Shown piece after piece: positions 1-40,045 of a stretch of DNA of 40,045 bases. Position 1 is the first letter of the stretch; the number at the start of each line of letters is the position of its first letter. The DNA is from a virus. The DNA is taken from the IMG/VR virus record IMGVR_UViG_3300025465_000001; one strand, given 5' to 3'. Made by a program: the position numbers and the translations under genes. The notes beneath the pieces are model-generated. The model did not search any database and was not told the origin of the DNA. It saw only the letters and a list, made by a program, of their open reading frames with translations.

Positions 1-127
1 ACAAACCCATAGTAGACTGAATTAATCGACGTTCAAGAGCAGTAGCCCAGTATTGACCAATTCGACCAGTAATTGCCGCAACTGGATCTTGTAAAGCTAA
101 ATCAACAGCCAAATCCATTGTAGACCA
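1..127. repeat. Exact 127-bp terminal overlap (1-127 = 39919-40045); redundancy from circular assembly
   Basis: Base-by-base comparison: ACAAACCCATAGTAGACTGA...CCATTGTAGACCA occurs at both ends of the window. The overlap lies inside the capsid ORF. Confidence 0.95.
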
Positions 128-415
128 AGACTGATTTTGACTAGCAAGTCGATACTTCATGATGCCTTTAGTGATCTTGTTCGGGGTAGATGAATTGCCC
201 GTAACATCATCTGAATAGTTAGGCTCTTGCGTTCCTAATGGTTTAAAAAATGGTAGTTCGCCAATATTACCACCAACACTAGCCATTGCAGTAATTCGTG
301 GATCTTCCACCATTACGCCAGATGCCATAAATGCGTTTAATTCAATTTGTGCTTCTTGCTCTGCACCCATAAAAACTAAAGGGTTGTAGATATCTGCAAT
401 TTGTACGTTAGCCAT
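1..415 (-). CDS. Major capsid protein, N-terminal part (gene wraps the junction and continues at 39326-39918)
   Basis: ATG at 415-413. Translation MANVQIADIYNPLVFMGAEQEAQIEL...SWSTMDLAVDLALQDPVAAITG runs through the 127-bp overlap into the 39326..40036 ORF. The joined gene is 1008 nt (335 aa). It sits directly after the scaffold gene. Confidence 0.8.
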   Translation of the reverse strand, partial: MANVQIADIYNPLVFMGAEQEAQIELNAFMASGVMVEDPRITAMASVGGNIGELPFFKPLGTQEPNYSDDVTGNSSTPNKITKGIMKYRLASQNQSWSTMDLAVDLALQDPVAAITGRIGQYWATALERRLIQSTMGL

Positions 416-436
416 GTTATATATACCTTTTATAAA

Positions 437-1084
437 TTAATAGTTAGAGTTTGATTTGTTGGCTTGAATAGCCTGCTCTGTTAATGTCATTTTTTTACCT
501 GCAGCCCTGCTGCTTGGTATGGTATCGGCTCCACTGGAATCTACCCCTTTTAAAATTCTTTTGAATGAGTCTTGCCCATTAGCCCAGCTTTTGAACTCGT
601 CTACATTGTTTGCTACAACTTCACCATTGCTTTTAAACTGTGTGGTTAGTTGGTTCTGGTCATTATAACCAATTTCTAGCATATTTGACAACATAGCACT
701 AGATACGTCTTTAAAGTCGTCATGAATAAGGCTAGATACCTTGCTTAGTACATCATTCTTATCACGAGACATTAGCGCGTCTTTAGCTGTTTTGGCTGTT
801 GCTGTTAGCTCTGCCGTTGTTGTTGCAAGCTGCTCTTCATAGAATGATTTTAACTCTTCGGTTTTTCCGGCTGCAATAAGATTTTCTTCATGCGCCTTTG
901 CCGCTGCCTTGCGTGCATCTTCAATAACTTGATCTTTCTCTTGAGACGATTGCTGGACATTGCGTTTTTCTCCAATCAATTCCTCGACCTTGCTTTTTAA
1001 TCCGCCTATTTCTGAATCAAATAAAGCTGATAACTTAGCCGTTTGCTCTTCGTTAAGTCCGTCAATGCCTGTTAAATCTACCAT
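437..1084 (-). CDS. Scaffolding protein (putative)
   Basis: 215 aa, charged, Ala/Glu/Lys-rich and coiled-coil-like. Located between the MuF-like head protein and the capsid gene. No prohead protease is present. Confidence 0.6.
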   Translation of the reverse strand: MVDLTGIDGLNEEQTAKLSALFDSEIGGLKSKVEELIGEKRNVQQSSQEKDQVIEDARKAAAKAHEENLIAAGKTEELKSFYEEQLATTTAELTATAKTAKDALMSRDKNDVLSKVSSLIHDDFKDVSSAMLSNMLEIGYNDQNQLTTQFKSNGEVVANNVDEFKSWANGQDSFKRILKGVDSSGADTIPSSRAAGKKMTLTEQAIQANKSNSNY

Positions 1085-1128
1085 TTTTGTAATCCCCCAA
1101 GGATCGTAGTTGTGGCACTCAGTGCCGT

Positions 1129-2253
1129 TTATGTATTCGGTTTGTTTTGTGCGCGTAATATGCGACCTAGCTCATTGTTCTTTTGCTTCATCTGCTTAAT
1201 GGTTAACGGGTTATTCATGCTATCGCCTGTCATTTTAGCAAACTTTGCAGCATCCATCTTCCTTAGTGCTTTACCTAATGTTGGGCCAATTGCCGCATCT
1301 TGATCACGCGCACTTAGCTTTTTAAGATTCTCGTAATAGATAGAATCACTATCAATAGGCTTAGGATCACGCTTACCATCAACATTAAAGCTAGATGCCT
1401 TTTTAGTTTCATCGGTATCAAGTTTAAATCTATCATCGACTTCATACGTTAAAGCACTTCTACAATTCGGGTGTAAAGGCGGTGTAACACTACTTAGCTT
1501 AGGAGAATTAGCAGGCCAAACGGTCTGGTCTAGCCTTGCGCATGTTCTCGAAGTCTTTGAGTCGTTAACAGCTAAGAACCTATAGCCCTTTAATATATCG
1601 TCATTCTCATCAACGAAAGCTATTCTTGCAGTATTAGCGTAATGATTAGTGCCAGTTACAGCTAATTGCCTTGCTGCTCTTGTTGCTCTATCTAATACAC
1701 TTTTAGTCGTGCCTGACTTTGATAAATCCATTTGTGATGTAATAGCCTTTGTTATTTCTGGAATAGTTTGCCCTTCCAAAAATCCAGCTTGTACAATACC
1801 ATCAATCTCACTCGTCCACTTCTGCCAATAATTTGACATCATAGAAGAGTAAGCAGAATAACTATTAGCGCCAAGTTTAACAGGTGTGATAGTAGCAACG
1901 CTATTAACAGCAGCAGCACTCGGAACCGTTGAGTTAAAATCTTCGTTTTGCACCACTCCGTTTAGTGTAGTCGCTGCAAACTCTGCCTCGTAAGCTCCTA
2001 TCGCCCTATTCTCAACTTTAAGCGCTGATGTATAGTCTTGCAGGTGTTTACGTGTAGCCTCGTTTATTTGCTTCTGTATATCCAGCTGTAAAGCGATAGT
2101 TACTTTACGCTTACGGTATTTGTTAAGGATAGATACAACATCATTCTCTATAGACTCAAGGTATGGAATAACCTTTAAGCCTTCAGTAGCGCCTAACCTC
2201 TGCAAGAAGATAGTATGCTGAGAATATATAGTTGTTAGCTGCTCAACTGGCAT
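1129..2253 (-). CDS. Head morphogenesis protein, Mu gpF / SPP1 gp7-like
   Basis: Contains RTCARLDQTVW...PPLHPNCRSALTYE, which resembles the conserved Mu-F family C-terminal motif. Lies immediately downstream of the portal with a start/stop overlap. Confidence 0.8.
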   Translation of the reverse strand: MPVEQLTTIYSQHTIFLQRLGATEGLKVIPYLESIENDVVSILNKYRKRKVTIALQLDIQKQINEATRKHLQDYTSALKVENRAIGAYEAEFAATTLNGVVQNEDFNSTVPSAAAVNSVATITPVKLGANSYSAYSSMMSNYWQKWTSEIDGIVQAGFLEGQTIPEITKAITSQMDLSKSGTTKSVLDRATRAARQLAVTGTNHYANTARIAFVDENDDILKGYRFLAVNDSKTSRTCARLDQTVWPANSPKLSSVTPPLHPNCRSALTYEVDDRFKLDTDETKKASSFNVDGKRDPKPIDSDSIYYENLKKLSARDQDAAIGPTLGKALRKMDAAKFAKMTGDSMNNPLTIKQMKQKNNELGRILRAQNKPNT

Positions 2254-3776
2254 TATTCACTAGCCTGTGAAGTTGCTAACTTTTCTAAGGCATCGTCTAG
2301 TTGAGCTTGTAACGCCGCCATTTCTTCAGGGCCACCACCTGTTAACATTTGTTGGTCATTCAAAGCCTGTGCAATACCTTCATCATCCAAGTCCGTTAAC
2401 TCAGCTTTTCTAGCAACTTCATTCAATGTTACAGCAGGTAAAATACCGCCTTGAACTAATGCCATATGAGCGTTAATCATCTCAGGCGTTAAATCATCAG
2501 TAATAAAATCAGAGTTTAGCTTGTACGTTGAAGTGCTTTCTTCGCCTAAGAATTGCGCGGTCCATGTAAATAATTGCTTGAAGCCGTCACTGATATTATA
2601 TGAAATTCTTTTAAGTGCTGACATCGACGCATTTGCATCAATACGTTTAGCTCCTAAAGTTTCATTTGCTGAGTTATCAGTAACTAATTGAGCGCCTGAC
2701 ATTACCATGCGGTCCTCATCACGAAGCATCTCTGAAGGTATTGCGCCAGTGGATGCAATCTGAACTATTTCAACCCTGTCATTAACCCCGAATTGATTCT
2801 TCCCTTTTGCGCCAACATCTAAGCCATTAGGGTTAGCCTCCTGAAAATCATCACCGCTTTCTACGAAAATATTAGTCATGCCTTGTCCGTGAAAGTGCAA
2901 GTTATCGCGGTTATCACAATCTAAAACAAAGTGGCCCAAGTTAGAATTGGCTAAATCATATAAAGGTAATTTGGAGTATTCAGGGCTATTATCATCAGCA
3001 CCAAAGAATTGAAAAGGTATCTCATTCAACAAAGAGCCGTTAGCTACTGGGGTTACGTCAGATAAAAGTTTGTTTGTATCATCCCATAGCTGGTTATGAT
3101 ACACGCCATCTACAATAATTAACCTGCGTATATACTCTTTATCTTCCCAATCAAATTCGTTTTTCTGAACGCTTTTTATTTCTATTAATCTGATTTCGTC
3201 TATAGCGCAAGAATCACCTGATGATCTAAAGTATATAATCTTGTCAGCTTCGTACTGTATCCACTTAGGTAGAAACTTTCCGCTTTCGTTTTGTGCACGC
3301 GTTAACTGAACTCTTTCTCCTGACTCGCTTACTGGCGACGAAGGCATATCAACTAAAATACCGTACCTTGCGTCACCAATTACAGACGCGGTAGTTTTCT
3401 GAGCTACTTCACGCAACCCACATCCTGTACCATCTGCATTATCAATTATGTATTCTAGTTTAGGCTGAATATCTTGCTCTGGCTCTTTACTCCAAATCAT
3501 TCCACCAAGAGTTTCATAAGTTCGGCCAGTAGCAGGAAACCAACGACCACGCGACCAATAAGACTCAACGCGCAATGAATTTTGAATATTACAGCGCTCG
3601 CCTTGTGCTATGGCTTCTTTGCTCATCCAGTCGTATGAGGTAAATAATTTATATTGCGGCCCCGGTAAGCAGCTAATAATCTTTAACACTTCATATTTAC
3701 CAGCAATAGCCGCGCGAGTTTGCTCACGAAGTTCATATTGCTCAGTATATTTATAATCTCTTTCGTCTAATGCCAT
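2253..3776 (-). CDS. Portal protein
   Basis: About 507 aa. Positioned upstream of the MuF-like gene in the head module, with an acidic C-terminus. The track start at 3782 is GTG; the ATG at 3776 with AAGG upstream is preferred. Confidence 0.8.
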   Translation of the reverse strand: MALDERDYKYTEQYELREQTRAAIAGKYEVLKIISCLPGPQYKLFTSYDWMSKEAIAQGERCNIQNSLRVESYWSRGRWFPATGRTYETLGGMIWSKEPEQDIQPKLEYIIDNADGTGCGLREVAQKTTASVIGDARYGILVDMPSSPVSESGERVQLTRAQNESGKFLPKWIQYEADKIIYFRSSGDSCAIDEIRLIEIKSVQKNEFDWEDKEYIRRLIIVDGVYHNQLWDDTNKLLSDVTPVANGSLLNEIPFQFFGADDNSPEYSKLPLYDLANSNLGHFVLDCDNRDNLHFHGQGMTNIFVESGDDFQEANPNGLDVGAKGKNQFGVNDRVEIVQIASTGAIPSEMLRDEDRMVMSGAQLVTDNSANETLGAKRIDANASMSALKRISYNISDGFKQLFTWTAQFLGEESTSTYKLNSDFITDDLTPEMINAHMALVQGGILPAVTLNEVARKAELTDLDDEGIAQALNDQQMLTGGGPEEMAALQAQLDDALEKLATSQASE

Positions 3777-3838
3777 CGTCACAGCCTTGTATAATTTTCT
3801 TTATTATATCACTAATAGGTAAATAATTTAAACTTACC

Positions 3839-3867
3839 TTGCAATGGTGCAAAAGGTGAATTAATAT
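3839..3867 (+). promoter_or_regulatory. Sigma70-like promoter of the plus-strand island
   Basis: TTGCAA (3839-3844), 17-nt spacer, TAATAT (3862-3867). Lies about 33 nt upstream of the ATG at 3900. Confidence 0.45.
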
Positions 3868-3899
3868 AATGCAAAAGATAACAAATAACGGGGTTTATA

Positions 3900-4064
3900 A
3901 TGAAAAAATTGACAAGAAAGATTAGAAACAAAGGTTATACGCTTTTAGAGTTCTGCGAGATTATCGGCTATTCGCTGCGTTGGTATAGAGAGCATGCAAC
4001 TAAGGATAATAAGCAGAATAGAAAGATAGTTGATGAGATTGAACAATTGGAGAATAAACAATGA
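3900..4064 (+). CDS. Small HTH DNA-binding protein (54 aa, below the track cutoff)
   Basis: MKKLTRKIRNKGYTLLEFCEIIGYSLRWYREH... shows a helix-turn-helix-like pattern. Its stop overlaps the next start (ATGA at 4061-4064). Confidence 0.55.
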   Translation: MKKLTRKIRNKGYTLLEFCEIIGYSLRWYREHATKDNKQNRKIVDEIEQLENKQ

Positions 4065-4315
4065 TTAAACTACCAAAAGATATGACTATAAATAAAGAAA
4101 GGCCGTCTACTGTATATTCAATCGTCACGGGCATAGCGATATATCACCTACTTATACTCGTTGGCTTTGCTTTAAGCTCGTTTATAACTATGGAAAATCA
4201 ATTTAAATTAATATCATTTTTTGATTGGCCTGAGTTTGCGCGGTTTGCTTATGTGGTTTTTTACTTTCCTGTGCTTGTTGTTAGTTATGCCATCAATAAT
4301 AAATCTGGAGAGTAA
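4061..4315 (+). CDS. Membrane protein (two predicted TM segments)
   Basis: Hydrophobic stretches IVTGIAIYHLLILVGFALSSFI and FAYVVFYFPVLVVSYAI. Translationally coupled to the upstream ORF. Confidence 0.6.
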   Translation: MIKLPKDMTINKERPSTVYSIVTGIAIYHLLILVGFALSSFITMENQFKLISFFDWPEFARFAYVVFYFPVLVVSYAINNKSGE

Positions 4316-4318
4316 ACA

Positions 4319-5044
4319 ATGAAAAAATTAATAGATGCAGTGAATGAGTTTGAGGGTGATATGGGATGTTATAATTACATTTTTGTTGGTACTAATAAAA
4401 ACAAATTAAATAGAGGTGTGTCACAACTCACTCTTTCTACTATTAACAATGATTCATGGTGGGAGTTATGTGGTCGGCATGAATTCCTAGCAACAGTAGC
4501 AGAATGCGAAGCTAATTTTGGTGAGTGTATTACATACGCTGAATATAAAACAGAATACGCACGTAAGGAAAAGGTAATTATAATGTTAGATGAATTACAT
4601 AAATTGATAGATGATCCAGTTAAGGAGTTAGATGTGCTTATTAATTGCACATCTAATAATGATCAACAACCAGCCCAAGTCTTCACACAAGCTATGGCTG
4701 ATAACGGTGAATTTCCTAGTGCTGGTATGGAGTGTGAGTTAGTTATATTTGAAAACTTAACATCACTGGGTCATATAGAATTCAAGAATGAAGTTGGTTT
4801 TTTGTTTAGATACAAAGAAAATAACCTATGTGATTTTATGGAGTTTAGTAGTGATGTGGTATTCAAGCCACTAACTCAATCTATAGAGTTAATAGATGGT
4901 AAGGCTTATCAGTTTACCAATATTGAAGATAATACCATTCATGGGATATATGACGAGGATGAGCATTCATTCAGAGGAACTTGTGTTGAATGGGTCGCTA
5001 ACTCTTGCACCAACATTCGACCATTAACAGTAGAGGTTAAGTAG
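4319..5044 (+). CDS. Hypothetical protein (241 aa, Cys-rich, no recognisable motif)
   Basis: Long ORF in the island with GGAG upstream of the ATG. The antisense ORF 4375..4650 is a shadow. Confidence 0.7.
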   Translation: MKKLIDAVNEFEGDMGCYNYIFVGTNKNKLNRGVSQLTLSTINNDSWWELCGRHEFLATVAECEANFGECITYAEYKTEYARKEKVIIMLDELHKLIDDPVKELDVLINCTSNNDQQPAQVFTQAMADNGEFPSAGMECELVIFENLTSLGHIEFKNEVGFLFRYKENNLCDFMEFSSDVVFKPLTQSIELIDGKAYQFTNIEDNTIHGIYDEDEHSFRGTCVEWVANSCTNIRPLTVEVK

Positions 5045-5218
5045 ATGACACATGAGCAAATAATAAATACACTCCTAATCTTTGCGATATGCCTAGCGGT
5101 ATTTGCTATTATACGCGAGTTAATATGCTGGTACTTTAAGATTAATAAGCGGGTAGAATTGCAAGAGAAAATACTTGCTGAGTTGGTGAAGATTAATAAT
5201 AAAGGTGATAGTTTATGA
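5045..5218 (+). CDS. Small single-pass membrane protein (57 aa, not in the track)
   Basis: MTHEQIINTLLIFAICLAVFAIIRELICWYFK... The ATG follows the previous stop directly. Its stop overlaps the next ATG (ATGA at 5215-5218). Confidence 0.45.
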   Translation: MTHEQIINTLLIFAICLAVFAIIRELICWYFKINKRVELQEKILAELVKINNKGDSL

Positions 5219-5397
5219 GATACTTTTTAATTAGAGGTGACTTGGTATTCTTTGATAAAATTGACTACATAGAGACTGAAGAAGATTACGTTATCATTAG
5301 ATTTTGCAGTGGCAACGTTGCTCAGTACAGATATAAAGATAACGAATCAGCGGTTAAGTGTATCGACTCAATAGCTACGCAGATGTCATTGAGCTAG
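5215..5397 (+). CDS. Hypothetical protein (60 aa)
   Basis: Last ORF of the island. Its stop overlaps the terL stop on the opposite strand within CTAG at 5394-5397. Confidence 0.5.
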   Translation: MRYFLIRGDLVFFDKIDYIETEEDYVIIRFCSGNVAQYRYKDNESAVKCIDSIATQMSLS

Positions 5398-6632
5398 TCA
5401 ATATTTAACCTTCCGCGCTTACCTTTGGCGTGATATTTCTCAGTAGCATATCTAAGGCTATCAATAAAATGGTTGAAATCATCAACTGGTTTATTGGTAG
5501 TCTTATTTGTTTTCTTATCTACAGCCCAAGAGTAGTTATTAAACTCTGTCATAAACTCCACTAAGTGAGCGTTTAATATAATCTCATAGTCTAATAGGAA
5601 ATCTATACCTGAATTGATAGAGTCCTTACCTTTTAACGCGCCACTAATACGAACACCTTTAGCTTTGATAGCATCAATTGACTTAGGCTCTGAGCTATCA
5701 GCAGTGGTTGCGTGCCTATGTAATAGCATATCTTTTATTTTTGTTGATATGGAATTATTAGATAATCCTTTCTCGTAGAAGCCATCGTATATAAATAGCT
5801 TCTTGTTCTTTAAGTCGATAAAGCTTTGATTGAATGCAGATGGATCGTTAGTGTAACCAAAATCTAATCCTTGGATACTATCTAAACCTCTTATTTCTTC
5901 CTCGCGTATTAATCGCTGCTCAACGTTTTGAAATATCAATCCTTCAGCAGTTCCCCAATTACCCAGTGCATAAATATTATAGTATCGCGGGTTAGACTTC
6001 TTTTTGTTGTTCATTACCATTTTATACTCATCATCTATAAATGAGTTGTCCAGGTAAGTTGTCTTTAATGTGAATACACCATCAATAGGATCATCAAAGA
6101 ATATTTTCTTTATCCAGTGCTGGTCACTGATAGGGTTAAATGTGAAGGTGATTTGTTTTGCTGAATTGTGATCGCCCCTTAATCGCAAATCTAACTGTTC
6201 GAAATCTTCTTGTGTTAGTTCGGTTGCCTCCTCGCACCAGATACTTGTAACGCCCTCAATGGATTTTAGCTTCTCTACATCGTCCATGCCGGTAAACATG
6301 ATTTGCGAGCCTGTTGGTCTAAATACCATTGTCAGGTCAGTTAAATTTATATCAAAGTAGCTTGTCAAACCCCACTGAGAAATAAGGTTTTTCATTAAGG
6401 CGAATACAGACCGCTTTATCGTCCTGTTTACCTTTCTTGTGATTAGATAGTTATGCTTCTGACTTATAACGCGATACAACACGCGACGAGCCACTTTATG
6501 TGACTTGCCACTACCTGCGCCACCCCATATTATTTGATAACGAGATTCATCTTTAAAGTATGGAATGAATGCAGGAGAAGTCCTTTTCATGTATTCGCGA
6601 ATATTAGCGAGGTCGACAACTCTACCAGTCAT
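5394..6632 (-). CDS. terL: Terminase large subunit
   Basis: Walker A WGGAGSGKS followed by a C-terminal nuclease-like region. Lies downstream of terS. The track start at 6659 is TTG; the ATG at 6632 overlaps the end of terS. Confidence 0.9.
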   Translation of the reverse strand: MTGRVVDLANIREYMKRTSPAFIPYFKDESRYQIIWGGAGSGKSHKVARRVLYRVISQKHNYLITRKVNRTIKRSVFALMKNLISQWGLTSYFDINLTDLTMVFRPTGSQIMFTGMDDVEKLKSIEGVTSIWCEEATELTQEDFEQLDLRLRGDHNSAKQITFTFNPISDQHWIKKIFFDDPIDGVFTLKTTYLDNSFIDDEYKMVMNNKKKSNPRYYNIYALGNWGTAEGLIFQNVEQRLIREEEIRGLDSIQGLDFGYTNDPSAFNQSFIDLKNKKLFIYDGFYEKGLSNNSISTKIKDMLLHRHATTADSSEPKSIDAIKAKGVRISGALKGKDSINSGIDFLLDYEIILNAHLVEFMTEFNNYSWAVDKKTNKTTNKPVDDFNHFIDSLRYATEKYHAKGKRGRLNID

Positions 6633-7020
6633 GCGTACCGCTATCAGTGATAACTTCAACGTGCTCTAGTGTTTGCGTCTCCTTCCAGCCAGCTTGCGTT
6701 TTCAGATAGAATATCATAGCAACATTATCACCACTTTGCGCTTTCGTTAGTAATGACTTTGCAATGTTACCTATCGCCTTCGCTTTTCCTTTCTTATAAC
6801 GTAAAGAAACCTCTGGCTGGCGTTTCATTATTTCGTAGAATGTCGGCTTGCTGATGCTAAAGTAATCAGCTATTTGTTCAATAGATAATACAGCACCCAG
6901 CGCTTCAACTTGTGAAATTTCTTCATCAGATAACACTACAGGAGGTCTGCCGCCTTTATCGACTTCTGGACGTTTAGCCGTCTGGCTGTCTAGATTTCTT
7001 TCATCATCATAATGGCTCAT
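6622..7020 (-). CDS. terS: Terminase small subunit (HTH)
   Basis: 132 aa. The pattern GGRPPVVLSDEEISQVEALGAVLSIEQIADYFSISKPTFYE is typical of the N-terminal HTH of small terminases. Directly precedes terL. Confidence 0.75.
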   Translation of the reverse strand: MSHYDDERNLDSQTAKRPEVDKGGRPPVVLSDEEISQVEALGAVLSIEQIADYFSISKPTFYEIMKRQPEVSLRYKKGKAKAIGNIAKSLLTKAQSGDNVAMIFYLKTQAGWKETQTLEHVEVITDSGTHDW

Positions 7021-8231
7021 GATTCACGCTCCTGTTTTAATTCCTCGTAAGTCTTGCCGCTTTCAATGTGAGTTGCTTTTTGCCCTGTGAAGCTTTCCCA
7101 GCGTTTGATAATTACATCAACGTATTTTTCGTCTAACTCCATCAATCTAGCTTTTCTGTTTATCTTCTCACAAGCCAGCAATGTTGATCCACTACCTCCA
7201 AATAAATCTAATACAATCGCGCCTTTTTTGGTTGTTTTATCTATAGCCTCTTCCGCTAATGCCACAGGTTTTTGTGTTGGATGCGTATATTCTGCAGCAC
7301 CATCTTTACTTACCTTCCAAACGCTACCGATACGCTTACCAGTTAATTCTGCGCCTCGATGCCATACCAGCGCTGTTTCATAGTCGCTAGAGAATGTTTT
7401 CTTTAAATCACCAATACCGCCACCACCTTTAAACCATATAACCTGATTAGATGGATATCCAAATGATTCAAATTGGTCTAACCACTTAGTAAGCACCTTC
7501 CAACTAGTCCAAACAAACACCCAACCTTTTGAGCACGAGTCAATAACAGGAGCGATATCTAAAAATACGTCGTCATTTTTCAAAACTTCGAATTTATCTG
7601 ATTTTGTACGCATATTCGACTGGTAACTCACACCATAAGGAGGATCGGTGTTTACCATATCCGCAAGCTTACCCTCGAGTAATAACTCTGCGCTATCAAT
7701 ACTCGTACTATCACCACACATCAAACGGTGATTACCTAACTGCCAAATGTCACCCAATACACTTACAGGTGTTTCAGGTGCTTCTGGTACTTCATCTTCA
7801 TCAGTTAGCCCTTCATCCATCTGGACGTCTAAAAGTCCATCTAAGAATTCATCATCAAAGCCTAGTACATCAATATCAAAATCTAGCTCTTGCAGCGTTT
7901 CAACCTCAAGTTTTAACTTATCAAGATCCCAACCAGCATTTAATGGTAATTGGTTATCGGCAATTATATATGCCTTCTTCTGCGCCTCTGTAAGGCCTTT
8001 TAATATTATACAAGGCACTTCATCGAGTTTGAGTTTTTTAGCCGCCATTACGCGGCCATGACCCGCTATTAAACCGCCATCTTCATCAATCAATACTGGT
8101 GATGTAAATCCGAATTCTTTTATGCTTGCGGCAACCTGATTAACTTGCTCATCAGAGTGTGTACGTGAATTGTTTATGTATGGTATTAAATCTGTGGTTT
8201 TTCTTATTTCGTGCTTATAGTGTTCGTTCAT
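7017..8231 (-). CDS. ParB-like nuclease domain fused to a DNA amino-methyltransferase (N6A/N4C, beta class)
   Basis: N-terminal ParB/Srx-like region (FGFTSPVLIDEDGGLIAGHGRVMAA). Motif IV TDPPYG precedes motif I LDLFGGSGST. ATGA overlap with terS. Confidence 0.85.
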   Translation of the reverse strand: MNEHYKHEIRKTTDLIPYINNSRTHSDEQVNQVAASIKEFGFTSPVLIDEDGGLIAGHGRVMAAKKLKLDEVPCIILKGLTEAQKKAYIIADNQLPLNAGWDLDKLKLEVETLQELDFDIDVLGFDDEFLDGLLDVQMDEGLTDEDEVPEAPETPVSVLGDIWQLGNHRLMCGDSTSIDSAELLLEGKLADMVNTDPPYGVSYQSNMRTKSDKFEVLKNDDVFLDIAPVIDSCSKGWVFVWTSWKVLTKWLDQFESFGYPSNQVIWFKGGGGIGDLKKTFSSDYETALVWHRGAELTGKRIGSVWKVSKDGAAEYTHPTQKPVALAEEAIDKTTKKGAIVLDLFGGSGSTLLACEKINRKARLMELDEKYVDVIIKRWESFTGQKATHIESGKTYEELKQERES

Positions 8232-8253
8232 CTCAACCCCCGAGGTTTTAATG

Positions 8254-8270
8254 TTATCTCTCAGAGATAA
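8254..8270. promoter_or_regulatory. Perfect 17-bp palindrome TTATCTCTCAGAGATAA upstream of the ParB-MTase gene
   Basis: 8+1+8 dyad located 23 nt upstream of the ATG at 8231. No T-tract follows, so it looks operator-like rather than terminator-like. Confidence 0.4.
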
Positions 8271-8294
8271 GCGGCTTTTACACCGCGTTTATTT

Positions 8295-8747
8295 TTATGC
8301 TGTTACTGTAATATTAACTGTTCCGGCTGCGTCGAACGTAACCGTTAAATCGTTATTAACTAAATCGATAGCATCACCATCAGCCGCACCTAACTGAATT
8401 GCATGATAACAGTCACTAGTAGCAGTTGAGTTAATAATCAATAACGTCTTAGCTGTTGTCGGGCTTGCTGCTAACTTAGTCAAGCTAATATCAGTAAAAT
8501 CTAATTTACTTACACCTGCCGCAATAGTCCAAGCGTTACCAGGTAAAGCGTTACCGCCTGCCGTATAGTTACCGCCTGCACCTACTTCAGTAAAACTTGA
8601 TAGTGTAGGGTCAACAGTTGCCACATCTACAGTAGAGTAAGCGTCTGTAACAAATGCGTACTTAAACACATCATTAACGTTATCATAAAGCTTTTTGCCT
8701 GCTTTAAACGGGTAGTATTGAAATGTTTTTAATGAACCTTGAGCCAT
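8295..8747 (-). CDS. Hypothetical protein, beta-rich (possible virion protein)
   Basis: 150 aa, rich in Thr/Ala/Gly. Last gene of the displaced fibre-like trio. Confidence 0.6.
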   Translation of the reverse strand: MAQGSLKTFQYYPFKAGKKLYDNVNDVFKYAFVTDAYSTVDVATVDPTLSSFTEVGAGGNYTAGGNALPGNAWTIAAGVSKLDFTDISLTKLAASPTTAKTLLIINSTATSDCYHAIQLGAADGDAIDLVNNDLTVTFDAAGTVNITVTA

Positions 8748-8779
8748 TGTCTTAACCTCTTAAAATTTTATGTATTGTA

Positions 8780-9484
8780 TCACGATTTAAAGCTAACTGT
8801 AATTTCGCTAGGTTTGAATCCTGCTGAATATAAGTTATCTGCAAATCCTGCTGTTACAGCTCCTATAAACTGACCTGTTCCGACCTGTATCGTTACATTG
8901 TTGCTATCGTATGAAATAGTGCCTAATGTAGCTGTTACTGAAACTTGGCCCTGTAATGTTATTACTGTGTCATTTGATGTGTAATCAATAGTTCCTAGTG
9001 TTGCGCTTACACTAACGCCACCAGTTAAACCTATACTTACATCATTTGAATCATAGCTAATTGTGCCTAGTGTAGCTACTACATCAACATTACCAAAAAG
9101 ACTTATTGCAGTATCACTTGATAAGTATTCAATCGTGCCTAGGGTTGCTATTACATTTGTTTCGCCTGAAATCTGTATTGATGCGTCATTAGATGAATAA
9201 TCTATTGTGCCAAGCGTGGCGATCACACCAACTGAGCCTGTAATGCCAACAGCAGCATCATTAGAACTATAACTGATCGTGCCTAGCGTAGCGGTAACAT
9301 CTACAGAGCCAGTTAACCCAACTACTACATCGTTAGAGTTATAATCAATTGTTCCAAGTGTTACCGCTATAGATATACCGCTACCACCTGAAGTCGGAAC
9401 TGTATCACCACCGGCGGGTAAAAGTGATTGTTTTGTTATAGTGGTTAGCCCACTATCTCCAAATCCAGGTGTTAACCGTTGCAT
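8780..9484 (-). CDS. Tandem-repeat protein (7 x 24 aa, ATLGTIxYxSNDxxxxxxGxVxVx), fibre-like
   Basis: Repeats are read directly from the translation. ATGA overlap with the upstream beta-helix gene. Confidence 0.7.
   Translation of the reverse strand: MQRLTPGFGDSGLTTITKQSLLPAGGDTVPTSGGSGISIAVTLGTIDYNSNDVVVGLTGSVDVTATLGTISYSSNDAAVGITGSVGVIATLGTIDYSSNDASIQISGETNVIATLGTIEYLSSDTAISLFGNVDVVATLGTISYDSNDVSIGLTGGVSVSATLGTIDYTSNDTVITLQGQVSVTATLGTISYDSNNVTIQVGTGQFIGAVTAGFADNLYSAGFKPSEITVSFKS
8861..9364 (-). repeat. In-frame 72-bp tandem repeat, 7 units
   Basis: GTGCCTAGTGTAGC-like cores recur every 72 bp. They correspond to aa 41-208 of the 234-aa protein. Confidence 0.9.
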
Positions 9485-10767
9485 TATGCTATACCATTAA
9501 CAGTAACGTATGCCGATGAACTGGTTTTGGATAAGCAAGCGTATATTTCAAAGCTCCCTTCTTTGCCTGTTTGGGTCGTAGCTAGTGAGACTTTTTGCTT
9601 AACGTTAGTTCCGCTCAAACCATCCCAAGACTCTATACTTGTCGTTAATACTGCAGAGCTTTGGTTATCTGCTGCTCTAGATGAATCAACAAGATATGAA
9701 GACGTTAAATCATCAGGGTAAATGATCTCAAACCATAATTCAGAATCGGTCAATCCTGTTGTTGTTCCATCTTGCGCTACTTCTATATTAATAGTTTTTG
9801 CTGTTGAAAAATCCGCATGGTCTGTAGCAATTAAAAACCTTACAGCATTAAAAAACTCAGAGGCTGTGGCATTTGTTTCTATTTTATTACTGTGTGAGAA
9901 GTTAACATTAGAAAGCTTTATGGTGCTATCGCTGAACAACTGCCCTTGATTGCTTACTCTATATCTTCTGTTTACTGTATTTGCAGAATCAACCGCTTCG
10001 ATTGTAATATCACAGCCTATTTCGGTAGCGGTTAGTGTACTTAGTGTTGTTGTGTTGGCGTTTAGCCTTGTTCTGGTTATTCTTGCTCTTGAGTTAACGC
10101 CAGACACAACCCTCAATAGGTTATCAGTCTGAAACCCTGAGCAATCAACACCATCTGCGACAATACTAGCGTCTAGCGTAATCCCAAAAGCAGAGTGATT
10201 GGCGTTTTCGGTAATTCTTGATGATGATATTGAACCGCCTAACATTTCAACTACAGTTCTATTTCCAGCAACAACAACTCCACCTACTGAGTTTGTAGAT
10301 TCGTTTGATATATCACAATAGTTATATTCAGAAGAGGTGCCCAATGCGACAGGCCCGACAGATGAAGAACCCGGATTGCCGAACGTACCACATTTTATTG
10401 TACACTCATAAAAAAGACAGTCTGGAGTTCCCGTGGCTTTGCCACCCTCAACCCATACGCCGTTAAAAAATGAAGTGTTACCAGCGAAAGCCAATGTTAT
10501 ATTTGCTGAGGATGATATCTGAGGTGCTGCTGCCTTTTGATAAGTGATAGTGTTAGTGCCGCTAACTGTAGATGATATTATTAGGTTGTTACCTGCTAAT
10601 GTGTAAGTGGTATTAACTCCAATACTTTCACTATGCACAGTTGCTATTATTATTCTGTCTGAAGATATAGAGGCTGTGACAGCTAATGCAAAAGTGATAT
10701 AAGCATTAGCCCATGTAGTGCCATCGTTTAAGCCGACAGCGTTAGAGTTTACAAATATATCTGCCAT
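9484..10767 (-). CDS. Right-handed beta-helix protein (putative tailspike/depolymerase)
   Basis: The N-terminus NSNAVGLNDGTTWANAYITFALAV...DRIII resembles the start of pectate-lyase-fold proteins. The rest is Ser/Thr/Asn/Gly-rich. Confidence 0.7.
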   Translation of the reverse strand: MADIFVNSNAVGLNDGTTWANAYITFALAVTASISSDRIIIATVHSESIGVNTTYTLAGNNLIISSTVSGTNTITYQKAAAPQISSSANITLAFAGNTSFFNGVWVEGGKATGTPDCLFYECTIKCGTFGNPGSSSVGPVALGTSSEYNYCDISNESTNSVGGVVVAGNRTVVEMLGGSISSSRITENANHSAFGITLDASIVADGVDCSGFQTDNLLRVVSGVNSRARITRTRLNANTTTLSTLTATEIGCDITIEAVDSANTVNRRYRVSNQGQLFSDSTIKLSNVNFSHSNKIETNATASEFFNAVRFLIATDHADFSTAKTINIEVAQDGTTTGLTDSELWFEIIYPDDLTSSYLVDSSRAADNQSSAVLTTSIESWDGLSGTNVKQKVSLATTQTGKEGSFEIYACLSKTSSSAYVTVNGIA

Positions 10768-10780
10768 TACTTACCCTTGT

Positions 10781-11176
10781 TTATTTAATGAAGCTTGGTG
10801 GATTAATGCCAAGTAAATACATTGCACCGATAATAGCCGCTATCATAGCAAGCTTACCCGCTGTGCTACTCATACCTGCTTTGATGCCATCGTTAAAGTC
10901 TTGTTGGCTTTTTGCTCTTGTTAATACTGGGATGTATTCGTCGATTTTATTGTTAACTAGGTCGATTGAGCCTCTTAACTGTTTAAGCTCTTCTGCACGA
11001 TACTCTTCTCGAATATCGTGCTCTTTCATCTCAAGAAGCAGGTTGCTTATTTGCTCCGCCACTAACTGAGAAGCTTTTGCAGCGTTTTCTGTTGCTTGTA
11101 AGCACTGTGTTGTTGAGTTCTTTAGTACTTCAATATCAGATTTAATCTGAACTGCTTCTTCTGGACTGATGCTCAT
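10781..11176 (-). CDS. Coiled-coil protein with a C-terminal TM anchor
   Basis: Charged helical body and a C-terminal GKLAMIAAIIGAMYLLGI segment. The track start at 11209 is TTG; the ATG at 11176 is used here. Confidence 0.55.
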   Translation of the reverse strand: MSISPEEAVQIKSDIEVLKNSTTQCLQATENAAKASQLVAEQISNLLLEMKEHDIREEYRAEELKQLRGSIDLVNNKIDEYIPVLTRAKSQQDFNDGIKAGMSSTAGKLAMIAAIIGAMYLLGINPPSFIK

Positions 11177-11193
11177 AAGTTTGTTTTTTATTT

Positions 11194-11715
11194 TTAATGC
11201 GTAGTGCAATTATAACGCAAAGCTGCAACAAAGTAACTATTACAAAACAAGCCGCTGAAGCCGTTAATAATATCGAGTAAGGATCGTCTAATCTTACGCC
11301 ATTCGATAACCGTAAAAATGATATAAAAATGAATGACCATAACGTAATAGATATAAAATTCGTAAAGATGCGTATCAGCTTGTTTATTATAGAGAGCATC
11401 AATACAATTCCAGAGATAAAATAAAACCATGATACCACAAGCAATTTTTGTTTTTAACTTAAAATCGGTTGTGAACAATGTCCTGAGAAGTATAGAGTAT
11501 ATCACCGCCGCCATCAGAGAGTAATTAACACTACTTAGGAAATCAAATATACTTGCTGTACTTGTAAATTCATCAAAAATAAAAGCTACTAAAAAGCAGC
11601 TTCTTTTGGTTGCTAGATAAATAACAATGTAACTAATTAGTAATATATTACTTTTTAGGCTTTGGACTAGGACGTTTGCGCTTTGAAGTTCCCATAAGGA
11701 TAATAACTCAATCAT
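11194..11715 (-). CDS. Polytopic membrane protein (about 5 TM)
   Basis: 173 aa and very hydrophobic. ATG with AAGGAA as SD. Confidence 0.65.
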   Translation of the reverse strand: MIELLSLWELQSANVLVQSLKSNILLISYIVIYLATKRSCFLVAFIFDEFTSTASIFDFLSSVNYSLMAAVIYSILLRTLFTTDFKLKTKIACGIMVLFYLWNCIDALYNKQADTHLYEFYIYYVMVIHFYIIFTVIEWRKIRRSLLDIINGFSGLFCNSYFVAALRYNCTTH

Positions 11716-11730
11716 TGTAAGGTTCCTTGA

Positions 11731-12084
11731 TTATATCACTTCCACTTTAATTTGAATATTGCCGTCTTTAGTTTTTACACCTTTAGTTACTGTTAACCTA
11801 TCAACCTGCTCATCATCAAGCCAGAACTTAGCAACAGAAAGCGCATCGAACGCGGCCTTTGTAAAATTATCAATGTCATACTTTCTTAATGTTGGCGGGT
11901 TTAATATAACACTTACAGATAATCTAGATGATAATTCCTCATTAGACAATCCTATTGAATCAAGAAGCAACAAGGAGTTTTTACGGTACTCTCTGCCACG
12001 CTTGCTAATTATCTGTCTATTTCTAAACGTTCGCCAATACCCGTTTACACTTGGGGGCCATGGCATTTCAAATTCATACGACAT
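11731..12084 (-). CDS. rusA: RusA-type Holliday junction resolvase
   Basis: 117 aa. N-terminal MPWPPSVNGYWR and the later DIDN/LDDEQV acidic motifs match RusA family hallmarks. Confidence 0.85.
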   Translation of the reverse strand: MSYEFEMPWPPSVNGYWRTFRNRQIISKRGREYRKNSLLLLDSIGLSNEELSSRLSVSVILNPPTLRKYDIDNFTKAAFDALSVAKFWLDDEQVDRLTVTKGVKTKDGNIQIKVEVI

Positions 12085-12367
12085 TTAATAAACCCTTATC
12101 AATTAGTTTTTGCTGAGTTCTTTCTAGTGCTGTCAATTTTGCATCGTCAACCATCTCATATCCGTAAATGGCTGGCGCTCTACCGTCTATTACATCATGG
12201 CAATTAGAGCAAGCATATACAGCAAAATGATCGCCGCACTTGCTAGCCATACCTCTATTTTTTCCTATGTGGCAAAGTACAACAGTTTCATTACTTGAGC
12301 AGTTACCAAGTAACAGGGTGCAATCTTCGCCCCTTGCCGATTTAGTTATTTTAGTTTGCTTTGCCAT
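12074..12367 (-). CDS. YbcO/DUF1364-like protein (nin-region type, Zn-binding)
   Basis: ARGEDCTLLLGNC...VLCH...CSNCHDVIDGR parallels E. coli YbcO. The ATG at 12367 (AAGGA as SD) gives a YbcO-sized 97 aa; the alternative start is 12427. Confidence 0.7.
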   Translation of the reverse strand: MAKQTKITKSARGEDCTLLLGNCSSNETVVLCHIGKNRGMASKCGDHFAVYACSNCHDVIDGRAPAIYGYEMVDDAKLTALERTQQKLIDKGLLNVV

Positions 12368-12436
12368 TTTAATTCCTTGGTCTGTATCGTTTTTTAGACT
12401 TGTGTTTTTTATCTTCGCCTTTACCATCTCTAACCA

Positions 12437-12604
12437 TTACTTTAACCACTCCAATAATTTAATTAAAAAGGTTTTCTTTGCTGGTTTATATCCACAATCG
12501 AAACAAAGCTTTTTCTTTCTGCGTTGAGGGTAGTAGCTATCGCCTGAGCGGATATCACAACCTCTTTTACATTTACAGTCCTTTCTCGCTTTAACTAATC
12601 TCAT
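12437..12604 (-). CDS. Small basic Zn-ribbon protein (55 aa)
   Basis: CKCKRGC...CFDCG cysteine pairs. The ATG at 12604 is preceded by AGAGG. The longer track form would include the SD itself. Confidence 0.55.
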   Translation of the reverse strand: MRLVKARKDCKCKRGCDIRSGDSYYPQRRKKKLCFDCGYKPAKKTFLIKLLEWLK

Positions 12605-12620
12605 AATAACCTCTTTTTTA

Positions 12621-12650
12621 AGTATAAGTATCATTAGAAGCGTTAGTCAT
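12621..12650 (-). promoter_or_regulatory. Possible sigma70-like promoter for the leftward nin/late unit
   Basis: Read on the minus strand: ATGACT, 18 nt, TATACT. It ends about 16 nt before the ATG at 12604. Confidence 0.3.
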
Positions 12651-12880
12651 GGATGTAGAGACTAAGCTATCTTATCAATTAAACAATACATACAAGTATC
12701 AACTAGCATTTTATATCCTTATTGGCTGACCAAACCATATAACCATGACAAAACGTTGTTTATCCGCGCTTCTAAACGTAAGTATGTATTGAGTTATTCA
12801 ATATTTGCTAATTATAGTTTAGCTAACTGCGGATTTGTTACGATGATCCGAATTAAATCGGCTGAAAGGAATAGAATTAT

Positions 12881-12992
12881 AGGCAATAAAAAAGGTCTAA
12901 GTTGTTATCTCTGGTCGTGCGGGTTAAATCAATAACCCCAGAAACAACATCTTAAACCTCTCATATCATCTAGGCACGACCCCAAACAACAA
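12881..12992 (-). terminator. Structured element copy A: conserved 5' box, 22-bp stem, 25-nt conserved apex, T6
   Basis: Minus-strand arms GAGGTTTAAGATGTTGTTTCTG and CAGAGATAACAACTTAGACCTT pair as 17 WC, 4 GU and 1 mismatch, followed by TTTTTTATT. Paralogous to 19434-19543. Confidence 0.6.
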
Positions 12993-13044
12993 CTACTATT
13001 TTACACTAACCCTATTAACTTTCAAGTTTATTCCTCTTGCTTAT

Positions 13045-13377
13045 CTAATTACCGTAATTACTAAACTCTTTTCGCTTACTTGCTTCGTGAGTTCTGTAAA
13101 TTCCTATTCTTTCTTCTGCTATTTTCATTCGCCATTGAAACTTAGCATTTGTTTCTGTAGCAATCCTTAGTGCATCTAATAGCTCTAAATATTCAGGATG
13201 AGCATAGGCATAGCTTTCACGCTCCTGCCCTGTTTTATGCCCCTCATCTTTACCCTCTTGCATTAGCATTGCTTTCTTGGACTTTCTGAATTCCCTTAAA
13301 TAAACTTCATCAGCTTTAGCCTTTGCAGCTTCATCTATTGACGATCGCCACTCTTGAAACAGGCTTTCTACGTTCAT
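13045..13377 (-). CDS. Hypothetical protein (110 aa, charged, helical)
   Basis: Last ORF of the leftward early operon. ATGA-type overlap with the upstream ORF. Confidence 0.65.
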   Translation of the reverse strand: MNVESLFQEWRSSIDEAAKAKADEVYLREFRKSKKAMLMQEGKDEGHKTGQERESYAYAHPEYLELLDALRIATETNAKFQWRMKIAEERIGIYRTHEASKRKEFSNYGN

Positions 13378-13682
13378 TTTCTCGAACGCTTAACTAGTAA
13401 GATAGAGTTTTTAATATTAGACTCTGTCATAAAAAATTTATCAGCCAAGTCTTTAATTGATATATTTAAGCATTTATCTATATGTAATTCAGCAAGCATA
13501 ATTGTTGAACGCTTATGTTTCGCCTTTAAATTATCTCTGTTTTTATTAGCTATTGCTGCTGCAGCTCTAAACTTTTCACACTTTGACGATAGCTCGCTAT
13601 TCTTTTTTGCCAGTTCGCCATTCTTTTTTATTAGTGAGTCTATTTTGCTTTGCTGGTTATGATACTGTTTTATCGTGTCCAT
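13374..13682 (-). CDS. Hypothetical coiled-coil protein with possible C-terminal HTH
   Basis: 102 aa. Overlaps neighbouring genes at both ends, suggesting translational coupling. Confidence 0.6.
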   Translation of the reverse strand: MDTIKQYHNQQSKIDSLIKKNGELAKKNSELSSKCEKFRAAAAIANKNRDNLKAKHKRSTIMLAELHIDKCLNISIKDLADKFFMTESNIKNSILLVKRSRK

Positions 13683-13900
13683 TATACACCCGCTACTTTT
13701 GATAAGTGATATACAGAACCGCTTGGTATACCGTTATCTCTGCCAGCTTTAGCTTTTGCCTTTCCATTTCTAATATCACGAACAAAGTTTTCAACATCTT
13801 CTAGCTTGTAAGTTGTGTATGGCTGTATGTTGTGTTTTTTTGCTGGCGGAGTTCCTTTTAGCTCCAATCGCCAATCTCTATACATCGCTGTTAAATTCAT
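13682..13900 (-). CDS. Hypothetical small basic protein (72 aa)
   Basis: The track start at 13984 is TTG. The ATG at 13900 has AAGG 8 nt upstream. The C-terminus GRDNGIPSGSVYHLSKV is HTH-like. Confidence 0.5.
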   Translation of the reverse strand: MNLTAMYRDWRLELKGTPPAKKHNIQPYTTYKLEDVENFVRDIRNGKAKAKAGRDNGIPSGSVYHLSKVAGV

Positions 13901-14027
13901 AATATAAACCTTATTGCTTGTGGGTAGTAAGTTGTTATTACGGCTAATGATATAGCCGCAATTGTTAGATAAATATGTAACCAAGTTTTGTTATTCATAA
14001 GACGACTTCCTTGTCATGTTTGGTTAA

Positions 14028-14534
14028 TTAAAAAGGTGGTGTGTTGTTATTGAATCCATCACCAGGATTATAATTCCCTTGCTGTTGTGGTGCTTGCTGT
14101 TGTTGCTGACCACCAAACCCACCTTGCTGATGATTACTCTGTTTTTGCTGGTAACCGCCTTGCTGTTGCTGTGGTGCTGCTTGTTGTTGTTGTTGTTGAT
14201 TAGGGTTGTTAAAATCACCCAAGCTAGCATTCATCATTTTAAGTTTGATAAACTCTCTACCGTCCTGTTTGCTGGTTTGCTTTTCTACCATTAATTTATC
14301 GCAATTAACTACAACAAAAGAACCTTCTGCAATCGCTTTTCCGTGAAAATCAATTGCTCCTTGTGACTTGGCAAATAAAGCAACACTGTAATTTGTATAT
14401 GAGTCTTCCTTGCCTTGAGTGCCTTTGTTGAACTCTGCAAGCTCAAAACAAAACATTGTGTAATTGCCGTTGTTGTTTTGCCCTGCCTGAATGTGTGGGG
14501 CTTTTCTGATTAATCCTGATACTGTATGTGACAT
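14028..14534 (-). CDS. ssb: Single-stranded DNA-binding protein (putative)
   Basis: OB-fold-sized N-terminal domain, Gln/Gly-rich linker and a C-terminal ...TPPF tip. Adjacent to the exonuclease and RecT genes. Confidence 0.7.
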   Translation of the reverse strand: MSHTVSGLIRKAPHIQAGQNNNGNYTMFCFELAEFNKGTQGKEDSYTNYSVALFAKSQGAIDFHGKAIAEGSFVVVNCDKLMVEKQTSKQDGREFIKLKMMNASLGDFNNPNQQQQQQAAPQQQQGGYQQKQSNHQQGGFGGQQQQQAPQQQGNYNPGDGFNNNTPPF

Positions 14535-14535
14535 G

Positions 14536-15165
14536 TTATTTTCTCTCTTTAGTTAAAATATTAATTAATTCATTCATCTTTTCAACGAATGCGTACACTT
14601 TTGTTTTCATTTCTTCGATGTATTCTTCGTCTCTGTAAACCCTTTGTTGTAAATATCCTGCTGAACATTCAAGGCGAGGATCGAAGCTTAAGAAGTCGCA
14701 CCATTCGCGCTCAGTAACCCATAGTTGCATTTGTATTTGTGCTTTATAGTCTGCGCTGTAATCGTCAGATAATGCGCGTTTAAGCTGTGTTGTGGTGTTC
14801 GGGCATTTAATCTCTAATAACCCTTTGTCACCGACAAGCCCGTCAGGAGAAATACCAACTTGCTCATTGTGCTCAACAAATGCTACCTCTTTAACATCTA
14901 CAAAATCATTGTTTACTGCGTACATTGCTCGAGCTTGTGGCTCTGTTTCCGTACCCCATCGCATTGCGTCATTTTCGAAAAACGGCTTGCTGTTTCCAGT
15001 CAGAATTTCCGCTATCAATTCCATCATGTAACTTTCTGCGGTTTTGCTTGGAGAAGTTCCACGTCCTTTTGTGAGCACGTCTTTTACGCGTGAGGCCGTG
15101 ATTTTTCCGAGCCTTATTTTATGCCAAGCGTCTGACCCTTGTTCACAGGTTTCTATAATATTCAT
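14536..15165 (-). CDS. YqaJ-type (lambda Exo-like) recombination exonuclease
   Basis: QGSDAWHKIRLGKITASR together with later D...E.K-type PD-(D/E)xK residues (LLEIKCP). Confidence 0.85.
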   Translation of the reverse strand: MNIIETCEQGSDAWHKIRLGKITASRVKDVLTKGRGTSPSKTAESYMMELIAEILTGNSKPFFENDAMRWGTETEPQARAMYAVNNDFVDVKEVAFVEHNEQVGISPDGLVGDKGLLEIKCPNTTTQLKRALSDDYSADYKAQIQMQLWVTEREWCDFLSFDPRLECSAGYLQQRVYRDEEYIEEMKTKVYAFVEKMNELINILTKERK

Positions 15166-15998
15166 TATCTCTTTTTCCTCAATAACAATACTGCCGCTGA
15201 TGCTTGATCTTCTGTTACGTCTTCGAACTTATCTACCTTTAACCATGGTAAGTATTGAGCAGGGTCTTTATCAATTAATAAATTCTGCAATTCTCTTATT
15301 GGATTTTCAACAAATGGAGTTACATCTTTTTCAGCAACGATACCTTCGCCGTTATCATTTAACATTTGAATAGCTGAGCCAAGCCTTTCACATTTGGGCC
15401 AGTATTTATAAGCACGCTTAACAACTGTTTTACGAATCATTTCACTTTCGTCAGTTTTCCACGGGCCATTGCCTTTTTTGAATGCTTCAGAGCGAGCGCG
15501 AATATCAAATATTTCTTTTATGCTCATTTCTTCAGTTAGGTAATCACCATCAATAGTTTTAACTGTACAATATGCGCCAACTATTTCACCCCTATCTCCG
15601 AACGTATTAGATAAGTGGCTAGGCTCTTTTGATAAACCTTGATTTTGATAAGTGTCATTAGCGCGAACAATCTTGCATTGGCCCCATAATATAACGCCCG
15701 ATGATTGAGCTAGATGAAGCAACCCCATGTAGCTTAAGTCTAAACAGACACCACCTTTACGCGGCACAAGGTAAGCATGCTTTAACGCTGGGTTCAAACT
15801 GATACCAATGCTTGCTATATTTACAATTGCATTCTGTAGGCTTGCTTGGTTCTTCTCAGCTATACCAGCTAAATAGCTATTTGCTTGAATTGCTTGAATA
15901 GCAAATTGCTTTTCTTTTTCCCAAACTACCGACTCATCAGAAAGAACCGGTAAAAATAAACTTTCCTGGCTGCTGATGTACTCAATTAAATTACTCAT
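15165..15998 (-). CDS. recT: RecT-family single-strand annealing protein
   Basis: GISLNPALKHAYLVPR...GPWKTDESEMIRKTVVKRAYKYWP. The track start at 16013 is TTG; the ATG at 15998 has GAGGA 8 nt upstream. Confidence 0.85.
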   Translation of the reverse strand: MSNLIEYISSQESLFLPVLSDESVVWEKEKQFAIQAIQANSYLAGIAEKNQASLQNAIVNIASIGISLNPALKHAYLVPRKGGVCLDLSYMGLLHLAQSSGVILWGQCKIVRANDTYQNQGLSKEPSHLSNTFGDRGEIVGAYCTVKTIDGDYLTEEMSIKEIFDIRARSEAFKKGNGPWKTDESEMIRKTVVKRAYKYWPKCERLGSAIQMLNDNGEGIVAEKDVTPFVENPIRELQNLLIDKDPAQYLPWLKVDKFEDVTEDQASAAVLLLRKKR

Positions 15999-16194
15999 TA
16001 TCTTCATCCTCAATAAATTTCCACTGCGTCATGCTGTGCGACTGTAATTCATTAATCACGTTATCAACCGATGATTCCAACGGGCAAAAGTCTACTAAGT
16101 GATATGAATAGCCGTGACTGAATACGCTTCCTTTTCTACCGATAATAGCCGCTACCTTTTCAGGTGGGTTTGTTTTTAATGTTACAAATTTCAT
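15991..16194 (-). CDS. Hypothetical protein (67 aa), first gene of the recombination operon
   Basis: ATG at 16194 with AAGGAG as SD. The SD abuts the structured leader. Confidence 0.55.
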   Translation of the reverse strand: MKFVTLKTNPPEKVAAIIGRKGSVFSHGYSYHLVDFCPLESSVDNVINELQSHSMTQWKFIEDEDNE

Positions 16195-16209
16195 TTTTAC
16201 ACTCCTTTG

Positions 16210-16325
16210 TAGTCTGTATAGTGAAATGAGCTAGGGTAGGACTCGAACCTACAAATGGATTTTTAATCCAGAGTCTCCGCAGAAGATATTCCTCAACTAC
16301 TAACTCACTTCACTTATACAGACTA
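16210..16325 (-). ncRNA. tRNA-like cloverleaf closed by a ~25-bp helix (5' leader element; not a canonical tRNA)
   Basis: Minus-strand features: a perfect T-arm GTAGG-TTCGAGT-CCTAC, hairpin TGGA-TTAAAAA-TCCA and hairpin GAGG-AATAT-CTTC. These are enclosed by arms 16300-16325 and 16210-16234, which form 25 bp with 2 GU pairs and 1 bulge. Confidence 0.45.
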
Positions 16326-16538
16326 TTAAAATTAGTCTACTTTTCCTTAGCATTTTAGCTGGCGCGGTATGAACGGGGAAAAGTAGTAAAACGCTTAACC
16401 GCTTTGATGTGATTAAATATACGCTAATTAAAAATGATTGCAAGTAAATTCCATACTATTTTTCATATTCTTTTTGGTATTGCTTTTGCGCTAGTTATAG
16501 CTTACTATTCAGTTAACTTAAATAAACAGGTATTAACA

Positions 16539-16694
16539 ATGTCAGACTACACAACTATACAGTTACACAAATTAACACGGGCAAAACTAAAGGAAGTTTC
16601 AGATAAGTATAAAAAGGAATGCAAGTGGCCTAACAAGCAAACTGAAATATTAACCGACTTCATTAATAAACTTCACGCAAAGGAAATTAAATAA
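16539..16694 (+). CDS. Small ribbon-helix-helix-like protein (51 aa)
   Basis: MSDYTTIQLHKLTRAKLKEVSDKY...TEILTDFINKL shows a beta-alpha-alpha pattern. The longer 16434 start adds a hydrophobic N-terminus that overlaps likely promoter sequence. Confidence 0.45.
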   Translation: MSDYTTIQLHKLTRAKLKEVSDKYKKECKWPNKQTEILTDFINKLHAKEIK

Positions 16695-16753
16695 TATGAA
16701 AGCACTACTAGACTTTATCGATTGGCTACTATTTTAATTACTGGAGAAATAAC

Positions 16754-17089
16754 ATGAACGAATTAACAGATTTACAAATATGTAAAAAGATTGCTGAGAT
16801 TGAAGGCTACCACACTAATCTTGCGATTAAATGCGAGGGTGTATGGTGTTCTATGAATGATAATAATTGCTATGGAGTATTCAACCCACTAACAGACGAT
16901 GCGCTTTGTTTTCAATTAATGGTCAAGTATGATTGCGACCTAATATCACCATATCGACCAAACAAAGACACTCACTGGGAGTGTCAGATATTCACAAGTG
17001 ATTGTGCAGACGTGGTAAGTATTTATAATGATTCACCTAACAAAGCAATCTGTCTTGCAATAATAGAAGCACATAAGGATCAATCATGA
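16754..17089 (+). CDS. Hypothetical protein, DUF2591-like (from recollection of the motif pattern)
   Basis: 111 aa. GGAG as SD. LTDLQICKKIAEIEGY...NPLTDDALCFQLM...NKAICLAIIEA. Confidence 0.6.
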   Translation: MNELTDLQICKKIAEIEGYHTNLAIKCEGVWCSMNDNNCYGVFNPLTDDALCFQLMVKYDCDLISPYRPNKDTHWECQIFTSDCADVVSIYNDSPNKAICLAIIEAHKDQS

Positions 17090-17259
17090 AGGGAATTAAC
17101 GAAAAACTCAACAACCAGGTAAAGCGCGAATGTTTGCTTAAATCTGCAATAACAAGTGTAAAAAAGCAAAAGGAAGATGAGCGACCTATTAACCGTAGAC
17201 GTATAGAAGATATACTGGAGGCTAAACAAATTGAAAAAAGCTTGCAGTTGGATTGTTGA
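17086..17259 (+). CDS. Small basic protein (57 aa, not in the track)
   Basis: ATGA overlap with the upstream stop. Followed by an intrinsic terminator. Confidence 0.45.
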   Translation: MKGINEKLNNQVKRECLLKSAITSVKKQKEDERPINRRRIEDILEAKQIEKSLQLDC

Positions 17260-17280
17260 TTGTATTTATAACTTATTAAA

Positions 17281-17302
17281 GAGAGCTTAACGGCTCTTTT
17301 TT
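17281..17302 (+). terminator. Intrinsic terminator ending the 16.4-17.3 kb rightward unit
   Basis: GAGAGC-TTAACG-GCTCTT followed by a T-run. Confidence 0.6.
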
Positions 17303-17321
17303 ATTGCGTCAAATTCGAGAT

Positions 17322-17347
17322 AAAAAAAGACCTCTGCAATAGAGGCC
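17322..17347 (-). terminator. Intrinsic terminator ending the 19.2-17.4 kb leftward unit
   Basis: Minus strand: GGCCTCT-ATTGC-AGAGGTC followed by T7. Convergent with the plus-strand terminator. Confidence 0.45.
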
Positions 17348-17393
17348 AAGTGGAAAAATAAACTGTCGGGTATTTCCTTCCGTGTTCAGTGTA

Positions 17394-17609
17394 TCACGAT
17401 TTTTCAATGTCGTAACAAATACCCGTAGCAAGAATAAAAGCTATCAACTCTTCACGCTTAATCTCTATATCGCCAAGCATTACATTATGTAAATCCACAG
17501 CTAATTGAATACTGATATTTTCACATCTAACGCCCACAATGTCAGGCTCGTTAAAACTACCTGTTATGTAATCAAAATCATCAGACGGGAAGTCTACTAT
17601 ATTGTCCAT
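17394..17609 (-). CDS. Small strongly acidic protein (71 aa)
   Basis: 15 Asp/Glu against 4 Lys/Arg, counted from the translation. Lies immediately downstream of the methyltransferase. Confidence 0.6.
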   Translation of the reverse strand: MDNIVDFPSDDFDYITGSFNEPDIVGVRCENISIQLAVDLHNVMLGDIEIKREELIAFILATGICYDIEKS

Positions 17610-17653
17610 TATTAACCCCTTATTTGTTATTTCTGTTATGTGTTATTTAATTA

Positions 17654-18436
17654 CTAAGCTTCGTCAATGCGCTTTTTAGCGATGTTAAAATATCCTTCAT
17701 CCATTTCAATACCTATAAGCTTACGGTTTAGGTTTTTAGCTGCCACGCCTGTGCTTCCGCTACCTAAACAAAAATCTAAAACAGTTTCGCTTTCGTTGGT
17801 GTAGGTTTTAATTAGGTATTCCATTAATGCCACTGGTTTTTGTGTTGGGTGAATTCTATGTAAATTATTGCACTCTTTACTTGTGGAATTTATATTAATT
17901 ATATTTTTTGGGTAACTCTCTGTTCTTATAAACTTGTGCTTTTCTTTAGAAGAGAAGTTGCCGTTTTCACTTTTACCATCGCTTTTCCAATTTCTATCAT
18001 CAATAACCCTTTCTTTTTTTGTCATTTGCGGGTTATAAATACATTGTTTTTTGTAAAAAACAGAAATAGTTTCATACGTTCTCATTGGTTGCTTTTTAGC
18101 TAAGCCAAAACTTGTGCTTTGTGTTTTATTCCAAATCCAATCATACTTATACTGTTTAATATTACTCATTCTTAGTGCGCTACTAAAAGGCTCTGCGCCA
18201 AATAAGACAATCACCCCATTAGGCTTAATAATACGCTTTAACTGCTCCCACATTAGCGGTAAATCAATAATTGAGTCCCATTTACACGCTGTAGTGCCGT
18301 AAGGTGGATCGGTCAATATCATATCAACACTACCAGACTCAATTTCTTTCATTCGCTCTAAGCAATCGCCTAACATCAATCGAGGCCATTCTTCTTCGTT
18401 CAATTCCGCTTCTCTTTCATTGTCGTAATGTGACAT
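17654..18436 (-). CDS. DNA amino-methyltransferase (N6A/N4C, beta class)
   Basis: Motif IV ILTDPPYG precedes motif I DFCLGSGSTGVAA. Confidence 0.85.
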   Translation of the reverse strand: MSHYDNEREAELNEEEWPRLMLGDCLERMKEIESGSVDMILTDPPYGTTACKWDSIIDLPLMWEQLKRIIKPNGVIVLFGAEPFSSALRMSNIKQYKYDWIWNKTQSTSFGLAKKQPMRTYETISVFYKKQCIYNPQMTKKERVIDDRNWKSDGKSENGNFSSKEKHKFIRTESYPKNIININSTSKECNNLHRIHPTQKPVALMEYLIKTYTNESETVLDFCLGSGSTGVAAKNLNRKLIGIEMDEGYFNIAKKRIDEA

Positions 18437-18452
18437 CTTTACTCTCCGTTCG

Positions 18453-18602
18453 TTAAATCATCCCACGTTCAACATCTATTTTATCAAAGTCGAACTTAGT
18501 AACTCCATAACCTTTGTAATAAAATATAACTGAGTTCATAGGAAAGCAACCCTGTAAAGCTTCATAGGCGTTATATCTTAGGTAAGATTTATAATGTGCC
18601 AT
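18453..18602 (-). CDS. Possible small ORF (49 aa, not in the track)
   Basis: The ATG at 18602 overlaps the end of the upstream ORF. Fills a gap that is otherwise non-coding. No motif found. Confidence 0.3.
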   Translation of the reverse strand: MAHYKSYLRYNAYEALQGCFPMNSVIFYYKGYGVTKFDFDKIDVERGMI

Positions 18603-18774
18603 TGTCATCCTCAAGCTTTTTCATTATTGATGCGCCTACATTATATATAGTCCCCATAATCAAACAGAAGAATGCACCGAAAGAACTCGCAGGAGCGAAC
18701 AGTTCATAAATTATAGTTATAACTGCCAGTATTAAAAATATACCACTCCACTTTTCCATTGATTTGCTATTCAT
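18589..18774 (-). CDS. Small membrane protein (61 aa)
   Basis: Two hydrophobic stretches: WSGIFLILAVITIIYELFA and FGAFFCLIMGTIY. Confidence 0.5.
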   Translation of the reverse strand: MNSKSMEKWSGIFLILAVITIIYELFAPASSFGAFFCLIMGTIYNVGASIMKKLEDDNGTL

Positions 18775-18815
18775 TATTCATTCCCCTGTTTTGTTTGATG
18801 TGGTTAGTTACTTTA

Positions 18816-18989
18816 TTAGATATCTAGCGTTACATTAGTGACTAGCGTATCTGCATTTATATCAACTATCTCTGTCTCGTTATCATCCAGCCACCTAATC
18901 CATGCCTCACCTTTTGTCGTGGCAATCACTATAAATTTATTTTCGAATGCACCCATGTTATAAGTTGGCCCTACTTTTAATTTCATCAT
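18816..18989 (-). CDS. Hypothetical protein (57 aa, not in the track)
   Basis: ATGATG start at 18989 with AAGGAAA upstream. Fills the 18775-18997 gap. Confidence 0.45.
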   Translation of the reverse strand: MMKLKVGPTYNMGAFENKFIVIATTKGEAWIRWLDDNETEIVDINADTLVTNVTLDI

Positions 18990-18997
18990 AATTTCCT

Positions 18998-19159
18998 TTA
19001 TTTGGTTTTTAGCATTTGCTTTTGAAAGTAATCGTGCAGCTCTTTATCTGCTTCCTGTTCGCACTCTTGACTGCAATGAGCGCCCCACTCTGTTTTTGTC
19101 CACTTGTCTGGAGTTAAATCCTTTTCGCAATGTTCGCACTTTGTTTTAATTACCTTCAT
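18998..19159 (-). CDS. Small Zn-finger-like protein (53 aa), first leftward early gene
   Basis: CEHCEK...HCSQEC. The ATG at 19159 has AAGGGA as SD. The longer track form would run into the promoter region. Confidence 0.5.
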   Translation of the reverse strand: MKVIKTKCEHCEKDLTPDKWTKTEWGAHCSQECEQEADKELHDYFQKQMLKTK

Positions 19160-19221
19160 TACTCTGTCCCTTCTTGTGGTTTGATTAGTTATTAACTGAG
19201 ATAAACAATAGCAAATGATTA

Positions 19222-19250
19222 TTGACAACTCAATTAATATTTAATAAAAT
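19222..19250 (+). promoter_or_regulatory. Near-consensus sigma70 promoter (rightward early)
   Basis: TTGACA (19222-19227), 17-nt spacer, TAAAAT (19245-19250). On the minus strand the -35 reads TTGTCA, a possible back-to-back divergent promoter. Confidence 0.6.
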
Positions 19251-19277
19251 TTAACAAGTTAATAAATAGGAGGTAAT

Positions 19278-19415
19278 ATGCTAGATAAAAAAGTACAGCC
19301 GTTAAACCTGGAAGAAGGCGTTATTGAGTTATTAAAGGCCCAAGCTGATGATAATGATCGGTCAATGTCTGCAGAAGCTAACAGAATATTAAAGAAAGAG
19401 TTGAATAAAAAATAG
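19278..19415 (+). CDS. Ribbon-helix-helix (Arc/CopG-like) regulator (45 aa, not in the track)
   Basis: AGGAGG as SD. MLDKKVQPLNLEEGVIELLKAQADDNDRSMSAEANRILKKEL shows a beta-alpha-alpha pattern. Confidence 0.6.
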   Translation: MLDKKVQPLNLEEGVIELLKAQADDNDRSMSAEANRILKKELNKK

Positions 19416-19433
19416 TATTGTATTATTATTAAT

Positions 19434-19543
19434 TTGTTGTTTGGACTGAAGCCCAGATAATAGATAAGGTTTAGTAGGCGTATCTGGGGTTATTAAGTTA
19501 ATCCGCTTCAGCAGATATACCTCCTAAGCCTTTTTTATTGCCT
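19434..19543 (+). terminator. Structured element copy B: conserved 5' box, 21-bp stem, 25-nt conserved apex, T6
   Basis: Arm 19466-19486 (AAGGTTTAGTAGGCGTATCTG) pairs with 19512-19532 (CAGATATACCTCCTAAGCCTT) as 17 WC, 2 GU and 2 mismatches, followed by TTTTTTATT. Confidence 0.6.
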
Positions 19544-19800
19544 CAATTTAAACAGCTCGATTATATTTTACGCGTCATGCGAAAGCAGTCCCGGTTCGAA
19601 TATAATTTAAAGTGTTAGAATGTATGCCCGAAGCACGACTGAGTTTTAAGTTAATTATAGGGGCTGGACTACTGAACAGGTAGGAATGATTAACCGAGCT
19701 ATTAACTGTTTGCAATAATAGCTTATGAGTTCTCTACGGAGATGGTATAAGAATCAACTATATGAATCCTTACCGGGTATTAGTGGTTTAACTCATAGTA

Positions 19801-19840
19801 ACCCAAGGGTGATTATTAATTTAATCTCCCTTGGGTTTTC
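19801..19840 (+). terminator. Hairpin with short T-run in the long leader of the replication operon
   Basis: ACCCAAGGG, an 18-nt loop, CCCTTGGGT, then TTTC. Confidence 0.4.
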
Positions 19841-19971
19841 TATGAATTTTACTAAAGAATCTTATCCAATAAGTTATTAATAAAGTTATATATACTATAG
19901 AGTTTATTAATACTAATACAGTGTGATATAAGTCCGCACCACGGCATTCAGGCTTACAATTTGGAGGTTAT

Positions 19972-20211
19972 ATGTTGCCTAAGCATCACTACAACTTTGA
20001 TGATAGTTCTATCTTTAATGATAGCGGCTGGATTGGAGAGCAAATAGATATGCTGCCAATTTCTATGCAAAAGAAAGTGGCCAGTAAATACAGTGATATT
20101 TATTTAAAGCTAACTAATGAAAAAGATAAAAAAGCACGATTCAGATCTAACAGTTGGTTGAGAAAAACTGTGGATAAGTACAAAGTTACTAACAAGGAAG
20201 GATTATTTTAA
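19972..20211 (+). CDS. Hypothetical protein (79 aa), first gene of the replication operon
   Basis: GGAGG as SD. Its stop overlaps the helicase start (TAATG). Confidence 0.6.
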   Translation: MLPKHHYNFDDSSIFNDSGWIGEQIDMLPISMQKKVASKYSDIYLKLTNEKDKKARFRSNSWLRKTVDKYKVTNKEGLF

Positions 20212-21737
20212 TGCTATATGAATTATACCCACATCAACAATCGTCAATTGACGAATTAAGATCATCATTTGGTAAAGGATTAAAGCGCCCGATGTTATAC
20301 GCTCCGGTAGCATTTGGTAAAACCGTTGTAGCTGCTCACATTGTTACAGGCGTTCTTGATAAAGGTAAGCGTGTTTTATTTGTCGCTCCTTATACTGCGT
20401 TAATAAATCAGACAGCTAGGTCATTTATGGCGCAAGGAATACCGCAACCAGGAATCATGCAAGCTGACCACCCTTGGACCAATGCAGGAAAAAGATTGCA
20501 GATTGCTTCAGTTCAAACTTTGGCCAGAAGAAAGATCCCCGAGGTTGATTTAATTATTGTTGATGAAGCACACCTGCAGTATTCAGTTATTTGTAAATTA
20601 ATGGATGAAACAGATATTCCGGTCATTGGTCTTAGTGGTTCGCCTTTTTCAAAAGGATTGGGGAAATATTATGATAACTTAATACATACCACCTCTATGC
20701 GCCAATTAATTGACGATGGGTTTTTATCTGACTATGTAGCTTACTCGCACGACAAGCCAAACCTAACAGGTATTAAAACTGTAGCTGGTGATTATCATGA
20801 AGGGCAATTAGGTGAGCGCATGAGTGATCCTAAGCTTATCGGCTGCATAGTTGATACATGGCTGAAGAATGGAGAGAACAGGCCTACAATTTGCTTTTGT
20901 GTGAATGTGGCACATGCTGAATTCGTTGGCGCTGAGTTTGAAAAAGTAAATATATCGAATGTAGTGATCACCGGTCGAACTCCAATGGAAGAAAGGGAAG
21001 TTCATTTTGAGCAATTCAAGAAAGGCAATATAAAAATACTTGTTAACGTTGGTACTTTGGTTGCTGGGTTCGATTCAGATGTAAGGTGTATTATTGATGC
21101 AGCTCCCACTAAGTCAGATATTAGGCACGTTCAAAAGCTTGGGCGAGGATTGCGAACTGCAAAAGGTAAAGACCACTTAATCATACTAGACCATGCCGGG
21201 AACTTGGTTAATCTTGGTTTTCCTGATGATATAGAAATAGATAAGCTCGACACCGGCAATAAGCAAGAAGCTGCAGAACTCAAAGAAAAAAAGCAAAAAG
21301 AAAAGAAAGAAAAAGAACCTAAAGAGTGCGCCAAGTGCCACCACATGAAAAAAGCAGATGAGCATGAATGCTCTAAATGTGGGTTTACTCCTAAATTTAT
21401 TGAAAATGTAGAAGTTGAAGAAGGCGAACTGACCTCAATAAAAACATCTAACAAGTTCACTAAAGATGATAAGCAGCGTGTTTGGTCTGAAATAAAAGGG
21501 TATCAACAAGAAAGGTTATTATCAGGGAAAAGCCTTACTGATGGTTGGTGCTCTCATTTATACAAAGATATGGTTGGAGTATGGCCAAGGGGATTAAGAG
21601 ATACATCGTCACAACCAGGCGAGCAAGTAAGGGGATTTATAAAACATAAGGCTATTGCATGGGCCAAAGGTAAAAATAAATTAAAAGATAAGGCAAAACA
21701 TGCTGAATGGTTAGAAAGAAGACAAAATATAGCTTGA
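20211..21737 (+). CDS. SF2 DEAH-box DNA helicase with a C-terminal Zn-ribbon
   Basis: Walker A APVAFGKT, motif II IVDEAH, motif VI-like QKLGRGLR, and C-terminal CAKCHH...CSKCG. Confidence 0.9.
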   Translation: MLYELYPHQQSSIDELRSSFGKGLKRPMLYAPVAFGKTVVAAHIVTGVLDKGKRVLFVAPYTALINQTARSFMAQGIPQPGIMQADHPWTNAGKRLQIASVQTLARRKIPEVDLIIVDEAHLQYSVICKLMDETDIPVIGLSGSPFSKGLGKYYDNLIHTTSMRQLIDDGFLSDYVAYSHDKPNLTGIKTVAGDYHEGQLGERMSDPKLIGCIVDTWLKNGENRPTICFCVNVAHAEFVGAEFEKVNISNVVITGRTPMEEREVHFEQFKKGNIKILVNVGTLVAGFDSDVRCIIDAAPTKSDIRHVQKLGRGLRTAKGKDHLIILDHAGNLVNLGFPDDIEIDKLDTGNKQEAAELKEKKQKEKKEKEPKECAKCHHMKKADEHECSKCGFTPKFIENVEVEEGELTSIKTSNKFTKDDKQRVWSEIKGYQQERLLSGKSLTDGWCSHLYKDMVGVWPRGLRDTSSQPGEQVRGFIKHKAIAWAKGKNKLKDKAKHAEWLERRQNIA

Positions 21738-21790
21738 TTAATGCATTGTTATTAACTATTATTAATTATAAATAAGTTATAGGAGTTTAT

Positions 21791-22714
21791 ATGTTAACTA
21801 AAGATGCAGCAAAAGGGAGGTGGCCAGAAATATATGGCCACTTTGGCTTTCAAATAATACCGAATAAGCACCAAGCTTGCCCGATTTGTGATCGAAAAGG
21901 ATCTTCAGGCATTCGCATTCATGATAAAACTGGTAATGGCGATTGGATATGTGTTTGCGGTAGCGGTACGGGCCTTTCATTGCTTATCGAATCAACAGGA
22001 TTGCCGTTTGCTGACATTGCCAAACAAGTAGACGAAATTATAGGTAATAAGCCAGATAGAATTTTAAAACCAAAATTAACTGGTATACCTAAAAAGATAG
22101 CAGCAACTTCAAGGCCAATAAACGGAACTTGGTCAGAATACTACCTGAAGGAGCGGGGAATAATAAACCTCCCTACTATGTCAGTGCATCATTGTGATTC
22201 AGTGCCGTACTTTAACGAGCAAGGCCAAAAGGTGGGGAATTATGAAGCTATGGTTGCCACTGTTACCGATGCTCAAACACTTGAGATCTTACAGCAACAC
22301 ATTACGTATTTGGATGATAGTAAGAAAATTTACCGAAAAGTAAGAAATATTACCGATGTTGATTATAAGGTTCCGGTAATTAGGTTGATGGATGCAGAAA
22401 AATCGCTTGGCATAGCTGAAGGAATTGAAACTGCGCTAAGTGTGCACGATAAATATGACATAAAATGCTGGTCCACAATCAACAGCGGATTTATGAAAAG
22501 ATTTAGAGCGCCCAAAGGTGTAACTAAATTATATATATTTGCAGATAACGACAAAAGTGCAACCGGTCACGCTGCAGCTTTTGAATGCGCAAGAGCTAAC
22601 CTGTCAGCAAAGAACGATGTAAGTGATGTTGTTGTAATGTGGCCAGATGAATTAGGTGATTTTAACGACCTAGATGATAAAGATAATATTTGTCACTGGT
22701 CATTTAGTAATTAA
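21791..22714 (+). CDS. DNA primase (P4-type Zn-ribbon plus Toprim domain)
   Basis: CPICDRKGSSGIRIHDKTGNGDWICVCG, then Toprim-like AEGIETALS and YIFADNDKS. Confidence 0.8.
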   Translation: MLTKDAAKGRWPEIYGHFGFQIIPNKHQACPICDRKGSSGIRIHDKTGNGDWICVCGSGTGLSLLIESTGLPFADIAKQVDEIIGNKPDRILKPKLTGIPKKIAATSRPINGTWSEYYLKERGIINLPTMSVHHCDSVPYFNEQGQKVGNYEAMVATVTDAQTLEILQQHITYLDDSKKIYRKVRNITDVDYKVPVIRLMDAEKSLGIAEGIETALSVHDKYDIKCWSTINSGFMKRFRAPKGVTKLYIFADNDKSATGHAAAFECARANLSAKNDVSDVVVMWPDELGDFNDLDDKDNICHWSFSN

Positions 22715-22751
22715 TTAAAACATAAAACATAAGGTTTATAAGATGTTTACT

Positions 22752-22778
22752 TTAAACACAACCAATAGGAATGATAAG
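22752..22778 (+). repeat. 27-nt perfect direct repeat, copy 1 (TTAAACACAACCAATAGGAATGATAAG)
   Basis: Ends 2 nt before the ATG at 22781. Identical to 23695-23721. Confidence 0.9.
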
Positions 22779-22780
22779 CG

Positions 22781-23698
22781 ATGAATAAGAATAAGCATGA
22801 TTTTAAGGAGCGACCAATATTCACCAAAGAACTATGGGACTCATTCGAGTACCGCGTTGTTATGGGTGGTATGGGTGACGATACAGCAATGATGATAGCT
22901 GAATTATACGAAAGAGGCTTTGAGCCTGATGAAATAGTTTTCTGTGACACTGGCTCAGAGTTCCCACATACTTACGAATTTATAACTCATTTGCAAAAGT
23001 GGTGTATCGAAAAGAAATGGTCAAAGGTTGTTATTCTTAAAAAGCTTGATAAGTACGATCAGCCATTGTCTGTGATAAGCATGATAACAGAGCAGAATAC
23101 TTTACCTGCTGCCGCGTTCGGGAGTAAGTCTTGTTCATTGAGGTTTAAAGTCGAAACTGCTGATAAGTATTTTAACAATCATGTTAAATGCTGGGGGTCT
23201 TGGGGCGTAACTAAAAAAGGCGTTGCTAATAAATTCCACACAGGAAAGATATTGCGCTTGGTTGGCATTAACTTTGACGAGCCAAAAAGGATCGAAGGGT
23301 GGAAAAATGAACCTAAATGGACCCAGGCATTCCCTTTGTTTGATTGGTTGGTTGGCGAGGCTGAATCTGAAGCGGTTGAAAAAGTTGGTCTGTACTACCC
23401 TGGAAAGTCTAGTTGTTACGTTTGTCCATACTTAACACACGGTGAGGTGGCTATGCTTTACGATGATTACCCTAAGCTTTACGATCAAACTATAAATATC
23501 GAAGATAATTATCGCGAGCATAATTTAATCGAGTCTGCACAGGATGATTTATTTGGTGATGATAGTTTTGATAATACTGTTCTAGGCTTAGGCGGCAGAA
23601 ACGGAAAGACCAGAGGGCAAATGTTAAAAGAGTATCAAGCGAACCCACAACACTATAAGCAATCAACAAACAAAAAACCTTGTGAATGCGGGCATTAA
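22781..23698 (+). CDS. PAPS-reductase/DndC-like PP-loop family protein
   Basis: N-terminal degenerate PP-loop VVMGGMGDDTAMM. C-terminal cysteine pairs CYVCPY and CECGH. Family assignment is from recollection of the motifs. Confidence 0.65.
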   Translation: MNKNKHDFKERPIFTKELWDSFEYRVVMGGMGDDTAMMIAELYERGFEPDEIVFCDTGSEFPHTYEFITHLQKWCIEKKWSKVVILKKLDKYDQPLSVISMITEQNTLPAAAFGSKSCSLRFKVETADKYFNNHVKCWGSWGVTKKGVANKFHTGKILRLVGINFDEPKRIEGWKNEPKWTQAFPLFDWLVGEAESEAVEKVGLYYPGKSSCYVCPYLTHGEVAMLYDDYPKLYDQTINIEDNYREHNLIESAQDDLFGDDSFDNTVLGLGGRNGKTRGQMLKEYQANPQHYKQSTNKKPCECGH

Positions 23699-23721
23699 AC
23701 ACAACCAATAGGAATGATAAG
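23695..23721 (+). repeat. 27-nt perfect direct repeat, copy 2
   Basis: Ends 2 nt before the ATG at 23724. Overlaps the stop codon of the preceding gene. Confidence 0.9.
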
Positions 23722-23723
23722 AG

Positions 23724-24437
23724 ATGAAGAAGGCAATATTTTTATTTGATTACACAGGAATTATGGCTAAACCCTGGGCTGACGCCGGTTATTTGTGTTA
23801 CTGCTTTGACGGTCAGCACCCGTTAGGCGTATCTAAATCTAGCCATGAAAACATATTAAATGTTGGCGCATGGTTTAGTAAAAATTGCACAGGTGATTTA
23901 TTAAGGGAGGATATAGATAAAATTATCGGCGTTACCGGTAAAGATATTGATTTCTTATTCGGCTTTCCTGAGTGCACTGATTTAGCCGTTAGTGGTGCGG
24001 CTCATTTTGCTAAAAAGCGAGATAGCAACCCATACTTTCAAGATGAGGCTATGATGCTATTTTATCTCGTTGAGGCACTAGGTGTTGAGCTTGATTGCCC
24101 TTGGGGATTAGAGAACCCGATAAGTGTAGCCAGCACATTATGGAGAAAGCCAGACTTTAAATTTCACCCTTACGAGTATGGAGGTTATTTACCTGAAGAT
24201 GATATACATCCAACTTACCCGAAATACATAAGGGCGCGTGACGCTTACCCTAAAAAAACCTGTATTTGGTCAAATGATAAATTTGTTATGCCAAGTAAAA
24301 AGCAGGTGCATTGTGATGAGGGTTATTCAGACCAGCACCATAAACTAGGAGGTAGAAGTTTAAAAACTAAAAACATCAGAAGCGCAACACCTCGCGGATT
24401 TGCACAGGCTGTATTTGAATATAATAGCGCCAGCTAA
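23724..24437 (+). CDS. Minimal C5-cytosine-methyltransferase-like protein (237 aa)
   Basis: FGFPECTDLAVSG resembles motif IV (PC), GLENP resembles motif VI (ENV), and RSATPRGFAQAV resembles the C-terminal TPRE-like motif. Unusually short. Confidence 0.55.
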   Translation: MKKAIFLFDYTGIMAKPWADAGYLCYCFDGQHPLGVSKSSHENILNVGAWFSKNCTGDLLREDIDKIIGVTGKDIDFLFGFPECTDLAVSGAAHFAKKRDSNPYFQDEAMMLFYLVEALGVELDCPWGLENPISVASTLWRKPDFKFHPYEYGGYLPEDDIHPTYPKYIRARDAYPKKTCIWSNDKFVMPSKKQVHCDEGYSDQHHKLGGRSLKTKNIRSATPRGFAQAVFEYNSAS

Positions 24438-24455
24438 CAACTAGCGCTGAATAGG

Positions 24456-24827
24456 TTAAAACATACCATTATCACGAGCTTTACCGCCACCGAATAACCA
24501 AGTAGCAGCAAACCATGAGCGAGAGCGGAACCATCTGCCCTCGCTTTTTAGTATATCGCTTAGTATTTTAGATGCTTGCCAGTTAGTACAAAGAGTTCCA
24601 TCGCTAAAGCACCCCTCGCGGCAAGCTACGTCATGAAATAACCATCCAAAGCTATCTATGTCCATTGCACCCGAAGCACCGTCATACGGCTTGTCAGAGG
24701 CTTTAATCTTTAAGTGCTTTTGATATCGCTTGCTAAAGTAATCTTTATCTCTCATTACCTGGTAGCCTAAAACAACGCCAGCCCCGCTTTTGATTGGCTC
24801 AATGTAATCGTAAATTGATTCTTTCAT
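24456..24827 (-). CDS. DUF1353-like protein (lone minus-strand gene in the rightward arm)
   Basis: YDGASGAMD...WLFHDVACREG resembles the DGAS...HD pattern. The track start at 24836 is GTG; the ATG at 24827 has AGGTG as SD. Confidence 0.5.
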   Translation of the reverse strand: MKESIYDYIEPIKSGAGVVLGYQVMRDKDYFSKRYQKHLKIKASDKPYDGASGAMDIDSFGWLFHDVACREGCFSDGTLCTNWQASKILSDILKSEGRWFRSRSWFAATWLFGGGKARDNGMF

Positions 24828-24896
24828 GTTATACACCTGTAAATCCGTTGCTCATACTGTTAACTCCAAAGCGTTAAGTTTAACATAAATAAAAAC

Positions 24897-24925
24897 TTGA
24901 CGTATAGCTATGCTTAAACTATGCT
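24897..24925 (+). promoter_or_regulatory. Sigma70-like promoter
   Basis: TTGACG, 17-nt spacer, TATGCT. Lies upstream of the RHH-like ORF at 24957. Confidence 0.4.
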
Positions 24926-24956
24926 GTACATATTGATTAACAAATAAGGGTTTTGG

Positions 24957-25091
24957 ATGATTAAGAAAGAGTGCAGATTTCAGGAAGAGTTAAATAAAGC
25001 AATTCAGCAATATGCAGATTTGTTTTGCGAAGGTAATTTTAATTTAGCTGTTCGTCAATTGTGTAAAAAAGGATTAGGCAATGAAAAGTAA
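24957..25091 (+). CDS. Small ribbon-helix-helix-like protein (44 aa, not in the track)
   Basis: TAAGGG as SD. MIKKECRFQEELNKAIQQYADLF...NLAVRQLCKKGL parallels the 19278 protein. Confidence 0.45.
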   Translation: MIKKECRFQEELNKAIQQYADLFCEGNFNLAVRQLCKKGLGNEK

Positions 25092-25344
25092 GCAGGCAAC
25101 ACAAGACCTCATGCTACAGGTAGCTGATGCGAGAATAAAAAATCTAGTTGATTTAAATGATGGTCTAACTATTGAGGTTGAAATTGAAAAGTCATTCAAC
25201 AAAGCACTTCAAGCGGATAAAGATAGACTCCACGATTTGCTTGATAACTCAGAAAACAATGTTAAGCGGGTAAGCTTGCCTAGACCGTTTGAAGTTGTTG
25301 TTATGTTACCACCACTAAAGAGGATTGATTATGAAAATTATTAA
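25081..25344 (+). CDS. Hypothetical coiled-coil protein (87 aa)
   Basis: The ORF overlaps the end of the upstream gene by 11 nt. Confidence 0.55.
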   Translation: MKSKQATQDLMLQVADARIKNLVDLNDGLTIEVEIEKSFNKALQADKDRLHDLLDNSENNVKRVSLPRPFEVVVMLPPLKRIDYENY

Positions 25345-25510
25345 AGGTTTAATAAAAGCCTTGATAAAGAAAGATAATTTACCAGATGAAATAATATGCT
25401 TATCTTGTTTAACCACTCAATCAACAGCGCGAATAATTGCTAACGATGATGCTTGTGTTATATGTGATTGCAAAATAGACCCGTATAACTTAAGTGATAT
25501 AGAGGTTTAG
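25331..25510 (+). CDS. Small Cys-rich (CxxC...CxxC) protein
   Basis: The track start at 25325 is TTG; the ATG at 25331 has AGAGGA upstream. Contains CLSC...CVIC. Confidence 0.5.
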   Translation: MKIIKGLIKALIKKDNLPDEIICLSCLTTQSTARIIANDDACVICDCKIDPYNLSDIEV

Positions 25511-25626
25511 TTAAACTTGGTTTAGTAACATAACCATACATATTAGCCGGAAAATGTAACTTTATTTTTCCGCGCTGAATTCGGTTGTTAGCAGTTGAAT
25601 TGCTAGCACCACACTAACGGAGAGAA

Positions 25627-25818
25627 ATGATGAATTTACCTACTGATAGATTTCACTGTATTTATAGGAGTTACGGGCGTTTGATTTTATTTATACCATT
25701 TAAAGGATGGCTGGTTAACTATGATGATTATGGTGTTCAGTTTATGGAGAAGGGATTAGATCAACCGATTGGGAAATTCCATAATTACCGATTACATAAA
25801 TTAAAAGGATTAGGGTGA
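25627..25818 (+). CDS. Hypothetical protein (63 aa)
   Basis: GGAGAG as SD, ATGATG start. Confidence 0.5.
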   Translation: MMNLPTDRFHCIYRSYGRLILFIPFKGWLVNYDDYGVQFMEKGLDQPIGKFHNYRLHKLKGLG

Positions 25819-25819
25819 T

Positions 25820-26023
25820 ATGGGTAACGTAAAAAAAATAGGCACACCAAAAAGCCCTAGTAGCATCGCATTAATGACAGCAATTGAGGATGCCATAGAA
25901 GATATTGCACCAGATAATATGACAGCAATTGAGGTGCTGGGCGTACTTGATGTGGTAGCAAGACGATTTTACGATGATAAATTATCACTGATCAAGGTGG
26001 TAATTGATGAGGCTGGATTGTAA
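25820..26023 (+). CDS. Hypothetical protein (67 aa)
   Basis: Starts 1 nt after the upstream stop. GGGTG as SD. Confidence 0.5.
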   Translation: MGNVKKIGTPKSPSSIALMTAIEDAIEDIAPDNMTAIEVLGVLDVVARRFYDDKLSLIKVVIDEAGL

Positions 26024-26178
26024 TTCCTGCTAACACTACAATTAAGAAGAAACACGCAAACACGGAACGGGTATATAGTTAAATCAATTACTTAGCTTTT
26101 ATTTATTCCGTAATTACAGCAGAAACACGGAAACTATTATAGGTGTTTCCGCCTTTCACTCATCAACCAGAGGTGGTT

Positions 26179-26277
26179 ATGCTAGAAGGACAAATGTACT
26201 ACTTAAAACTATTTTATATACTTTGTGCTGTTGCTGTTTGCATGATGCCGGCACAGATTTATTTGTTTAATCAATGA
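26179..26277 (+). CDS. Possible 32-aa hydrophobic peptide (holin-like candidate)
   Basis: AGAGGTGG as SD. MLEGQMYYLKLFYILCAVAVCMMPAQIYLFNQ. Lies directly upstream of the endolysin gene. Confidence 0.3.
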   Translation: MLEGQMYYLKLFYILCAVAVCMMPAQIYLFNQ

Positions 26278-26309
26278 AGATAATAATGCTAAATTTAAAG
26301 GAGACAGTA

Positions 26310-26696
26310 ATGCTACCGAAAACGAAAAACTTTAATCCGCTAGTTGATTTAAAATTAAGCTGCACTTGTGGTGAAGATGGATGCGATAAAAGAAGCACCA
26401 AGCAAATGCTTTTAAATATGCTGCAGAAGGTTAGAGATGATTATGGCTTGCCGATGATAGTAACGTCAGGCGGTCGCTGTCCTTTGCATGTAGCAGAAAA
26501 GCGAAGAATCGTACCCGCTGACCATCAAAAGTGCTTAGGCGTTGATATACGAATCACAGGGCTATCAATGGGGGCTAAGTTGGCGGCAATTGCGGGTAAA
26601 TATGGATTTAATGCTATAGCCATTAATTTAGAGTTGGGATTTATTCATTTAGGATATAGACCAGAGAATAACAAAATAGTTACTTGGGAGTATTAA
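26310..26696 (+). CDS. Endolysin, peptidase M15 (Zn D,D- or L,D-peptidase) family
   Basis: SGGRCPLHVAEKRRIVPADHQKCLGVDIR...GFIHLGY matches the SxxR..H...H..G.A.D...H pattern. The ATG at 26310 has AAGGAGA as SD; the track start is 26274. Confidence 0.8.
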   Translation: MLPKTKNFNPLVDLKLSCTCGEDGCDKRSTKQMLLNMLQKVRDDYGLPMIVTSGGRCPLHVAEKRRIVPADHQKCLGVDIRITGLSMGAKLAAIAGKYGFNAIAINLELGFIHLGYRPENNKIVTWEY

Positions 26697-26697
26697 C

Positions 26698-26778
26698 ATG
26701 ACTATAGCAATCCTTTGCTACATAGCCTTAGTGATTTTAATTTTACGGTTTAATCATAATGCTAAGGTTACCAGATAA
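26698..26778 (+). CDS. Possible 26-aa TM peptide downstream of the endolysin
   Basis: MTIAILCYIALVILILRFNHNAKVTR. The ATG lies 1 nt after the endolysin stop. Confidence 0.3.
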   Translation: MTIAILCYIALVILILRFNHNAKVTR

Positions 26779-26784
26779 AATAAA

Positions 26785-26809
26785 GTAGCACTCGTTTATA
26801 GGGTGCTGC
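26785..26809. terminator. Hairpin between the convergent rightward and leftward operons
   Basis: GTAGCACTC-GTTTATA-GGGTGCTGC, a 9-bp stem including 2 GU pairs. The flanks are moderately T/A-rich. Confidence 0.45.
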
Positions 26810-26861
26810 TGCTTTAGGTTGTGTTGATTGTGTGTTTAATAATAAATCTAAAGTTTTACCT

Positions 26862-28940
26862 TTAAATTACTCCATCTGCAATATCACCTTGAGTAGCCCC
26901 GTAGTTTTGATGAAACAATTTAACACCAGAACCGCCGCCTATGCTCATTTTTGTTCTATCATCAACGGCGTTATCTCTGATTATTCTACGGCCACCACCA
27001 GAAGCTCCCGTTATGCTGATGGTGTTTGCTCCGCTAGAAAGTAAATCACTATCTCTAACTTGTACTAGGGCGTAATTACCATCACCGTCAACGGTTACTG
27101 CTGAATCACAATCGCCATCACTGTAACAATCATTAACGTCAAGCCTAATCCCTTCGCCAGCCCCTTTAATATGGATATCAGGATGAGCGCCTGAAGATGT
27201 GTTGTTTTCTATACTTTGACCGTTATTAATTTTAACACTCCTAAGTCCATCACTTGCAGTTCCTAGCAATCTTTCTACAAGTATAGAGCCTTTGCCGTTG
27301 TTGAATGTGTAGTAAGATAGTATGTTTAAATCAATTCTACTCTGACCAGCCAAGTCATACTTGGCAACAAAAGGATAGCCAGCATTACCTTCACCGTAAA
27401 TATATTTAAAGTTTATTTGACCGCCCCATCTGCATCTTATGCCGTCGAATGCAGAGCCTATAGAAATGCCTGAATCACAACTACCCTCCATTGCCTCTAT
27501 TAGTATAGGTGCTTCCTCTGTGTCGTCTGCATTAGCACCTGTATAGCCAATATTATATAGTAAGTCAGCGGCCTGTATCTTCCATAAATATGATACTCTG
27601 TCACAATTAACGCTTCTAAATCTACGTATAGATAGGTTTCTCATGTGATACGAGCTAAAAACATCACTTGTTCTAACTGCGCCCGTTAAGCCTTTGGCGT
27701 TTTCAACGTGACAATTAACCTTGTTAATCCCTGTTGCGTATCCTGTACCCTCATGAATAAAAGCGGAAGCCCAATTGACAGAGTGTATGTCAATATCTAA
27801 GTCAGCGTGTAGCGTATCGTCACCAGTACCATGAGGATTATGAACTAACATAGCATCGTTCTTATTTAATGCTGTACCCTTAACTTTGATTACTGGTGCT
27901 TGTAATCTACATAGTAATTCAATAGCTGACTCTGTTAATGAGCCATTACCCGAATCGTGAATTGTACAATCTACTTTCAATTCTGTAACGCTTGGAAGTG
28001 GCGACACACCACCACCAAAACCTAGCAGTCCGGTAAGGTTGTTGTCAGTTTCATAGTTAACAGCTATGTCAAGGCCGCTATTAATACCAATAAATACCTT
28101 AACAGCACCCAATGTACTGTGTGGCTTTATAGTCCCGCCTGTGCTTCTTATTTTAGAGTTTGGTGAAAGATTGACCTGATCAATGCGAAAAGATCCGTTT
28201 GAAAAATCACAAGTGGCCCCAACTGCAACACATGTATTGTAAAATTCCTGAGCTGCACCTAGTGGACTATCTGAGCCGTTAGGTAACAAACCGTAAGCAA
28301 CGGGGTTTTCAATGTCTACTAAGTCAATACTTTGATTAACCGATGTACTGGCAATAATATTAAAAGTGTTAGCAGTACCAGTGCCAGTAATCTTTGTAAA
28401 ATCAGCATCACGATCATTAAGGTGTATAGTTTTACCAACTGGGAATACTATTGTACTAGCTTGATATTCCGCGACTGTATCGAATATATAAGCCTGTGAC
28501 AGATCGTTGATTAGATCAATTGTTGCCGCACTTGCTGCTGCCGCATTCTCTGAAACTAAAGCCGCCGCCGCACTTGCCTCCGATGCCGCTTGAGCCGTTA
28601 CACAATCAGCAAGTATGCCTTGAAACTCTATCAATTCAGCGCTTGATACTGGTACAAGGGCATTTAATAACTCTGGAATGCTTGTTGCTGGATTGTCAGA
28701 GTTAACCGTTGCAACACCTAAGTTTTTAAATTGCTGCGTCCGAACATCTTTATACTCAACTAACACTAGCCCGTATTGTAATGGTAGAGAGTAAGTTCCC
28801 GCAGGGTTTACGGTAATTAAAGAAACTGCGCTCTCTACCGTTTCTCCAGTTGTGCTTTTATGCGTGAACCTTATTTGATCACCAACGGCCAAATCTCCAT
28901 TTGGATCTAGAAGCGTGCCTGATAATGTAATAAATGCCAT
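26862..28940 (-). CDS. Tail fibre/tailspike with a beta-helix (pectate-lyase-like) body
   Basis: The N-terminus MAFITLSGTLLDPNGDLAVGDQIRFTHKS resembles the lambdoid tail-fibre N-terminal domain. It is followed by an Ala-rich linker and a long Gly/Asn/Ser/Asp beta-rich region. Last gene of the tail module. Confidence 0.75.
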   Translation of the reverse strand: MAFITLSGTLLDPNGDLAVGDQIRFTHKSTTGETVESAVSLITVNPAGTYSLPLQYGLVLVEYKDVRTQQFKNLGVATVNSDNPATSIPELLNALVPVSSAELIEFQGILADCVTAQAASEASAAAALVSENAAAASAATIDLINDLSQAYIFDTVAEYQASTIVFPVGKTIHLNDRDADFTKITGTGTANTFNIIASTSVNQSIDLVDIENPVAYGLLPNGSDSPLGAAQEFYNTCVAVGATCDFSNGSFRIDQVNLSPNSKIRSTGGTIKPHSTLGAVKVFIGINSGLDIAVNYETDNNLTGLLGFGGGVSPLPSVTELKVDCTIHDSGNGSLTESAIELLCRLQAPVIKVKGTALNKNDAMLVHNPHGTGDDTLHADLDIDIHSVNWASAFIHEGTGYATGINKVNCHVENAKGLTGAVRTSDVFSSYHMRNLSIRRFRSVNCDRVSYLWKIQAADLLYNIGYTGANADDTEEAPILIEAMEGSCDSGISIGSAFDGIRCRWGGQINFKYIYGEGNAGYPFVAKYDLAGQSRIDLNILSYYTFNNGKGSILVERLLGTASDGLRSVKINNGQSIENNTSSGAHPDIHIKGAGEGIRLDVNDCYSDGDCDSAVTVDGDGNYALVQVRDSDLLSSGANTISITGASGGGRRIIRDNAVDDRTKMSIGGGSGVKLFHQNYGATQGDIADGVI

Positions 28941-28942
28941 TG

Positions 28943-29107
28943 TTATTTATTCCTGTATAGGTTTGTGACAAACTTTTCGTCAACGTGCTTTTCAATTTCT
29001 GATTTAATATCAGGTAATTCTTGTTTGCTGTTGCTTTGTTTCGCTGATTTTAACTCTTCTATTTCAGACTCAATTCTATTTAGCCTTTCTAGTAACGTTT
29101 CGCTCAT
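28943..29107 (-). CDS. Small coiled-coil protein (54 aa, not in the track)
   Basis: MSETLLERLNRIESEIEELKSAK... Fills the gap between the Tal-like and fibre genes. The plus-strand ORF 28965..29150 is its shadow. Confidence 0.4.
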   Translation of the reverse strand: MSETLLERLNRIESEIEELKSAKQSNSKQELPDIKSEIEKHVDEKFVTNLYRNK

Positions 29108-29146
29108 TGTGGGACCTTACTTTTTAATTTTGTTAATTGTAACATA

Positions 29147-31474
29147 TTAATGATCACCCGCGCCGTTGATGTATCTTGAAGGTGTATCACCAAAAAATGT
29201 AACTGTAGCGCCATTATCTACAACACCACTACCAGCCGCACCACCTGTTGCACCGTTGTTAGCTCCAGCTAAACCCCAGCCCGAACCAGAACCGTCAATT
29301 TCTCCGTTAGAGCCAGCGCTACCAGGCGATACTCCTCCGCCAATAGCTATACCAGCGTCACCACCAACACCAGCCGAGCGACCATCACCGCCGTTACCAC
29401 CGTCACCAGATGTGTAATTTGGCGAAATGCCAGTATGATTAAAGCCACCAGACCCACCACTAGGCGCACGTATATAACCATCAGCAACAGGAAAAGCCAC
29501 TGAAGTAGTTGCTCCGCTAAAATATATGTCAGTATCAACACCATCAGCATTGTAAACAATGCCGCCAGCAGTGCCATTTACAGGAGGTAAGAATATAGCG
29601 TCATCGGAAATAACATCCCCACCTCTTCCGCCATTGCCGCCCGCTGCTTGACCATCAAAACCATTAACAAGTATTATTGTTAACTTAGAACCAGCAGGGA
29701 AGTTGCCAGCACTAATTGATGTGTTACCAAATGAATAGCTGCCATCAAGTACAAATGTTAAATCTACAGCCTGTGAAGGTGCACCGCCAAGTATAAATAA
29801 ATTAACCTCGCCTAGTGGAGAGTCTAAAACTATTTCTGAACCGCTATTAAATGCAGCTTCATACGACATAGTTTTTACATCGTAAGTCCTACCAGCTTTT
29901 CCATACTTAGGGTTTATTTTTAATATTTGAGCGCGTATATTCCCTGATATTGCCCCGCTTGGGCCTTGATCAACAGTTGTAACTAAATCAACAACATCAC
30001 CAGTATTAAATTTTAAAACTCTTTCCTCTACTTCAAAGCTACGAATATAAGGCGTAAATTTAAAGCGGCTAACATATCTTTGAGTTAATAGATCAGCAGC
30101 ATCTTTTGTCAAAAGAAAATTATTATCAAATTGCTTATCTTTATGCTTTCCATAAAACGCTGGAGTAGCCAAGATATTATCGGCAAACTGACTTCCTTTT
30201 TTATAGCTACCTATATCATCACTACTGGTTAGATTTCTTTTGTCATATAAAACCAAGGCCCTAGATGCTCTAATTGACTCACTAGGCGCTTTACTTATAG
30301 TGTTTGAATTTATTTCCTTACCTTCAGTAAGCGTAGCTGTCGACTGCTTCCATACTGAAATCGCCGACAATTTAACTAAGTTTTCAGTAGTAGAGAACCA
30401 TAGGTCCATTAAGAACCCTGTAAGTATTCTATTTAATACGCTGTTCACGCTTGCTGACTCAGTATGCAGAGTGTTTATCTTGTCTGATGGATGCCACTCC
30501 GCAACCTCTGCCGCCCATTCTGCCGCAGGTATTAAAGCAACATTAAGATCGCTATCAACTAAAACTTTAGTGATTAACTCGTCAATAGTTTCATCATCTG
30601 ATAAATCGCATATAAATATTTCATCGCCTGCATCGTGTTCACTTGCTACTGTGCGTGTTAATAAAACCGCAGATGTAGGCGAGTAAAATGCACCACCTCT
30701 AGTAGCGACGTTTAACGTAGCTGTTGATGTTAGGTTGTTTGATACGCTTATAACCTGCATTATTTCATCGCCAACACGAATGAATACAGCCGCAGAGTAA
30801 TCCGTTTCAGCGTCAACAGGTATACTAGTCACTGAATTATTAACATCTAAGCGAATTACGCCGCCTGTATTTATTGGCCATGACTTATCATCTAGGTTAG
30901 CAACTGAGATAACATCTTTACATTCTAGCGACCAATTTCCAGATTTAGCATTTAATTTAAAAGTGTTTGAGTTGTAATATCTAGACTGCGCGCCATTAGC
31001 TAAATCGACTGAACCGTCTGGCTGCACTCGATAAAGCTTAAGCCTTACGTCTCTGTTTTCAAATATCTGTCTTTCTTCCCACTTACCGAAGAACGTGCCT
31101 TGATTTTTTACTGCATCAGTTACACCTGGAGCGCCAATATTTGGATCTTGCTTTGTAAAATCCTTAAAGGTTATTGATAAGCTGCCTCTTGCAGATAATC
31201 CATTGCCAGGCTTTAACTCTGTAGTTGTTTCTCGTATTGCAGTAATACAGCGATAAATTGGCTCACCGTTTATACTTGGCAATATAGGCGCGTTTTCATT
31301 CGTAAAGTAATAAGTCTTGTACTCATTAGCCCATGCTTGGTCACAAGTTAAAGGAGTGCCAAAGCCACCAGCACCCGAAACAGTACAAGCTCCAGTTATT
31401 ACAGGCAAGTCTATTTCAAACACTTCAAAGTGCCGTTGAACTCTCATGTCTTGAGTTGCTAAAAAAGTGCTCAT
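29147..31474 (-). CDS. Tal/gpJ-like central tail (baseplate hub) protein with a Gly-rich C-terminal domain
   Basis: 775 aa. Follows the Dit-like gene. The C-terminal ~175 aa are GGxGG-rich. Confidence 0.7.
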   Translation of the reverse strand: MSTFLATQDMRVQRHFEVFEIDLPVITGACTVSGAGGFGTPLTCDQAWANEYKTYYFTNENAPILPSINGEPIYRCITAIRETTTELKPGNGLSARGSLSITFKDFTKQDPNIGAPGVTDAVKNQGTFFGKWEERQIFENRDVRLKLYRVQPDGSVDLANGAQSRYYNSNTFKLNAKSGNWSLECKDVISVANLDDKSWPINTGGVIRLDVNNSVTSIPVDAETDYSAAVFIRVGDEIMQVISVSNNLTSTATLNVATRGGAFYSPTSAVLLTRTVASEHDAGDEIFICDLSDDETIDELITKVLVDSDLNVALIPAAEWAAEVAEWHPSDKINTLHTESASVNSVLNRILTGFLMDLWFSTTENLVKLSAISVWKQSTATLTEGKEINSNTISKAPSESIRASRALVLYDKRNLTSSDDIGSYKKGSQFADNILATPAFYGKHKDKQFDNNFLLTKDAADLLTQRYVSRFKFTPYIRSFEVEERVLKFNTGDVVDLVTTVDQGPSGAISGNIRAQILKINPKYGKAGRTYDVKTMSYEAAFNSGSEIVLDSPLGEVNLFILGGAPSQAVDLTFVLDGSYSFGNTSISAGNFPAGSKLTIILVNGFDGQAAGGNGGRGGDVISDDAIFLPPVNGTAGGIVYNADGVDTDIYFSGATTSVAFPVADGYIRAPSGGSGGFNHTGISPNYTSGDGGNGGDGRSAGVGGDAGIAIGGGVSPGSAGSNGEIDGSGSGWGLAGANNGATGGAAGSGVVDNGATVTFFGDTPSRYINGAGDH

Positions 31475-32221
31475 TTATAGCCCGTTGTATACTGTGAATT
31501 TTAAAGTAATTACATCTAGAGTAGGCGTTTGTGGATGAGACTTTACGCCCGGCATTGGATCGTAACAAATATAACTAGACTCAGGCTTATCTTGAAACTC
31601 TTTTATAAAGAAAGGCTGCTCAAAGCTAAAGTCTATGAATTCTTGCCAAGTGCCTTCTGTGAAAATAGCTAACTCATTAGGCAGTGAAAGCGCACCCTTT
31701 AAAGCTTTAGCTCTTTGTGTTGAAGATATCGGACCAACTTCTAACGTGCTATTACTTCTTTGTGTTACGTGCCTATTTAACCAGTTGCGAGCATAACCAG
31801 CCTGTTGGCCTGTCTCGATAGCAAGGTACTGGCCGGCAGCAATAAAGCTAACAGTCATTTGATAGTTGTTCGGCACAGTAATAAATTTAACAATTAAATC
31901 CGTAAAGTTCATTTCAGGAAACGTGAACATTATATTATTGTTTCTAGTTATTGTGACCGTATCAATTAAAGTAACATTATCATAAAGCTCTATGGTTGCT
32001 GTTGCTGGCGTTGCTGCCGTATGTCCTGAAATAGCAACATAGCTAATGTTACTTTGTGCACCATAGCTCGCCTGAAAATCACCGATTGCAGTACCGCAAG
32101 TGTAATTTAAGGAATGATCAGGGTCGGATATATTTGCCGCTACCTCACCTGTACCAGCATCCGTAATCGTTGGAACTACGCCAATCAATACGTTTGATGT
32201 CGATATTGCTAATTCAGCCAT
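31475..32221 (-). CDS. Distal tail protein (Dit)-like
   Basis: 248 aa, immediately after the tape measure gene with ATGA-type overlaps. Assignment rests on position and size. Confidence 0.55.
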   Translation of the reverse strand: MAELAISTSNVLIGVVPTITDAGTGEVAANISDPDHSLNYTCGTAIGDFQASYGAQSNISYVAISGHTAATPATATIELYDNVTLIDTVTITRNNNIMFTFPEMNFTDLIVKFITVPNNYQMTVSFIAAGQYLAIETGQQAGYARNWLNRHVTQRSNSTLEVGPISSTQRAKALKGALSLPNELAIFTEGTWQEFIDFSFEQPFFIKEFQDKPESSYICYDPMPGVKSHPQTPTLDVITLKFTVYNGL

Positions 32222-33777
32222 TATGTAAACCTTCCTTCTGACATACCTTTATTTAAAGCTTCAGCAATAGCGTTAACTAAATCATCGCCTGTGTCTGAAC
32301 CAAATGTTATTGTTTGTTGAGTTGAACCACTCGAGCTTGAATCAGTTAAATCTAATGATGAAGTTTGCTCCTGAAAGTCTTGCTGTGATTGATTGCTAGA
32401 ACTACCCCCTGAACTCGAGCTTTCAGAAACATTGCCCCCACCTTTCGAGGCGCTTCTTAGGTTGGCAAGCTGCGCTATACCTGTCGCAGCAACTACAGCT
32501 GCATTTGCATATGCCTCGTATATATTTGATGATGTTGCAAAAGCTCTCATTATGCCTGTAGCTGTATCTGCAACAATTATACCTGCCTGTATTGCTTTGT
32601 TATCCTCAAGAAAAGCATTACCCAATACGCTAGCAGCCTTAACATAACTACTCTGAACTGAAAGTTTTTCGCTTGCTTTTAACTTTTCCCAGCTAATATC
32701 ATCTTTAGCGCCTTTTCTTATCATTATTTCTAGTGGCTTTATTCCGTCCTCGTAACCATCAGCTAAGGAATTTCCCAGTACTTTCCCTGCGTCGTAACCG
32801 ATATCCTCCATGCTAACACCAAGCAATTCTGACAAAGCCTCAGCAGAGGCTTGCTGTCTTTCGGCTAAAACACCATCAAACGTATCGAGGTCGTTAACAA
32901 AGTCATTTAACGCTGCTTGTGCTAACTTTAACGGGTTTGCTAACGATGTCGCTATAACATTAAAAGTGTCAGCAGTCTTTTGGCCAAGAAAAACAGTGGC
33001 GTTTATAACTGCTATTAATTCTTCTGAGTAATCCGCGATCAGTTGCTTTGACTCTTGGCTAAATATATTCCCTGCCTTTTCAAGCTCTTTGTTTACCTTG
33101 TTTATTTTTTCTATGTCGGCACTTGATATTGTTATATTTAACAAATCAAACTCAGTTCTAAGGTCTTTTAAAGCTTCGCCATTACCCTTTAATAGTGGTA
33201 TCAAGTCTGTCGCGTCACTCGCTACCCCTTCTAAAGCGAACGACATCTTTCCGCCTGATATGCCAGCAGCTTCCATTCGGTTTACCATTGCCTGTAAAAC
33301 CTCTGGGCCACTTAAGCTTTCAAACTCCCTAGCCGCATTTTTTGCCTCTATAGCGGTCAAGCCAAGAACATCAGCAAAGTCTTGGAACCCTCCTCCGCCA
33401 GTGGCTAAAAACTCAGAAACTTTCTCGTTAGTATCTTTTGATATGTCACCTATTTTTTCAAGTGATATGCCGACAGTGTTAGCGGCAAAAGCGAGAGATT
33501 GCATATTTTCAACGCTCTCACCCGCCCTGTTTGATGCTATAGTTAATTCCCTTGAAAATTTACCAGCCTGAGTAACAGCTATAGCTACTGAAGCGGCGAC
33601 AGCCGTAACAGCCGTAGCCATAACTTTTGCAGATGTAGAGAATTTTTTTAAGGAATTGTCAGCTTTTGATACAGAACCGTCGAGATGGTCTATTCTTCTG
33701 TTGGTTTCTTTAAGTTTTGCGTCAAGCTTTTGTGTTTTAGCGTCAAGCTCTATTATTAGTGATTCTGTGTTAGCCAT
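32221..33777 (-). CDS. Tape measure protein
   Basis: 518 aa. Helical and Ala-rich with hydrophobic segments and a Ser/Gly-rich C-terminus. Follows the G/G-T chaperone pair. Confidence 0.8.
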   Translation of the reverse strand: MANTESLIIELDAKTQKLDAKLKETNRRIDHLDGSVSKADNSLKKFSTSAKVMATAVTAVAASVAIAVTQAGKFSRELTIASNRAGESVENMQSLAFAANTVGISLEKIGDISKDTNEKVSEFLATGGGGFQDFADVLGLTAIEAKNAAREFESLSGPEVLQAMVNRMEAAGISGGKMSFALEGVASDATDLIPLLKGNGEALKDLRTEFDLLNITISSADIEKINKVNKELEKAGNIFSQESKQLIADYSEELIAVINATVFLGQKTADTFNVIATSLANPLKLAQAALNDFVNDLDTFDGVLAERQQASAEALSELLGVSMEDIGYDAGKVLGNSLADGYEDGIKPLEIMIRKGAKDDISWEKLKASEKLSVQSSYVKAASVLGNAFLEDNKAIQAGIIVADTATGIMRAFATSSNIYEAYANAAVVAATGIAQLANLRSASKGGGNVSESSSSGGSSSNQSQQDFQEQTSSLDLTDSSSSGSTQQTITFGSDTGDDLVNAIAEALNKGMSEGRFT

Positions 33778-34378
33778 TCTTTAGACGCTCCGTTTTGAAC
33801 TCTTTCAAAGTTTAACATTATGCTTGTGTCGTTTTCTTGCTTATCATTAAGGTCAAAGAGGTTATATATCTCAACAAAATCTAGCGACCAAGCATCATTA
33901 GTTGTTAGTTTTAATTGCTTTACTGCGGCATTAAACCAACTCCAGTAATTAAACTTGAACGGCTCAAAGTCAGAATTTACCCCTCCTCTATATCCTTTTT
34001 TTTTACTGGCATATTTATTGAGAAGTAATCATTAATCTGCACAGCAATATCAAGCATAACCAAGGGCCACGGCTCACTCATGTTATCGCTTCTGTCACTA
34101 GGCAACCAACTAACCCTGTACATAGCATCTTGAATTTCTGCCATAGGTATTGAATCATCAGTTATCAAAGCATGGATAGCATGAGAAGCAGTCTCGAATG
34201 TACAAACATTATAAAATAACTTCATCCTTTCTAGATCATCAACGCCAGATGTTTTTTTACATTCATCTAGGTACATTAAGAAAATGCATTGCAAATCCTG
34301 CCCTGTTTTATCAAAAAAGGACTTACAAGCAGCGAGACTGATCTTAAAAGGATATTCTTTATAGCAGAGCTTAATCAT
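33756..34378 (-). CDS. Tail assembly chaperone -1 frameshift product (gpGT-like)
   Basis: Slippery heptamer A AAA AAG at 34001-33995. The -1 frame stays open for about 80 further codons (GYRGGVNSDFEPFKFNYWSWF...KEWLTQNH) to the stop at 33756-33758, overlapping the TMP start. Confidence 0.6.
33977..34378 (-). CDS. Tail assembly chaperone (gpG-like)
   Basis: 133 aa, between the tube and tape measure genes. Ends shortly after an A9 run containing A AAA AAG. Confidence 0.7.
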   Translation of the reverse strand: MIKLCYKEYPFKISLAACKSFFDKTGQDLQCIFLMYLDECKKTSGVDDLERMKLFYNVCTFETASHAIHALITDDSIPMAEIQDAMYRVSWLPSDRSDNMSEPWPLVMLDIAVQINDYFSINMPVKKKDIEEG

Positions 34379-34800
34379 TAAGCATCTGCCGCTTCAGTTA
34401 TTGTAACAACGCCACTAGAGTTAAATGATAAATCAGTGGTTACTTTTGCACCTTGCGGAATACCATCACTTAACCCAGTAGGAACAAACAAACCAGTAAA
34501 TGACTCATCAGTAACCACACCTGAACCAGTATAAGTCAAAGTATAAGTGTCTTGAGTTCCGGTAAATGAGTCCGCTCGTACCTTTCTAAATTGAGCGTCA
34601 TTATTGTACGTAAACTGACCAGAAAAAACATGCTGCTTAGCTGATAGCTCTCCATCAAGATAAGTTACATTATCACCATAAGACTTATTCCCTATCTCGA
34701 TAGGTGTGCCGCCAAACGTGTGAGTAAAATCACCCTGACCAACAATCTCTCCGGTGGTGTTATTTAGTACGATAGCAGTACCATTTAATTCTTTAGCCAT
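34378..34800 (-). CDS. Major tail (tube) protein
   Basis: 140 aa, beta-rich, upstream of the chaperone genes. Size and composition resemble TP901-1/phi13-type tube proteins. Confidence 0.75.
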   Translation of the reverse strand: MAKELNGTAIVLNNTTGEIVGQGDFTHTFGGTPIEIGNKSYGDNVTYLDGELSAKQHVFSGQFTYNNDAQFRKVRADSFTGTQDTYTLTYTGSGVVTDESFTGLFVPTGLSDGIPQGAKVTTDLSFNSSGVVTITEAADA

Positions 34801-34812
34801 TTTTATTGCCCT

Positions 34813-35226
34813 TTACTTTGTAGAAAATGTTAAGTAGTTGATTGATATATCACGCTTAAACCATGACTCTGATTCTATGCCTGAATTCACATTTGAATCA
34901 AGCGTGCTTACTGTCTGGTTATTATACACTAATTGTTGATTATACCTAAATGCAGTTAATACGTTATCGATAGCCTGTAGTTGCTCGTTGTCATAATTAT
35001 CACTGTTAACACTACAAAAAACACTTACTTGAAATATCCCCCGTTGTTCATCACTTGATGACAGGGTTTTCCCTGTAGCCTCTGTTGTTGCTGGTATGTA
35101 GTAAGCCGCATACCATAAAGGCTTACCCGCAGGATTAAAATTATTGTTTTCAAATGCAACATCAGACAAGTTAACTATTGTTGATAACTGGTTAATAAAT
35201 GCTTGTTTAGTATCAAAATGACTCAT
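34813..35226 (-). CDS. Tail terminator/completion protein (by position)
   Basis: 137 aa, between the gp10-like neck protein and the tube gene. Confidence 0.5.
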   Translation of the reverse strand: MSHFDTKQAFINQLSTIVNLSDVAFENNNFNPAGKPLWYAAYYIPATTEATGKTLSSSDEQRGIFQVSVFCSVNSDNYDNEQLQAIDNVLTAFRYNQQLVYNNQTVSTLDSNVNSGIESESWFKRDISINYLTFSTK

Positions 35227-35645
35227 AACGACCTTATTTTATTTTGCATTTGTATCAGTGTTTTTCTTACCCATCCATCAGGAGCTTGTTTGCTAAACCC
35301 ACCCGAAGTCAAATCACCGCCTGGGATAGGGAATCCGCCGTATTCAAGAACACCAATATAAGGCAGGTTATTTGTATAGAATATCTTTTTATTTAACACA
35401 AGCTTTGGCATTTGCGATAATTGGCGAATAGCAGCCAGCCCTTGCGCTTTGCTGGTTGTAGTGTCTGAAGCTGGAACGCCTAAAGATAAGAACCAGTTAT
35501 TTCTTGCTCGACCAGTATCAGCAGGTGTTGCTTGTACTATATTCGTTAAACCTGAAAGATACACACCTCTAACATTATCGTTAACTCTAAGGTAAGCATC
35601 CTCTGTCATTTTAGTGACTTTCTCACGGCCTAGTAACGGCATCAT
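35223..35645 (-). CDS. HK97 gp10-like neck/tail-completion protein
   Basis: PADTGRARNNW resembles the gp10-family TGxLRxS motif. Overlapping starts and stops. Confidence 0.65.
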   Translation of the reverse strand: MMPLLGREKVTKMTEDAYLRVNDNVRGVYLSGLTNIVQATPADTGRARNNWFLSLGVPASDTTTSKAQGLAAIRQLSQMPKLVLNKKIFYTNNLPYIGVLEYGGFPIPGGDLTSGGFSKQAPDGWVRKTLIQMQNKIRSL

Positions 35646-36013
35646 TTCAACCTTACTTGTGGGAGGTAAGCTAATGTATCAGATGTTGGAGCTATCACGT
35701 TAATTGATACTACGTAGTACGTTAACGCGCCTTGTGTGATTGTATCGCCTTGCTTGATTATATTTACATTATCACAAATCAGCTTTCTATCGCCAGCAAG
35801 AATATTTATATCAAAAAGCTTTGCATCGTAATCGATAAAGATAGCATTAACCAATTCAACTGCTGAAGTGGTTGTTGTGCCGGGGTTTATCGGTGTGCCT
35901 GACGTAGTTGATTTTTTAACAAGGTACACTTTATCACTAGTAGGAGAGCCAGTTTTAATCTGTGCTCGCTTTAAGCCAGCTTTAATCCTTTTTTGTATCT
36001 GTGCAGCACTCAC
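35642..36013 (-). CDS. Head-closure protein (by position)
   Basis: 123 aa. GTG start embedded in a GTGA overlap with the upstream stop. Confidence 0.5.
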   Translation of the reverse strand: MSAAQIQKRIKAGLKRAQIKTGSPTSDKVYLVKKSTTSGTPINPGTTTTSAVELVNAIFIDYDAKLFDINILAGDRKLICDNVNIIKQGDTITQGALTYYVVSINVIAPTSDTLAYLPQVRLK

Positions 36014-36843
36014 CCTAAAAACCCCATACTTTCTTTATATAATCCACCACCACTTAAACCAGCGTTAGTGTAAGGTTTTAATACCCTAGATACCGCTGGC
36101 ATTTGTGCAAGTGTTGGAGTGCTTGAGCCTGATTGATATGACTCAGAGTAAGCGCCGTTGCCTACACTAAACCCTGCTAGATTTGCGTTATCTTTTACAG
36201 CGTTAGTATCAACACCATCGTTAATAGAAAAAGACGCTAACATTTGCGCGTTTTTAAAGTCTTGTGGTATTGAATCGTTAGCAACTAAAGCACCGTAAGC
36301 GTAAATATAATTACGAGGCATAATGCCCGTTTGTGTTTGAGGTGTTACGCGTGAGCCTTGTAATTGCTGCTCATAAGTAAAGTTAAGAAAGTCGTAAGCA
36401 TTAGCAAGGTTAGCTTCTCTATCTGGCTGTGTAGCTGGTATAGAGTAACCTTTAAGTTTCGCGTAAGCTTTGTATTCATCATCAGTTACAAAAGAGTTGG
36501 CATTAGCGACAACTGAACCATCTTCGATAATTAACTGAGTGCCGATAGCTACAACAATTTGATCACTATTAGCCAGTTCACGCGAGGTAATATCAGTGCC
36601 TAGTACACTAGCACCATCGAAGTATGTAACAGTTGAAAATACTTTGCCGACCTCTGCTGTTGCTGATAGGTTTAATGATAATTCTGTTGCAGATGTAACG
36701 ATAACAATTAAAGGATCGTTAACCAATGTGTAAGACTCAGCACCAAACTGAACTTGAATGTCAGTGGCGGCGGTTAAGTCTATACCACCGAATACATAAA
36801 CAACTAAATTATCTTTATTGGCTATAACTAAATTTTGAGACAT
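36010..36843 (-). CDS. Head-tail adaptor-like protein with an N-terminal beta-rich extension
   Basis: The C-terminal half (DDEYKAYAKLKGYSIP...NAYDFLNF...MPRNYIY) resembles gp6/DnaT_2-type adaptors. The N-terminal ~110 aa are Ig-like by composition. Confidence 0.5.
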   Translation of the reverse strand: MSQNLVIANKDNLVVYVFGGIDLTAATDIQVQFGAESYTLVNDPLIVIVTSATELSLNLSATAEVGKVFSTVTYFDGASVLGTDITSRELANSDQIVVAIGTQLIIEDGSVVANANSFVTDDEYKAYAKLKGYSIPATQPDREANLANAYDFLNFTYEQQLQGSRVTPQTQTGIMPRNYIYAYGALVANDSIPQDFKNAQMLASFSINDGVDTNAVKDNANLAGFSVGNGAYSESYQSGSSTPTLAQMPAVSRVLKPYTNAGLSGGGLYKESMGFLG

Positions 36844-36901
36844 AAAAAAAGCCTTATTAAATATATAAGGCTAGTTTAACATAAATTTTTATTAATGTAA
36901 T

Positions 36902-38176
36902 TTATGGCACATCATTAACTATTGATGCACTGGTCATGCTATTCATAGTAAAATTTGTTCCGCTTATATTATCTGATAATGTCGGATATGTATCACCATC
37001 ACCCATGCGCCACCAATGAGCAGGGGCAGCCCCCAGCAAAGATAAGTCAAAGGGTGAGCCTGAATTATATATACTACTAACGTTTGCACTTTGGTCACTG
37101 CTCCAGATTGCTACCTCATCAAGTTTTACATCTCTTAAAGATTGCGACTGTCCCGACTTGCCAACCATAAACACGCTGCCAGTTATAGCATTGGTGTATC
37201 CGTAGTTGTTGTTAGTGCCTGTTTTTGTCTGTGAAACTCCATTAATAAACATATTAAAACGGTTGTAATAATCATTTATACTCCCTGAACCTGCGCCCGT
37301 AGTTCCTCCATCGTATGTTATAAGGCAATGCGCCCAAACACCCGCAGGCAATGAATTATCTGGGGTTTGTAATTGCAATCTATTTGAAGATGTCCCATAC
37401 CTCATCCATAAGCTATCTTTATTACCAACAAGCCTTATATCAATAACAGCACCGCCTGACGTATAAACTCCGCCATATAACATCACACCTTGGTTGTTAG
37501 CGTTAGTTGAAGGCTTTACCCAAAATGATATTGACCAAGCATCAGACGAACCCGAGCCATTACTAGCCCTGCCTAATGTGCTTTGCAGCGCTCCAGCACT
37601 AGCTGATAAAAAATTATTTAAACCAAAGTTTACTGATTTTGTATTGGCAAATGCTGGCGTATCAACTGTTAGAACAATGGTTTCGCTATCCTCACCATTA
37701 TAATTAATTGCTTTTACGGGGATGTTGTACGTACCACTAACCAAGCCAGAGCCGCCTATTAATTTCCTCGGATTGCCCTCGACTGTTGTAACACCTGAAA
37801 CGTTCGATAAGTCCCATTCATAACCCACCCCGTAATTAGAAGTTAGTTCATAGTTTATTACTGAACCCTGAACACTACCAAGAGTTAACGGGCTGGTTAT
37901 TGAAGGCAGATTAGTTGTCGGGGTTCCTGAGCTAGAAAAGATAGCGTTTAAAGCATCGCAAGTTTCTACCGCGTTTTCTCCGTAAGTATTGCCTGACTCG
38001 TCAACATATTCAGAAAATGATATACCCGTGGTCACTTCTATGCTTCTAGCTGTGTCCGTTATGGAACACGATCCATTGTCAACCGATGCCTGCAAGCTAT
38101 TTAAAAACTGCGCTCCGTTTGCGTCCTCGATAAATATAGCGTTAGCTGAACTATCTTTGTATATTGTAATACTCAT
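36902..38176 (-). CDS. Ig-like (He_PIG-type) plus LamG/concanavalin-like domain protein
   Basis: ITSPLTLGSVQGSVINYELTS...SGTYNIPVKAINYNGEDS is Ig-like. WSISFWVKPS...LDEVAIWS matches the LamG_3-type signature. Confidence 0.65.
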   Translation of the reverse strand: MSITIYKDSSANAIFIEDANGAQFLNSLQASVDNGSCSITDTARSIEVTTGISFSEYVDESGNTYGENAVETCDALNAIFSSSGTPTTNLPSITSPLTLGSVQGSVINYELTSNYGVGYEWDLSNVSGVTTVEGNPRKLIGGSGLVSGTYNIPVKAINYNGEDSETIVLTVDTPAFANTKSVNFGLNNFLSASAGALQSTLGRASNGSGSSDAWSISFWVKPSTNANNQGVMLYGGVYTSGGAVIDIRLVGNKDSLWMRYGTSSNRLQLQTPDNSLPAGVWAHCLITYDGGTTGAGSGSINDYYNRFNMFINGVSQTKTGTNNNYGYTNAITGSVFMVGKSGQSQSLRDVKLDEVAIWSSDQSANVSSIYNSGSPFDLSLLGAAPAHWWRMGDGDTYPTLSDNISGTNFTMNSMTSASIVNDVP

Positions 38177-38718
38177 TGTTTTATCACCTGTATAGCTGAA
38201 CCTGCATTGACCAAAGTGCCGCCAGCACTAAGCCGCACCTCTAACCCTATGTGATAATCTCTGGTGTTAGTGTCTCCCATGTATATCATATCTGGAACCA
38301 ATGAACGCCTATAGCCAATGCCCGAACCACTATCCAGCCTACCTATGATTTTTTCTAGTGTGTAAGCGCCACCGCCATCACCTAAAGTATATCTAAACTC
38401 CAATAATGTATTATTAGTGTTTGGCGTGACAGTAAAGTCATTTCTTATAAGTATTGTAGATCCCAAAGGTAATTCAGTTGGATCTACTTTGCCCGTCGAG
38501 ACATCCATTAATTCAGTAACGCCACTAGGCTTATAATCTTTGTTAGTAAATGCACCTAGCCCGTCATTTGGCAAGGCTGTCCATGTATCCGCAGAAAGTG
38601 CCACAGGCGATGCTGTTGTTGATGTATCGTTATAATCAATAAAGCCGTTAGTTCCCGACCCTCCGCCACCCTCTTGAGCAGCAAGTATTTGTTCGAGTAG
38701 TAAGTTTACACTTGGCAT
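38173..38718 (-). CDS. Hypothetical virion-associated protein (181 aa)
   Basis: ATGA overlap with the LamG gene. Beta-rich. Confidence 0.55.
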   Translation of the reverse strand: MPSVNLLLEQILAAQEGGGGSGTNGFIDYNDTSTTASPVALSADTWTALPNDGLGAFTNKDYKPSGVTELMDVSTGKVDPTELPLGSTILIRNDFTVTPNTNNTLLEFRYTLGDGGGAYTLEKIIGRLDSGSGIGYRRSLVPDMIYMGDTNTRDYHIGLEVRLSAGGTLVNAGSAIQVIKQ

Positions 38719-38719
38719 A

Positions 38720-38863
38720 TTATCCTCCTATCGCTGTTAGCCAGCTTTGTAATAATGAATTTCTATCGTTACTTATAATTACTCCACCGCTAGCTATAAC
38801 TATACTAACAAGTAAATGATTTAGCATTTCTTCTTCTTCAGTTTTTGATCTATTAGTAGGCAT
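38720..38863 (-). CDS. Possible small ORF (47 aa, not in the track)
   Basis: ATG at 38863. The stop at 38720 lies 1 nt before the next start. Has a hydrophobic centre LLVSIVIASGGVII. Confidence 0.3.
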   Translation of the reverse strand: MPTNRSKTEEEEMLNHLLVSIVIASGGVIISNDRNSLLQSWLTAIGG

Positions 38864-38889
38864 GAATAACCCTCAATTAATTAAAATGT

Positions 38890-38953
38890 GAGGGAATCAT
38901 AAAACGAGGGAGTTTTAGAGGGATTGGTGCGACTAGCTAGTCTAGGGTCCCTC
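38890..38953. promoter_or_regulatory. GAGGGA x3 direct repeats, TCCCTC x1 inverted copy, and the 12-bp palindrome GACTAGCTAGTC
   Basis: GAGGGA at 38890, 38906 and 38918. TCCCTC at 38948. Palindrome at 38931-38942. Lies between the capsid-unit terminator and the next late genes. Confidence 0.35.
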
Positions 38954-38985
38954 AACCCTGTGGCTATTATAGCTTATTTTTACTT

Positions 38986-39012
38986 ATAAAAAAGCCCCGT
39001 ACAAACGAGGCT
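38986..39012 (-). terminator. Intrinsic terminator after the capsid transcription unit
   Basis: Minus strand: AGCCTCG-TTTGTA-CGGGGCT followed by TTTTTT. Confidence 0.65.
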
Positions 39013-39032
39013 TTAATTGCAATAAGATAAAA

Positions 39033-39251
39033 CTACTTACCTTTTTCTTCTGAAACCCTTTTAGGGTCTACTTTTGCTGGTGTGGTATTGGCTTTTCTTG
39101 CAAGTCTATTGCAGTCATTTAAGCTGGCTTGATTTGGTAGCTCAGCAGGATAAAGGGTTGATTTAACCTCTTTTATCTTATCTTCAAGTTTTTTTACTTC
39201 AGCCCATACAGCGTTATTATGCTCTAATTTTGTTAATTCTTTCTTAGCCAA
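39033..39251 (-). CDS. Small Lys-rich protein downstream of the capsid gene (72 aa)
   Basis: TTG start preceded by a strong SD (AAGGAGA, 5-nt spacing). Confidence 0.55.
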   Translation of the reverse strand: MAKKELTKLEHNNAVWAEVKKLEDKIKEVKSTLYPAELPNQASLNDCNRLARKANTTPAKVDPKRVSEEKGK

Positions 39252-39263
39252 GGTATTCTCCTT

Positions 39264-39293
39264 ATAAAATAAAAGTGGGCAATTAAGCCCACT
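39264..39293 (-). terminator. Hairpin and T-run directly after the capsid gene (possible partial terminator)
   Basis: Minus strand: AGTGGGC-TTAATT-GCCCACT followed by TTTATTTTAT. Confidence 0.55.
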
Positions 39294-39325
39294 ATAATTG
39301 GTTACTTATTTGCAACCAATGAGCA

Positions 39326-40045
39326 CTACCCATTCGTTTGTAGGAAACAAATAGGAATATTTTTACGGTCCCATACTCGGTTCCAGTTTGCCGCTGTTGC
39401 AAGCTCTGCCAACGTAGCTGACTGACCAGCAACCGAAGCAGATGTAAACTCAAAACCTAACGGGTGAACAATATCAGCACGACGAGAGTATAAATCAGAC
39501 TGACCGCCACCGTTGCCTTTCTCAGCGCTTCTATCTAGCTCGCTAGGTGTAGTTGTTCGGCCCATGCCAGAGATTACAGAGCCAGCACCGAAGATAACAG
39601 TAGTATATGTCACACGGTTTGTACCAGCTACAGCGCTTAGAGAATCGTCAACAATTACACGTAAGTTTCCATACATTTGAAATAAAGTGTTGTTGTCTGC
39701 ATCGCGAATGAAATCAATCAGTTGTTGCTTGCGTAAACGGTTGTAAACAACTGAGTGCATAGCAATAGCGCTAAAGCCTGACTGATGATCGCCAGCAGTT
39801 TGTTGTGCATCTAAGATTGCATCATTGGAAACCAATTCAGCAGCAGTAGCAGCACCCGCATCATCAGTTGCAATATTTACAACCATATCACTTGAGTCAT
39901 TAGCAACGTTATCATTCAACAAACCCATAGTAGACTGAATTAATCGACGTTCAAGAGCAGTAGCCCAGTATTGACCAATTCGACCAGTAATTGCCGCAAC
40001 TGGATCTTGTAAAGCTAAATCAACAGCCAAATCCATTGTAGACCA
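39326..40045 (-). CDS. Major capsid protein, C-terminal part (continues at 1-415 through the overlap)
   Basis: The ORF is open to the window edge. 39919-40045 duplicates 1-127. Positioned after the scaffold gene in the circular map. Confidence 0.8.
   Translation of the reverse strand, partial: WSTMDLAVDLALQDPVAAITGRIGQYWATALERRLIQSTMGLLNDNVANDSSDMVVNIATDDAGAATAAELVSNDAILDAQQTAGDHQSGFSAIAMHSVVYNRLRKQQLIDFIRDADNNTLFQMYGNLRVIVDDSLSAVAGTNRVTYTTVIFGAGSVISGMGRTTTPSELDRSAEKGNGGGQSDLYSRRADIVHPLGFEFTSASVAGQSATLAELATAANWNRVWDRKNIPICFLQTNG
39919..40045. repeat. Second copy of the 127-bp terminal overlap
   Basis: Identical to 1-127. Confidence 0.95.

Follow-up and report, generated by a model that had tools for sequence, protein, structure and literature searches.

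D1, an undescribed pseudoknotted RNA module with its own promoter at the head of operons in marine siphophages

Introduction

The timing of late genes in lambdoid phages is textbook antitermination; to our knowledge, nothing is known about how most marine siphophages separate early, middle and late transcription. The EAR RNA of the Bacillus eps operon is an RNA-only processive antiterminator, a pseudoknot-containing cis RNA of ~120 nt located inside a long operon. EAR has another fold than the RNA described here, occurs in another host phylum, carries no terminator and is represented in Rfam.

Phage HK022 contains two paralogous RNA elements, named put, on the leftward and the rightward transcripts that leave its early region. 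PutL begins just after PL and comprises two stem-loops (PMC9378689), and the two paralogues, each with two adjacent stem-loops near the promoter, differ by compensatory changes (PMC9378689). With a length of about 70 nt, put contains a minor-groove triplex, but neither a pseudoknot nor a terminator. It acts in cis on RNA polymerase via the β′ zinc-binding domain and suppresses downstream terminators. In the late control of lambdoid phages, transcripts from PR′ end early and give rise to the small RNA StxS (PMC7547250). This PR′-6S RNA/StxS-tR′ arrangement consists of a strong constitutive-type promoter and an intrinsic terminator within about 100–200 nt, placed before the late operon; the Q protein, whose gene usually lies immediately upstream, works there through qut, a site in the DNA, and does not depend on a conserved RNA fold. 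In the small structured RNAs P4 CI, P1-P7 C4 and N15 CA, short variable complementary segments set the pairing. T4-type phages are said to share PeSL cassettes, reportedly described by Arbiol et al. in 2010, which combine a short promoter with a stem-loop and are found at different intergenic sites beside variable genes and homing endonucleases. Their order is reportedly terminator and then promoter, with many simple copies per genome.

A stretch of 40,045 nt from the IMG/VR virus record IMGVR_UViG_3300025465_000001, referred to as the window, was analysed. It is a whole phage genome in circularly closed form (about 39.9 kb), and the same segment of the major capsid gene stands at its two ends. 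Two of its elements are paralogues and represent an undescribed phage RNA module: copy A on the minus strand (12994->12881) and copy B on the plus strand (19432->19543). The name D1 is given here to each such module of promoter, folded RNA and U6 tract.

Comparison with described systems

The original prediction had likened the pair to nut, put and qut sites. The layout does resemble put, with two paralogous RNA elements on transcripts that run leftward and rightward out of the early region, two adjacent stem-loops near the promoter and compensatory changes between the paralogues. However, the covariance model R1, built from both copies, had no match in the put region of HK022: the best score in a cmsearch with filters off over positions 27000–30500 (PL/PR region) was 11 bits (E 0.17). 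D1 differs from put in its length of about 105 nt, its pseudoknot, its end consisting of a hairpin and U6, and its occurrence in other hosts and another phage group. The paralogous pair on divergent transcripts is shared by put and this phage, whereas the relatives of D1 are single-copy. As with put, no dedicated protein is recognisable for D1; an action in cis on RNA polymerase is for D1 a proposal only.

Judged by sequence, D1 shares with the PR′ arrangement the promoter followed by an intrinsic terminator within about 100–200 nt ahead of the late operon. It is unlike lambdoid late control in its conserved RNA fold and in lying also before replication genes and in mid-operon. No Q-family gene was detected with Pfam and PHROGs among the upstream ORFs (110 aa and the 45-aa ribbon-helix-helix (RHH) protein) and 28 other ORFs of the window.

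Like the C4-type RNAs, D1 is a small structured phage RNA in which short variable complementary segments set the pairing, but both segments lie in one RNA and form an H-type pseudoknot. The C4 family gave no match in Rfam (E up to 10). A further site complementary to the pseudoknot strands was not found in the window, which speaks against the proposed likeness to the repeated seq elements of P4/P1 RNA immunity. Compared with PeSL, the order in D1 is promoter, pseudoknotted RNA and then terminator; there are one or two copies, and these are coupled to long structured leaders.

A scan of the whole window with Rfam 15 at gathering thresholds gave 0 matches, the family of EAR included. When both elements and both leaders were scanned at E ≤ 10, only chance matches at the level of snoRNAs and miRNAs were obtained, in agreement with the earlier statement that no described family matches.

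Sequence and fold of the two copies

The plus strand 19434–19543 and the minus strand 12992->12881 are homologous with a mean column identity of 82% over 154 columns including flanks, and the alignment contains all six shared blocks that had been listed. Patterns made from these blocks matched the window only at copies A and B (expected 0, from 100 shuffles). The two copies scored 143 and 118 bits with R1 (E 1e-29 and 1e-23). On the opposite strand, R1 reached only about 30–38 bits, compared to 110–143 bits in the forward direction. Folding energies were −44.4 kcal/mol for copy A (z −6.5) and −39.2 kcal/mol for copy B (z −4.7), each equalled by 0 of 200 shuffles.

D1 starts with a σ70-type promoter, followed by a hairpin (H1), a long hairpin with an apical mini-hairpin (H2) and the U6 tract. 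H1 has 10–13 bp with many G·U pairs and a loop of 8 nt. The lower and middle stem of H2 together comprise about 19–20 bp with bulges; they are followed by the apical mini-hairpin and an unpaired 3′ strand of 7–8 nt, and U6 stands at the end. The following features were assigned:

12998–13025, minus strand: promoter of copy A, TTGAAA, 16-nt spacer, TAAAAT (10/12 consensus matches)
12886–12994, minus strand: copy A RNA (D1-A), about 105 nt, by alignment, fold, R1 match and covariation
12991–12982 paired with 12973–12964, minus strand: H1 of D1-A
12974–12980, minus strand: 5′ pseudoknot strand of D1-A, GUCGUGC, in the H1 loop; it complements 12920–12914, and the pair covaries in the family
12960–12892, minus strand: H2 of D1-A
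12938–12921, minus strand: apical mini-hairpin of D1-A
12914–12920, minus strand: 3′ pseudoknot strand of D1-A, GCACGAC, on the 3′ side of the H2 internal loop, by covariation
12893–12888, minus strand: U6 tract of D1-A
19222–19415, plus strand: strong promoter (TTGACA, 17-nt spacer, TAAAAT) and 45-aa RHH gene, whose transcript would enter copy B
19401–19429, plus strand: promoter of copy B, TTGAAT, 17-nt spacer, TATTAT
19432–19538, plus strand: copy B RNA (D1-B), by alignment, fold, R1 match and covariation
19435–19444 paired with 19453–19462, plus strand: H1 of D1-B
19446–19452, plus strand: 5′ pseudoknot strand of D1-B, CUGAAGC, in the H1 loop, by covariation
19466–19532, plus strand: H2 of D1-B
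19487–19504, plus strand: apical mini-hairpin of D1-B
19505–19511, plus strand: 3′ pseudoknot strand of D1-B, GCUUCAG, by covariation
19531–19536, plus strand: U6 tract of D1-B

The 7-bp pseudoknot, in which the H1 loop pairs with the 3′ side of the internal loop of H2, differs in sequence between A and B. With 1 nt in L1 and 0 nt in L2, it has the connectivity of a classical H-type pseudoknot. H1 and the pseudoknot helix add up to about 20 bp and are thus as high as the part of H2 that lies underneath its internal loop, also about 20 bp. By geometric reasoning on the predicted structure only, the pseudoknot and the complete H2 may coexist sterically, and two parallel helical stacks, tied together at both ends through the pairing of the H1 loop with the 3′ strand in H2, are plausible.

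The long stem, the ~25-nt apex, the T6 and the compensatory differences in the inner stem described in the original prediction are all present in both copies. The single hairpin assumed for each copy is really two adjacent hairpins, H1 and then H2, although the long stem itself is there. Likewise, the 25-nt apex exists, but it is composed of the mini-hairpin and the 7–8-nt 3′ strand that pairs with the H1 loop. The promoters, the pseudoknot and the conserved structured downstream leaders were absent from that description.

Homologues and covariation

A search of phage and metagenome data with a covariance model had been suggested as a check. About 40 distinct homologues of D1 with compensatory changes were obtained from marine metagenomes (including TARA), IMG/VR, an Aliivibrio MAG and cultured Vibrio and Pseudoalteromonas phages. 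Recruitment was done with degenerate DNA patterns and the covariance model, while divergent members were found via the terminator tail and the cultured phages via the downstream leader. The cultured phages bearing the cassette are Vibrio phage 1.131.O and the Pseudoalteromonas phages BS5 and HS2. In 1.131.O (L184), D1 is located at 2290–2418 with the pseudoknot GUGAAAG/CUUUCAC; BS5 has a D1 with a shortened H1 and the pseudoknot GUGGUG/CACCAC.

In an alignment of 37 sequences, 96.5% of the cells were paired, compared to 35–52% in a control in which the 3′ partners were slid by 1–3 columns. Changes on both sides were observed in 26 of 41 pairs, a value reached by 0 of 500 shuffles. The pseudoknot was paired to 97.6%, six of its seven pairs covary, and about 20 different sequences occur in it; as it had been left out of the alignment's covariance model, the columns concerned had not been fitted to it. 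Only L051 clearly breaks the pattern; its loop belongs to one variant and its partner strand to a different one, and it looks like a recombinant or an assembly chimera. L026 and L046 maintain the pseudoknot by a G·U pair, which is workable in RNA only, and G·U pairs are found in H1 as well. These G·U pairs and the asymmetry between forward and reverse scores assign the function to this RNA strand.

Since segments of H1 and the H2 base were prescribed by the search patterns, the apparent invariance there is partly an ascertainment effect. The D1 elements of 1.131.O and BS5 were found independently of these patterns; their H1 and H2-base sequences differ and yet still pair. Every helix covaries in the family, which bears out the selection on structure that had been argued from the two copies. 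In the 37 sequences, the variability of the pseudoknot is equalled by that of the middle H2 stem and of the apical hairpin. The alignment contains no conserved unpaired run of at least 6 nt, and the loops are either hypervariable or paired. The proposed conserved loops on variable stems, with an apex conserved to ~70%, did not hold for the family, in which the apical loop and the pseudoknot vary most.

Neither the 8-kb region nor copy A matched any of 50,697 phage records (INPHARED) in BLAST searches in near and distant modes, and the B cassette likewise had no BLAST match among phage records. With a strict apex pattern, one near-identical fragment only was found. The loci L063–L070, which share RecT with the window, were rejected as relatives; they belong to different phages that have only the recombination module in common and carry no D1. 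Pattern matches in Arsenophonus, Sphingomonas and L016 were discarded as chance.

Genomic context

Copy A lies between the leftward early recombination operon (RecT, YqaJ-type exonuclease and SSB) and the late operon. The latter extends over about 26 kb: after terminase, portal and head genes it crosses the point where the two ends of the window join, and its tail genes end at 26862. From its cysteine pattern, the first ORF of this operon probably encodes a small Zn-ribbon-like protein without database match. A YbcO nuclease gene (Pfam/PHROGs) is located near the operon start, where a putative RusA gene was also read from the sequence. Copy B follows the strong promoter and the 45-aa RHH gene and precedes a 79-aa gene, helicase and primase. 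As predicted, both copies stand in front of operons, and they point outward from the early region; the operon is that for replication in the case of B and the late one in the case of A. The copies are inverted and bracket 6.5 kb. The flanking of the early region by an inverted pair is valid for this phage, whereas the relatives carry a single copy at other positions.

In about 35 contexts, D1 was never antisense or convergent to its neighbours, and it was always followed by at least 240 nt (240–600) of conserved non-coding DNA without a credible ORF. The genes beyond this leader encode portal, head-tail connectors, HK97 gp10-like proteins or helicase/primase. The operons belong to siphophages of marine Vibrio, Aliivibrio and Pseudoalteromonas and are mostly late or structural; here, a replication operon is included as well. 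The A-type cassette is located at the early/late junction in the window, L055 and 1.131.O, at a divergent junction before portal or connector genes in L071, L098, L103 and BS5, and between head and connector genes in L019, L054/L049 and L045/L062. Homing-endonuclease genes adjoin the cassettes in L014, L018, L032, L086 and L125.

When all ORFs of 34 loci with D1 were screened for co-occurrence, no universal protein partner emerged. The neighbours of the B-type (RHH gene, 79-aa gene, helicase and primase) are context-specific. The RHH gene is positioned directly upstream of D1 in 8 B-type loci, and a divergent 115-aa HTH gene is found beside D1 in 6 loci. A tRNA/tmRNA search gave no hits.

Promoters and terminator form

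The -10 hexamer of copy A ends 3 nt before model position 1, and the -35 hexamer of copy B overlaps the 3′ end of the 45-aa RHH gene. A -35/-10 pair at fixed distance with at least 8/12 matches is present in 36 of 37 family members compared to 29% of shuffled upstream sequences. In 33 of the 37, the -10 hexamer ends 2–3 nt before the model start. As the promoter lies directly upstream of each copy, transcription is predicted to start at the foot of H1.

All members display the form of an intrinsic terminator, a stable hairpin and a U-tract, with the H2 base followed by U6. By this form D1 would be an intrinsic terminator, and termination activity is predicted. A simple terminator scan misses D1 because the loop exceeds the limit of the scan. 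The usual terminator form in these phages is a hairpin followed by CUUUUUUAUUGCC. As a candidate for the -10-like pause element that lambda-type late control has in the initially transcribed region, GATAAT or GATGAT stands at about +24 to +29 in many members but is absent in the divergent L098, L103, L139, L143 and L126.

Conserved untranslated leaders

The DNA between each U6 tract and the following genes contains these features:

12605–12885, minus strand: A-type leader, about 260 nt in the family, conserved and also found in cultured phages; it consists of a small hairpin, a domain D2 and a tail at 12657–12622
12791–12780 paired with 12696–12685, minus strand: closing helix of D2, around about 88 conserved nt
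12749–12743, minus strand: GUCAUGG in the interior of D2, complementary to CCAUGAC at 12652–12646 in the tail
19544–19971, plus strand: B-type leader, about 420 nt, between copy B and the 79-aa gene/helicase/primase

The closing helix of D2 has 12 bp, of which 8 are changed on both sides among 10 sequences, and there are several G·U pairs in addition. It is kept with other sequences in 1.131.O (CCAGUUAAU/AUUAACUGG) and in BS5. The interior heptamer and the tail ~100 nt downstream change together (GUCAUGG/CCAUGAC, CUGCAUGG/CCAUGCAG and GUCAGGG/CCCUGAC) in direct reading only. MAFFT shifts L019 and L045 by one column, and the interior-tail pairing was taken from the direct reading. The B-type leader has a mean column identity of 85% over 8 relatives, and a few hairpins show compensatory changes; these relatives are too similar for firm structural conclusions. 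A coding function of the leaders was considered and rejected, since their indels are not multiples of three.

The A-type RNA beyond U6 is thus under structural selection and must be made. Polymerases must therefore pass U6 or start between U6 and the leader, and a conserved promoter was not seen between these two. In many A-type cassettes, an extended -10 promoter (TGnTATAAT) is located just before the next gene. Copy A of the window and L055 have no such promoter before the first gene, so that late transcripts must cross the U6 tract there. The tail of the A-type leader in the window contains a weak promoter-like site at 12650–12621 with 9/12 matches.

Possible functions of D1

We tentatively prefer the reading, for which the case is appreciable though short of even, that D1 is a promoter-proximal terminator gate in cis whose folded RNA governs read-through into the operon. 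The σ70-type promoter would start the RNA at the foot of H1, and the RNA would fold into two side-by-side stacks, one of H1 and the 7-bp pseudoknot helix, the other of the lower and middle H2 stem. The H2 base and U6 would serve as terminator and yield an RNA of ~105 nt. Most transcripts, from the D1 promoter as well as from the upstream operon, would stop at U6, and transcription of the leader and the operon would require read-through. This would be set by the folded nascent RNA, which may act on RNA polymerase like put or bind a phage or host factor, either like nut or in the PR′-tR′ logic. D1 is no member of the put or PR′-tR′ families, given the missing homology to put, the lack of a recognised Q-family protein among the ORFs scanned and the terminator form inside the element. 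The terminated RNA of ~105 nt would be an abundant by-product and may have a role in trans like StxS.

The gate is supported by the conserved promoter, the selected structure, the strict co-orientation and the structured leader beyond U6. From these, together with the sequence and the position of D1, we infer termination at U6, read-through and its regulation. No antiterminator pairing that competes with H2 was found. The terminator hairpin belongs inseparably to the fold, which speaks against a gate and suits a stable small RNA at least as well as a switch. Among the neighbouring or early genes, no antiterminator protein (Q, N or other) was recognised with Pfam and PHROGs. The extended -10 promoter in many A-type cassettes is a further objection; operon expression may not depend on read-through there. 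The weak promoter-like site at 12650–12621 in the window also counts against the gate.

A stricter version, which we regard as unlikely, is that D1, alone or with the leader, exerts control by RNA only. The pseudoknotted nascent RNA would dock on RNA polymerase, decide on the passage of its own terminator and then render the polymerase termination-resistant through the 26-kb late operon. The A-type cassette of this version comprises at least 375 nt with two long-range pairings. If true, it would, next to put and EAR, be the third case of processive antitermination based on RNA and one that is widespread in marine Vibrionaceae and Pseudoalteromonas phages.

The strongest competitor of the gate, possible but clearly on the unlikely side, is a stand-alone gene for a stable, compact, trans-acting small RNA that binds protein as a decoy, sponge or RNP component, with its position ahead of operons being incidental or a matter of timing only. 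D1 has its own conserved promoter and a terminator form, the terminator hairpin lies within the tertiary fold, and the helices covary with the architecture kept even in the distant L184 and BS5. The module also moves among genome positions and phages like a cassette, and StxS provides a precedent (PMC7547250). This explanation leaves the invariable coupling to a leader of at least 240 nt and the strict co-orientation unaccounted for. Moreover, there is no conserved single-stranded stretch of at least 6 nt that could serve as seed, and the H1 and apical loops are the most variable parts. For lack of a conserved unpaired seed, a classical base-pairing (Hfq-type) sRNA is unlikely; a protein binder would be unaffected by this argument.

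Rather more doubtful than either of these, and a shade more so than control by RNA only, is that D1 merely marks an operon boundary, that is, an efficient terminator and 3′ stabiliser of the upstream operon plus a promoter in a mobile regulatory cassette like PeSL, in which the extra structure gives only exonuclease protection. The RHH-gene transcript (promoter at 19222) and the leftward early operon do enter D1 with no earlier terminator, plain hairpins in related phages carry the same terminator tail, and the cassette occurs at different intergenic sites, often beside homing-endonuclease genes. However, a plain terminator needs neither H1 nor a covarying pseudoknot nor a promoter set exactly at H1, and the structured downstream leader is not explained by a boundary.

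No part evolves faster than the pseudoknot strands, which are different in A and B within a single genome, as would be expected of address codes. In such an RNA immunity of the P4 CI/P1 C4-type, the hypervariable 7-mers would control termination by kissing of loop and internal loop between RNAs, and A and B would be coded apart for separate regulation. This is very unlikely. Both strands are in the same RNA, and L1 with 1 nt and L2 with 0 nt are those of an intramolecular H-type pseudoknot; a third complementary site in the window and an Rfam match to C4 are both missing. As the middle H2 stem and the apical hairpin are equally variable, the variability of the pseudoknot needs no special cause.

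At a marginally lower level still, we consider a self-cleaving or RNase-processing site, either a new ribozyme or a substrate of RNase III or RNase P, at which polycistronic transcripts would be cut between blocks of genes. The fold is compact and pseudoknotted, and it is intergenic, sometimes in mid-operon between head and connector genes. The long hairpin with its asymmetric internal loop recalls the RNase III sites of T7. Yet the RNA is delimited by its own promoter and terminator without any need for processing, no ribozyme of Rfam matched, and the few invariant unpaired nucleotides would hardly make up a catalytic core. Finally, a DNA-level element, be it the inverted repeats of an invertible or mobile early module or protein-binding palindromes, is suggested by the two inverted copies that bracket 6.5 kb, but is largely refuted and scarcely credible given that the relatives are single-copy, that RNA is indicated by the G·U pairs and by the unequal scores of the two strands and that the compensatory changes preserve pairing and not sequence.

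Novelty

The kind of element is familiar, namely a phage leader or terminated small RNA at the head of an operon. New are the fold, the link that the pseudoknot makes from the 5′ hairpin to the terminator hairpin, and the association with large structured leaders. D1, whose pseudoknotted fold has very clear comparative support, sits at early/late-type boundaries in many uncultured and several cultured phages, and the cultured carriers make the question of its function testable. If the RNA controls its own terminator as in the gate, operons would be gated by a new mechanism based on RNA; in the case of action in trans, D1 would add an abundant small RNA of defined 3D fold to those known from phages. 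Either way, D1 is a candidate Rfam family and a compact promoter-RNA-terminator part. The family is absent from Rfam 15 and from the literature searched. A catalogue from 2023 (PMC10690425), which lists over 10,000 candidates for structured RNAs in IMG/VR, may contain the D1 motif without a name.

Leaders of the A- and B-type

The untranslated leaders that follow D1, the promoter with its pseudoknotted RNA and U6 tract, contain conserved structured segments behind both copies in the window:

12684-12791, minus strand: D2, a second structured domain, downstream of copy A
12622-12657, minus strand: tail of D2
19544-19971, plus strand: B-type non-coding leader of 420 nt, separating copy B from the replication genes

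D2 lies in the A-type leader and consists of ~88 highly conserved nt inside a 12-bp covarying closing helix, and a heptamer in its interior forms a covarying pair with the tail ~100 nt further on. The domain was also found in the Vibrio phages 1.131.O, 1.132.O and 1.189.x as well as in the Pseudoalteromonas phages BS5 and HS2, and partially in >60 Vibrio ‘K’ phages. Rfam contained no match for D2.

At the ends of the A-type leaders of six homologous loci (L019, L030, L054, L045, L098 and L103), extended -10 promoters of the forms TGnTATAAT, TGnTACAAT and TGnTAAAAT were observed (alignment A9, columns ~310-330). They are located 40-70 nt past the conserved A-type tail and directly ahead of the next gene. 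The A-type leader ends of window copy A and L055 are without such a promoter.

The B-type leader showed 85% conservation across eight relatives, with compensatory changes in several hairpins. Its first ~130-150 nt were also present 3' of D1 in L018 and L143, where other genes lie downstream. Neither INPHARED nor Rfam gave a match for the 420-nt leader.

Genes beside the cassette

Homing-endonuclease-like genes (HNH, AP2-HNH and T5orf172-like) were repeatedly found directly downstream of the cassette, i.e. D1 with its leader, or of D2 fragments:

L014, 1510-2211
L018, 14366-14872
L032, 3024-3383
L186 (Vibrio phage K30), 2183-2779
L086 and L125, ORFs downstream of the cassette

This suggests that these genes preferentially land at the cassette or that the two travel together. 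On the other side, the gene directly upstream of D1 is divergent in six loci (L030, L071, L086, L094, L126 and L143) and encodes a 115-aa protein with an HTH-like segment at its C-terminal end, which might regulate the D1 promoter locally.

Terminator tails and a pseudoknot exception

The tail CTTTTTTATTGCC(T) behind a hairpin recurs on plain terminators of the window phage and of many marine phage contigs:

window 17295-17309, plus strand
window 17329-17347, minus strand
L068 (a different phage sharing the recombination module), 85-152
>120 IMG/VR contigs

ATTGCC is conserved 3' of the U-tract in these tails. TTGCCT of copy B could serve as the -35 element of a weak promoter (19538..19567).

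One family member, L051 (441-559), has mismatched pseudoknot strands. The pseudoknot is broken because the H1 loop CUCGAAC comes from one variant and the partner strand AAUCGAC from another; this D1 either arose by natural recombination or is a chimera produced in assembly.

Genome of the window phage

The same major capsid gene segment of about 45 codons occurs at both window ends (1-~140 and ~39905-40045). This repeat shows that the window is a closed circular contig of ~39.9 kb, with the late operon continuing across its ends. Between the portal and terminase genes lies an island of five small ORFs oriented opposite to the late operon, two of which were scanned and had no family match. Three DNA methyltransferases are encoded, one being a ParB-methyltransferase fusion.

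3900-5397, plus strand: five-ORF island
7017-8231, minus strand: DNA methyltransferase
17654-18436, minus strand: DNA methyltransferase
22781-23698: PAPS-reductase-like gene
23724-24437, plus strand: DNA methyltransferase

What the first reader, a model, noticed from the sequence alone, without database searches (positions are those of the whole stretch)
16210..16325. tRNA-like cloverleaf on a ~25-bp helix, abutting the SD of the recombination operon
- Helix: on the minus strand the arms TAGTCTGTATAAGTGAAGTGAGTTAG (16325-16300) and CTAGCTCATTTCACTATACAGACTA (16234-16210) form about 25 bp with 2 GU pairs and 1 bulged A.
- Interior: the enclosed 65 nt fold into three hairpins. One is a textbook T-arm (GTAGG-TTCGAGT-CCTAC). 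One is an anticodon-like arm with a 7-nt loop (TGGA-TTAAAAA-TCCA).
- Not a standard tRNA: there is no proper D-arm, about 10 extra nt lie between the arms, and the anticodon-equivalent would read AAA.
- Position: the helix ends 1 nt from the AAGGAG SD of the first gene (16194) of the RecT/Exo/SSB operon.
- Possible roles: a two-turn dsRNA helix is a classical RNase III substrate, as in the lambda N leader and the T7 R sites. A tRNA-like fold could also recruit RNase P or tRNA-modifying enzymes.
Basis: partly seen in the sequence, partly recalled or inferred. Interest (0 to 1): 0.62.

Follow-up and report, generated by a model that had tools for sequence, protein, structure and literature searches.

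The report
Helix-framed tRNA-like phage RNA cassette
The flagged stretch is one member of an undescribed family of small folded RNAs in uncultured marine phages, in which a nearly constant 25-base-pair stem encloses an exchangeable, usually tRNA-like insert at the head of the early genes; its function is unknown.

Summary
On the minus strand, 16325-16300 and 16234-16210 form a 25-bp helix (2 G-U pairs, 1 bulged A) around 65 nt. These 65 nt contain a canonical T-arm and an anticodon-like arm with loop UUAAAAA. It is not a normal tRNA: ARAGORN finds none and Rfam's tRNA model gives 21 bits against a 29-bit threshold.

New result: the helix is a conserved frame. I found it in 30 further viral or metagenome contigs and in no Rfam family, GenBank phage or GTDB genome. 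It encloses about 23 unrelated inserts of 55-132 nt. Many inserts carry T-loop and D-loop motifs. One relative passes Rfam's tRNA threshold.

- Helix pairing co-varies: 13 of 25 pairs change on both sides.
- Mismatches are G-U rather than A-C, which points to RNA on this strand.
- The insert is swapped as a cassette between identical arms.
- Complete genomes carry one copy (one carries two).
- In three phages a genuine tRNA gene lies 17-23 nt upstream.

Best reading (about 45%): a stable tRNA-mimic RNA cut from the early-operon leader through a processing stem, by RNase III and possibly RNase P. No expression data could be obtained. Earlier notes of this scan appear to describe the surrounding non-coding RNA arrays, but not this frame.

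The parts
16416..16443 (-). Predicted sigma-70 promoter (TTGCAA-16-TATATT) of the leader; transcription start inferred near 16409
   Evidence: Consensus scan. The same 30-nt promoter block is conserved in L010, L012, L033 and L082. Not shown experimentally.
16335..16400 (-). 5' leader module: hairpin ACTACTTTTCC/GGAAAAGTAG interlocked with GCGGT/ACCGC (possible H-type pseudoknot). A separate, swappable module upstream of the framed element.
   Evidence: Read. Stem 2 differs entirely in sequence but still pairs in L004 (GCTGGTTTACC/GGTAAACCAGC). L012 and L082 carry another module type in the same place. Pseudoknot inferred, not tested.
16300..16325 (-). 5' arm of the frame helix. Outer 18 nt form the extension (bulged A at 16314). 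Inner 7 nt GAGTTAG (16306-16300) form the acceptor-like 5' strand, with U-1 at 16307 and G+1 at 16306.
   Evidence: Covariation in 20 distinct frames.
16271..16299 (-). UA (positions 8 and 9 of a tRNA) followed by an atypical, enlarged D-region. Either a 7-8 bp hairpin with a triloop plus a GGAGACUC linker, or a 3-bp D-stem with a 21-nt loop.
   Evidence: Infernal alignment; constrained fold. Inconclusive: the only sequence variant (L012) does not change here.
16256..16270 (-). Anticodon-like arm, loop UUAAAAA (U33, AAA at 34-36, A37)
   Evidence: Compensatory A:U to G:C change in L012/L033 (TGGGTTAAAAACCCA). Absent from most other family members.
16236..16252 (-). T-arm GTAGG-TTCGAGT-CCTAC (canonical T-loop, G53:C61)
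   Evidence: In 11 distinct family T-arms, 100% of cells pair and 5 of 5 pairs show changes on both sides.
16210..16235 (-). Extra C (16235); acceptor-like 3' strand CTAGCTC (16234-16228); A73-equivalent (16227); 3' strand of the extension helix to 16210. No CCA.
16192..16207 (-). AAGGAG Shine-Dalgarno (16207-16202) and ATG (16194-16192) of the 67-aa first gene of the orf67-RecT-Exo-SSB operon
   Evidence: RecT relatives.

Best explanation
The element is a gene for a small stable RNA embedded in the 5' leader of the phage's early (recombination) operon. A tRNA-derived body (acceptor-like stem, D-region, anticodon-like arm, T-arm) is held on an 18-bp extension of its acceptor stem. That extension acts as a processing stem, as the flanking helices of rRNA precursors do.

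Proposed steps, all inferred:
1. Host RNase III cuts the 25-bp helix near its conserved mid-helix defect.
2. This releases the tRNA-like RNA and at the same time creates the 5' end of the orf67-RecT-Exo-SSB mRNA just before its SD.
3. RNase P may trim further at U-1/G+1.
4. The released RNA acts in trans as a tRNA mimic. It presents a tRNA elbow and acceptor helix, and it does not decode.

Shown here:
- The frame is constant while the body is a cassette that phages exchange.
- Selection acts on RNA pairing on this strand.

Why the body varies is open. A decoy or binding role in phage-host conflict is the favoured guess, but it is only a guess.
For: - Helix and fold are real: z = -7.8.
- Across 20 distinct frames, 94.4% of cells pair and 13 of 25 pairs change on both sides. 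0 of 500 shuffles reach this, and slid controls collapse to 27-44% paired.
- Non-Watson-Crick cells inside the helix are G-U 17 times and A-C twice. This fits selection on the transcript of this strand, not on duplex DNA.
- A helix defect (bulged A, U.U or C.A) always sits 12-14 bp from the junction.
- tRNA character: Rfam tRNA 21 bits in the window and 30 bits, above the 29-bit threshold, in relative L064. T-arm covariation is 5 of 5 pairs.
- The most shared insert words are GGTTCGA (8 of 20 classes; GTTCGA in 9) and ATTGGT (6 of 20). Inner stem GAGUUAG/CUAGCUC has U-1, G+1 and A73.
- BLAST of the element against GenBank phages hits only the T-arm regions of real tRNAs.
- Company of real tRNAs: tRNA-His and tRNA-Pro lie 17 nt upstream on the same strand in L069 and L084. 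A tRNA-Trp read by eye lies about 23 nt upstream in L090.
- Cassette behaviour: window against L010 has arms 100% and flanks 87-94% identical, insert 41%. Window against L012 has insert 97% and flanks 63-74%.
- One copy per complete genome, two in one.
- Downstream genes are almost always co-oriented. A predicted promoter lies about 85 nt upstream.
Against:
- RNase III and RNase P cleavage are inferred from shape only.
- There is no CCA, and a fully paired leader-trailer helix is a poor RNase P substrate unless it is opened first.
- Nine or so insert classes have no recognisable tRNA feature, so 'tRNA mimic' cannot be the whole story for the family.
- The inner 10 bp of most frames were fixed by my search patterns. 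Their apparent invariance is partly ascertainment. An outer-arm-anchored scan found only one further variant (L088), besides L004.
- The D-region of the window copy is atypical and unresolved.
- No partner protein was identified.
Confidence: 0.45

Rival explanations
1. The element acts purely in cis. It is a structured leader that sets the stability, 5' end or translation of the downstream mRNA, or modifies RNA polymerase as the put RNAs do. No released RNA has a function of its own.
For: - It lies between a predicted promoter and the SD, 2 nt from AAGGAG in the window.
- About a dozen relatives likewise have an SD within 25 nt.
- It heads long early operons, which often need antitermination.
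Against: - Many members are followed by 150-400 nt of further non-coding modules, not by an SD.
- The insert is highly structured, under compensatory selection and exchanged as a unit. A mere stem would not need this.
- There is no U-tract or alternative pairing with the SD. The upstream AGACTA that could compete with the helix in the window is not conserved.
Confidence: 0.2
2. It is a Y-RNA-like scaffold. The conserved stem binds a host protein (Ro60/Rsr or another helix-binding protein). The variable tRNA-like module tethers a second factor, as in Deinococcus Yrn1, where the terminal stem continues into the acceptor position.
For: - The architecture matches: paired 5' and 3' ends, a conserved stem with a defect, a variable tRNA-like module, an occasional tandem pair (L003).
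- PMC4201824 describes bacterial and phage Y RNAs with tRNA-like domains, and Yrn1 has D, anticodon-like and T order.
Against: - No TROVE/Ro60 gene in five complete genomes that carry the element, nor among the three large (about 500-aa) ORFs of the window that I scanned.
- No Rfam Y-RNA hit.
- The bacterial motif GNCGAAN0-1G is absent from the window stem and only approximated (AGCGAAG) in three relatives.
- Host Ro60 could not be examined.
Confidence: 0.1
3. It is a working, if odd, tRNA precursor (anticodon AAA, or a derivative of tRNA-Leu(UAA)). After trimming and CCA addition it is aminoacylated and used in translation or by an aminoacyl-tRNA-dependent enzyme.
For: - 7-nt loop with U33 and A37, G1:C72, A73, canonical T-arm.
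- A relative passes the tRNA threshold.
- T4 tRNAs also lack an encoded CCA (own knowledge).
- From my recollection of E. coli tRNA-Leu(UAA), not checked with a tool here, the arm GGAUUAAAAAUCC differs by one base from GGAUUUAAAAUCC.
Against: - ARAGORN negative and 21 bits, below the 29-bit threshold.
- Aberrant D-region, 3-nt variable region, first anticodon-stem pair C.U.
- Phages with the same frame and flanks replace the anticodon arm with a 90-nt domain or with non-tRNA inserts, so decoding is not the conserved function.
Confidence: 0.07
4. It is a DNA-level element: a miniature inverted-repeat transposable element, or a recombination cassette whose inverted repeats are protein-binding sites.
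For: - 25-bp terminal inverted repeats with conserved sequence around a variable cargo.
- Cassette exchange between phages.
- Both arms would co-vary if one protein bound both.
Against: - Single copy per genome.
- Constant position and orientation relative to downstream genes.
- Mismatches are strand-specific G-U, 17 against 2 A-C.
- Inserts carry T-loops with compensatory stems.
- None in 185,579 representative genomes with the T-arm pattern.
Confidence: 0.05
5. It is an RNA immunity factor of the P1 c4 / P4 CI type. It is processed from the leader by RNase P and pairs with target sites in the same operon.
For: - Leader position, tRNA-like acceptor helix and hypervariable body would all fit immunity specificities.
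- An earlier scan note (e1-2912086) proposed this for what appears, by shared short words, to be a related array.
Against: - No complementarity between insert and 1.5 kb downstream or 400 nt upstream beyond shuffled controls in any of 26 elements.
- No Rfam C4 hit.
- No 3' CCA.
Confidence: 0.05

Closest known systems
Phage 'stable RNAs' co-transcribed with tRNAs (T4 rnaC/rnaD, i.e. species 1 and 2 RNAs; T5 RNAI and RNAIII)
   Same: Small, structured, non-decoding RNAs of unknown function encoded beside phage tRNA genes and presumably matured by the tRNA-processing machinery. Here genuine tRNAs lie 17-23 nt upstream in three relatives. Earlier scan notes report an 18-bp closing stem for T5 RNAIII.
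   Different: No sequence or Rfam relation. This family has a nearly invariant 25-bp frame with exchangeable inserts. In the window it sits in an mRNA leader, not in a tRNA cluster. The comparison with T4 and T5 rests on my own knowledge and on unchecked scan notes.
Bacterial Y RNAs (D. radiodurans Yrn1; YrlA/YrlB), PMC4201824
   Same: Terminal stem formed by the 5' and 3' ends, a variable tRNA-like module with T- and D-arm features, sometimes two in tandem. Some are RNase P substrates. Yrn1 has the same arm order, with the stem at the acceptor position.
   Different: No Ro60/TROVE gene nearby or anywhere in five complete genomes. No Ro-binding motif. No Rfam hit. The insert is swapped between phages.
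RNase III processing stems of rRNA precursors, and the T7 and lambda N-leader RNase III sites
   Same: A helix of two or more turns, formed by sequences that flank a stable RNA or lie in an early leader, with a defect near mid-helix.
   Different: Cleavage is not shown here. The T7 and lambda sites carry no cargo. rRNA stems are not conserved as a portable frame.
tRNA-like processing modules (mascRNA of MALAT1, gammaherpesvirus TMERs, mitochondrial tRNA punctuation)
   Same: A tRNA-shaped fold inside a longer transcript that recruits tRNA-end-processing enzymes and so defines the ends of neighbouring RNAs.
   Different: Those are eukaryotic systems. They have free acceptor ends without an 18-bp extension. 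This is an analogy of mechanism only.
P1/P7 c4 and P4 CI immunity RNAs
   Same: Small RNAs cut from the leader of the operon they precede, with a tRNA-like acceptor helix used by RNase P.
   Different: No CCA, no Rfam C4 match, and no target complementarity above chance.

Membership tests
tRNA (Rfam RF00005) | Detected by tRNA finders at their thresholds | tested here: not met
   ARAGORN: none. Infernal: 21 bits against gathering score 29. Relative L064 reaches 30 bits, but ARAGORN does not call it.
tRNA (Rfam RF00005) | 7-bp acceptor stem with free 5' end, discriminator base and 3' CCA (encoded or added) | tested here: not met
   The 7 bp GAGUUAG/CUAGCUC plus A73 are present, but the helix runs on for 18 bp and no CCA is encoded. 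Post-processing CCA addition is not testable here.
tRNA (Rfam RF00005) | T-arm: 5-bp stem, 7-nt loop UUCRANY, G53:C61 | tested here: met
   GTAGG-TTCGAGT-CCTAC at 16252-16236. Covariation in 11 relatives.
tRNA (Rfam RF00005) | Anticodon arm: 5-bp stem, 7-nt loop with U33 and purine 37 | tested here: inconclusive
   Loop UUAAAAA fits. The first stem pair is C.U. There is one compensatory change in L012. The arm is absent from most family members.
tRNA (Rfam RF00005) | D-arm: 3-4 bp stem, loop with G18 G19 | tested here: inconclusive
   The window has 27 nt with alternative folds. Long-form relatives have GCAGA-UAAAGGUUAUU-UCUGC, and L073 has GCGC-AUUGGUA-GCGC.
Bacterial Y RNA (YrlA/Yrn1) | Encoded next to, and bound by, Ro60/Rsr (TROVE domain) | tested here: not met
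   No TROVE match in five complete genomes with the element. The control genomes do match. None among the three large window ORFs scanned. Binding is not testable here.
Bacterial Y RNA (YrlA/Yrn1) | Conserved Ro-binding stem motif (GNCGAAN0-1G in the 5' strand, PMC4201824) | tested here: not met
   The window 5' strand is UAAGUGAAGUGAG. Only L003, L064 and L076 have AGCGAAG.
Bacterial Y RNA (YrlA/Yrn1) | Terminal stem plus tRNA-like effector module | tested here: met
tmRNA | tRNA-like domain with a G3:U70 acceptor and CCA, a tag reading frame and pseudoknots; found by ARAGORN | tested here: not met
   ARAGORN finds no tmRNA in the window or the loci. G3:C70. No CCA.
C4 / CI antisense immunity RNA (Rfam RF01695) | Loops complementary to target sites in the same operon; 3' CCA for RNase P | tested here: not met
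   Longest complementary runs are 7-10 nt, the same as shuffled inserts. No Rfam hit.
RNase III substrate | About 20 bp or more of near-continuous dsRNA | tested here: met
   25 bp with one bulge. Conserved in the family.
RNase III substrate | Cleavage by RNase III in vivo or in vitro | not testable with these tools
MITE-type inverted-repeat DNA element | Many dispersed copies per genome; mismatches without strand bias | tested here: not met
   One copy in four complete genomes, two adjacent copies in one. G-U 17 against A-C 2.

The most novel reading that the evidence does not exclude
Marine phages carry a dedicated RNA 'expression slot': a constant processing stem into which diverse structured RNAs (tRNA mimics and others) are swapped by recombination. 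It would be the RNA counterpart of a gene-cassette system. The inserts would be rapidly exchanged decoys or inhibitors aimed at different host tRNA-targeting or RNA-sensing defence proteins, expressed as the very first product of the early operon.
Probability: 0.15. Interest if true: 0.85.

Novelty: new variant of a known kind. Interest (0 to 1): 0.66.

Why it matters
- Phage-encoded non-coding RNAs are poorly catalogued. This family is absent from Rfam 15, from 50,697 GenBank phage records and from 185,579 representative prokaryote genomes.
- It shows textbook covariation and an unusual organisation: a nearly invariant stem with a hypervariable, horizontally exchanged, mostly tRNA-like body, in single copy at the head of early operons.
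- If the RNAs are released tRNA mimics, they add a viral branch to the small set of bacterial tRNA mimics (tmRNA, Y RNAs, skipping-rope RNA).
- The natural 'stem plus insert' design resembles the tRNA scaffolds used to express recombinant RNAs.
- The rapid turnover of inserts hints at a role in phage-host conflict that is directly testable with insert swaps.

Tried and rejected
- Ordinary tRNA or tmRNA: ARAGORN negative.
- Any Rfam family: none at gathering thresholds. Relaxed searches gave only the sub-threshold tRNA hit and noise.
- Homologues in GenBank phages: none for the window region or for the L003 and L004 versions. At E <= 10 only T-arms of real tRNAs appear. From the larger array, only a far-downstream module is shared with Vibrio breoganii and Pseudoalteromonas phages.
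- Host or prophage copies: the T-arm plus acceptor pattern hit only unrelated sequences in GTDB genomes.
- RecT-linked element: four of eight RecT-related loci lack it, and in one genome it lies away from recT.
- Partner protein: no gene cluster accompanies all elements. The weak KH hit of orf67 (E = 0.005, below threshold) is not conserved in its L071 homologue. No PHROG match.
- Ro60: absent.
- Antisense targets in cis: none above chance.
- Alternative pairing of the 5' arm with the upstream AGACTA: not conserved.
- Phage attachment site copying a host tRNA 3' half: rejected. T-stems co-vary between phages while the acceptor stays constant, and no integrase lies beside it.
- No whole genome is held for this window.

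Full report
**1. What is in the window**

On the minus strand, 16325-16300 pairs with 16234-16210 to give 25 bp, with two G-U pairs and one bulged A at 16314. The 126-nt stretch folds at -49.4 kcal/mol. That is z = -7.8 against dinucleotide shuffles, and none of 200 shuffles is as stable.

The 65 enclosed nucleotides contain:
- UA directly after the helix;
- a 27-nt atypical D-region;
- an arm with loop UUAAAAA (16270-16256);
- a 3-nt linker;
- a canonical T-arm, GTAGG-TTCGAGT-CCTAC (16252-16236).

ARAGORN finds no tRNA or tmRNA. Rfam finds nothing at gathering thresholds. With relaxed thresholds the tRNA model aligns end to end at 16305-16228 with 21 bits (threshold 29, E = 0.06). It takes the inner seven pairs GAGUUAG/CUAGCUC as acceptor stem, A16227 as discriminator and AAA at the anticodon position.

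The cloverleaf-type fold costs only 1 kcal/mol more than the minimum-energy fold, which breaks the T-arm.

A predicted promoter, TTGCAA-16-TATATT, lies at 16443-16416. AAGGAG starts 2 nt after the helix. The ATG of a 67-aa ORF follows at 16194, then RecT, a YqaJ-type exonuclease and SSB.

**2. The helix is the frame of a family**

No genome is held for this window. RecT relatives in IMG/VR showed the same helix in L003 and L004, but around a 130-nt interior. L003 has a second, 108-nt copy without a T-arm directly after the first.

Pattern scans then found many more:
- The T-arm plus acceptor pattern found L010 and L012 in viral contigs and L033 and L041 in metagenomes. In GTDB genomes it hit only unrelated sequences, no family member.
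- The two inner arm halves separated by 36-159 nt found some 25 further viral contigs.
- A scan anchored only on the outer arms found one more, L088.

After chance hits were removed (L074, L085-L087, L089), the element is present in 31 contigs including the window. There are about 23 unrelated interiors of 55-132 nt.

Nothing similar exists in GenBank phages or in Rfam.

**3. Evidence that it is an RNA under selection**

On 20 distinct frames, with the single bulged base removed so that the columns correspond:
- 94.4% of cells pair;
- 13 of 25 pairs show changes on both sides;
- 0 of 500 shuffles reach the observed values;
- sliding the partner by 1-3 columns drops pairing to 27-44%.

One caveat applies. 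The inner 10 bp were fixed by my patterns in most sequences, so their invariance is partly ascertainment. The two frames found independently of those bases (L004, L088) carry compensatory changes there.

Inside the helix the non-Watson-Crick cells are G-U 17 times and A-C twice, beyond the two invariant G-U pairs. That bias fits the transcript of this strand and does not fit a symmetric DNA site.

Every frame type keeps a defect 12-14 bp from the junction: a bulged A, a U.U or a C.A.

**4. tRNA character of the family**

- In 11 distinct T-arms that abut the 3' strand, all cells pair and all five pairs show compensatory changes. The loop stays UUCGAnU-like.
- The words most shared between unrelated interiors are GGTTCGA (8 of 20 classes at that stage; GTTCGA in 9) and ATTGGT, a D-loop word (6 of 20).
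- L073 and L080 have a textbook D-arm (GCGC-AUUGGUA-GCGC) and two T-arms. L072 has a D-arm and a T-arm but no anticodon arm.
- L064 scores 30 bits on the tRNA model, above threshold.
- The window's anticodon-like stem has one compensatory change in L012 and L033.
- About nine interior classes show no tRNA feature.
- The long form (L010, L041, L003A, L004) replaces the anticodon arm with a bulged stem of about 9 bp. That stem has compensatory changes and a strictly conserved internal loop, AGUUGAAR / GGAUAUGUKGAA.

**5. Cassette behaviour and context**

- Window against L010: arms 100% identical, flanks 87-94%, interior 41% (unrelated).
- Window against L012: interior 97%, flanks 63-74%.
- L012 against L082: flanks 90-92%, interior 51%.

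The interior is therefore exchanged between the arms.

Complete genomes carry one copy; one carries two adjacent copies. Downstream genes are almost always on the same strand. In about half of the loci the upstream genes diverge, which marks the start of an early operon. Downstream genes are often recombination modules (RecT/exonuclease or another annealing protein), but no protein family accompanies all elements.

In many loci the element is one slot of a longer non-coding array:
1. a module that ends in a U-run;
2. a 7-bp-framed RNA (GUGUCUG...CAGACAC);
3. a linker CCCUUUCAAAGCUUCU;
4. this element;
5. further conserved modules.

In L069 and L084 the preceding slot is a genuine tRNA (His, Pro), 17 nt upstream. 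In L090 it is a tRNA-Trp, read by eye, about 23 nt upstream.

**6. Mechanism**

Three features make up the anatomy:
- a stable RNA body flanked by a two-turn helix with a central defect;
- a tRNA-type acceptor with U-1/G+1 and A73;
- the company of real tRNAs.

This anatomy points to maturation by the host's stable-RNA machinery. I propose that RNase III cuts the stem and that RNase P and 3' trimming possibly follow. This would release a non-decoding tRNA mimic. In the window it would also create the 5' end of the recombination-operon mRNA next to its SD. All of this is inference.

The turnover of interiors suggests a trans-acting role under diversifying selection. A decoy for tRNA-binding or RNA-sensing host factors is a hypothesis only.

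**7. Alternatives tested**

- Y RNA. The architecture fits, especially Deinococcus Yrn1 (PMC4201824). However, there is no Ro60 gene in five complete genomes, and none among the three large ORFs of the window that I scanned. There is also no Ro-binding motif.
- c4/CI-type immunity RNA. There is no cis complementarity above chance.
- Functional tRNA. Phages with the same frame dispense with the anticodon arm.
- DNA transposon. The element is single-copy with strand-biased mismatches.
- Pure cis-regulator. This is not excluded. It does not explain the conserved, exchangeable, structured interiors, nor the members that are not followed by an SD.

**8. Verdict**

This is an undescribed family of phage RNAs, a new variant among tRNA-like stable RNAs. 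Its function remains to be shown experimentally.

Earlier notes of this scan describe what appear to be the surrounding modular RNA arrays in other marine-phage windows, but not this frame. I tested one of their leads (c4/CI-type targets) and did not find support for it.

Noticed in passing
window 16335-16400 (minus strand); L004 2030-2108; L012/L082 equivalent: The first ~75 nt of the leader form a separate swappable module. A 10-11-bp hairpin, with sequences fully different between phages but always paired, interlocks with a 5-7-bp stem (GCGGT/ACCGC). This is a probable H-type pseudoknot, followed by a conserved A-rich ...AAAAUG(A)CUAAGG tract.
   Followed up: partly
L069 11306-11381 (-), L084 2318-2394 (+), L090 (tRNA-Trp read by eye); L041, L065-L068, L072, L073, L078, L088 upstream of the element: The slot directly 5' of the framed element holds either a genuine tRNA (His, Pro, Trp) or a different RNA closed by a 7-bp stem GUGUCUG/CAGACAC and followed by A-ACC(C)UUUCAAAGC. 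This looks like a second, tRNA-acceptor-like frame with its own variable inserts.
   Followed up: partly
L072 539-639 (+): The slot-1 RNA of L072 resembles Rfam Methylophilales-1 RNA (RF03011) weakly: 27.8 bits against threshold 79.9, E = 0.18. It shares the outer helix and the AUAGAUUAGGC motif. The word GGGGUUUUGCAGAAUA recurs in slot-2 inserts of L071 and L078.
   Followed up: no
L010/L041/L003/L004 long-form interiors (e.g. L010 1466-1545): A strictly conserved internal loop, AGUUGAAR opposite GGAUAUGUKGAA, contains two T-loop-like pentamers (UUGAA, UGGAA). This is reminiscent of the double T-loop motifs that dock tRNA elbows in RNase P and T-box RNAs. It is purely a sequence impression.
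   Followed up: no
window ~12700-12790 (minus strand); L066, L073, L078, L084, L088 downstream of the element: A conserved module, ACGTTTAGA(T/A).GCGGATAAACA...CATGGTTATATGGT.TGG...CCAA.AAGGAT, just before a start codon. It is shared with cultured Vibrio breoganii phages (e.g. MG592502) and Pseudoalteromonas phages BS5 and HS2 at 86-89%.
   Followed up: no
window 15991-16194 (-): The 67-aa first gene has a weak KH-domain hit around IIGRKGS (E = 0.005, below threshold). Its homologue in L071 lacks the GxxG motif. Homologues follow the element directly in L010 and L071, which carry different inserts.
   Followed up: partly
window 16434-17259 (+): Three small plus-strand genes diverge from the leader promoter. 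The first looks like a ribbon-helix-helix regulator with an N-terminal hydrophobic segment. The 111-aa gene recurs near the element in L010, L012, L076 and L080 (cluster 3).
   Followed up: no
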